The translations under genes were made by a program, and so were the position numbers. DNA of 11,270 bases, taken from the IMG/VR virus record IMGVR_UViG_3300045988_037349. One strand, given 5' to 3'. Each line of letters begins with the position of its first letter. Within the stretch, counting starts at the first letter, position 1. Positions 1 through 11,270 of this stretch are shown here, one piece after another. The notes under the pieces are model-generated. The model had not been told where the DNA came from and made no database searches. It saw only the letters and a program-made list of their open reading frames with translations. Source of the DNA: a virus.

Positions 1-73
1 TAAGAGTAAATAAACATCAACATCCAAAGAATACGAATATGAATATCAAGAAGAAATATGCACAACGACCCCC

Positions 74-115
74 TTTTTAACATTTCCCAACACATTTTTA
101 ACATTCGCCAACAGA
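74..115 (+). repeat. Two tandem 21-bp direct repeats inside the ITR (mirrored at 11156..11197)
   Basis: TTTTTAACATTTCCCAACACA (74..94) is followed directly by TTTTTAACATTCGCCAACAGA (95..115). They match at 18 of 21 positions. The 21-bp period is about two helical turns. Confidence 0.9.
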
Positions 116-149
116 GTTTGGCACGCTTTTTGCATAGGCCGTGCCAAAC
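116..149. repeat. Perfect 10-bp inverted repeat with 14-nt spacer inside the ITR (mirrored at 11122..11155)
   Basis: GTTTGGCACG (116..125) and CGTGCCAAAC (140..149) are exact reverse complements. The spacer is CTTTTTGCATAGGC. Confidence 0.9.
119..135 (+). promoter_or_regulatory. Sigma-54-type -24/-12 consensus match, copy 1 (in ITR); promoter function unproven
   Basis: TGGCACG-CTTT-TTGCAT fits TGGCACG-N4-TTGCW at every conserved position. It is part of the conserved 21-mer TTTGGCACGCTTTTTGCATAG (117..137). Confidence 0.45.
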
Positions 150-189
150 CTCCAAAATCCATGAAAAAACACCTCATCGCAAAATAATT

Positions 190-206
190 TGGCACGCTTT
201 TTGCAT
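190..206 (+). promoter_or_regulatory. Sigma-54-type -24/-12 consensus match, copy 2 (outside ITR)
   Basis: The identical 21-mer TTTGGCACGCTTTTTGCATAG lies at 188..208, 71 bp downstream of copy 1. It points toward the first gene. Confidence 0.45.
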
Positions 207-253
207 AGCTACAAAACAAAAATAAACCTTTTAAGATATTTTAATACTAAAAA

Positions 254-285
254 TTTGCATTAAGCACACAAAGTAACTACCTTTG
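254..285 (+). promoter_or_regulatory. Bacteroidota-type promoter (-33 TTTG / -7 TAnnTTTG) for the early operon
   Basis: TTTG (254..257), then a 20-nt spacer, then TACCTTTG (278..285). An A-rich leader follows up to the ATG at 319. Confidence 0.65.
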
Positions 286-318
286 CAATATCAAAATTAA
301 AAACAAAACATTACAGCA

Positions 319-609
319 ATGAAGTACGGCATATATTTCACACGCTCTAATAGCAACGATGACTACCAAATAAGTACAAAAGGTTGGTACACTGAAACTC
401 CTTACAGCACATTGAAGGCAGCAAAGGCGGCCCTCGAAGGCATTGCGCTTATGCTTAACGAAGACTTTTACAAGTGTACTTACAAAGATAGGTTAACACT
501 TGATGGGGTTAGAACTGACAACATATCGCGAAAGGGTAAAGGTATAGTTATACTACCTCCACCTATAACAGACAAAGTAACATTTAAGATTTGCGTATAT
601 CACTACTAA
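319..609 (+). CDS. Hypothetical early protein (96 aa)
   Basis: First ORF downstream of the 254..285 promoter. It lies on the same strand as all recognisable genes. No motif recognised. Confidence 0.6.
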   Translation: MKYGIYFTRSNSNDDYQISTKGWYTETPYSTLKAAKAALEGIALMLNEDFYKCTYKDRLTLDGVRTDNISRKGKGIVILPPPITDKVTFKICVYHY

Positions 610-620
610 AATATAATACA

Positions 621-872
621 ATGACAACTACAGCGCAAATGTACGATGAGATTGCACACATTTTGCGAGTAACTCGCAACAATGTCGAGTATGAAGCAGA
701 ACGCGACAAATCGCAATTACTTTGTGATGTTGCGACAACGTTAGGCAATTTGGCTACGTTAGTAGACAATATAAGTACAGATATAAAGGCGCGTGAAATC
801 TCGCAAAAGAAAGAGAGTGAGCGAGACACCGCCAATAACTTCTACATGAAGCGTTTCACAAAGCGAGTTTAG
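621..872 (+). CDS. Hypothetical early protein (83 aa, helical, basic C-terminus)
   Basis: The ORF track gives 591..872, but the ATG at 591 overlaps the upstream gene. The ATG at 621 (MTTTAQ...) lies 11 nt after that gene's stop. No motif recognised. Confidence 0.55.
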   Translation: MTTTAQMYDEIAHILRVTRNNVEYEAERDKSQLLCDVATTLGNLATLVDNISTDIKAREISQKKESERDTANNFYMKRFTKRV

Positions 873-887
873 AACCTATTATATAAC

Positions 888-927
888 GTTTCACGTGAAA
901 CAAAATACAAATTGTTTCGCGTGGAAC
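888..927. promoter_or_regulatory. Pair of related 14-bp palindromic sites (candidate operator or phage-specific promoter)
   Basis: GTTTCACGTGAAAC (888..901) is a perfect palindrome. GTTTCGCGTGGAAC (914..927) is a close relative. Their centres are 26 bp apart, in the intergenic gap before the ATG at 946. Confidence 0.5.
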
Positions 928-945
928 ACAAACCAACAAAACGAA

Positions 946-1155
946 ATGAAAAAGAAGATTTTAAAGGGCGTGGGTACATTTCTTTTTTGTATCTCTTACG
1001 TGCTTGTTTTATTCTCTGTGCTTTACGGCCTTTGCATGGCTTTGCAAAGTTGCTCAATGTACCGACAGTCCGACATTAACGGCAGTACAACAATTGTGAC
1101 CACCGACACAACACGCATCAATCACAACACACTTTTAAAATACCAAAAGAAATGA
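946..1155 (+). CDS. Small membrane or secreted protein (69 aa), possible lipoprotein
   Basis: The internal ATG of track ORF 895..1155 gives MKKKILK followed by a long hydrophobic stretch and then ALQSC, which is lipobox-like. The 895 start would sit inside the palindromic sites. The stop overlaps the next ATG (ATGA). Confidence 0.55.
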   Translation: MKKKILKGVGTFLFCISYVLVLFSVLYGLCMALQSCSMYRQSDINGSTTIVTTDTTRINHNTLLKYQKK

Positions 1156-1322
1156 ACGAAGAAAGAAACCAGTTTGACGAAGCGATATTTACCGCTTGTA
1201 CATCACTTGGCCAACTTATGACCACCAAAGAAGTTAATGCGAACACTCGCACACTTTTGAAAATCTCGAAGTTTAGAAACTTCCTGACGAACCTAAGCAA
1301 CGAACACGCACCCCAAAATTAA
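1152..1322 (+). CDS. Hypothetical small protein (56 aa), not in the ORF track
   Basis: I read this by hand: ATG at 1152 to TAA at 1320..1322, giving MNEERNQFDEAIFTACTSLGQLMTTKEVNANTRTLLKISKFRNFLTNLSNEHAPQN. It fills an otherwise empty + strand gap. The ATGA overlap with the upstream stop suggests translational coupling. Confidence 0.5.
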   Translation: MNEERNQFDEAIFTACTSLGQLMTTKEVNANTRTLLKISKFRNFLTNLSNEHAPQN

Positions 1323-1333
1323 AGTACTAAGTT

Positions 1334-1687
1334 ATGACAAGTTTTTCAGAAAAGTACAATAAGGGCAACGAAAACCCCTTTAAGTTTGACCTTAAAGGCT
1401 ACGACTTTACGAGCCTTAAAGAGTTATACAACGCTGACCCTAATAAGGTACACGCGTTAGACGGCTTTTATTTTACACGCGGTAAGTTCGGTGTAAAAGT
1501 CGTGGTTGTGATGTTGGACGTTAAAAAGCGTGTCGATATGCCTATCTACCTAACTAAGGTATTTAATGACATCGTAAATAATACGGACGCTGTAAAAGAC
1601 ATCAAACACGGCAAAGTTGGTTTTGTAGTACGTAAGTACGAGAGTCACGGCCGCAACTGCCATACTATTAGTTTTAAGGACATCTAA
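1334..1687 (+). CDS. Putative ssDNA-binding protein (phi29 p5-like), 117 aa
   Basis: Size and position (just upstream of the terminal protein and polymerase genes) fit. The C-terminal pattern TKVFNDIV...KHGKVGFVVRKYESHGRNCHTISF resembles my recollection of the phi29 p5 C-terminus (SKTV...KVKVVQGTSSKGNVFFSL). A strong terminator follows, as expected for a protein needed in high copy. Confidence 0.4.
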   Translation: MTSFSEKYNKGNENPFKFDLKGYDFTSLKELYNADPNKVHALDGFYFTRGKFGVKVVVVMLDVKKRVDMPIYLTKVFNDIVNNTDAVKDIKHGKVGFVVRKYESHGRNCHTISFKDI

Positions 1688-1700
1688 CAAGTAACACAAT

Positions 1701-1740
1701 TAGGTAGGTAGCATATAACTACCTACCTATTTTAATTTTA
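1701..1740 (+). terminator. Rho-independent terminator or attenuator after the early block
   Basis: Perfect 11-bp stem TAGGTAGGTAG (1701..1711) / CTACCTACCTA (1719..1729) with a 7-nt loop. TTTTAATTTTA follows. Confidence 0.8.
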
Positions 1741-1745
1741 CAGCT

Positions 1746-2384
1746 ATGCCTAACAAGATAGGATACAAACAAAGCGTATTTACTGCAACTCAACGTACAG
1801 AGTTAAGGCAGGACATCATACAAAGCGTTGAGAGTAGCCCTGAACTAAGAAAGGAAGTAAGACGCGTATTTCAGCAAGCAAATAGACGTATACAGAATAT
1901 AGAAGACAAGGGGTTATTAAGTCCCGCAGTAACAGCCTTAAACAAAGGAGATATAAAAGGCTTTAGCAAATTTTCCGTTAGTGGCCAAAGTTGGGACGAA
2001 ATAAAAACAGAGTACGCAAAGGCAGTATCTTTTTTACGTCAGCCAACGAGTACCGCTCAGGGCACACGAACGTATAATGACCACATAAAAACCGCCTACG
2101 GACTTACCGACAAAGAATTTAATTTAATGGTCGGCAAGCTAAACGAAAAGCTAACAAGTTTAAGCGATAGCGATTTTGTAGAAAAATACCTAATGAAGTA
2201 CAAAGATTTTACGGGAGATTTGGAGCAAAGCGCACGAGACGCTAGCGAACAAATTGAAAGTGAAGCAGTAAGCCTACAAAACGCCATAGATAGCAATATC
2301 GAAAGCGAAGCCAACAAACTAACTAACGAAGTCGAAAGTGAGATTAACAGCATATTAGAAGAATTTAATAACTTCGGTTTATGA
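1746..2384 (+). CDS. Candidate terminal protein (212 aa)
   Basis: It lies immediately upstream of the protein-primed PolB and is coupled to it by an ATGA overlap (2381..2384), the same synteny as phi29 gp3-gp2. The N-terminal half is basic (RKEVRRVFQQANRRIQNIEDKG) and the C-terminal half strongly acidic and Ser-rich, like a DNA-mimicking priming domain. Sequence similarity to phi29 terminal protein is weak. Confidence 0.55.
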   Translation: MPNKIGYKQSVFTATQRTELRQDIIQSVESSPELRKEVRRVFQQANRRIQNIEDKGLLSPAVTALNKGDIKGFSKFSVSGQSWDEIKTEYAKAVSFLRQPTSTAQGTRTYNDHIKTAYGLTDKEFNLMVGKLNEKLTSLSDSDFVEKYLMKYKDFTGDLEQSARDASEQIESEAVSLQNAIDSNIESEANKLTNEVESEINSILEEFNNFGL

Positions 2385-4567
2385 AAAAGGTAAAATATGA
2401 GCAACATAGTGGTATTTATAAGGCAACCCACATAAAAGATATTTTGCAGTTGGCCGTAAATGACAAAAACGTAATAGGCAACAATAAAGGGTGTAAATTT
2501 TACAACGTGCCGTGCTCATTTGATATAGAAGTAAGTAGTTTTTATCGAGACGAAGACGGCAACACATACACATACGAGCAGTACACTAAATTAGGTGTAA
2601 AAATGGAAAAATGTGCTATTATGTACGTGTGGCAATTTGGCATAAATGGGTACGTAATAGTTGGCCGTACCTGGGACGAGTTTACAGCCATGTGTAACAC
2701 GATAGCGGCAACTTTGGAGTTATCCACAAACAAAAAACTAATAGTATATATACACAATTTATCATACGAATTCCAGTTTTTGCGCACCCTTTTTGAGTGG
2801 GACAAAGTATTTAGCATTGACCTACGCAAGCCATTATACGCAACTACAACAATAGGCTTAGAATTTAGGTGTAGCTACTTACTAAGCGGCTACAACCTAG
2901 CAAAGTTAGGCGAGCAACTACAAACGTACAAGTGTGCAAAAATGGTTGGAGATTTGGACTACACCAAAATACGCCACACACAAACAAAGTTAACCGATAA
3001 AGAGTTGCTTTACTGCGTAAATGACATAAAAGTAGTAATGAACTACATACAAGAGCAATTGGAGCAAAACAAGTTAATAACAAGATTGCCACTAACTAAA
3101 ACGGGTTATGTACGAAAGCATTGCCGCAAAGCAATGCTAAGCAAAAATGTTAACGGAAAAACCGCCCGAAATTGGGAATGTATTAATTTAATCCAATCAC
3201 TAACTATTTCGGGACTCCACGAATTTAACATGTTGCAAAGGGCTTTTAGTGGCGGATTTACCCACGGCAATGCTAACCACATAGACGAAATATGTGAAGA
3301 CGTTGCAAGTTACGATTTTACGAGTAGTTACCCGTATGTTATGGTGTCCGAAAAATTCCCTATGTCGAGAGGTATAAGGGTGCAACCCCGAAACATGAAA
3401 GAATTTGAGTACTACACAAGTAAGTACCTTTGTATTTTTGACGTGGAATTTACCAACATTTTTGCAAAAGAGTTGCAGGATAACCCTATAAGTGTATCTA
3501 AATGCTTTGTAAAAATAAATCACGTTGAAAATAACGGCCGCTTAGTATGTGCTGCAAAGGTAGCCACTACAATAACTAACATAGACTACAACATAATACG
3601 CAACTTTTACTCGTGGGGCGGTGTCCGTATCGGTGCAATGTATTGTTATAAGGCCGACTATTTACCAACTGATTTTGTACGTACCATTTTGGACCTATAC
3701 GAAAATAAGACAAAGTTAAAAGGCGTGCAAGGAAAAGAAGTGGAGTATTTAAATAGTAAGGAAATGTTAAATAGTTGCTATGGTATGTGTGTTACTAACC
3801 CGTTGCGCGATGAATTTGTATATGATGGGCAATGGGACGAAAACAAACTAACAGAAAGCGAAAAGGCCGAGATGTTACAGAAGTACAACGAAAGTAAAAA
3901 CCGATTTTTGTTTTACCCTTGGGGTGTTTTTGTTACTGCTTATGCAAGGCGCAATTTATTTACTGCAATCTACGAGGCAAAGCAAGATTACATATACAGC
4001 GACACCGACAGCATTAAACTACGTAACGCAGCAGCACATAAGCGGTATTTTGATATGTATAACAATGTAGTATATAACAAATTAAAGGCCGCGTGCAAAC
4101 ATCACAACATAGATTTTGACAAATGTGAACCCGAAACAATTAAAGGTGTTACAAAAACTTTAGGCGTTTGGGACTACGAAGGGACATACAAACGCTTTAA
4201 GACGTTGGGTGCGAAAAGATACATGGTGCAGGCAGAAAACGCCATAAACGTAGGCGGCAAAAGTTATGAATACAGCCTAACAATTAGCGGTGTAAACAAA
4301 AAGGCTGCAATACCCTACCTAGTTAAAAAGTATGGTGACAACATATTTAACGCATTTACGAATTATTTAGAATTTCCGTGCGAAGCCACGGGAAAGAATA
4401 TACATACATACATAGACTACAAAATAAGTGGTGAAGTAACCGACTACACGGGCAAAAAATGTACCTTTGCCGAAAACACGGGTGTACACCTAGAGCCAAC
4501 AAGTTACAACCTATCTTTAAGCGTTATGTACCTTAATTATTTGCAAGGCATAAAGCTAAAAGATTAA
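2381..4567 (+). CDS. Protein-primed family-B DNA polymerase (728 aa)
   Basis: All signature motifs occur in order: ExoI CSFDIEV, ExoII HNLSYEFQF, ExoIII YCVNDIKV, motif A YDFTSSYPYVM, motif B KEMLNSCYGM, motif C YSDTDS (nt 3995..4012), and KxY GAKRYM. Confidence 0.96.
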   Translation: MKKVKYEQHSGIYKATHIKDILQLAVNDKNVIGNNKGCKFYNVPCSFDIEVSSFYRDEDGNTYTYEQYTKLGVKMEKCAIMYVWQFGINGYVIVGRTWDEFTAMCNTIAATLELSTNKKLIVYIHNLSYEFQFLRTLFEWDKVFSIDLRKPLYATTTIGLEFRCSYLLSGYNLAKLGEQLQTYKCAKMVGDLDYTKIRHTQTKLTDKELLYCVNDIKVVMNYIQEQLEQNKLITRLPLTKTGYVRKHCRKAMLSKNVNGKTARNWECINLIQSLTISGLHEFNMLQRAFSGGFTHGNANHIDEICEDVASYDFTSSYPYVMVSEKFPMSRGIRVQPRNMKEFEYYTSKYLCIFDVEFTNIFAKELQDNPISVSKCFVKINHVENNGRLVCAAKVATTITNIDYNIIRNFYSWGGVRIGAMYCYKADYLPTDFVRTILDLYENKTKLKGVQGKEVEYLNSKEMLNSCYGMCVTNPLRDEFVYDGQWDENKLTESEKAEMLQKYNESKNRFLFYPWGVFVTAYARRNLFTAIYEAKQDYIYSDTDSIKLRNAAAHKRYFDMYNNVVYNKLKAACKHHNIDFDKCEPETIKGVTKTLGVWDYEGTYKRFKTLGAKRYMVQAENAINVGGKSYEYSLTISGVNKKAAIPYLVKKYGDNIFNAFTNYLEFPCEATGKNIHTYIDYKISGEVTDYTGKKCTFAENTGVHLEPTSYNLSLSVMYLNYLQGIKLKD

Positions 4568-4571
4568 AAAT

Positions 4572-4585
4572 GTTCCACGTGAAAC
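4572..4585. promoter_or_regulatory. Third copy of the CACGTG-centred 14-bp palindromic site
   Basis: GTTCCACGTGAAAC lies 10 nt upstream of the ATPase ATG, in the 28-nt gap between polymerase and ATPase. It is the reverse complement of the 914..927 site apart from one base. Confidence 0.5.
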
Positions 4586-4595
4586 AATCCAAACA

Positions 4596-5711
4596 ATGAA
4601 GAAAGAAGCAATAAAATTTTACTCGCTCGCAAATATCCTAAACAAAAAGGCAGATTATAACATAATATTCGGTGAGCGCTCAAACGGCAAAACATACGCT
4701 ACTTTGGCGTATGGTATAAAGAAGTATGTACAGACAGGGAAACAAATGGCCTATATACGTAGGTGGCGAGAGGATTTGCGTGGCAAACGTGCCGAAAGTC
4801 TGTTCGCTAACCACGTTGCAAACGGGTATATTGAAGAAGTAACAAATGGAGAATTTAACGCGGTATTTTACTTAGGTAGTAAATGGTATCTTGCAAAATA
4901 CGACCAAGAAAAGAAAAAGTACGTGCCCCAAACCACACCTTTTTGCTATGGCTTTTGCTTGTCAGAGCAAGAGCATGAAAAGAGTAGCAGTTACCCCAAC
5001 GTCACAACGATAGTATTTGATGAGTTTTTAACTCGTCGCTACTACCTACCCGACGAGTTTATGCTGTTTATGAACCTTTTAAGCACCATAATAAGACAGC
5101 GAGACGACGTTAAAGTATTTATGTTGGGTAACACGATTAACAAGTTTTGCCCCTACTTTACCGAAATGGGGTTGAAGCAAGTAACTAACATGGAGCAAGG
5201 CACTATCGACATATACAAGTTTGGGCAACATGGAGCAGTAGTAGCGGTGGAGTATTGCAGCACCATTGTCAAGCAAAAAGCAAGTAACAAGTATTTTTGC
5301 TTTGACAACCAAAACCTTGAAATGATAACCGGGGGCAAGTGGGAAATGGCGGCCTATCCACATTTGCCAACTAAATACACCCCCAAAGACGTGCTTTTTG
5401 TGTATTACATTGTATTCAACGAATACATTTTGCAAGGCAACATTATACAAGCAGGAAACGAAAACTTTACCTACATACACAGGAAGACCACCCCCATAAA
5501 AGACCCCGAAAACGCCCTAATATACAGCCTACACATGAACGGAAAACCGAACTACAAGCGCAAGTTAATAAGCAGTGCGACGTATTTAGAGAGTCAAGTG
5601 GCGCGGTATTTTGCCACCGATAAAGTATTTTACCAAAATAACGAGGTAGGCGAAATTGTGCGAAATTATTTAATGACATCCGCCAAAACCAACATTGTAA
5701 GTATCAAATAA
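4596..5711 (+). CDS. DNA encapsidation (packaging) ATPase, phi29 gp16 family (371 aa)
   Basis: Walker A is FGERSNGKT (nt 4671..4694). The segments AYIRRWREDL, EKSSSYPNVTTIVFDEF (Walker B) and LGNTINKFCPYF run parallel to my recollection of gp16 (GARGIGKS, IYVRRYKPEL, EKSNAYPNVSTIVFDEF, LSNAVSVVNPYF). Confidence 0.93.
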   Translation: MKKEAIKFYSLANILNKKADYNIIFGERSNGKTYATLAYGIKKYVQTGKQMAYIRRWREDLRGKRAESLFANHVANGYIEEVTNGEFNAVFYLGSKWYLAKYDQEKKKYVPQTTPFCYGFCLSEQEHEKSSSYPNVTTIVFDEFLTRRYYLPDEFMLFMNLLSTIIRQRDDVKVFMLGNTINKFCPYFTEMGLKQVTNMEQGTIDIYKFGQHGAVVAVEYCSTIVKQKASNKYFCFDNQNLEMITGGKWEMAAYPHLPTKYTPKDVLFVYYIVFNEYILQGNIIQAGNENFTYIHRKTTPIKDPENALIYSLHMNGKPNYKRKLISSATYLESQVARYFATDKVFYQNNEVGEIVRNYLMTSAKTNIVSIK

Positions 5712-5725
5712 TTTCTGTACATTTG
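5694..5725 (+). promoter_or_regulatory. Bacteroidota-type promoter for the structural block
   Basis: ATTG (5694..5697), then a 20-nt spacer, then TACATTTG (5718..5725). It spans the ATPase 3' end and the intergenic gap, with the -7 box ending 23 nt before the ATG at 5749. Confidence 0.55.
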
Positions 5726-5748
5726 CACTATTAATAACACCTTACACA

Positions 5749-5955
5749 ATGGATATTACACAAGTCACCCAAATAATTTCGAATGTTGGTTTTCCGATTG
5801 CTATGTGTCTAATAGTATTTTACTACATGACAAAGCACGATGAGCAGCATAAGGAAGAAACCGACAACCTACGTACTACCTTAGAGGATAATACCAAGGT
5901 ATTGAGCGAGTTAAGTACCCTAATTAAAACGTTGACGAATGGCAAAGAAAGATAA
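5749..5955 (+). CDS. Small single-pass membrane protein, YvrJ-like; candidate holin (68 aa)
   Basis: The N-terminus IISNVGFPIAMCLIVFYYM resembles the YvrJ family signature (xxNxGFPI plus a TM helix). The C-terminal tail is charged and looks coiled-coil. It overlaps the portal start by 17 nt. Confidence 0.6.
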   Translation: MDITQVTQIISNVGFPIAMCLIVFYYMTKHDEQHKEETDNLRTTLEDNTKVLSELSTLIKTLTNGKER

Positions 5956-6973
5956 CTTGTACCTAAAGTACCAAGAACAGATAAAAGACAAAGATAAAAG
6001 CGTAAATGGCTACATTCGCAAAATGTTAGCCATAACACAAGCAATGTTTGTTTACAAAGGTTTGCCCGAAACATTACCACAGAACACCCTTGAAAACCTA
6101 CTACAGACAAACGGCAATGTTTTTGTTACTGAGGTAGAAGGCAAATTATACGCTTTTAGTGGTGGCCTTGGAGGTGTCCCCAACGCGTACAATGAGGCAA
6201 CCGAATATATTGTAAGTAACCCCTATTTGAAACTCAACAAGTCGTACAAAATAGACGTTGAGGGCGTATTAATTAAAAACGATAGTGGCGCAAATAGCCT
6301 TTTGCCTATTTTTGGCAAATATGGTGTGTTGTGTAGTGATACGCTTGTGTCTCTTAACACATGCTCTGTTCTGTCTCGTATCACTATGTTAATAAGTGCG
6401 AGCGATGACAAGACAAAGCAAAGCGCGGACGATTTTGTAAATAAAATCATGCAGGGCGATTTTTCGGTAATTGGCGAAAACGCATTTTTCAAGGGCGTAA
6501 ACCTGCAAAGTATCAACACACAAAGCGCGAACCAAATAACGCAATTAATTGAGTTATTACAGTACTTCAAGGCGTCTGCATTCAACGAAATAGGCCTAAA
6601 CGCAAACTATAATTTAAAGCGAGAGCGGTTAAACACAAGTGAAGTACAAATGAATGTAGACGCCCTCAACCCTTATGTAGATAATATGTTGCAAGAGCGC
6701 AAAAAGGCAGTAGACAAGATAAACGCCATGTTTGACACTGAAATTAGTGTCGAGTTGGGTAGTAGTTGGGCTATACGCAAAGAAGAAAACAAAACCGAAA
6801 ACGAAGAAAATGAAGATAATAAAAATAATACTTCTGATAGTGGCGAAAGTGCTACTGAACAGAAAGAAGAGGAAGTAACAGAAACGGAAACCGAAATCGA
6901 AACGGACAAAGAAACGGACGAAGAAAAGGAACCCGAAACGGACAAAGAAACGGAAGAAAATGAAAATAATTGA
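5939..6973 (+). CDS. Portal / head-tail connector, phi29 gp10 family, with about 65-aa acidic C-terminal extension (344 aa)
   Basis: Blocks are collinear with my recollection of gp10: FVYKGLPETLPQNTLENLL vs FEWENLPPTINPSFLEKSI; FSGGLGGVPNAYNEATEYIVSNP vs [29 protein letters not shown] vs GVVIYNND; FNEIGLNANYNLKRERLNTSEV vs [20 protein letters not shown]. Confidence 0.85.
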   Translation: MAKKDNLYLKYQEQIKDKDKSVNGYIRKMLAITQAMFVYKGLPETLPQNTLENLLQTNGNVFVTEVEGKLYAFSGGLGGVPNAYNEATEYIVSNPYLKLNKSYKIDVEGVLIKNDSGANSLLPIFGKYGVLCSDTLVSLNTCSVLSRITMLISASDDKTKQSADDFVNKIMQGDFSVIGENAFFKGVNLQSINTQSANQITQLIELLQYFKASAFNEIGLNANYNLKRERLNTSEVQMNVDALNPYVDNMLQERKKAVDKINAMFDTEISVELGSSWAIRKEENKTENEENEDNKNNTSDSGESATEQKEEEVTETETEIETDKETDEEKEPETDKETEENENN

Positions 6974-7529
6974 CCTATACCCCGACCCTAAAAAGGGGCT
7001 ATTTACCGCGGTATTTAAGCCCAACTATCCAACGGAATACGCCGCAATATTTGGCGACCTTGATAGTGTGGGGCTTGATACGCTTGTACTACTCAACTAC
7101 AGCGAGCGAGAGTGTATAAACACCATAACACAAGCAAACGCCAACGAGTATATAAAAAATATCATTGCGTTGAGTGTTAATAATTGGGTACGCGTGGCGA
7201 GTGCCTATAACGCTCAATATGATGTACTTAAACCCGTACAGCAGCAAACAACGAGAGAAGATGAGACCACCGAAAGTGCGAACAATAACAACACAAATGT
7301 TTCGTCTAATAAGCCATACAACGAAACAGATTTTGTAGAGTACGACAAAGATAGTACCACGTACGACAATACACGTACTAACAATGTTGTAAGCACACAA
7401 AAGGTTGTAGGCCTTGGCTCAAAATCACCCACGGACGAACTAACAAAAGAAATAGAATTTAATTTGCAGAATTGGCGAAAAAGCATTATTTTTGCTATTA
7501 TAAATGATATAACTAAATCAATATATTAA
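6960..7529 (+). CDS. Virion-associated protein of unknown role (189 aa); candidate lower collar/adaptor or scaffold
   Basis: It sits between the portal and capsid genes and overlaps the portal by 14 nt. The centre is an N/T-rich low-complexity segment. No motif recognised, so the role is inferred from position only. Confidence 0.4.
   Translation: MKIIDLYPDPKKGLFTAVFKPNYPTEYAAIFGDLDSVGLDTLVLLNYSERECINTITQANANEYIKNIIALSVNNWVRVASAYNAQYDVLKPVQQQTTREDETTESANNNNTNVSSNKPYNETDFVEYDKDSTTYDNTRTNNVVSTQKVVGLGSKSPTDELTKEIEFNLQNWRKSIIFAIINDITKSIY
7463..7494 (+). promoter_or_regulatory. Bacteroidota-type promoter for the major capsid gene, embedded in the upstream CDS
   Basis: TTTG (7463..7466), then a 20-nt spacer, then TATTTTTG (7487..7494). 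This is a full consensus. The -7 box ends 39 nt upstream of the ATG at 7534, with an AT-rich leader. Confidence 0.65.
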
Positions 7530-7533
7530 TTTT

Positions 7534-8706
7534 ATGAACGTAAAACAGATTTACACCCTTGTAAACTCAGTATCTAAAGAGGTTTTAGGTACTGAGGAAC
7601 TAGTAAGCGAGGATTTAACAGGGCTTGTCGACCTTGGCAACGAAGTTTTTAATCAAAACGCGGTAGACAATTACGTTAAATCTCTTGTTAACCATATTGG
7701 TAAGGTGGTTTTTGTAAATCGCCCCTATGCTGGTAAAATTCCGTCTGTACTTATGGACGCTTGGGAATTTGGTTCCGTGCTCGAAAAGATTAGTGCAGAC
7801 TTACCCGAAGCCGTTGAAAATAAAACGTGGGAGTTAACCGACGGGGTGGATTACTCACAAGATGTATTTCATAAGCCAAAAGTTACAGCTAAATTTTTTA
7901 ATAGCAAGGTAACTTTTGAGGTTCCCGTATCTATCACCGAGCGACAAGTTAAGGAGAGTTTCAGCAACGCTGAGCAACTTAACGCATTTCTTTCGATGAT
8001 TTATAACGCGGTGGAGAAGTCCATTACCATTAAGACGGACGCGTTAATTATGCGCACTATTAACAATATGATTGCGCAAACTTTACTCGCTGATAGCGCG
8101 GCCTTTGGCGGTGATGCTGCACCCGACTACACAAGCGCAAGTACCGCTCGTTGCGTTAACTTGCTAAAGTTGTACAACGATAACAAAGGTACTACTTTGA
8201 CCGCTGAAAAGGCACTGACCGACCCCGATTTCATCAAGTTTGCAAGTTATACTATCGGCTTGTACACTGATAGACTTGCAAGTATTTCGAGCGTCTTTAA
8301 TATTGGGGGTAAGCCACGATTTACGCCGCGCGAAAACTTGCACGTTGTGTTACTGTCAGATTTCGAGAAAGCCGCCCGCGCGTATCTCTACAGCGATACA
8401 TACAACAAAGAGCAAGTATTATTACCGAATGCCGAAAGTGTTCCATTTTGGCAGGGTAGCGGAACAAAGTACGATTTTGCAAGCACGGCACATATCAACA
8501 TTAATGAGACTGGCGGAAAACCCGTTAAGATTAGCGGTGTACTTGGTGTTATGTTCGACCGTGACGCATTAGGCGTTTGCAACCTCAACCGCCGCGTTAC
8601 TACTAACTACAACGCAAAGGCGGAGTTCTTCAACAATTACTACAAGTTTGACGCTGGCTATTTCAATGACACTAACGAAAATTTCGTAGTTTTCTTTGTC
8701 GCTTAA
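7534..8706 (+). CDS. Major capsid protein, phi29 gp8 family (HK97 fold), 390 aa
   Basis: Blocks are collinear with my recollection of gp8: [19 protein letters not shown] vs [40 protein letters not shown] vs [30 protein letters not shown] vs [23 protein letters not shown] vs LEAVLVDKDWFMV. A dedicated promoter and a strong terminator flank it, as expected for the most abundant virion protein. Confidence 0.85.
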   Translation: [390 protein letters not shown]

Positions 8707-8725
8707 TTAGTTAATATTGCGGCTC

Positions 8726-8760
8726 AAGGTGGTGTAATATACACCACCTTTTTTAATTTT
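8726..8760 (+). terminator. Rho-independent terminator or attenuator after the capsid gene
   Basis: Perfect 11-bp stem AAGGTGGTGTA (8726..8736) / TACACCACCTT (8740..8750) with a 3-nt loop. TTTTAATTTT follows, so with the TT closing the stem the U-tract has 6 T. Confidence 0.85.
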
Positions 8761-8766
8761 ACTACT

Positions 8767-9207
8767 ATGATACTATATAACTATAAGGGACAACCTAACA
8801 CGATTAACAAAGCGCTTACCCCATTAGGCACTATTAACGTTGCTTTGCGCCCCGAACTAAATGTACATAATCCAACGTTAAAAATACAAATGCCCCCTAA
8901 TATATACGGGTTTAATTACGTTTACTTGGAGGATTTCAGAAAGTACTACTTTGTAGACAATTTTAGATACGTAGGAGGTAATACGTGTTTACTTACTTTG
9001 TCGCTTGATGTACTACAGACGTACCAAGATGTAATACTACAAAGTACCGCGTTAATAGTGGAGAGCGACCACGCAAACCGCGATTTGTCTGTAAATAGCA
9101 ATGTTTTTGACGTTTTCCCTAAAACAGATATTTTGCGGTTTCCTACTTCTAACCTTTTCGATAAGAAGGGCAGCATAATAATGGTAACACTAAAAGGTAA
9201 TAAATAG
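8767..9207 (+). CDS. Tail knob N-terminal-domain homologue (phi29 gp9 N-terminus-like), 146 aa
   Basis: FNYVYLEDFRKYYFVDNFRYVGGNTCLLTLSLDVLQTYQDVILQSTALIVE runs parallel to my recollection of the gp9 N-terminus: [56 protein letters not shown]. Confidence 0.6.
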   Translation: MILYNYKGQPNTINKALTPLGTINVALRPELNVHNPTLKIQMPPNIYGFNYVYLEDFRKYYFVDNFRYVGGNTCLLTLSLDVLQTYQDVILQSTALIVESDHANRDLSVNSNVFDVFPKTDILRFPTSNLFDKKGSIIMVTLKGNK

Positions 9208-9208
9208 T

Positions 9209-11059
9209 ATGGCAGATTATGTTTTGGGTAATTTGGTTAATGATATACCAAATACCACACTAACACAGCGAGACACAGGTAAAACGGAAACGGACAACCA
9301 AGGAGTTACACGCACAATTACAGAAATTACAATAACTTGTGATGATGGGTTCTACTCGCTTAAAGATTGGCAAAACGATTTAAATGGGAAATTTACGTAT
9401 AATGACGCTTTAACGAGTGGCACGCAAGAAGTAAAAACAAAGGTAAACAACTTAAATGTAGGGTGGACTTTCAGCGGCTCTACAAACGCGCTGCCTAACG
9501 TAACAAATAACATAGAGAATACCACCTACAAAATAAGCAAAGCACAACAAGACGTAAGTGTTAACGTTATAGTTGTGACAGCTAACGCAGGGTATCAGTT
9601 TGACGATCCGCCAACGTGCAAATATACTGACGGGTTCGGAGGTGACGCAACAGCAAAAGGTGTTATAAGTCAAAACAAACAAAGCGCAACTTTTACGATA
9701 GAAGACGCCTACAACAAGCGGCCTAACTTCGTTCTAATTGGTGACGTTGTGGAAGGTACGCCAACGATTACCATAACAAATAACTTAGACGGCACAAACG
9801 CTACATATACATACGATAACGGCACTTTTAACATAACAATTAAAGGTACAAACAGCGGCTATGTTATACAAGTGGCCAACGTAACGTACAAAGATAACGG
9901 GGGTGTTTCGCATACTGATAACATGACAATTGCGAGCAGCGACACCGCAACTATCGCATTAACAAATGTAGACACCGCTACACCCGTTGTTATTAATGGC
10001 ACTTACATTAAGGCGATACCCGTAAAAAACACCCTATATAATTGTACGGCCGAAAATATACCAACATATTATACCGCTACCGACAAAGTTAATGTTACAC
10101 TACAAGCAAATGAGGGTAGTAAGTTTACAAGCGAGACAGACCCACCCGAAATAAGATATACTGACGAGTTCGGGGGTGTACAATATAAACGTTTTACGCT
10201 AAGCGATGAAGGCAAACGGGGTAGCATAACACTTGACATTGCAACCGAATGCCCCAAAACTGAGTACATCGAATTTCGTGGAGGGGCAAAAGTTGATGTA
10301 CAGCCAAGCATTAAAAATTATGGTGCTATCAATGTGTATGTAGTTACGCTTGACAACCTCGAAGCGTTTAGCAAAAAACGTTACTTCACAGAAAGCGGCA
10401 CTTTTATTACCTATGAACAAGACCTAAGCGAGTATGTGAACAGAATTAAGCGTATTTATACACATATACCAACAAAAGGCACTGACCGAATAAAATGCGG
10501 CAACTACGATACCGAGATAAACGCAGATTTGCCCGAAAAGGATATAATAACGCTTGATTTTGGCAGTATCACGATACCACGCAAAGATAATACCACACTT
10601 GATAAAGATATGATAATCGAGGTATTTTTGCCGTTCGTGGGTATTGTTTCGCTTTCTTCTGACTACGTTGGTAAATCTGTAAAATTGGTGTACGATATAA
10701 ATGTAATTAGCGGTGACGGGGTTTGTAAATTGTTGGATAATAACGATTTACCGATACAATTACATAACGTACAACCTAATACCGATGTACTTTACACTAC
10801 TTACGACACGTCCGTAATAGGTAACGATAGGTGGGACGCACAAAATTTATATGGCTTTGAGCCGTTTGTGAGGCTGAATTACTACACCAATGAGTACAGC
10901 GATACACGCGGCAACGACTACAAAAAAGTTGTACTTTCGCACTGTGCAAAAGGTTTTTACAAGTTCGATGAGATTGTAAATAATGATATAGACAACGTAC
11001 CAAAAAGTGAGTACACCGAAATTGTTAATTTATTGCAAAGCGGTGTGTTTATAGATTAA
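9209..11059 (+). CDS. Tail protein (616 aa): about four tandem beta-rich repeat modules plus a gp9-like tail knob C-terminal region; probable receptor-binding component
   Basis: It starts 1 nt after the upstream stop. The repeat motif is DPPxx[KR]YTD[GE]FGG, seen as DDPPTCKYTDGFGG and TDPPEIRYTDEFGG. The C-terminal segments IEVFLPFVGIVSLSSDYVGKSVKLVYDINVISGDG and EYTEIVNLLQSGVFID resemble my recollection of gp9 segments [23 protein letters not shown] and DLQEIRTIFDNGITLW. Confidence 0.6.
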   Translation: MADYVLGNLVNDIPNTTLTQRDTGKTETDNQGVTRTITEITITCDDGFYSLKDWQNDLNGKFTYNDALTSGTQEVKTKVNNLNVGWTFSGSTNALPNVTNNIENTTYKISKAQQDVSVNVIVVTANAGYQFDDPPTCKYTDGFGGDATAKGVISQNKQSATFTIEDAYNKRPNFVLIGDVVEGTPTITITNNLDGTNATYTYDNGTFNITIKGTNSGYVIQVANVTYKDNGGVSHTDNMTIASSDTATIALTNVDTATPVVINGTYIKAIPVKNTLYNCTAENIPTYYTATDKVNVTLQANEGSKFTSETDPPEIRYTDEFGGVQYKRFTLSDEGKRGSITLDIATECPKTEYIEFRGGAKVDVQPSIKNYGAINVYVVTLDNLEAFSKKRYFTESGTFITYEQDLSEYVNRIKRIYTHIPTKGTDRIKCGNYDTEINADLPEKDIITLDFGSITIPRKDNTTLDKDMIIEVFLPFVGIVSLSSDYVGKSVKLVYDINVISGDGVCKLLDNNDLPIQLHNVQPNTDVLYTTYDTSVIGNDRWDAQNLYGFEPFVRLNYYTNEYSDTRGNDYKKVVLSHCAKGFYKFDEIVNNDIDNVPKSEYTEIVNLLQSGVFID

Positions 11060-11065
11060 CGGCCT

Positions 11066-11082
11066 ATGCAAATAGCGTGCCA
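11066..11082 (-). promoter_or_regulatory. Sigma-54-type consensus match, right-end internal copy (minus strand, facing inward)
   Basis: The reverse complement reads TGGCACG-CTAT-TTGCAT. The full 24-mer TTTGGCACGCTATTTGCATAGGCC differs from left copy 1 by a single base. Confidence 0.35.
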
Positions 11083-11107
11083 AATGTTTTTGGTACGCTA
11101 TTTTTTT
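11073..11107 (+). terminator. Rho-independent terminator after the last gene
   Basis: 12-bp stem TAGCGTGCCAAA (11073..11084) / TTTGGTACGCTA (11089..11100) with one G-U wobble and a 4-nt loop. Seven T follow (11101..11107). The left arm is part of the right-end internal 21-mer copy. Confidence 0.75.
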
Positions 11108-11116
11108 GTTTATTCG

Positions 11117-11270
11117 TGGAGGTTTGGCACGGCCTATGCAAAAAGCGTGCCAAACTCTGTTGGCGAATGTTAAAAATGTGTTGGGAAATGTTAAAAAGGG
11201 GGTCGTTGTGCATATTTCTTCTTGATATTCATATTCGTATTCTTTGGATGTTGATGTTTATTTACTCTTA
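11117..11270. repeat. Right inverted terminal repeat (154 bp, perfect)
   Basis: Exact reverse complement of 1..154. Together with a protein-primed PolB, this is the classic architecture of terminal-protein-capped linear genomes. Confidence 0.97.
11136..11152 (-). promoter_or_regulatory. Sigma-54-type consensus match, right ITR copy (minus strand, facing inward)
   Basis: This is the ITR mirror image of 119..135. It lies 70 bp from the right-end internal copy, against 71 bp between the two left-end copies. Confidence 0.35.

What the first reader, a model, noticed from the sequence alone, without database searches (positions are those of the whole stretch)
1..11270. Complete ITR-bounded ~11.3-kb protein-primed podovirus genome with a near-minimal phi29-type gene set
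Perfect 154-bp ITRs coincide with both window ends. Between them lie only 13 same-strand genes. These include a protein-primed PolB with a coupled upstream candidate terminal protein, a gp16-type ATPase, a gp10-type portal, a gp8-type capsid protein and a gp9-type knob. No appendage (gp12-like), gp13-like tail lysin or endolysin is seen, and a lower collar is at best the unassigned 189-aa ORF. To my knowledge this size is near the lower limit for tailed dsDNA phages, comparable to Mycoplasma phage P1 and well below phi29 at about 19 kb. Gene order also differs from phi29: replication, then ATPase, then portal, capsid and knob, all unidirectional.
Basis: partly seen in the sequence, partly recalled or inferred. 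Interest (0 to 1): 0.8.

Follow-up and report, generated by a model that had tools for sequence, protein, structure and literature searches.

The report
Complete 11-kb phi29-like gut phage
The window holds the complete linear genome of a very small tailed phage that copies its DNA from a protein primer, but this kind of ~11-kb phage is already described (Astrithrvirus-like phages), hundreds of close relatives sit in gut metagenomes, and the outermost 53 bases at each end are bacterial DNA added by the assembler.

Summary
The window is a complete genome of a phi29-type protein-primed podophage bounded by inverted terminal repeats (ITRs). It carries PolB, a gp16-type ATPase, a gp10-type portal and a phi29-type capsid protein, all on one strand.

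Three corrections:
1. Only nt 54-11217 (11,164 bp) are phage. Window nt 2-55 are identical to an internal bacterial locus. Three independent assemblies of this phage diverge into three different sequences at the same terminal base. Relatives carry Illumina adapters fused directly to 5'-AAATATGCA. The true perfect ITR is 101 bp.
2. It is not near-unique. The 10-gene core is collinear with Astrithrvirus (Salmonella astrithr, Acinetobacter Phanie; PolB 45%, capsid protein 57% identity). IMG/VR holds at least 340 relatives of 10.5-11.9 kb.
3. The knob is split into a 146-aa N-part and a 616-aa protein (four Ig-like domains plus a C-part). A holin-like gene is present. There are 14 genes, not 13.

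Missing Shine-Dalgarno sites and conserved Bacteroidota-type promoters point to a Bacteroidota host.

The lack of an endolysin or fibres is real and clade-wide. Because Phanie needs a helper myophage, a satellite lifestyle is possible but untested.

Verdict: new member of a known kind, of moderate interest.

The parts
1..53 (.). Non-phage overhang: bacterial sequence joined to the left terminus by chimeric reads or the assembler.
   Evidence: Window nt 2-55 are identical to an internal locus of 7 gut contigs. It is absent from all relatives and from IMG/VR.
54..154 (.). Left inverted terminal repeat (101 bp perfect). It starts 5'-AAATATGCAC; the true physical end is at 54 plus or minus 1 nt.
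   Evidence: adapters fused to AAATATGCA in L008, L015, L005. (35 unique ends aligned, with AAA invariant).
74..115 (+). Two tandem 21-nt repeats (TTTTTAACATTYSCCAACA) inside the ITR. Candidate origin or protein-binding element.
   Evidence: I6/I7. Conserved across both gut clades.
119..133 (+). TGGCACG-N4-TTGC motif (sigma-54 -24/-12 consensus), copy 1. It lies inside the palindrome 116-149 and points inward.
   Evidence: 4 perfect copies; 0.66 matches expected by chance at up to 1 mismatch, 7 observed. (conserved about 62-66 nt from the true termini).
190..204 (+). Sigma-54-like motif, copy 2, just inside the ITR.
254..285 (+). Bacteroidota-type promoter (TTTG-N20-TAccTTTG), 34 nt upstream of the first gene.
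   Evidence: The position is conserved in L003, L011, L013 and L016.
319..609 (+). Early gene, 96 aa, function unknown. Lies in the variable left-end region.
   Evidence: 46-61% identity in some close relatives and absent in others. No family hit.
591..872 (+). Early gene, 93 aa from TTG. The ENA annotation calls it from ATG at 639 (77 aa). Function unknown.
895..1155 (+). Small membrane protein: 86 aa from GTG, more likely 69 aa from ATG at 946. One hydrophobic span and a lipobox-like LQSC.
   Evidence: Homologue starts at MKKKIL in L004. Conserved.
1152..1322 (+). Early gene, 56 aa, function unknown.
   Evidence: 76-94% identity in close relatives and 41-51% in the second clade.
1334..1687 (+). 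117-aa conserved protein directly upstream of the terminal-protein candidate. A replication accessory role (SSB- or DSB-like) is inferred from position only.
   Evidence: Conserved out to L089, L091 and L095. No match to phi29 p5 or to PDB.
1701..1729 (+). Terminator-like hairpin plus T-run, ending the early unit.
1746..2384 (+). Candidate terminal protein, 212 aa. Its stop overlaps the PolB start (ATGA).
   Evidence: 33% identity to astrithr gp02. Conserved SPA and TSTxxG motifs. No detectable similarity to phi29 p3.
2381..4567 (+). Protein-primed family-B DNA polymerase, 728 aa. Motifs read in the translation: FDIE, DFTSSYP, KemLNSCYG, YSDTDS, KRY.
   Evidence: PF03175 2.8e-12. phrog_1907 6e-71. 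44.7% identity to astrithr PolB. Motifs read.
4596..5711 (+). gp16-type DNA-packaging ATPase, 371 aa. Walker A GERSNGKT, Walker B IVFDE.
   Evidence: PF05894 3.6e-22. phrog_2150 2.4e-34. 52-53% identity to astrithr and Phanie.
5749..5955 (+). 68-aa protein with an N-terminal transmembrane span and a coiled-coil tail. Holin-like, possibly spanin-like.
   Evidence: phrog_4898 holin 7e-12 and phrog_739 Rz-like 0.0045. Transmembrane span at 6-27. Syntenic with astrithr gp05.
5939..6973 (+). gp10-type portal (upper collar), 344 aa, with an acidic low-complexity C-terminal tail of about 60 aa.
   Evidence: PF05352 2.1e-14. phrog_2038 4.8e-35. Repeats D1/D4.
6960..7529 (+). 189-aa protein, probable small lower collar/adaptor. 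Not proven.
   Evidence: Syntenic with astrithr and Phanie gp07. hhalign against Phanie gp07 gives E 5.5e-4. The BFVD list includes weak collar-protein hits. No PDB hit.
7463..7494 (+). Second Bacteroidota-type promoter, 40 nt upstream of the capsid gene.
7534..8706 (+). phi29-type major capsid protein, 390 aa.
   Evidence: PF25622 1.6e-54. 56-58% identity to astrithr and Phanie.
8726..8750 (+). Terminator-like hairpin after the capsid gene.
8767..9207 (+). 146-aa protein corresponding to the N-terminal part of the phi29 gp9 tail knob (tube-like domain).
   Evidence: The top three PDB profile hits are tail knobs: C1 4eo2 (0.009), phi29 5fb4 (0.024), Andhra 8egs. hhalign against gp9 residues 91-177 gives E 2.3e-4, with a shared DVLQT motif. 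phrog_2248 tail.
9209..11059 (+). 616-aa distal tail protein: four tandem Ig-like domains (about residues 9-345) plus a conserved C-terminal domain homologous to the astrithr and Phanie gp10 C-part of the knob.
   Evidence: AlphaFold2 pLDDT 79.5. Foldseek finds tandem Ig repeats. hhalign against astrithr gp10 gives E 4e-12 and against Phanie gp10 5e-8. No enzymatic domain.
11068..11082 (-). Sigma-54-like motif, right-end copy 2. It points inward and lies within the terminator-like palindrome 11070-11103.
11117..11217 (.). Right inverted terminal repeat (101 bp). It contains sigma-54-like copy 1 at 11138-11152 on the - strand.
11218..11270 (.). Non-phage overhang, the mirror image of nt 1-53.

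Best explanation
Window nt 54-11217 (11,164 bp) are the complete linear genome of an uncultured phi29-like podophage. It belongs to the Astrithrvirus-like group of ~11-kb phages of Gram-negative bacteria, comes from the gut, and most likely infects a member of the Bacteroidota.

Proposed mechanism:
- Replication (inferred from phi29 biology). The 212-aa protein primes replication with the 728-aa PolB at both 101-bp ITRs. The terminal AAA allows phi29-style sliding-back.
- Transcription (inferred from sequence motifs). It runs rightward from a Bacteroidota-type promoter at 254-285 through early genes 319-1687. It continues through a replication/packaging/head block (1746-8706) and a tail block (8767-11059), each closed by a hairpin terminator.
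- Assembly (domains shown, assembly inferred). The gp16-type ATPase packages terminal-protein-linked DNA through the gp10-type portal into a phi29-type capsid. The short tail is built from the 189-aa collar candidate and a two-gene knob (146 aa plus 616 aa), whose four Ig-like domains face outward.
- Lysis and adsorption (open). There is a holin-like protein but no endolysin, fibre or spike. I lean towards autonomous replication and packaging. There is a sizeable chance that entry and/or lysis depend on a co-infecting helper phage, as in Acinetobacter phage Phanie.

The 53 nt beyond each terminus are bacterial DNA from a chimeric assembly.
For: - Hallmark genes: four Pfam hits above threshold and matching PHROG hits.
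- Synteny and identity with astrithr and Phanie: 10 syntenic genes. PolB 45%, ATPase 53%, portal 40%, capsid protein 57%, terminal-protein candidate 33%, 146-aa protein 34%. C-part of the knob E 4e-12.
- Relatives: at least 340 in IMG/VR, almost all whole contigs of 10.6-12 kb. 47 of 68 contigs of at least 10 kb have terminal inverted repeats. Terminus-to-terminus lengths are 10,545-11,944 bp.
- Termini: adapters fused to AAATATGCA. Three assemblies give three different continuations after the same base.
- Overhang: identical to an internal bacterial locus.
- Host signals: no Shine-Dalgarno sequence before any of the 14 genes. TTTG-N20-TAnnTTTG promoters sit at conserved positions.
- Split knob.
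- Missing functions: no lysin, fibre or spike in Pfam, PHROGs or NCBIfam, nor by tblastn with phi29 gp12, gp13 and gp15 or five relatives' lysins.
Against: - The terminal-protein assignment rests on position and on homology to an equally uncharacterised astrithr protein. There is no similarity to phi29 p3.
- The lower-collar assignment is weak.
- The C-part of the knob shows no direct match to phi29 gp9 here. The link to gp9 comes from structure comparisons reported in PMC11476376.
- The host is inferred from expression signals only. MAG bins that hold relatives carry many different names.
- The exact terminal base is uncertain by 1 nt. All three assemblies show a G before AAATATG, while relatives with adapters start at A.
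- No scaffolding protein or pRNA was identified.
Confidence: 0.85

Rival explanations
1. Helper-dependent satellite podophage. It replicates and packages its own DNA, but its virions are infectious only after docking onto the tail of an unrelated co-infecting phage, which may also supply lysis. This is what is reported for Acinetobacter phage Phanie. It is a rival on lifestyle, not on identity.
For: - It has the same architecture as Phanie: a split knob with laterally placed Ig-like domains and no fibre or spike (PMC11476376 section 2.6, citing Pourcel 2024).
- No recognisable endolysin was found among the loci sampled from the two gut clades, apart from L013. This rests on tblastn with five known lysins against all loci, plus Pfam and PHROG scans of the ten largest of the 73 non-core ORF clusters.
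- The knob module is swapped between otherwise 93-95% identical genomes.
- One relative (L089) carries an HK97-gp10/Neck1-type tail-completion gene typical of long-tailed phages.
- The astrithr isolates came from a crude screening in which purity was not ensured (bioRxiv 10.1101/2020.03.27.011080).
Against: - Phanie keeps its own amidase, so loss of the endolysin is not part of the known satellite syndrome.
- No helper was identified and no co-occurrence analysis was possible.
- The primary Phanie paper could not be read.
- Ig-like arrays could themselves bind receptors.
Confidence: 0.3
2. An integrated or transposing element, or a linear plasmid, rather than a free phage genome. The argument is that contigs exist in which the sequence continues into bacterial genes on both sides.
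For: The ENA contig k141_156845 (33.9 kb) carries the element between a secA fragment and a lysA-like fragment. L106 and the window itself also continue into bacterial sequence.
Against: - The flanks differ in all three assemblies and are mid-gene fragments.
- The left junction in the 33.9-kb contig is inside the ITR (window 143), not at the terminus.
- No integrase or transposase is present.
- Sequencing adapters are fused exactly to the terminus in several relatives, which shows free DNA ends.
- Dozens of relatives end at that base.
Confidence: 0.03
3. The ITR is purely an assembler artefact and the contig is an incomplete or mis-joined fragment.
For: The outer 53 nt of the 'ITR' are indeed an artefact duplicated at both ends. 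De Bruijn assemblers collapse inverted repeats, so the perfect identity of the two arms is partly by construction (inference).
Against: - The inner 101 nt are conserved in sequence and layout at both ends of 35 distinct relatives' termini.
- Imperfect homology continues inward to about nt 208 with arm-specific differences, which no assembler would create.
- The gene complement matches complete isolate genomes.
Confidence: 0.03

Closest known systems
Astrithrvirus astrithr (Salmonella phages astrithr, Astrid, assan; 11.6-11.7 kb) and allied isolates (Pectobacterium DU_PP_III, Enterobacter Entb_47, Shigella vB_SHGBLB0004, Vibrio K58 g2)
   Same: - Genome size is about 10.4-11.9 kb.
- The core is collinear: terminal-protein candidate, PolB, ATPase, about 65-aa membrane protein, portal, about 185-aa protein, capsid protein, about 146-aa knob N-part, large knob C-part.
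- No fibres or spikes (PMC11476376).
   Different: - Only 33-57% amino-acid identity and no nucleotide match.
- The window has no endolysin after the tail gene and no leftward genes at the right end.
- It has five rightward early genes at the left end instead.
- The ITR is 101 bp, against 18 bp in the astrithr record.
- Expression signals are Bacteroidota-type rather than enterobacterial.
Acinetobacter phage Aci01-2-Phanie (11,885 bp)
   Same: - The same core order.
- An ITR of similar size (171 bp).
- A split knob whose large subunit carries tandem Ig-like domains. C-part homology E 5e-8.
   Different: - Phanie has an amidase and two leftward genes.
- Its helper dependence is shown experimentally (Pourcel 2024, as summarised in PMC11476376), whereas nothing is known for the window.
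- Its gp10 is 854 aa, with six Ig-like domains according to the review.
Bacillus phage phi29 (Salasmaviridae, 19.3 kb)
   Same: - Protein-primed PolB, gp16-type ATPase, gp10-type portal, gp8-type capsid protein, and the N-domain motif of the gp9 knob.
- A terminal AAA, as in phi29's AAAGTA.
   Different: - phi29 has divergent early and late operons, a 6-bp ITR and a single-gene knob.
- It also has gp11, gp12, gp13, gp14, gp15, a scaffold gp7, a head fibre and a pRNA.
- None of gp12, gp13, gp15 or the pRNA is found in the window.
Bacteriophage sp. isolate 2692_55609 (12,148 bp; predicted Bacteroidales host; cluster 30 of Evseev et al. 2024)
   Same: A small phi29-like genome from human faeces with a predicted Bacteroidales host and a split knob (PMC11476376).
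   Different: It was not compared directly here. The nearest 'Bacteriophage sp.' faecal records in the phage collection share only about 30-36% PolB identity with the window. The window's clade is therefore closer to Astrithrvirus than to these.
   Same: Similar genome size. It is listed alongside astrithr as one of the two smallest isolated tailed phages (PMC7762592).
   Different: No P1 record appeared among the 30 listed PolB matches (109 further records were not shown). No direct comparison was made.

Membership tests
phi29-like protein-primed podophages (Salasmaviridae and allies) | Protein-primed family-B DNA polymerase | tested here: met
   PF03175 2.8e-12 and phrog_1907 6e-71. Exo and Pol motifs were read.
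phi29-like protein-primed podophages (Salasmaviridae and allies) | Linear genome with inverted terminal repeats and a reiterated terminal base | tested here: met
   101-bp ITR starting AAA.
phi29-like protein-primed podophages (Salasmaviridae and allies) | Terminal protein covalently linked to the 5' ends | not testable with these tools
   There is only a positional candidate (1746-2384), coupled to PolB. It shows no similarity to phi29 p3.
phi29-like protein-primed podophages (Salasmaviridae and allies) | gp16-type packaging ATPase, gp10-type portal and phi29-type major capsid protein | tested here: met
   PF05894 3.6e-22, PF05352 2.1e-14 and PF25622 1.6e-54.
phi29-like protein-primed podophages (Salasmaviridae and allies) | gp9-type tail knob | tested here: inconclusive
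   The N-part is supported. The C-part has no direct match to gp9. It is linked only through astrithr and Phanie gp10 and the review's structural comparison.
phi29-like protein-primed podophages (Salasmaviridae and allies) | Lower collar (gp11) | tested here: inconclusive
   For the 189-aa ORF: hhalign against gp11 gives E 0.09. There is no PDB fold match. BFVD gives weak collar hits.
phi29-like protein-primed podophages (Salasmaviridae and allies) | Prohead RNA (pRNA) | tested here: not met
   No Rfam hit at E up to 1. The left non-coding region is unstructured, z 0.13. pRNA is known only from Bacillus phages (PMC11476376), so this does not exclude membership of the wider group.
phi29-like protein-primed podophages (Salasmaviridae and allies) | Appendages (gp12), tail lysin (gp13) and endolysin (gp15) | tested here: not met
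   No hits by tblastn, Pfam, PHROGs or NCBIfam.
Astrithrvirus-like ~11-kb phages (cluster 23 of Evseev et al. 2024) | Genome of 11-14 kb with the collinear core from terminal-protein candidate to split knob | tested here: met
Astrithrvirus-like ~11-kb phages (cluster 23 of Evseev et al. 2024) | Major-capsid-protein similarity that defines the cluster | tested here: inconclusive
   56-58% identity to the astrithr and Phanie capsid proteins. The review's clustering threshold was not reproduced.
Genus Astrithrvirus (ICTV) | At least about 70% nucleotide identity across the genome (the usual ICTV genus criterion; my own knowledge) | tested here: not met
   No megablast match to any phage record. 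PolB identity is 44.7%.
Astrithrvirus-like ~11-kb phages (cluster 23 of Evseev et al. 2024) | Endolysin downstream of the knob gene and leftward early genes at the right end | tested here: not met
   Only 158 nt separate the knob stop codon from the terminus. No lysin was found.
Helper-dependent satellite phages of the Phanie type | Infectivity requires binding to a helper phage's tail | not testable with these tools
   Only shared architecture is available as evidence.

The most novel reading that the evidence does not exclude
The abundant gut clade to which this genome belongs lacks a recognisable endolysin and any receptor-binding fibre or spike. It could consist of obligate satellite podophages of Bacteroidota. 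Such phages would replicate and package autonomously but borrow the tail, and perhaps the lysis functions, of a co-infecting long-tailed phage, as Phanie does in Acinetobacter. In addition, the perfectly conserved TGGCACG-N4-TTGC motifs inside both ITRs could be genuine sigma-54 promoters. Early transcription from the genome ends would then depend on the host's RpoN and an enhancer-binding protein.
Probability: 0.2. Interest if true: 0.7.

Novelty: new member of a known kind. Interest (0 to 1): 0.35.

Why it matters
As a genome it adds one more member, at roughly new-genus or higher distance, to an already recognised group of minimal tailed phages. It does not set a size record: GenBank holds relatives of 10.4-11.2 kb, and the same gut clade spans 10.5-11.9 kb.

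Its value lies elsewhere:
- It documents that a large, uncharacterised and apparently Bacteroidota-associated branch of this group is common in gut metagenomes.
- That branch lacks a recognisable endolysin and adsorption proteins, which makes it a good test case for how widespread Phanie-type helper dependence is.
- The exact physical termini can be read from adapter fusions and chimeric junctions in public assemblies.
- ITR-based 'completeness' calls can include k-1 nt of foreign DNA at both ends.

Tried and rejected
- pRNA: no Rfam hit at E up to 1. The only sizeable non-coding stretch (145-318) folds no better than shuffles. No tRNA.
- Terminal-protein family against phi29 p3 and against PDB: nothing significant.
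- 117-aa family against phi29 p5 SSB, astrithr gp13 and gp15, and PDB: nothing. The SSB idea remains a positional guess.
- 189-aa protein against phi29 gp11 and PDB, by sequence and by fold: nothing significant.
- One search is circular, because the target is a member of the profile. I discard it. The non-circular tests are.
- 616-aa protein against phi29 gp9, by profile and by fold: no hit. Ig-like repeats dominate the Foldseek list.
- Hidden endolysin: Pfam, PHROGs and NCBIfam on all unassigned ORFs. Also tblastn with five relatives' lysins and phi29 gp13 and gp15. All negative.
- Prophage or transposon reading of the 33.9-kb ENA contig: rejected, because the flanks are mid-gene fragments and differ between assemblies.
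- Host from MAG bin names: rejected as unreliable. The names range over Prevotella, Scatosoma, Gastranaerophilales, Clostridia and others.
- The primary Phanie paper (PMC11264900) is not held. Its findings are cited only through PMC11476376.

Full report
**Observation.** The two ends of the window are exact reverse complements for 154 nt. Similarity continues at 96% to nt 169 and at 77% to about nt 208. Fourteen ORFs on the + strand fill 319-11059. All 14 are conserved in the closest metagenomic relatives. GC content is 35-46%, with no compositional break.

**The ends.** The outer 53 nt of each arm are not phage DNA. Four lines of evidence show this.
- A 36-mer from window nt 6-41 occurs in seven unrelated gut contigs of 6-102 kb. 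Alignment shows window nt 2-55 to be identical to an internal locus there. That locus is the upstream region and first codons of a gene beginning MNIKKTIGALMMCAIS. Beyond it, those contigs and the window diverge completely.
- The same phage was assembled at least twice more. ENA contig k141_156845 (33.9 kb) matches window 143-11218 at 99.98% and then runs into a lysA-like fragment. On its left it is joined, inside the ITR, to a truncated secA.
- ENA NODE_3489 matches window 1369-11218 at 100% and then runs into an M23-peptidase-like sequence. That gives three assemblies with three different continuations after the same base.
- In relatives the Illumina adapter ...GCTCTTCCGATCT is fused directly to AAATATGCA (L008 at both ends, L015, L005). 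In the sister clade it is fused to AAAGGTACGC (L038, L040). Many contigs simply begin there.

The motif AAATATGCAC starts at window nt 54. The genome is therefore nt 54-11217, or 11,164 bp (plus or minus 1 nt at each end), with a 101-bp perfect ITR. An overhang of 53-54 nt equals k-1 for k=55. A collapsed ITR node would mirror it at both ends. That last step is my inference.

**What it is.** Pfam gives four hits above threshold, and PHROGs agree:

| Protein | Pfam family | E-value |
|---|---|---|
| DNA polymerase | DNA_pol_B_2 | 2.8e-12 |
| Packaging ATPase | Podovirus_Gp16 | 3.6e-22 |
| Portal | Phage_connector | 2.1e-14 |
| Major capsid protein | Phi29_MCP | 1.6e-54 |

- The polymerase shows the Exo I, A, B, C and KxY motifs, and the ATPase shows Walker A and B (read).
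- There is no nucleotide match to any GenBank phage.
- By protein, the best PolB matches are Salmonella phages astrithr, Astrid and assan (44.7%). They are followed by Enterobacter Entb_47, Pectobacterium DU_PP_III, Acinetobacter Phanie, Vibrio K58 g2 (10,390 bp) and Shigella vB_SHGBLB0004 (11,151 bp).
- The annotated astrithr and Phanie genomes have the same core order. This runs: about 200-aa protein, PolB, ATPase, about 65-aa protein, portal, about 185-aa protein, capsid protein, about 146-aa protein, large tail protein.
- Identities to the window are 33% for the terminal-protein candidate, 52-53% for the ATPase, 40% for the portal, 56-58% for the capsid protein and 34% for the 146-aa protein.

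**How common it is.** A scan of IMG/VR with the capsid protein found 340 relatives. Of the best 80, nearly all are whole contigs of 10.6-12 kb. Among contigs of at least 10 kb, 47 of 68 carry exact terminal inverted repeats. Where both terminal motifs are present, terminus-to-terminus lengths are 10,545-11,944 bp, with a median of 11,559. The exact proteins are also present in JGI, ENA and Logan assemblies, named only 'hypothetical protein'. The 90%-identity PolB cluster has 267 members. The tail protein has 416 database relatives.

The literature already treats this kind:
- Astrithr (11.6 kb) and Mycoplasma P1 (11.7 kb) are cited as the smallest isolated tailed phages (PMC7762592).
- Evseev et al. 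2024 (PMC11476376, section 2.6) describe the astrithr/DU_PP_III/Phanie cluster plus a faecal genome with a predicted Bacteroidales host. They report genomes of 11-14 kb, a small lower collar, a tail knob encoded by two genes and no fibres or spikes.

**Tail.**
- The 146-aa family's three best PDB hits by profile are the tail knobs of phages C1, phi29 and Andhra. hhalign places it on phi29 gp9 residues 91-177 (E 2.3e-4), with a shared YxFV...DVLQT motif.
- The AlphaFold2 model of the 616-aa protein (pLDDT 79.5) has four tandem beta-sandwich domains (about residues 9-345) and a C-terminal domain. Foldseek returns tandem Ig-like repeats and no enzyme fold.
- Its C-terminal 200-295 residues are homologous to the C-terminal parts of astrithr gp10 (E 4e-12) and Phanie gp10 (E 5e-8). 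The review equates that region structurally with the C-part of gp9. I could not show this link directly.
- The 189-aa protein is the positional counterpart of astrithr and Phanie gp07. Sequence support is weak: E 5.5e-4 against Phanie and 0.29 against astrithr. Its model has a confident helical N-domain and an unmodelled middle. There is no PDB match. BFVD returns two unnamed viral proteins (probability 0.99), then weak hits to 'collar' proteins of phi29-like phages. 'Lower collar' is therefore likely but unproven.

**Replication.** The 212-aa gene overlaps the PolB start by ATGA, and its family has conserved SPA and TSTxxG motifs. It shows no similarity to phi29 p3, so the terminal-protein role is inferred. 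The termini begin with AAA, and with AAAG in the sister clade. This resembles phi29's AAAGTA and is compatible with sliding-back initiation, which is established phi29 biology but inferred here.

An alignment of 35 distinct termini shows an almost invariant layout:
- AAA;
- CCC-TTTTTAAC;
- TTTCCCAAC;
- TTTTTAAC;
- GCCAAC;
- TTTGGCACG-N-TTTTTGC;
- a second TTTGGCACG...TTTGC about 65 nt further in.

**Expression and host.**
- None of the 14 genes has a Shine-Dalgarno sequence.
- Full Bacteroidota-type promoters (TTTG-N18-22-TAnnTTTG; the consensus is from my own knowledge) lie at 254-285, upstream of gene 1, and at 7463-7494, upstream of the capsid gene. Three such sites occur in the window against 0.75 expected. 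The two + strand positions recur in L003, L011 and L013, and the first also in L016.
- Strong hairpin terminators follow the early block, the capsid gene and the tail gene.
- Together these point to a Bacteroidota host. MAG bin names for relatives are contradictory and were not used.

**Lysis and adsorption.**
- A 68-aa protein with a transmembrane span and coiled coil matches a holin PHROG (7e-12) and, weakly, an Rz-like spanin.
- A 69-86-aa membrane protein has a lipobox-like LQSC.
- No endolysin, tail lysin, fibre or spike was found in the window by any library or by tblastn.
- The absence holds across the clade as far as tested. Of the 73 clusters of non-core ORFs in the relatives, I scanned the ten largest with Pfam and PHROGs, and all loci by tblastn with five known lysins. 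Lysins occur only sporadically: Amidase_2 in L013, M15 in L086 and L087, and CHAP/CW_7 in L090 and L095.
- The knob module is exchanged between otherwise 93-95% identical genomes.
- Phanie is reported to be infectious only when attached to the tail of a helper myophage (Pourcel 2024, via PMC11476376). The astrithr isolates came from a crude screening (bioRxiv 10.1101/2020.03.27.011080). A helper-dependent lifestyle is therefore a live possibility, which I put at about 0.3, but nothing here tests it.

**Verdict.** The finding is real and correctly identified. It is a new, fairly distant member of a known kind rather than a near-unique minimal phage, and its stated ITR and genome length are inflated by an assembly chimera. 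Interest is moderate. It rests mainly on the clade-wide absence of lysis and adsorption genes and on the conserved ITR motifs.

Noticed in passing
window 119-133 (+), 190-204 (+), 11068-11082 (-), 11138-11152 (-): Four perfect copies of TGGCAC-N5-TTGC, with extended sequence TTTGGCACGCT(T/A)TTTGCATAG. This is the sigma-54 -24/-12 consensus. Two copies sit at each end and all point inward. Counting up to 1 mismatch, 7 sites are seen against 0.66 expected. The motif is nearly invariant, at about 62-66 nt and about 120-135 nt from the true termini, in both gut clades. It is absent from astrithr and Phanie. It could be a sigma-54 promoter or a binding site for a phage or origin protein. Copy 1 lies in a palindrome in the window's clade only.
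   Followed up: partly
window 1-53 and 11218-11270; L098-L104: The overhang at both window ends is an exact copy of a bacterial intergenic region and gene start (MNIKKTIGALMMCAISAIPMMAQQ...). Its length is about k-1 for k=55. ITR-based completeness calls can therefore carry foreign DNA mirrored at both ends.
   Followed up: yes
L008, L015, L005, L038, L040, L045, L052, L069, L081 (IMG/VR contigs): Untrimmed Illumina TruSeq or Nextera adapter sequence remains at the ends of several public IMG/VR contigs. In L008 it is counted as part of a 209-nt 'ITR'. Where the adapter abuts the phage, it marks the physical terminus.
   Followed up: partly
L096/L105 (ENA ERZ27272161 k141_156845, 33.9 kb): A chimeric MEGAHIT contig joins about 21.7 kb of bacterial DNA (MatE, HSP20, GGDEF, truncated SecA) to the phage inside its left ITR (window 143). 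It also joins a lysA-like fragment to the right terminus.
   Followed up: yes
window 6786-6970 (portal codons about 283-344): The portal ends in an acidic low-complexity tail of about 60 aa (ENEENEDNK...TETETEIETDKETDEEKEPETDKETEENENN), encoded by degenerate 12-nt tandem repeats. No scaffolding gene was identified, so the tail may be relevant to assembly. This is speculation.
   Followed up: no
window 8767-11059 compared with L004, L008, L012: Genomes that are 93-95% identical to the window in PolB, ATPase, portal and capsid protein carry a knob module (both genes) only 31-40% identical to it. This indicates modular exchange of the distal tail.
   Followed up: partly
L089 8729-9118: A more distant ~11.5-kb relative encodes an HK97-gp10-like / Neck1 tail-completion protein (PF04883 1.4e-13; phrog_5 5.5e-16) between the capsid and knob genes. 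This component is typical of long-tailed phages.
   Followed up: no
L013 10537-10941; L086 10308-10733 (-); L087 10655-11077 (-); L090 4489-5226; L095 10439-11050: Endolysins of at least three unrelated types (Amidase_2; Peptidase_M15_3; CHAP/ELLD plus CW_7) occur sporadically at the right end of relatives. Most sampled genomes of the two gut clades show none. The CW_7 repeats suggest that L090 and L095 infect Gram-positive hosts.
   Followed up: partly
window 946-1155: A small conserved early protein (69 aa from the ATG) has a long hydrophobic N-terminus and a lipobox-like LQSC. It may be a lipoprotein, either o-spanin-like or a superinfection-exclusion protein.
   Followed up: no
window 1725-1748 and 8746-8769: The same motif, (C/T)TTTTAATTTTAC-N3-TATG, directly follows two hairpin terminators. 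It directly precedes the start codons of the terminal-protein candidate and of the 146-aa knob gene. It may be a re-initiation or translation signal in a genome without Shine-Dalgarno sites.
   Followed up: no
window 319-872 compared with L004, L006, L007, L011, L013-L016: The first two genes are the least conserved (44-88% identity where present) and are missing from several otherwise near-identical genomes. In the sister clade, two conserved leftward ORFs (about 90 and 117-134 aa) sit at the right end instead. The accessory early genes therefore occupy different ends in different clades.
   Followed up: partly

Follow-up and report, generated by a model that had tools for sequence, protein, structure and literature searches.

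The window and its two ends

The window, i.e. the whole stretch of 11,270 nt analysed here, is bounded by a perfect inverted terminal repeat (ITR) of 154 nt, in which positions 1-154 pair with 11117-11270. All long open reading frames (ORFs) lie on the plus strand. The first gene (319-609) encodes 96 amino acids with no family match and has no Shine-Dalgarno sequence upstream. It is followed by the early genes g3 (946-1155), g4 (1152-1322) and g5 (1334-1687), a putative terminal protein (1746-2384; assigned by synteny alone), a protein-primed family-B DNA polymerase (2381-4567; DNA_pol_B_2 match), a phi29 gp16-type packaging ATPase (4596-5711; Podovirus_Gp16 match), a gp10-type connector (5939-6973; Phage_connector match), a phi29-type major capsid protein (7534-8706; Phi29_MCP match) and a last gene (9209-11059). 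An ITR together with a family-B polymerase, a packaging ATPase, a connector and a capsid protein is the combination of protein-primed phi29-like phages. Given the perfect ITR and this gene content, we regard the window as the complete linear 11.3-kb genome of such a phage.

No GenBank phage matched the genome in megablast, and Rfam, searched with the full window at E<=1, revealed no family, neither a pRNA nor another known RNA. Domain searches detected no AAA+ activator (Sigma54_activat), sigma or DNA-binding domain in any ORF of the window, whose sole ATPase is the packaging enzyme. PDB sequence searches with the 117-aa and 56-aa early proteins matched nothing, and a single-sequence AlphaFold model of the 117-aa protein was unusable (pLDDT 43).

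The upstream regions of the genes point to the host. A Shine-Dalgarno-like sequence precedes 1 of the 14 genes, compared to 12 of 15 in Salmonella phage astrithr, and TTTG/TAnnTTTG promoter candidates were found before the genes starting at 5749 and 7534 in addition to the one before the first gene. Since Shine-Dalgarno sequences are scarce and -33/-7 promoters of this type are present, the host is probably a member of the Bacteroidota. Several related contigs stem from faecal or gut assemblies. Among GTDB genomes we obtained 13 matches, all of them MAG contigs labelled Prevotella, Scatosoma, Gastranaerophilales, Staphylococcaceae and others, with no consistent host; such inconsistent labels are binning noise.

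Both ends of the genome carry a repeated 21-mer, TTTGGCACGCTTTTTGCATAG. Exact copies lie at 117-137 (plus strand), 188-208 (plus) and 11134-11154 (minus), and a fourth copy with one spacer mismatch (T to A) lies at 11064-11084 (minus), while 0 of 200 shuffles contained any 21-mer match. The core of all four copies, TGGCACG-N4-TTGCA, fits the RpoN (sigma-54) consensus with 0 mismatches at 12 of 12 positions (119-134 and 190-205 on the plus strand, 11067-11082 and 11137-11152 on the minus strand). The spacing of the GG (120-121 and 191-192 in the left copies) and GC dinucleotides (132-133 and 203-204) is canonical in all four, and the positions of the GC elements predict transcription starts near 145 and 216. 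The original prediction had described the tandem identical 21-mers at the left end, their complete consensus match with correct spacing and the same two candidate starts, and in all of this our scan agreed with it. Its chance expectation of about one perfect match per thousand genomes is close to ours (6.4e-4 per genome, composition-corrected, both strands), but its count of four copies was inflated. The copies at 117-137 and 11134-11154 both lie inside the perfect ITR and are therefore one element seen twice, so that three independent occurrences remain. The two inner copies lie outside the ITR and their flanks are unrelated. A reading of the 21-mer as a Bacteroidota sigma-A promoter (TAnnTTTG with TTTG 17-23 nt upstream) was rejected, as the 21-mer contains no TAnnTTTG.

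At the left end, two tandem 21-nt elements (TTTTTAACATTTCCCAACACA and TTTTTAACATTCGCCAACAGA, positions 74-115, plus strand) of the pattern TTTTTAACATT(T/C)(C/G)CCAACA(C/G)A precede the outer sigma-54-type -24/-12 element at 117-137. The outer copy is also the left arm of a palindrome (116-149; GTTTGGCACG-N14-CGTGCCAAAC), the other strand of which carries a convergent sigma-54-like site with one mismatch (131-146, minus). As single-stranded DNA the palindrome folds into a hairpin (-11.3 kcal/mol, z -4.05). It is confined to the close clade of the window; in mid and distant clades, which keep the motif, the partner arm is missing. The inner element at 188-208 has no structure (z +0.7) and neither left copy qualifies as an intrinsic terminator, with no T-run after 149. 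Downstream of both copies, at 254-285, lies a promoter with TTTG at 254-257, a spacer of 20 nt and the -7 element TACCTTTG at 278-285, which is kept in relatives and corresponds to the -33 TTTG / -7 TAnnTTTG consensus of Bacteroidota sigma-A (PMC9723704). Thus, as originally predicted, both left copies are co-oriented with gene 1 (start at 319) and lie upstream of a housekeeping promoter, which is however of the Bacteroidota sigma-A type and not TTGACA/TATAAT. A search for transcript-like contig ends returned one 674-nt contig beginning at about 78 and one chimeric contig, neither of which was informative on starts.

The position of the physical terminus was estimated from relatives. In five of their contigs an adapter is fused directly to AAA(G/T)RTAYGC, and the first motif most often lies 65 nt from the contig end. 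These two observations place the terminus 65 nt before the first site, at what is position 54 in the window (AAATATGCAC...). The outermost 53 nt at either end of the window (1-53 at the left) occur in no relative.

The right end differs from the left in what the elements face. The outer right copy (11134-11154, minus) is the ITR image of 117-137 and points inward, and the inner one (11064-11084, minus) lies 5 nt past the stop codon of the last gene. Both are antisense to the last gene, and in this genome there is no minus-strand gene for them to drive. Placement upstream of a co-oriented transcription unit, as expected of early-gene promoters, thus applies to the left copies, whereas the right-end copies face no gene. 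What does lie here is the intrinsic terminator of the last gene (11070-11110, plus strand), a 15-bp hairpin (11070-11103) followed by a T-run. The hairpin lies 11 nt after the stop codon (-13.8 kcal/mol, z -6.1). Its ascending arm comes from the inner right copy, whose -24 half, read as the reverse complement, pairs with 11089-11103. The right-end copies thus need no function of their own, because the ITR keeps the outer one and the inner one makes up half of the terminator.

Another explanation would be that the elements act as hairpins in DNA or RNA, either terminating transcription or folding within the displaced single strand, instead of being recognised by a protein. The folding of the palindrome and the strong terminator hairpin with its T-run would fit. 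However, the inner left copy is unstructured, the palindromic partner of the outer copy is missing in clades that keep the motif, no T-run follows 149, and a hairpin would leave unexplained why TTGC is conserved at a constant distance. We therefore consider a purely structural role very improbable.

The motif and its surroundings in related phages

With the capsid protein as query we found 340 relatives in IMG/VR, 80 of which were fetched for comparison. Seven further contigs of about 11 kb have the exact 21-mer at each end. In nearly all full-length relatives among the 80, each end carries between one and four copies, which without exception point inward and are spaced by 71, 70, 58, 48, 43 or 27 nt. 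This inward orientation may in part result from tandem duplication and ITR symmetry. Blastn searches with the terminal region revealed no isolate with a similar array.

Among 135 distinct instances, for which the search pattern prescribed GG, TGGCACG and TTTTTG are practically invariant, while -19 (G/C), -17 (T/A) and the flanks vary. The -12 position is C in 89 of the 135 instances and T (giving TTGT) in 45. Conservation of the GG and GC dinucleotides in relatives had been proposed as a check on the sigma-54 assignment. We compared position-matched inner-left copies, the most variable copy among close relatives, and in nine of these relatives GG was retained without exception (9/9). The GC element was kept in part (7/9), and about one third of the 135 instances have TTGT. 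Two further features are specific to this phage family: a G at -8 (124 of 135 instances) and a TTTAACA element at about -48 to -42 before most copies (approximately 73-90% per position among the 135). Both are unexplained by sigma-54, and the TTTAACA element possibly represents an accessory site, for instance an UP-like one.

Within each clade, conservation extends over the ITR as a whole, so that motif conservation by itself is weak evidence. In distant relatives (capsid about 80% identical), genes read inward from both ends. Each end of these genomes consists of a site array, two TGTTTCACGTGGAACA boxes, a sigma-A promoter and the first gene, and the co-orientation of sites and transcription unit holds at both ends. 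A homologue of g3 is the first gene past the boxes in one relative (L090) and lies on the minus strand at the right end in another (L078). From this comparison of gene orders we conclude that the right-end genes have been lost in the close clade of the window. One relative with 75% capsid identity and Bacteroidota-type signals (L092) has kept one motif copy. A minus-strand site in the ATPase gene of distant relatives, GTTYGGCACGAAATTTGCACCA, mostly reads CGGCAC and was taken as a coding coincidence.

Among isolates, the nearest are an unclassified Vibrio phage and Astrithrvirus phages that infect Salmonella, Shigella, Pectobacterium, Enterobacter and Acinetobacter, with capsids 55-59% identical to that of the window. 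The Astrithrvirus isolates share the polymerase, putative terminal protein, ATPase, connector and capsid protein with the window. No -24/-12 motif was detected in the Astrithrvirus isolates (Salmonella, Acinetobacter and Pectobacterium hosts) or in the Firmicutes-type relatives examined. Instead, Astrithrvirus termini carry tandem TTGACA-N17-TATAAT promoters at the equivalent position, and the Firmicutes-type relatives (capsid 53-63% identical, with Shine-Dalgarno sequences) likewise have sigma-70 promoters of the TTGACA-N17-TATAAT form there. As relatives outside the Bacteroidota type thus carry sigma-70 promoters in place of the motif, the motif tracks the transcription system of the host and not the conserved polymerase and terminal protein machinery.

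Tandem early promoters at genome ends are classical, as in T7 (A1-A3) and phi29 (A2a-c and C2). These phages and Astrithrvirus resemble the phage studied here in having several co-oriented, inward-pointing promoters within the first few hundred bases, and the Astrithrvirus promoters, in or next to the ITR, occupy a position homologous to our sites. The difference lies in the sigma factor: their promoters are of the activator-free sigma-70/sigma-A class, whereas here elements of another sigma class lie upstream of a single sigma-A promoter.

Clusters of similar sites in unrelated phages

A pattern scan of IMG/VR for TTGGCACGNNNNTTGCAT yielded at least 120 loci, 119 of them outside the family of the window. 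Among the matches listed, 38 of the 119 unrelated contigs had at least three TGGCAY-N5-TTGC sites within 400 nt, and these 38 contigs, again among the matches listed, form at least 19 nucleotide-similarity groups with GC contents from 0.30 to 0.57. Terminase or portal genes were present in all three clustered contigs checked. In tblastn comparisons the clustered contigs had no similarity to the proteins of the window's family except for two weak matches in one of them (L159), and comparison of L129 and L107 with isolates found neither close to any characterised phage. Most of the clustered unrelated phages apparently use Shine-Dalgarno sequences.

At positions that the query had left unselected, 197 instances had T at -27 in 64%, a purine at -20 in 97% and A or T at -11 in 92%, with a random spacer. 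The sigma-54 consensus is reportedly YTGGCACGrNNNTTGCW (Barrios et al., 1999), and the preferences at the unselected positions (Y at -27, R at -20, W at -11) follow this published degeneracy profile. Since unrelated phages converge on one bipartite motif, a reader shared by their hosts is favoured over a phage-specific protein.

A phage-encoded binder whose target resembles a sigma-54 site by coincidence was nevertheless considered. Candidates would be the 56-aa and 117-aa early proteins, as p4- or p6-like regulators or origin binders, or the terminal protein or polymerase. Such a protein might well bind here, since the sites are directly repeated within the ITR of a replicon that uses protein priming. 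The genes g4 and g5 lie beside that of the putative terminal protein and are found in most motif-bearing Bacteroidota-type relatives but in no Astrithrvirus isolate, and the G at -8, the T-tract and TTTAACA are conserved beyond the sigma-54 consensus. Against this, an arbitrary repeat would match one well-known bipartite motif at 12 of 12 positions with a likelihood of about 1e-6, and the same motif with the same degeneracy profile recurs in phages of at least 19 unrelated groups, from which these proteins are absent. The irregular spacing (71, 58, 48, 43 and 27 nt) is unlike that of phased iterons, and the early proteins share in the negative result of the domain searches for DNA binding. We accordingly rate a phage-encoded reader as improbable. 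Iterons or other repeats for a replication protein were rejected on the same two grounds, a spacing that varies among 71, 70, 58, 48, 43 and 27 nt and no DNA-binding domain found.

The layout of the clusters in part repeats that of our phage. In three of the unrelated contigs (L201, L116 and L153) the sites alternate with or precede sigma-70-type promoters of the same orientation, which is the same combination of sigma-54-type sites and a housekeeping promoter. Other phages have up to 8-9 sites per cluster, with a spacing of 27 nt. Convergent overlapping pairs such as the one at 116-149 also occur in the unrelated L127, L153 and L102. Overall, 12 clusters were co-directional with genes, 4 were opposite and 18 of the 38 were mixed or convergent, in cases that are non-independent and with ORF calls that are crude. 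The mixed clusters and the weak co-orientation fit binding better than simple promoter use.

We weighed the possibility that host sigma-54 or its holoenzyme does bind the sites, but mainly for purposes other than RNA synthesis: stable closed complexes at the genome ends could be a sink drawing the factor away from stress genes of the host, a roadblock or insulator, or an aid to protein-primed replication at the ITR. The last has a model in adenovirus, whose ITR contains sites for the host proteins NFI and Oct-1, which stimulate replication initiation. Adenovirus likewise has a protein-primed linear genome with sites for host transcription proteins in its ITR, a likeness that is an analogy only. 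It differs in that its ITR-bound factors have a replication role, for which our phage has no need. Several observations are consistent with a non-transcriptional role: the sites are multiple and near-optimal, as in the largest clusters; some form convergent overlapping pairs; the right-end copies are kept where there is nothing to transcribe; neither an activator nor an enhancer was found in the window; and the distance between the physical terminus and the first site is constant (65 nt). However, all copies within the family point toward genes and occupy the promoter slot of relatives, and the ITR, together with the terminator's reuse of one copy, accounts for retention at the right end. Moreover, relatives with a homologous polymerase and putative terminal protein replicate without the motif. 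The literature searched contained no phage sigma-54 sink and no origin role for sigma-54. To our knowledge, neither has been described. On balance, binding mainly for other purposes appears unlikely, although less so than a phage-encoded reader.

Host sigma-54 and its probable role in early expression

If the host belongs to the Bacteroidota, it would probably possess the corresponding factor. A survey recorded the rpoN gene in all 27 Bacteroidia and in all but one of 75 Flavobacteriia (PMC12316311). Mapping of transcription start sites (TSS) in F. psychrophilum identified a TGGCACGnnnnTTGC motif (SM4) at the promoters of groES/EL, dnaK, lon, clpB, htpG and of envelope and gliding genes, and the sigma-54 promoters of groES, dnaK, lon and clpB have a high basal level (PMC9723704). 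In B. thetaiotaomicron, GrpE and GroES have been reported to be sigma-54-dependent. On an E. coli-centred view, TTGT at -12 would count against sigma-54. The -12 elements of F. psychrophilum, however, include TTGA and TTGT (groS TTGGCATAATTTCTGA, clpB TTGGAATAACAATTGA, lon ATGGCACAATCCTTGA, with TTGT in others). Since TSS-mapped sigma-54 promoters of this member of the Bacteroidota also have TTGA or TTGT, the TTGT variants of the phage family are compatible with sigma-54.

The phage elements and the Bacteroidota sigma-54 regulon thus have the TGGCACG-N4-TTGC consensus in common, as well as the tolerance for TTGA or TTGT at -12. They differ in that the host promoters are single, weaker matches (the groS promoter, for example), whereas the phage sites are nearer to the idealised consensus and have a T-tract. 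This T-tract, at -18 to -14, is reminiscent of sigma-54 sites with high affinity, for example that of S. meliloti nifH.

Phages are described as rarely using sigma-54, with a precedent in P. aeruginosa phage YuA, which is described in later papers as strictly dependent on host sigma-54 (PMC5053324; bioRxiv 10.1101/2023.10.13.562163). As cited there, the work on YuA is that of Ceyssens et al. (2008), in which -24/-12 promoters were obtained by promoter trap (PMC5053324; bioRxiv 10.1101/2023.10.13.562163). In its GenBank record, the late region of YuA contains three -24/-12 promoter fragments annotated as active. These fragments match the consensus poorly (2 mismatches at best) and are unhelpful as a positive control. 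By these accounts YuA is a virulent tailed phage without an RNA polymerase of its own that uses host RpoN, a description that would probably fit the phage studied here as well. It is, however, a 58.7-kb siphovirus with three single sites before late structural and lysis genes, whereas our 11-kb protein-primed podovirus of a probable Bacteroidota host has near-perfect tandem sites before early genes, in or beside the ITR at the genome ends. The caution of the original prediction, that sigma-54 is uncommon in phages and would need an activator, was well placed: YuA is the cited precedent, and our phage encodes no activator. Promoters of this kind are not discussed in a review of phi29-like phages, which names a single metagenomic genome as putatively infecting Bacteroidales, and in the literature searched, a searchable library only, no paper on arrays of sigma-54 sites in phages or ITRs was found.

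Taken together, the sites match the consensus, are conserved in the family, point inward and fill the slot that sigma-70 promoters hold in relatives, which supports their reading as sigma-54 promoters. The initial assignment of sigma-54-type -24/-12 sites facing the early genes has been strengthened by the roughly 80 relatives, by the replacement with sigma-70 promoters and by the clusters in unrelated phages. We consider it likely that sigma-54 recognises the 21-mers. That they serve as host RpoN-dependent early promoters ahead of the Bacteroidota sigma-A promoter (254-285) is our preferred reading, to which we assign a probability of roughly 0.55. Against it, sigma-54 promoters are not obviously needed, because the sigma-A promoter lies downstream, and no recognisable enhancer was found in the DNA upstream of the first site, which measures only 65 nt in relatives.

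In the proposed mechanism, the host sigma-54 holoenzyme would bind the 21-mers as a closed complex and an enhancer-binding ATPase of the host would open these complexes. Transcription would then begin near 145 and 216, cross the region of the sigma-A promoter and continue into gene 1 and the other early genes. A candidate for the ATPase would be the driver of the flavobacterial sigma-54 proteostasis and envelope-stress regulon. In the ancestral layout, genes would have read inward from both ends, with the repeat supplying promoters to both. After the right-end genes were gone, the outer right copy would have persisted through the ITR, while the inner one would have been reused as a terminator arm.

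Clusters of the sigma-54 type were found in a large family of 11-kb protein-primed gut phages and in at least 19 unrelated groups across host phyla. They may load several stalled sigma-54 holoenzymes onto incoming DNA and so gate the early programme on a stress-activated enhancer-binding protein, and the sites of replicating phage genomes may soak up the small cellular pool of sigma-54. We suggest only tentatively, as a speculative generalisation, that near-consensus clusters at or near phage genome ends represent a widespread, undescribed strategy that both gates the early programme and soaks up sigma-54.

The clusters in unrelated phage contigs suggest that phages turn to sigma-54 far more often than YuA, the only textbook case, would imply. 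The sites could serve as a simple host-range marker, as hosts without rpoN would be excluded, and such compact, near-ideal sigma-54 promoters are possible genetic parts for Bacteroidota. If the sites fire, early expression in an abundant family of tiny gut phages would hinge on an enhancer-dependent sigma factor, and the success of infection would depend on the physiological state sensed by the host activator, i.e. on a conditional switch. As sigma-54 drives a chaperone, protease and envelope-stress regulon in Flavobacterium, the phage could in this way plug into the stress response of its host.

Genome termini and a probable promoter remnant

The outermost 53 nt at each end of the window (1-53 and 11218-11270) were found in this assembly alone. 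Among its relatives, the sequence AAA(G/T)RTAYGC, equivalent to position 54 of the window, was joined directly to sequencing adapters. The real end of the genome likely lies there, with AAA as its first bases as in phi29. The 53-nt terminal extension may have arisen during assembly or may be a genuine variant. The right end of the close relative L005 (11537-11661) displays a longer inverted terminal repeat (ITR) of approximately 230 nt, which takes in the inner copy of the sigma-54-type site. Thus, the ITR boundary shifts across the site array. A third, terminator-type copy of the site was also present at this end.

At the right end of the window itself, CCGCTTTGCAATAAAT is kept in minus-strand reading (11020-11060 (-)). 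It represents an eroded counterpart of the sigma-A -7 box at the left end, TACCTTTGCAATAT, and now lies within the final codons of the plus-strand gene 9209-11059. This is consistent with a loss of ancestral right-end genes that read inward.

Near-palindromic boxes of the form (A)TGTTTCACGTGGAACA, matching the pattern TGT-N10-ACA, were located at 889-900 (+), 915-926 (+) and 4573-4584 (-). More distant relatives carry two to three copies at both ends, with the sigma-54 site array on one side and the sigma-A promoter on the other; Astrithrvirus and Firmicutes-type relatives, which have no sigma-54-type motif, lack the boxes. They could represent a candidate operator or enhancer.

Internal signals and candidate lysis genes

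Two strong hairpin terminators (1701-1729 and 8726-8750) are each followed by the same sequence, TTTTAATTTTAC, and the ATG of the next gene, starting at 1746 and 8767 respectively. This arrangement suggests read-through or attenuation points within one long transcription direction. Within the ATPase gene of distant relatives, GTTYGGCACGAAATTTGCACCA is conserved on the minus strand (~5250-5390 (-), for example L019:5264 and L030:5296); some genomes match the sigma-54 core perfectly, and most have CGGCAC. The window lacks this element, which probably reflects chance in the coding sequence.

Between the packaging ATPase and the connector we found a 68-aa holin-like gene (5749-5955; PHROG 4898, E 7e-12). 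No separate endolysin gene was recognised in the window, and lysis activity may therefore sit in the last protein, which comprises 616 aa and gave no family match. The connector itself ends in an acidic low-complexity C-terminal tail (…EEEVTETETEIETDKETDEEKEPETDKETEENENN), encoded by 12-nt repeats (6749-6973).

Site clusters in other viral contigs and a SecA junction

Among the matches listed from the IMG/VR pattern scan (L102-L220), 38 of 119 unrelated viral contigs contained clusters of 3-9 TGGCAY-N5-TTGC sites, and these 38 fell into 19 similarity groups with a GC content of 0.30-0.57. Examples are L107:33-256, L127:3455-3639, L153:2642-2838, L186:1421-2207 and L201:3351-3463. Among the arrangements seen were tandem arrays at 27 nt, overlapping convergent pairs, and sites alternating with sigma-70 promoters. 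All three cluster-bearing contigs that were checked encode terminase or portal genes. We found no description of such clusters in the searchable literature.

In the 33.9 kb contig L223 (ENA ERZ27272161 k141_156845), a bacterial SecA gene is fused directly to phage sequence. Within the 116-149 palindrome, the junction (L223 ~825, window ~143) coincides with the right arm; the remaining phage sequence extends to the contig end. The fusion reflects either illegitimate joining or a chimera that arose in assembly or library preparation. Should the join be genuine, SecA could reveal the identity of the host.

Follow-up and report, generated by a model that had tools for sequence, protein, structure and literature searches.

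The window, a stretch of 11,270 nt that was analysed over its whole length, comprises the entire linear genome of an uncultured phi29-like podovirus that is related to Astrithrvirus. Our analysis assigns it, with a probability of about 0.87, to a gut Bacteroidales host and describes three sigma-ABfr-type promoters and leaders suited to translation without Shine-Dalgarno (SD) pairing. A reading of the sequence alone had taken the expression signals to indicate a Bacteroidota host; this is supported by the footprint of the promoters among relatives, by the loss of SD sites together with the composition of the leaders, by control phages and by CRISPR spacers. The same reading had left the host call open, whereas these four lines of evidence close it at the level of phylum and order.

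Genome organization

The genome is bounded by inverted terminal repeats (ITRs) of 154 bp, the left one (1-154) being the perfect reverse complement of the right one (11117-11270); in the relatives the ITR length ranges from 80 to 350 bp. All genes are co-directional on the plus strand with the early genes at the left, and the ORF starts number 14 rather than the 13 counted previously. Five small early ORFs (319-609, 621-872, 946-1155, 1152-1322 and 1334-1687) are without family assignment; g4 and g5 are kept across the clade and g1-g3 are variable. The replication and packaging block (1746-5711), identified with Pfam and PHROGs, comprises a terminal-protein (TP)-like gene (1746-2384; match to gp02 of Salmonella phage astrithr, 33%, E 1e-11), the slot of which is assigned to TP by position, a protein-primed PolB (2381-4567; Pfam PF03175, 2.8e-12; phrog_1907, 6e-71; astrithr gp03, 45%) and a gp16-type packaging ATPase (4596-5711; Pfam PF05894, 3.6e-22; astrithr gp04, 52%). 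Further downstream are the genes for a small transmembrane, holin-like protein (5749-5955; PHROG holin, 7e-12; match to astrithr gp05), the connector (5939-6973; Pfam PF05352, 2.1e-14; match to astrithr gp06), a 189-aa protein (g11, 6960-7529), the phi29-type major capsid protein (MCP; 7534-8706; Pfam PF25622, 1.6e-54) and a split tail knob.

The knob consists of a 146-aa N-part (8767-9207) and a 616-aa distal protein (9209-11059), and as a whole it is homologous to astrithr gp09/gp10 and Phanie gp9. Such a split-knob layout has been described for phi29-like phages of Gram-negative hosts (PMC11476376). The 189-aa protein is identified by position only and shows no detectable match to astrithr gp07; its slot has been assigned to a shortened lower collar in this group by Evseev et al. 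(PMC11476376). Two intrinsic terminators are present on the plus strand, namely T1 (1701-1729), which separates the early block from the TP gene and consists of an 11-bp stem with a T-run behind it, and T2 (8726-8750), located 3' of the capsid gene. Compensatory changes preserve the stem of T1 in clades A, B and C, and T2 is likewise kept with such changes. A terminator-like hairpin, T3 (11070-11103, plus strand), lies after the last gene.

Hallmarks of phi29-like phages present in the window are the protein-primed PolB, the ITRs, the TP-like gene, the gp16 ATPase, the gp10 connector and the phi29-fold MCP, and replication would proceed by protein priming. Rfam and tRNA scans of the stretch were empty; for pRNA there was no Rfam match at E<=1, which does not speak for its absence since pRNA sequences diverge fast. 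No RNA polymerase is encoded and therefore the phage depends on the transcription and translation of its host.

Promoter elements in the window

Three bipartite sites on the plus strand were localized by direct reading and with a regular expression. The early promoter P_E (254-285) has a -33 TTTG (254-257), a 20-nt spacer and the -7 box TACCTTTG (278-285), which ends 33 nt before the ATG at 319, giving a predicted transcription start at ~290 and a 5'UTR of ~29 nt. P_holin (5694-5725) is situated in the 37-nt intergenic gap and has ATTG at -33 (TTG at 5695-5697), a 20-nt spacer and the -7 box TACATTTG (5718-5725), 23 nt before the ATG at 5749; its predicted start is ~5730 and its 5'UTR ~19 nt. 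P_MCP (7463-7494) has a -33 TTTG (7463-7466), a 20-nt spacer and the -7 box TATTTTTG (7487-7494), 39 nt before the ATG at 7534, with a predicted start at ~7499 and a 5'UTR of ~35 nt. Three Bacteroides-type promoters had been proposed at these places in the sequence-only reading; all three -7 boxes and 20-nt spacers could be confirmed, but the -33 element at 5694 reads ATTG and not TTTG. No G is found at the n positions of the three -7 boxes, which fits the refined consensus TAHHTTTG. We infer promoter activity of the three sites from their sequence, the predicted starts being placed ~5 nt past the G of each -7 box.

Motif statistics were obtained from 1000 dinucleotide shuffles. The -7 box TAnnTTTG alone is not enriched on the plus strand (10 observed vs 6.3 expected, P=0.11) and is commoner on the minus strand (19 observed vs 10.9 expected). 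These counts, together with the one imperfect -33 element, are the points in favour of the motifs being chance occurrences in an A/T-rich genome, without promoter function, and of the loss of SD sites being a compositional effect. The bipartite motif TTTG-N19-21-TAnnTTTG occurs twice as against 0.11 expected (P=0.005), and with TTG at -33 it occurs four times as against 0.33 (P=0.001); of the ten plus-strand boxes, three have a start codon 15-60 nt downstream (P=0.017). A scan for sigma-70-type promoters was uninformative (38 sites vs 28.6 +/- 6.5 expected, none better than 10/12). No canonical box is present in this genome upstream of the TP-PolB-ATPase block or of the tail genes, and therefore their expression needs read-through or an unrecognised promoter.

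Promoter footprint in uncultured relatives

A total of 340 IMG/VR matches to the window was found and 80 of these relatives, which fall into three syntenic subclades with MCP identities of 94%, 85% and 80%, were fetched for comparison. Phage coverage is high in some samples, reaching 549x in ERZ1743990. In 78 of 78 relatives the holin-like gene is preceded by an exact TAnnTTTG box; its flanks diverge, whereas in the box itself variation is limited to the n positions (TACA, TATA, TATC). The box 5' of the MCP gene is found in 78/80 relatives. At the left end, 65 of 67 genomes (66 relatives and the window itself) have a TAHHTTTG box with an ORF behind it, and in 65/65 of these TTG occurs 17-23 nt upstream of the box; this promoter is kept even where the first ORF is non-homologous. 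None of the relatives has a box before the connector gene, g11, g4 or g5. Among 140 unique anchored promoters, the frequency of G is 0.00 at both n positions, and AT-rich blocks lie about one and about two helical turns upstream; these promoters agree with the TAHHTTTG consensus as refined for Flavobacterium, with its weak -33 element and with its AT tracts at -18/-28 (PMC6847099). The -33 elements are weak or shifted in clade C, where the -33 TTTG of P_MCP is lost.

This footprint effectively refutes the chance explanation, since the boxes are exact at orthologous positions between diverging flanks, their variation is confined to the n positions and the internal genes of the operons have no box. 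Cousins of equal GC content use strong SD sites and have no such boxes, and SD complementarity in the window falls below background (next section), so that an origin of these signals in base composition is extremely improbable. As judged from the sequences, the boxes are functional and not fortuitous, being kept in ~80 relatives while flanks and n positions vary.

P_MCP lies inside g11, among its final codons (I-I-F-A). The box is thus coding, and some of its conservation may be owed to constraint on the protein. An unlikely variant of the Bacteroidota assignment is that only P_E and P_holin are real promoters and that the P_MCP box is kept mainly for the I-I-F-A residues of g11; the W-R/K and I-I-F-A residues are indeed kept at the protein level, and the loss of the -33 TTTG in clade C points in the same direction. 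However, both internal wobble positions (ATT and TTT) are invariant in 78/80 relatives while the synonymous n-position varies between T and C, a pattern expected for selection on a DNA motif. The spacing to the ATG is within the usual range of Bacteroidota 5'UTRs, the median of which is 24-32 nt (PMC9723704), and the most abundant structural protein would plausibly need a promoter of its own. We therefore retain P_MCP as the third putative promoter.

Translation starts and leaders

The sequence-only reading had also noted the lack of a convincing SD at the start codons and A/T-rich leaders in its place. The first observation is borne out more strongly than it had been stated: the anti-SD duplex at the 14 starts has a mean dG of +0.45 kcal/mol and none of them (0/14) reaches -4.5, making SD complementarity at the starts weaker than the genome background (-1.26). 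Across 797 starts in relatives the mean dG is -0.57 and 2.9% reach -4.5, as compared to means of -4.1 to -7.0 in homologous Gammaproteobacteria phages of similar GC content. Leaders of the clade have an A frequency of 0.59-0.77 at -14 to -11 and a G frequency of 0.10 at -15 to -5 (0.35 in SD-using relatives), and contain 0.033 upstream ATGs per leader as compared to 0.245 in SD users. The A-peak at -11 to -14, A at -6 and -3 and the scarcity of ATGs are features that the clade leaders have in common with SD-independent initiation in Bacteroidota (PMC6847099, PMC9723704).

SD sites are lacking in every genome with an MCP identity of 74% or more, and with the exception of one 4-kb fragment each of these genomes carries a box 5' of a gene; relatives at <=66% MCP identity are mostly SD users. 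The SD-less set is monophyletic in the MCP tree, and its expression signals seem to have arisen by a single switch.

Phages of known host were used as controls. Bacteroides phage B40-8 has the same profile as the clade (SD -1.05, A-peak 0.68, 8 boxes vs 1.7 expected), and in four Gammaproteobacteria cousins a box upstream of a start was found in 0 of 48 cases.

CRISPR spacers and their owner

The CRISPR evidence for the host is independent of the expression signals. A 15-kb contig (L116) runs from the ITR of a relative into the first, leader-proximal repeat of a type I-C array, where the stretch after the 32-nt repeat agrees perfectly over 65 nt with window positions 87-151, the 5' flank of which is TTC; the leader of 183 nt is of the same length as in intact loci. 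In the window, the corresponding site (84-121, plus strand) consists of the TTC PAM (84-86) and a protospacer (87-121) with 0 mismatches to the leader-proximal spacer, and a mirror copy of this ITR protospacer is present at 11150-11187 on the minus strand. A second protospacer (6465-6498, minus strand, PAM TTT) has 3 mismatches to a spacer that occurs in two independent arrays of the same locus. Apart from the spacer of L116, five spacers among 64 unique ones from this locus in other samples match the clade, with TTC or TTT as PAMs, and one of these five matches most of 59 clade-C genomes at 34/34 positions (47 within one mismatch).

The join in L116 is an assembly artefact which we read as a spacer; a second repeat is not seen there.

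The locus contains the type I-C operon cas3-cas5-cas8c-cas7-cas4-cas1-cas2 (Pfam), with repeats of 32 nt, spacers of 32-35 nt and arrays of 6-37 repeats. It is adjoined by an S8 protease carrying a C-terminal T9SS sorting domain (TIGR04183, 31.8 bits as against a cutoff of 23, residues 661-724 of 724; the score against Pfam PF18962, 25.8, is just below the cutoff of 27), and a TonB-dependent receptor adjoins the protease. Nineteen genes of the CRISPR owner are SD-less (mean dG -0.24, A-peak 0.59), contigs with the locus have 44-47% GC, and a fused phage-like segment near the locus has named-host matches only to Bacteroides and Porphyromonas phages. These sequence features indicate that the owner is a Bacteroidales lineage of the gut. 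Spacer matches had been proposed earlier as a check; six such spacers lie in a type I-C locus of an organism with Bacteroidota hallmarks. The organism is recorded as GCA_037271335.1, with contig JAYAWG010000001.1; a literature search for the CRISPR repeat or the MAG accession found nothing. A spacer shows exposure to the phage and not necessarily productive infection.

Bin labels and alternative hosts

The labels of the MAG bins that hold relatives were considered as host evidence and rejected. They are mostly Firmicutes or Melainabacteria and are scattered over Prevotella, Scatosoma, Staphylococcaceae, Melainabacteria, Tissierella, Phocaeicola, Cryptobacteroides and many Clostridia. We regard them as unreliable both ways because they are contradicted by the contigs' own signals; contigs binned as 'Phocaeicola' and 'Cryptobacteroides', for instance, use SD sites.

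Cyanobacteria and some Mollicutes use few SD sites. The host could therefore be sought in another SD-poor gut lineage, such as Melainabacteria/Gastranaerophilales or Mollicutes: two relatives (74-75% MCP identity) are binned with Gastranaerophilales or Melainabacteria MAGs, and Mycoplasma phage P1 is a similar, protein-primed podovirus of 11.7 kb. However, P1 and cyanophage Syn5, both SD-poor, have neither the A-peak nor TAHHTTTG boxes. In the searchable literature the -33/-7 motif is reported for Bacteroidota only, and Chlorobi use a different -7 box. Moreover, the locus with six spacers lies beside a T9SS cargo gene and a phage segment of Bacteroides/Porphyromonas type, and the bin labels on which this assignment draws are of the unreliable kind described above. 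We consider such a host very unlikely.

A Firmicute host, as for the classical phi29-like phages, is scarcely credible either, even though most MAG bins holding relatives are labelled Firmicutes and one contig (L110) joins this phage to a truncated SecA and a TSCPD gene with strong SD sites (dG -7.3 and -11.8) of an SD-using, Clostridia-like organism. In L110, SecA breaks off in the middle of its ORF and the phage sequence is cut within the ITR, at position 143, as is typical of an assembly chimera, and the contig was judged as such and not as an integration; the other contigs found with this capsid protein are short, stand-alone and phage-sized. In an SD-dependent Firmicute, 14 genes without SD would presumably be poorly translated. 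Furthermore, the split tail knob is shared with the nearest cultured relatives, which infect Gram-negatives, and the slot occupied by the 189-aa protein is that of the shortened lower collar of diderm-infecting members (PMC11476376). The small transmembrane protein had been described as YvrJ-like and Firmicute-associated, but this Pfam match covers 12 residues with 15.4 bits as against a cutoff of 29.5 bits and is not significant. The gene is kept at the same position in Salmonella phage astrithr and is therefore without information on a Firmicute host.

Several further searches for a host were uninformative. Comparison of the MCP by tblastn with 72,556 plasmid records, in search of phages filed as plasmids of cultured isolates, gave no match, and the exact protein clusters carry only the name 'hypothetical protein', without taxonomy. 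For the variable N-terminal half of the tail protein, every homolog sits on a phage contig of ~11 kb and no cellular one was found; tblastn searches of named-host phages with the tail protein gave weak Astrithr-group matches only.

Relationship to known phages

The statement in the sequence-only reading that characterised phi29-like phages infect Firmicutes is outdated. The comparison of PolB and capsid best hits, which it had suggested, leads to the Astrithrvirus group as the nearest cultured relatives: phages of Salmonella, Pectobacterium, Acinetobacter, Vibrio, Shigella and Enterobacter, all Gram-negative, with 54-60% (MCP) and 40-45% (PolB) identity. Like the window, members of this group (Salmonella astrithr, Astrid and assan, Pectobacterium DU_PP_III, Acinetobacter Phanie, Vibrio K58 g2) have ~11-kb linear genomes with ITRs and the same order of TP-like protein, PolB, gp16 ATPase, transmembrane protein, connector, ~185-aa protein, MCP, ~146-aa N-part of the knob and large knob/tail protein. 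They differ in having Gammaproteobacteria hosts, strong SD sites (mean dG -4 to -7) and no TAnnTTTG boxes. Their small early genes are at the right end on the opposite strand, whereas those of the window are at the left, and they encode an endolysin after the tail gene, of which the window and all 86 SD-less relatives have no homolog. A megablast search of 50,697 phage records with the complete genome gave no match. The window is a lineage related to Astrithrvirus and not a member of it (MCP 57%, PolB 45% at the amino acid level; the genus cut-off is ~70% at the nucleotide level).

Phi29 and other Salasmaviridae have in common with the window the protein-primed PolB, ITRs, gp16 ATPase, gp10 connector and phi29-fold MCP. 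In contrast to it, they have Firmicute hosts with strong SD sites, genomes of ~19 kb, divergent early and late strands, a single-protein tail knob and a known pRNA, which Rfam did not detect in the window.

A 2024 review listed phi29-like phages of Gram-negatives and suggested a Bacteroidales host for one different faecal MAG (PMC11476376). This is isolate 2692_55609 (cluster 30, Evseev et al. 2024), compared here by the description in that paper: a phi29-like genome of ~12 kb with a split tail knob. It represents a different lineage, its MCP and PolB being nearest to those of Amedibacillus phage AD70P2, to whose MCP that of the window is ~31% identical, and its host call was based on protein homology and not on expression signals or CRISPR. 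Literature searches gave no Bacteroidota-infecting phi29-like clade beyond Evseev et al. 2024.

With respect to expression, the promoters of the window resemble sigma-ABfr promoters of Bacteroidota in the -7 box without G at the n positions, the weak -33, the spacer of ~20 nt, the AT tracts and 5'UTRs of 19-35 nt. Cellular genes and larger Bacteroides phages (B40-8, crAss-like) are known to have such signals, whereas the window is a protein-primed, phi29-like genome.

Proposed expression scheme

In the scheme that we propose, sigma-ABfr of the host would read the three promoters through the -7 TAnnTTTG and the weak -33 TTTG. P_E would drive the early genes, P_holin the genes for the holin-like protein, connector and 189-aa protein, and P_MCP the capsid gene. 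The terminators at 1701-1729 and 8726-8750 would partition the transcripts, and read-through of T1 and T2 would express the TP-PolB-ATPase block and the tail genes. Translation would initiate without SD pairing, by way of the A-rich, G-poor and ATG-free leaders. For the transcription start sites, the recognition by sigma-ABfr and the productive infection of the CRISPR owner, we infer what this scheme assumes.

Possible helper dependence and implications

Acinetobacter phage Phanie is infectious only when docked on the contractile tail of a co-infecting myophage. By analogy, the whole SD-less clade may be dependent on a helper, although we hold this as a tentative idea that is rather doubtful at present. 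The window shares the Phanie-like split tail knob, and no tail fibre or spike was recognised in it. No homolog of the examined Astrithr-type endolysins was found in the window or in 86 relatives, and Pfam and PHROGs recognised no endolysin in the window, whereas all the cultured Astrithr-like phages that were examined have one. If the clade were helper-dependent, an abundant mini-phage of gut Bacteroidales would parasitize larger phages of these hosts in the manner of a satellite, relying on them to enter the cell and perhaps also to lyse it.

On the evidence of its sequences, an abundant gut clade of phi29-like phages appears to have moved onto a new host phylum. The assignment to Bacteroidales extends the protein-primed phi29-like lineage to Bacteroidota by CRISPR and expression signals and not by protein homology alone, and shows the demands that a phylum-level host jump makes on an 11-kb genome. 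The clade can be viewed as a natural experiment, in which synteny and proteins are kept in comparison to the SD-using cousins, yet 14 ribosome-binding sites and the recognisable promoters follow other rules. Isolation attempts could accordingly be made by plating on Bacteroidales, and the short, conserved native promoters and leaders might be usable as Bacteroides expression parts. A host order is thereby assigned to a large uncultured clade of the smallest tailed gut phages, which is represented by the 340 IMG/VR matches, with some contigs at 250-550x coverage.

Genome and gene content

The window is a complete linear genome of 11,270 bp. Its ends form a perfect inverted terminal repeat (ITR) of 154 bp, and its 14 ORFs are all co-directional. 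Pfam and PHROGs placed on the + strand a protein-primed family-B polymerase (PolB) at 2381-4567, a packaging ATPase of the gp16 type at 4596-5711, a small holin-like TM protein at 5749-5955, a connector of the gp10 type at 5939-6973 and, at 7534-8706, a capsid protein (MCP) with the phi29 fold. Neither tRNAs nor Rfam families were found in the window. Since the window encodes no RNA polymerase gene, we infer that its signals must fit the transcription and translation machinery of the host. In the early ORF g3 (946-1155; 69 aa from ATG 946), the N-terminus carries a hydrophobic stretch that closes with LQSC and is lipobox-like. The product of g3 may be a small lipoprotein, e.g. a spanin-like or superinfection-exclusion protein.

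Promoter motifs and their conservation

The sequence-only reading had proposed three Bacteroides-type promoters. Inspection of the + strand located all three: TTTG 254-257, N20 and TACCTTTG 278-285 before ATG 319; ATTG 5694-5697, N20 and TACATTTG 5718-5725 before ATG 5749; and TTTG 7463-7466, N20 and TATTTTTG 7487-7494 before ATG 7534. The -33 element of the second is thus ATTG and not TTTG as had been claimed. Compared with 1000 dinucleotide shuffles of the window, the -7 box alone is unremarkable on the + strand (10 observed, 6.3 expected; 19 and 10.9 on the - strand). The bipartite motif is rare by the same null (2 observed, 0.11 expected, P=0.005) and 3 of the 10 + strand boxes are located 15-60 nt upstream of a start codon (P=0.017). 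A scan of the window for sigma-70-like promoters gave no more sites than chance. The predicted 5'UTRs (29, 19 and 35 nt) fit the published Bacteroidota medians of 24-32 nt (PMC9723704).

IMG/VR holds 340 relatives of the window, 80 of which were retrieved for footprinting; these are syntenic and form three subclades at about 94%, 85% and 80% MCP identity. An exact TAnnTTTG is present at an intergenic position upstream of the holin-like gene in 78/78 relatives, where the flanking sequence is divergent and changes are confined to the n positions (TACA, TATA, TATC). At the left end, TAHHTTTG followed by an ORF was seen in 65/67 genomes (the window and 66 relatives), all 65 with TTG 17-23 nt upstream, and the box is kept even where the first ORF is non-homologous. 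The capsid gene has an upstream box in 78/80 relatives. This box sits within codons I-I-F-A of g11, the gene for a 189-aa protein just before MCP; both wobble positions inside it are fixed, but the one at an n position varies. This pattern favours selection on the DNA motif, with a case less strong than that for the two intergenic promoters. Among the relatives, a box was never seen upstream of the connector gene, g11, g4 or g5. The subclade called clade C has additional boxes before the terminal-protein-like gene TP (54/70) and g13 (64/80); in the window, the TP-PolB-ATPase block and the tail genes are without a box of their own. In the set of 140 unique anchored promoters, both n positions have a G frequency of 0.00, and one and two helical turns upstream there are AT-rich blocks, the same pattern as in Flavobacterium johnsoniae, for which a refined TAHHTTTG consensus, a weak -33 element and -18/-28 AT tracts have been described (PMC6847099).

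Translation initiation signals

The absence of a convincing Shine-Dalgarno (SD) at start codons, noted earlier, is confirmed: 0/14 window starts have SD complementarity, and their mean anti-SD duplex dG of +0.45 kcal/mol is weaker than the genome background (-1.26). For 797 starts of the relatives the mean is -0.57, and 2.9% reach -4.5. Over the 646 leaders that are unique, A is most frequent at -14 to -11 (0.59-0.77), with another peak at -6, T is almost missing at -3, G at -15 to -5 is 0.10 as compared to 0.35 in SD-using relatives, and upstream ATG is depleted about 7-fold. All of these agree with the published leader features of Bacteroidota. Control phages support this reading: Bacteroides phage B40-8 shows the same profile (SD -1.05, A-peak 0.68, 8 boxes vs 1.7 expected), while in two SD-poor phages, Mycoplasma phage P1 and cyanophage Syn5, the A-peak is missing (0.38 and 0.32) and boxes do not occur.

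Relatives with known hosts and a single switch

The sequence-only reading took Firmicutes to be the hosts of characterised phi29-like phages, a premise that is outdated. The closest records belong to the Gram-negative-infecting Astrithrvirus group (Salmonella astrithr, Astrid and assan, Pectobacterium DU_PP_III, Acinetobacter Phanie, Vibrio K58 g2, and Shigella and Enterobacter phages), which shares the gene order of the window and is 54-60% identical in MCP and 40-45% in PolB. A 2024 review already counts them among phi29-like phages that infect Gram-negatives, and for one faecal MAG, different from the window, it suggests Bacteroidales as the host (PMC11476376). Their similar GC (32-40%) makes them ideal controls for expression signals. 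In contrast to the window, they have strong SD (mean dG -4.05 to -7.04; 54-80% of genes at or below -4.5), and TAnnTTTG was found upstream of 0/48 of their annotated starts. The window phage represents a new lineage that has Astrithrvirus as a relative and lies outside that genus. Its signals are ordinary for Bacteroidota, and a Bacteroidota host is less unexpected than had been thought. The 'YvrJ'-like protein, once read as a pull towards a Firmicute host, does not carry that weight (12 matching residues, 15.4 bits against a cutoff of 29.5), and its gene is shared with astrithr.

Astrithr, Phanie, K58 and DU_PP_III carry an endolysin gene directly after the tail gene, whereas none is present at window 9209-11270; the endolysins of astrithr, Phanie and K58 gave no tblastn hit in the window or in any of 86 SD-less relatives (L005-L090). 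The split tail knob of Phanie has a layout common to window 8767-11059. Phanie is reported to be infectious only with the tail of a helper myophage (PMC11476376, citing Pourcel et al.), and the window has no recognisable tail fibre or spike.

Bin labels of relatives in GTDB MAGs are scattered, and the relatives' own signals give a cleaner picture of one switch. All contigs with at least 74% MCP identity are SD-less, and all but one 4-kb fragment have a box upstream of a gene. Those at or below 66%, which include the contigs binned as Phocaeicola and Cryptobacteroides, mostly have strong SD and at most one gene each with an upstream box. In the MCP tree, the SD-less genomes are monophyletic and nested among SD users.

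One contig might be read as a link to an SD-using host. In L110 (ENA ERZ27272161 k141_156845, 33.9 kb; locus 1-2620), the exact phage, from window 143 onward, is fused to a truncated SecA whose adjoining genes have strong SD (AGGAG, AAAGGAGG). The junction, however, interrupts the SecA ORF on one side and, on the other, falls within the ITR, at phage position 143. We therefore judged L110 to be a chimera with a Clostridia-like genome, created in metagenome assembly, and rejected it as a host link.

CRISPR evidence for the host

A search for tail-protein homologs led to L116 (Logan ERR4398789_681), a 15.3-kb contig in which the right ITR of a clade-A relative runs straight into GTCGCCCCTCGCGTGGGGGCGTGGATTGAAAC, after which come a leader of 183 nt and cas2-cas1-cas4-cas7-cas8c. 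The 65 nt after the repeat match window 87-151 perfectly, and the protospacer in the phage is preceded by TTC, the type I-C PAM. Such a join is as expected from an assembler walking through the newest spacer. Intact loci with Cas8c copies of 96-99% identity are found on contigs of up to 62 kb, and their arrays contain 64 unique spacers; 5 of these match the phage clade, with TTC or TTT as PAM. One (L121 15410) matches 34/34 in most of 59 clade-C genomes, 47 of the 59 being within one mismatch, and one array spacer has 3 mismatches to window 6465-6498.

Neighbours of the CRISPR locus include a TonB-dependent receptor and an S8 protease with a T9SS type A sorting domain at its extreme C-terminus (TIGR04183 at 31.8 bits, cutoff 23; the Pfam score is just under its cutoff). 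The 19 surrounding genes are SD-less with an A-peak of 0.59, and the contigs are 44-47% GC. In one MAG, a fused phage-like segment has named-host matches only to Bacteroides (21) and Porphyromonas (10) phages. T9SS is known only from the Bacteroidota/FCB group, and the CRISPR owner is therefore a Bacteroidales-type organism. A Bacteroidota host is supported by the promoter footprint, by the SD-less leaders and, independently of these expression signals, by CRISPR.

The PAM of the L121 15410 spacer is TTT instead of TTC in 57 of the 59 clade-C genomes, and circulating phages may carry PAM-escape variants. In the MAG contig L120 (GCA_037271335.1 JAYAWG010000001.1, 11926-21905), a type I-C cas7 cut to 137 aa is joined to a siphophage-like segment with Dam methylase, ThyA and tail genes, whose nucleotide identity to Bacteroides 'hankyphage' p00 and related phages is ~67%. 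The junction has no CRISPR repeat and is either a prophage insertion or a misassembly.

Terminal and possible regulatory features

The 19-mer (C/G)CTATGCAAA(A/T)AGCGTGCC has four copies, two near each end of the window (120-138, 191-209, 11063-11081 and 11133-11151), the inner copy at either end falling outside the perfect ITR; L116 has the same pair, 71 nt apart. A factor associated with the origin or with the terminal protein possibly binds these sites. A 14-bp palindrome, GTTYCRCGTGRAAC, is located at 888-901 and 914-927 before g3 and at 4572-4585 within the 28-nt gap upstream of the ATPase gene. Clades A and B retain it, with 0-2 copies at each site, and clade C lacks it. Possible roles are an operator bound by a dimeric regulator and a promoter element of a non-canonical kind.

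At 1701-1745 and 8726-8766, the hairpins of the intrinsic terminators T1 and T2 are both followed by the identical string TTTTAATTTTAC and, 5-6 nt on, by ATG. In clade C, a TAACTTTG -7 box lies directly 5' of the equivalent hairpins; transcripts from this box would start within the hairpin 5' arm and escape termination, in effect a promoter/terminator overlap.

Follow-up and report, generated by a model that had tools for sequence, protein, structure and literature searches.

The same 21-mer occurs twice at each end of a small linear phage genome, and at the right end the pair has no inward-facing gene to serve. Is this element a promoter, a part of the replication origin or something else, and how did its second copy come to lie beyond the perfect terminal repeat? 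The window, that is, the whole stretch of DNA that was analysed (IMG/VR virus record IMGVR_UViG_3300045988_037349, 11,270 nt), is a complete linear genome of a phi29-like (Astrithrvirus-like) podovirus of 11 kb. The polymerase, the packaging ATPase, the connector, the capsid protein and the inverted terminal repeats (ITRs) of the protein-primed linear phages are all present (Pfam matches PF03175, PF05894, PF05352 and PF25622), and the plus strand holds every long ORF:

319, plus strand: ATG of gene 1
1152-1322: small early protein of 56 aa, function not assigned
2381-4567, plus strand: protein-priming family-B polymerase (PF03175)
4596-5711, plus strand: gp16-type packaging ATPase (domain match)
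5749-5955, plus strand: holin-like product of 68 aa
5939-6973, plus strand: phi29-type connector (domain match)
7534-8706, plus strand: phi29-type major capsid protein, MCP (domain match)
9209-11059, plus strand: last gene, 616 aa, presumed tail/receptor-binding protein

A 212-aa ORF upstream of the polymerase gene, conserved across metagenomic relatives, presumably encodes the terminal protein. Two ORFs of 49 and 55 aa that run across the ITR (58-225, plus strand; 11064-11213, minus strand) are mirror images made by the repeat and were rejected as unsupported. When GenBank phages were searched for DNA similarity to the window, no match was found. Among cultured phages, those nearest in protein sequence are Astrithrvirus and its relatives (Salmonella astrithr/Astrid, Acinetobacter Phanie, Pectobacterium DU_PP_III and a Shigella phage), with an MCP 57-59% identical to that of the window; the product of the tail gene is weakly similar to its counterpart in Astrithrvirus-like phages. 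The Bacteroidota-type branch of these phages has been mentioned in the literature only in passing, as metagenomic genomes (PMC11476376). A capsid-based search of IMG/VR gathered 340 confirmed stretches, of which almost all come from a single large human-gut data set; the best 80 of the 340 were looked at. A second IMG/VR search seeded with a more distant member gave 302 further confirmed stretches, overlapping the first set. Three family groups were distinguished among these loci (numbered with the prefix L): the group of the window (L001-L014, MCP 84-96% identical to the window), the 80% clade, named for its MCP identity (L015-L080), and the 75% clade (L088, L102-L181). The polymerases of these three motif-bearing clades are only 65-67% identical.

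The 21-mer, TTTGGCACGCTTTTTGCATAG, is found without mismatch at 117-137 and 188-208 on the plus strand and at 11134-11154 on the minus strand, and with one mismatch at 11064-11084 on the minus strand, every copy pointing inward; the chance expectation, from 200 shuffles, is none. The repeats and the cores of the four copies are the following:

1-154, plus strand: left perfect ITR, 154 nt
119-134, plus strand: copy 1 of the left end, in the ITR, core TGGCACGCTTTTTGCA, predicted start at about 145
190-205, plus strand: copy 2 of the left end, outside the perfect ITR, core TGGCACGCTTTTTGCA, predicted start at about 216
11067-11082, minus strand: right internal copy, inward, core TGGCACGCTATTTGCA, predicted start at about 11056, antisense to the tail gene
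11137-11152, minus strand: copy 1 of the right end, in the ITR, inward, predicted start at about 11126
11117-11270, minus strand: right perfect ITR, 154 nt

The description of the two ends in the initial annotation agrees with these coordinates. The pair is mirrored at the right end past the perfect ITR; the copies are spaced, from start to start, by 71 nt on the left and 70 nt on the right; the perfect ITR of 154 bp gives way to diverged sequence (AAATCCATGAAAAAAC... on the left, CGAATAAACAAAAAAA... on the right); and no inward-facing gene exists at the right end, the last of the long ORFs, all on the plus strand, ending at 11059. The ITR reaches 169 nt at 96% identity, and a shifted arm of 44 nt at 77% spans the internal copies. 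An inverted arm, GTGCCAAAC, comes after left copy 1 at 141-149, and the stop codon of the tail gene is located 1-2 nt 5' of the internal 24-mer.

All four copies match exactly the core of sigma-54 promoters, TGGCAC-N5-TTGCW. In the window, the -24/-12 elements read TGGCACG-N4-TTGCA, with GG and GC at the canonical spacing. With one mismatch allowed, the window contains six core matches against 0.34 expected, a number reached in none of 200 shuffles, and by our own arithmetic the chance that a random 21-mer holds this pattern is about 6e-6. The box of the relatives, TTGGCACGGTTTTTGCT, agrees at 17 of 17 positions with the RpoN promoter consensus published for Geobacter sulfurreducens (PMC2725144). 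The core TGGCACGCTTTTTGCA is also identical at 14 of 16 positions, with two spacer differences, to the S. meliloti nifH promoter TGGCACGACTTTTGCA, which served for the cryo-EM of the sigma-54 holoenzyme (E-sigma54) (PMC6028918). The run of T in the spacer had at first seemed an extra constraint; these two matches show it to be part of the known consensus. The 21-mer thus appears to be a consensus site for sigma-54 RNA polymerase, a resemblance that the initial annotation had not recognised. A literature search for natural sigma-54 promoters in lytic phages or terminal repeats gave no report of any, and the boxes would represent a known type of site in an unusual place and arrangement.

Among the relatives, nearly every contig that reaches an end has one to three exact cores per end, and the terminal copies are always on the plus strand at the left and on the minus strand at the right, hence inward. 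Copy 1 is universal; further copies vary in number (the 75% clade has mostly one box per end) and in spacing (47, 58 or 70-72). Among the unique inward terminal TGGCA[CT] sites of the relatives, 79 of 130 have TTGC at the canonical spacing, compared with 11 of 227 internal sites. A first conservation logo anchored on GGCA alone was too noisy, and it was replaced by anchors on TGGCA and on the upstream boxes; the values that follow come from the logo anchored on the upstream boxes only (67 unique ends), so that the motif itself was not selected for. TGGCAC is present in 100% of these ends, the following G in 94%, TTTTTG in 96-100%, the -12 C in 85% and the W in 94%, while the flanks of the box vary freely. 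The -12 base of the 67 unique copy-1 sequences is C in 57, T in 9 and G in one; T, at about 13% of unique ends, includes some genomes with a single copy per end. In known sigma-54 promoters, the -12 C is nearly invariant. The third box of the 80% clade regularly reads TTGTT, and copies with other spacers (GCTAT; GAAAT mid-genome in relatives) retain the -24 and -12 elements.

The motif is confined to lineages with promoters of the Bacteroidota type and without Shine-Dalgarno sequences. No sigma-54 core was found in the Firmicute-type relatives L091, L093, L094 and L097, which have Shine-Dalgarno sequences and TTGACA/TATAAT promoters, or in the proteobacterial Astrithrvirus genomes. The primary sigma factor of Bacteroidota recognises TAnnTTTG at -7 and TTTG near -33 (PMC7366714), and the window has two signals of this kind:

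254-257 and 278-285, plus strand: TTTG and TACCTTTG, Bacteroidota-type primary-sigma promoter before gene 1
5718-5725, plus strand: -7 box TACATTTG, preceding the holin/late operon

The promoter at 254-285 is kept in relatives. The late-operon -7 box is present in nearly all relatives of the three motif-bearing clades, and the same -7 box is also found before the first gene at the relatives' ends. Because of these TTTG/TAnnTTTG promoters and the lack of Shine-Dalgarno sequences, we infer that the host is a Bacteroidota species, presumably one with rpoN; in Bacteroidia, genes such as grpE and groES of B. thetaiotaomicron have been reported or predicted to be under sigma-54 control (PMC12316311). 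A host assignment from MAG bins was rejected, the labels of 13 loci being mutually inconsistent (Prevotella, Scatosoma, Melainabacteria, Staphylococcaceae and others), which points to mis-binning, and the search with the tail protein gave no match informative about the host. A reading of the 21-mer as a Bacteroidota -33/-7 promoter was rejected; TTTG is present in it, but no TAnnTTTG is found at the right distance.

The relatives also locate the true end of the genome. Sequencing adapters adjoin AAATATGCAC in L006 and L013 and AAAGGTAC in L088, and the contigs of many relatives begin exactly at the homologous terminus. By homology, the physical terminus of the family, AAATATGCAC..., would correspond to nt 54 of the window. 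The outer 53 nt, mirrored at both ends, had no match in the window, in the loci of the relatives or in IMG/VR, and may have been created by assembly or may be a genuine extension. Other contigs, too, have comparable sequence, unrelated or internal, outside the terminus. An Rfam search, including pRNA-like or other structured RNA at the ends, returned only two chance-level matches. Inside the terminus, copy 1 is preceded by a further repeated element (four matches against 0.06 expected):

77-92 and 98-113, plus strand: two direct TTAACATTYSCCAACA boxes upstream of copy 1, mirrored at 11158-11194

In an alignment of 34 unique ends, the terminal module extends without indels over 81 nt, in the order AAA..., TTTAAC-N2-TTCCCAAC, TTTAAC(A)...AACA and then TGGCACGSTTTTTGC. 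Its TTTAAC/CCCAAC columns are near-invariant, the sigma-54 box is its best-conserved block, and conservation collapses directly after the box. The first TGGCAC starts at nt 66 from the terminus in all three clades.

Why, then, does the right end carry a second copy? The 80% clade (e.g. L026) has an ITR of 268 nt with three boxes and two copies of the palindrome TGTTTCACGTGGAACA, and a TAnnTTTG promoter and genes lie behind it at both ends; at the right end these are two minus-strand ORFs, with a convergent terminator between them and the tail gene. Similarly, at the right end, two to four minus-strand genes are annotated past the tail and endolysin genes in astrithr, Phanie, DU_PP_III and Vibrio phage K58 g2. 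In the group of the window, the ITRs of L011 (617 nt) and L014 (366 nt) include three boxes and the promoter and extend into the first gene. The second box of these ITRs comes at 68-70 nt from the first, and its spacer is GCTAT, as in the right internal copy of the window; the first box of L011 reads TTGGT at -12. As the GCTAT spacer and the 70-nt spacing are common to copy 2 of the longer ITRs, the 70/71 spacing can be regarded as inherited, and the right internal copy appears to be homologous to copy 2 of the 366-617-bp ITRs of the relatives. The lineage of the window would then have lost its right-hand operon and most of the inner ITR, the lack of a right-end gene being a derived state. Since the operon is present in relatives behind the ITR module, mirrored copies are what ITR-borne promoters leave. 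In our view, the right internal copy is very probably left over from the ITR and now works as an arm of the terminator.

DU_PP_III, Phanie and astrithr illustrate the presumed ancestral layout with other signals. They share with the window the genome plan (11-12 kb, protein-primed PolB, gp16 ATPase, connector and phi29-type capsid), ITRs (171-219 bp in Phanie and DU_PP_III; only an 18-nt perfect repeat in the astrithr record) and host-type promoters that face inward at both ends. However, the inward promoters at both Astrithrvirus ends are of the sigma-70 type, located inside the ITR in one of the two genomes scanned (DU_PP_III, 219-nt ITR), and the right-end operon is kept, whereas the window has sigma-54-type boxes and the Bacteroidota -7/-33 promoter, and the operon appears to be lost.

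These comparisons change the interpretation given in the initial annotation. There, the common spacing had been read as selective retention of motif and distance at both termini, a view that loses its support once the spacing is seen to come from copy 2 of a longer ITR. The argument that a motif without an inward gene is origin-like is weakened by the right-end operon of the relatives; an auxiliary role at the origin is still conceivable for the terminal copy only, because copy 1 is universal and lies 66 nt from the terminus in every lineage. Related genomes without internal copies had been named as evidence against a function, and the aligned termini supply such genomes in part, one clade having a single copy per end. 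Since the 75% clade is mostly single-box and since copies are mutated and variably spaced, the internal copies seem to be helpful at most, and not essential.

The initial annotation had further proposed that the right internal copy forms the left arm of the last hairpin of the genome, which is confirmed by the following element:

11070-11110, plus strand: intrinsic terminator of the late/tail operon, hairpin 11070-11103 and then T7

The stem has 15 bp (11070-11084 with 11089-11103) and the loop 4 nt; the 5' arm is the reverse complement of the right internal copy. As plus-strand RNA, the hairpin has a dG of -20.7 kcal/mol and a z of -4.5, and it has the features of an intrinsic terminator, with a stable GC-containing hairpin, a U-tract, a position at the end of an operon and conserved pairing. 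It resembles Rho-independent terminators in its GC-containing stem, short loop, U7 tail after the last stop codon and covariation; what sets it apart is that an entire promoter-like box, read on the opposite strand, makes up one arm.

This double character raises the possibility that the right internal copy has no protein-binding function and persists only as one strand of the terminator stem, a reading that we hold to be somewhat unlikely. The stem takes up 12 of the 16 core bases (15 of the 21-mer), and across nine relatives every one of the 133 cells scored for its 15 pairs is a standard pair, with compensatory double changes in three pairs, while sliding the partner destroys the pairing. 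A G-U in eight of the nine pairs only in the plus-strand RNA, which shows selection on that RNA. L006 reads TGGCGC at the right internal site, the terminator of L013 is an unrelated hairpin, and the left internal copies of close relatives are altered at critical positions (TTGTA in L001 and L004, TCGCA in L009, TGGCAA in L002 and TGGCCC in L006). However, TATGC, which belongs to the -12 element (TTGCATA on the minus strand), is outside the stem and yet invariant in nine of nine relatives, including L002 and L006, in which the upstream sequence, the end of the tail gene, is unrelated. Moreover, the wobble in eight of nine relatives leaves the inward box as TGGCAC and spoils the outward arm (TGGTAC), and a second, independent sigma-54 core in a terminator exists in the 80% clade.

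Two other readings do without sigma-54 transcription. The fixed position suggests that the terminal copy, together with the two TTTAAC boxes, might be part of the protein-primed replication origin, where bound host sigma-54, the holoenzyme or a phage protein would help the complex of terminal protein (TP) and polymerase to open or recognise the end. Adenovirus ITRs have NFI/Oct-1 auxiliary origin sites, and phi29 ends have nucleation sites for p6. As in these systems, the phage box would be a site for an architectural protein or a host factor of the transcription type, tens of bp from a TP-capped end, in or near the ITR and at a fixed distance; in contrast to them, the motif also occurs away from the ends. 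In its favour, TGGCAC is found at exactly 66 nt in three clades, with no indels across a module that is the best-conserved non-coding DNA of the family, copy 1 is universal where the others vary in number, and it is kept at right ends without a gene. The position is fixed for copy 1 in all clades and not for the internal copies. However, whatever lies in an ITR is mirrored automatically, so that presence at both ends carries no information alone, and the extra copies at spacings of 47, 58 or 70-72, even mid-genome in terminators, would be left unexplained. Proteobacterial and Firmicute-type relatives with a homologous polymerase, some also with a homologous terminal protein, do without the motif, identity to the sigma-54 consensus has no obvious replication rationale, and single-copy relatives indicate that the right internal copy is dispensable. 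We regard a role as origin auxiliary as unlikely. Matches to adenovirus-like NFI/Oct-1 sites (TTGGC...GCCAA in copy 1; ATGCAAAT in the right copy) were dismissed as coincidence in a virus with bacterial promoters. It is very unlikely, in our opinion, that the motif is an operator for a phage DNA-binding protein, an early regulator or an organiser of the ends, and resembles a sigma-54 site by coincidence. All positions of TGGCACGSTTTTTG are constrained in copy 1, the box often has an inverted GTGCCA(AA) partner at N11-N19, and small early proteins without assigned function exist, one of which, the 56-aa product of 1152-1322, is shared by the two motif-bearing clades in the comparison (the third has none at E<=1e-3). 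Yet identity at 17 of 17 positions of the RpoN consensus, including the T-run of the spacer, would be a very improbable coincidence, and Pfam and PHROG detect no DNA-binding domain in the early proteins. The inverted partner varies in spacing and is absent in many lineages, which does not fit a fixed dimer site; a fixed palindromic operator was rejected on the same grounds.

The reading that we favour on balance, although with limited confidence, is that the ITR carries sites or promoters for host sigma-54 RNA polymerase and that the right internal copy is a relic of them, reused as a terminator arm. Its parts differ in strength. Binding of the boxes by host E-sigma54 is probable. A function as activator-dependent promoters that feed the early operon or operons is more tentative, with slightly less than an even chance, because no activator is encoded, there is no room for an enhancer upstream and a primary-sigma promoter lies downstream. 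No phage protein, the early ones included, has a Pfam or PHROG match to an enhancer-binding AAA+ activator, no recognisable enhancer is found, and the space upstream of copy 1 is only 65 nt, filled by the direct TTTAAC boxes; an activator of the host might act from solution or from a downstream position. Compared with sigma-54 promoters, the boxes share the GG/GC spacing, the TGGCACG...TTGCW core and the T-rich spacer, and at the left end (at both ends in relatives) they are co-oriented with downstream genes: a gene in the same orientation follows at the left end of the window (gene 1, 319) and at the right end of relatives, and none at the right end of the window. They differ in their location in the ITR of a lytic protein-primed phage, 66 nt from the end, in their tandem arrays of one to three, in the absence of a visible enhancer or activator gene, in the primary-sigma promoter just downstream and in the copies that have no gene ahead of them or lie antisense within terminators. 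Further points were counted against the promoter reading: the primary-sigma promoter before gene 1 would suffice for early expression, T takes the place of the -12 C in about 13% of unique ends, the fixed 66-nt distance to the terminus is needless for a promoter, the two right-hand copies of the window have nothing to express, and the literature search gave no precedent in a lytic phage.

In the favoured model, the order of the module would be the TP-linked end, two TTTAAC boxes, one to three inward sigma-54 boxes, the Bacteroidota primary-sigma promoter and the early genes. In the ancestor, a long ITR would have contained this module, with an operon reading inward behind it at both ends. After loss of the right-hand operon and of most of the inner ITR in the lineage of the window, the sequence between the two right-hand copies would have been remodelled into the inverted partner of the box and an A-run, which on the plus strand provide the 3' arm and the U-tract of the terminator. 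The second right-hand box would have survived because this neighbouring remodelling made it the 5' arm, and it would keep an intact -24/-12 core on the minus strand. Firing of E-sigma54 by a host enhancer-binding ATPase would give inward transcription, on the left into gene 1 from about 145 and about 216, and on the right only antisense RNA, from about 11126 and about 11056.

A sigma-54 promoter stays silent as long as no ATPase activator of the host fires it: the holoenzyme is known to form a stable, silent closed complex until an AAA+ activator remodels it (PMC4591121, PMC9770992). Throughout the family, the sites near the ends and in terminators might mainly park host sigma-54 polymerase without firing, rather than express genes, and serve the architecture or protection of the ends, as a roadblock for termination and/or as a sink for sigma-54, which we consider distinctly unlikely as their main role. 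A parked complex would assist protein-primed initiation or protect the ends, and/or be a head-on roadblock that reinforces termination, and/or drain the scarce sigma-54 of the host during infection. To our knowledge, lytic phages have not been found to build their genome ends around sigma-54 promoters. If E-sigma54 binds, an abundant phage family of the human gut (more than 300 genomes found) would couple its earliest events to host signalling or, alternatively, would build a parked host polymerase into the structure of its ends. For the annotation of this family, the analysis provides the true terminus, the 81-nt module, early and late promoters of the Bacteroidota type and the loss of the right-end operon, and the window illustrates how the remnant of an ITR can be put to new use as a terminator.

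Boxes of this type are also seen in terminators away from the ends. In the 80% clade, the hairpin after the ATPase gene has minus-strand TGGCAC or CGGCAC, GAAAT and TTGCA at its centre. Different stems surround the same sigma-54-like centre in L042 and L078, L074 has another stem around TGGCACGGTTTTTGCC, and in L032 the centre is flipped. These recurring boxes may be antisense promoters or head-on roadblocks made by parked E-sigma54.

Besides the predicted sigma-54 (-24/-12) promoter boxes, the window carries further repeats that are shared with related phages. These elements are as follows.

77-92 and 98-113, with a mirror image at 11158-11194: a direct pair of TTAACATTYSCCAACA boxes, situated inside the terminus and ahead of the first sigma-54 box.
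141-149: inverted GTGCCA(AA) following copy 1, the terminal sigma-54 box within the inverted terminal repeat (ITR); also present in relatives.
887-902, 913-928 and 4571-4586 in the window, 215-231 and 251-267 in the related locus L026: palindrome TGTTTCACGTGGAACA, with a CACGTG core and a TGT-N10-ACA outline.

The TTAACATTYSCCAACA boxes are conserved across the family to the same degree as the sigma-54 box itself. In the 80% clade (named, like the 75% clade, for major capsid protein identity to the window), every additional sigma-54 box has its own TTAACATTYSCCAACA copy, the two forming a 58-nt unit. Copy 1 and the inverted GTGCCA(AA), separated by a distance that varies by lineage from N11 to N19, together form a hairpin whose stem contains the -24 element and whose loop contains the -12 element; its dG in the window is -18.4, with a z of -3.1.

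The palindrome TGTTTCACGTGGAACA occurs three times in the window against an expectation of 0.01. The gap upstream of the third early ORF holds a tandem pair, and the remaining copy (4571-4586) separates the polymerase and ATPase genes. In both the 75% and 80% clades, TGTTTCACGTGGAACA is located within the ITR, flanked by the sigma-54 boxes on one side and the primary promoter on the other. It resembles an operator or enhancer.

Hairpins were also observed at terminators.

1701-1729 and 8726-8750 in the window: two more strong terminator hairpins, within 1701-1748 and 8726-8769.
5268-5305 in L026, and equivalent positions in the 80% clade: terminator after the ATPase gene, with a sigma-54-like core at its centre, minus strand.

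Each of the two window hairpins is followed by a common 24-mer, ACCTWTTTTAATTTTAC...ATG, that leads into the next gene, encoding a 212-aa putative terminal protein after the first and a 146-aa tail protein after the second. The core of the ATPase terminator, T/CGGCAC-GAAAT-TTGCA, is constant while the stems differ (L042, L078, L074), and in L032 it is flipped. This hairpin is absent from the window's clade.

The ends of the ITR extend past the family terminus.

1-53 and 11218-11270: outermost 53 nt of the ITR, beyond the terminus AAATATGCAC... common to all relatives.

Sequencing adapters directly adjoin this terminus in L006 and L013, and the window's outer 53 nt matched nothing in the window itself, the related loci or IMG/VR. 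Unrelated or internal sequence, likewise mirrored, lies beyond the terminus in L018, L028, L049 and L071. The outer segments of the window could have arisen during assembly or could genuinely extend the genome.

Regarding gene content, in the cultured astrithr/Phanie phages the tail gene is followed by a distinct endolysin gene, with a right-end operon beyond it, whereas the window, whose last gene spans 9209-11059, has neither; Pfam and PHROGs detected no endolysin domain in any of its ORFs. Degenerate 12-nt repeats of the GAAACGGA type make up the connector gene's 3' end (6786-6970) and code for a tail that is acidic and of low complexity.

Finally, whole genomes of this phage family (L085-L097, genome contigs) sit in MAGs of unrelated phyla, labelled Prevotella, Scatosoma, Gastranaerophilales, Melainabacteria, Staphylococcaceae and Tissierella; this distribution shows that public MAGs are contaminated by a small, abundant phage.
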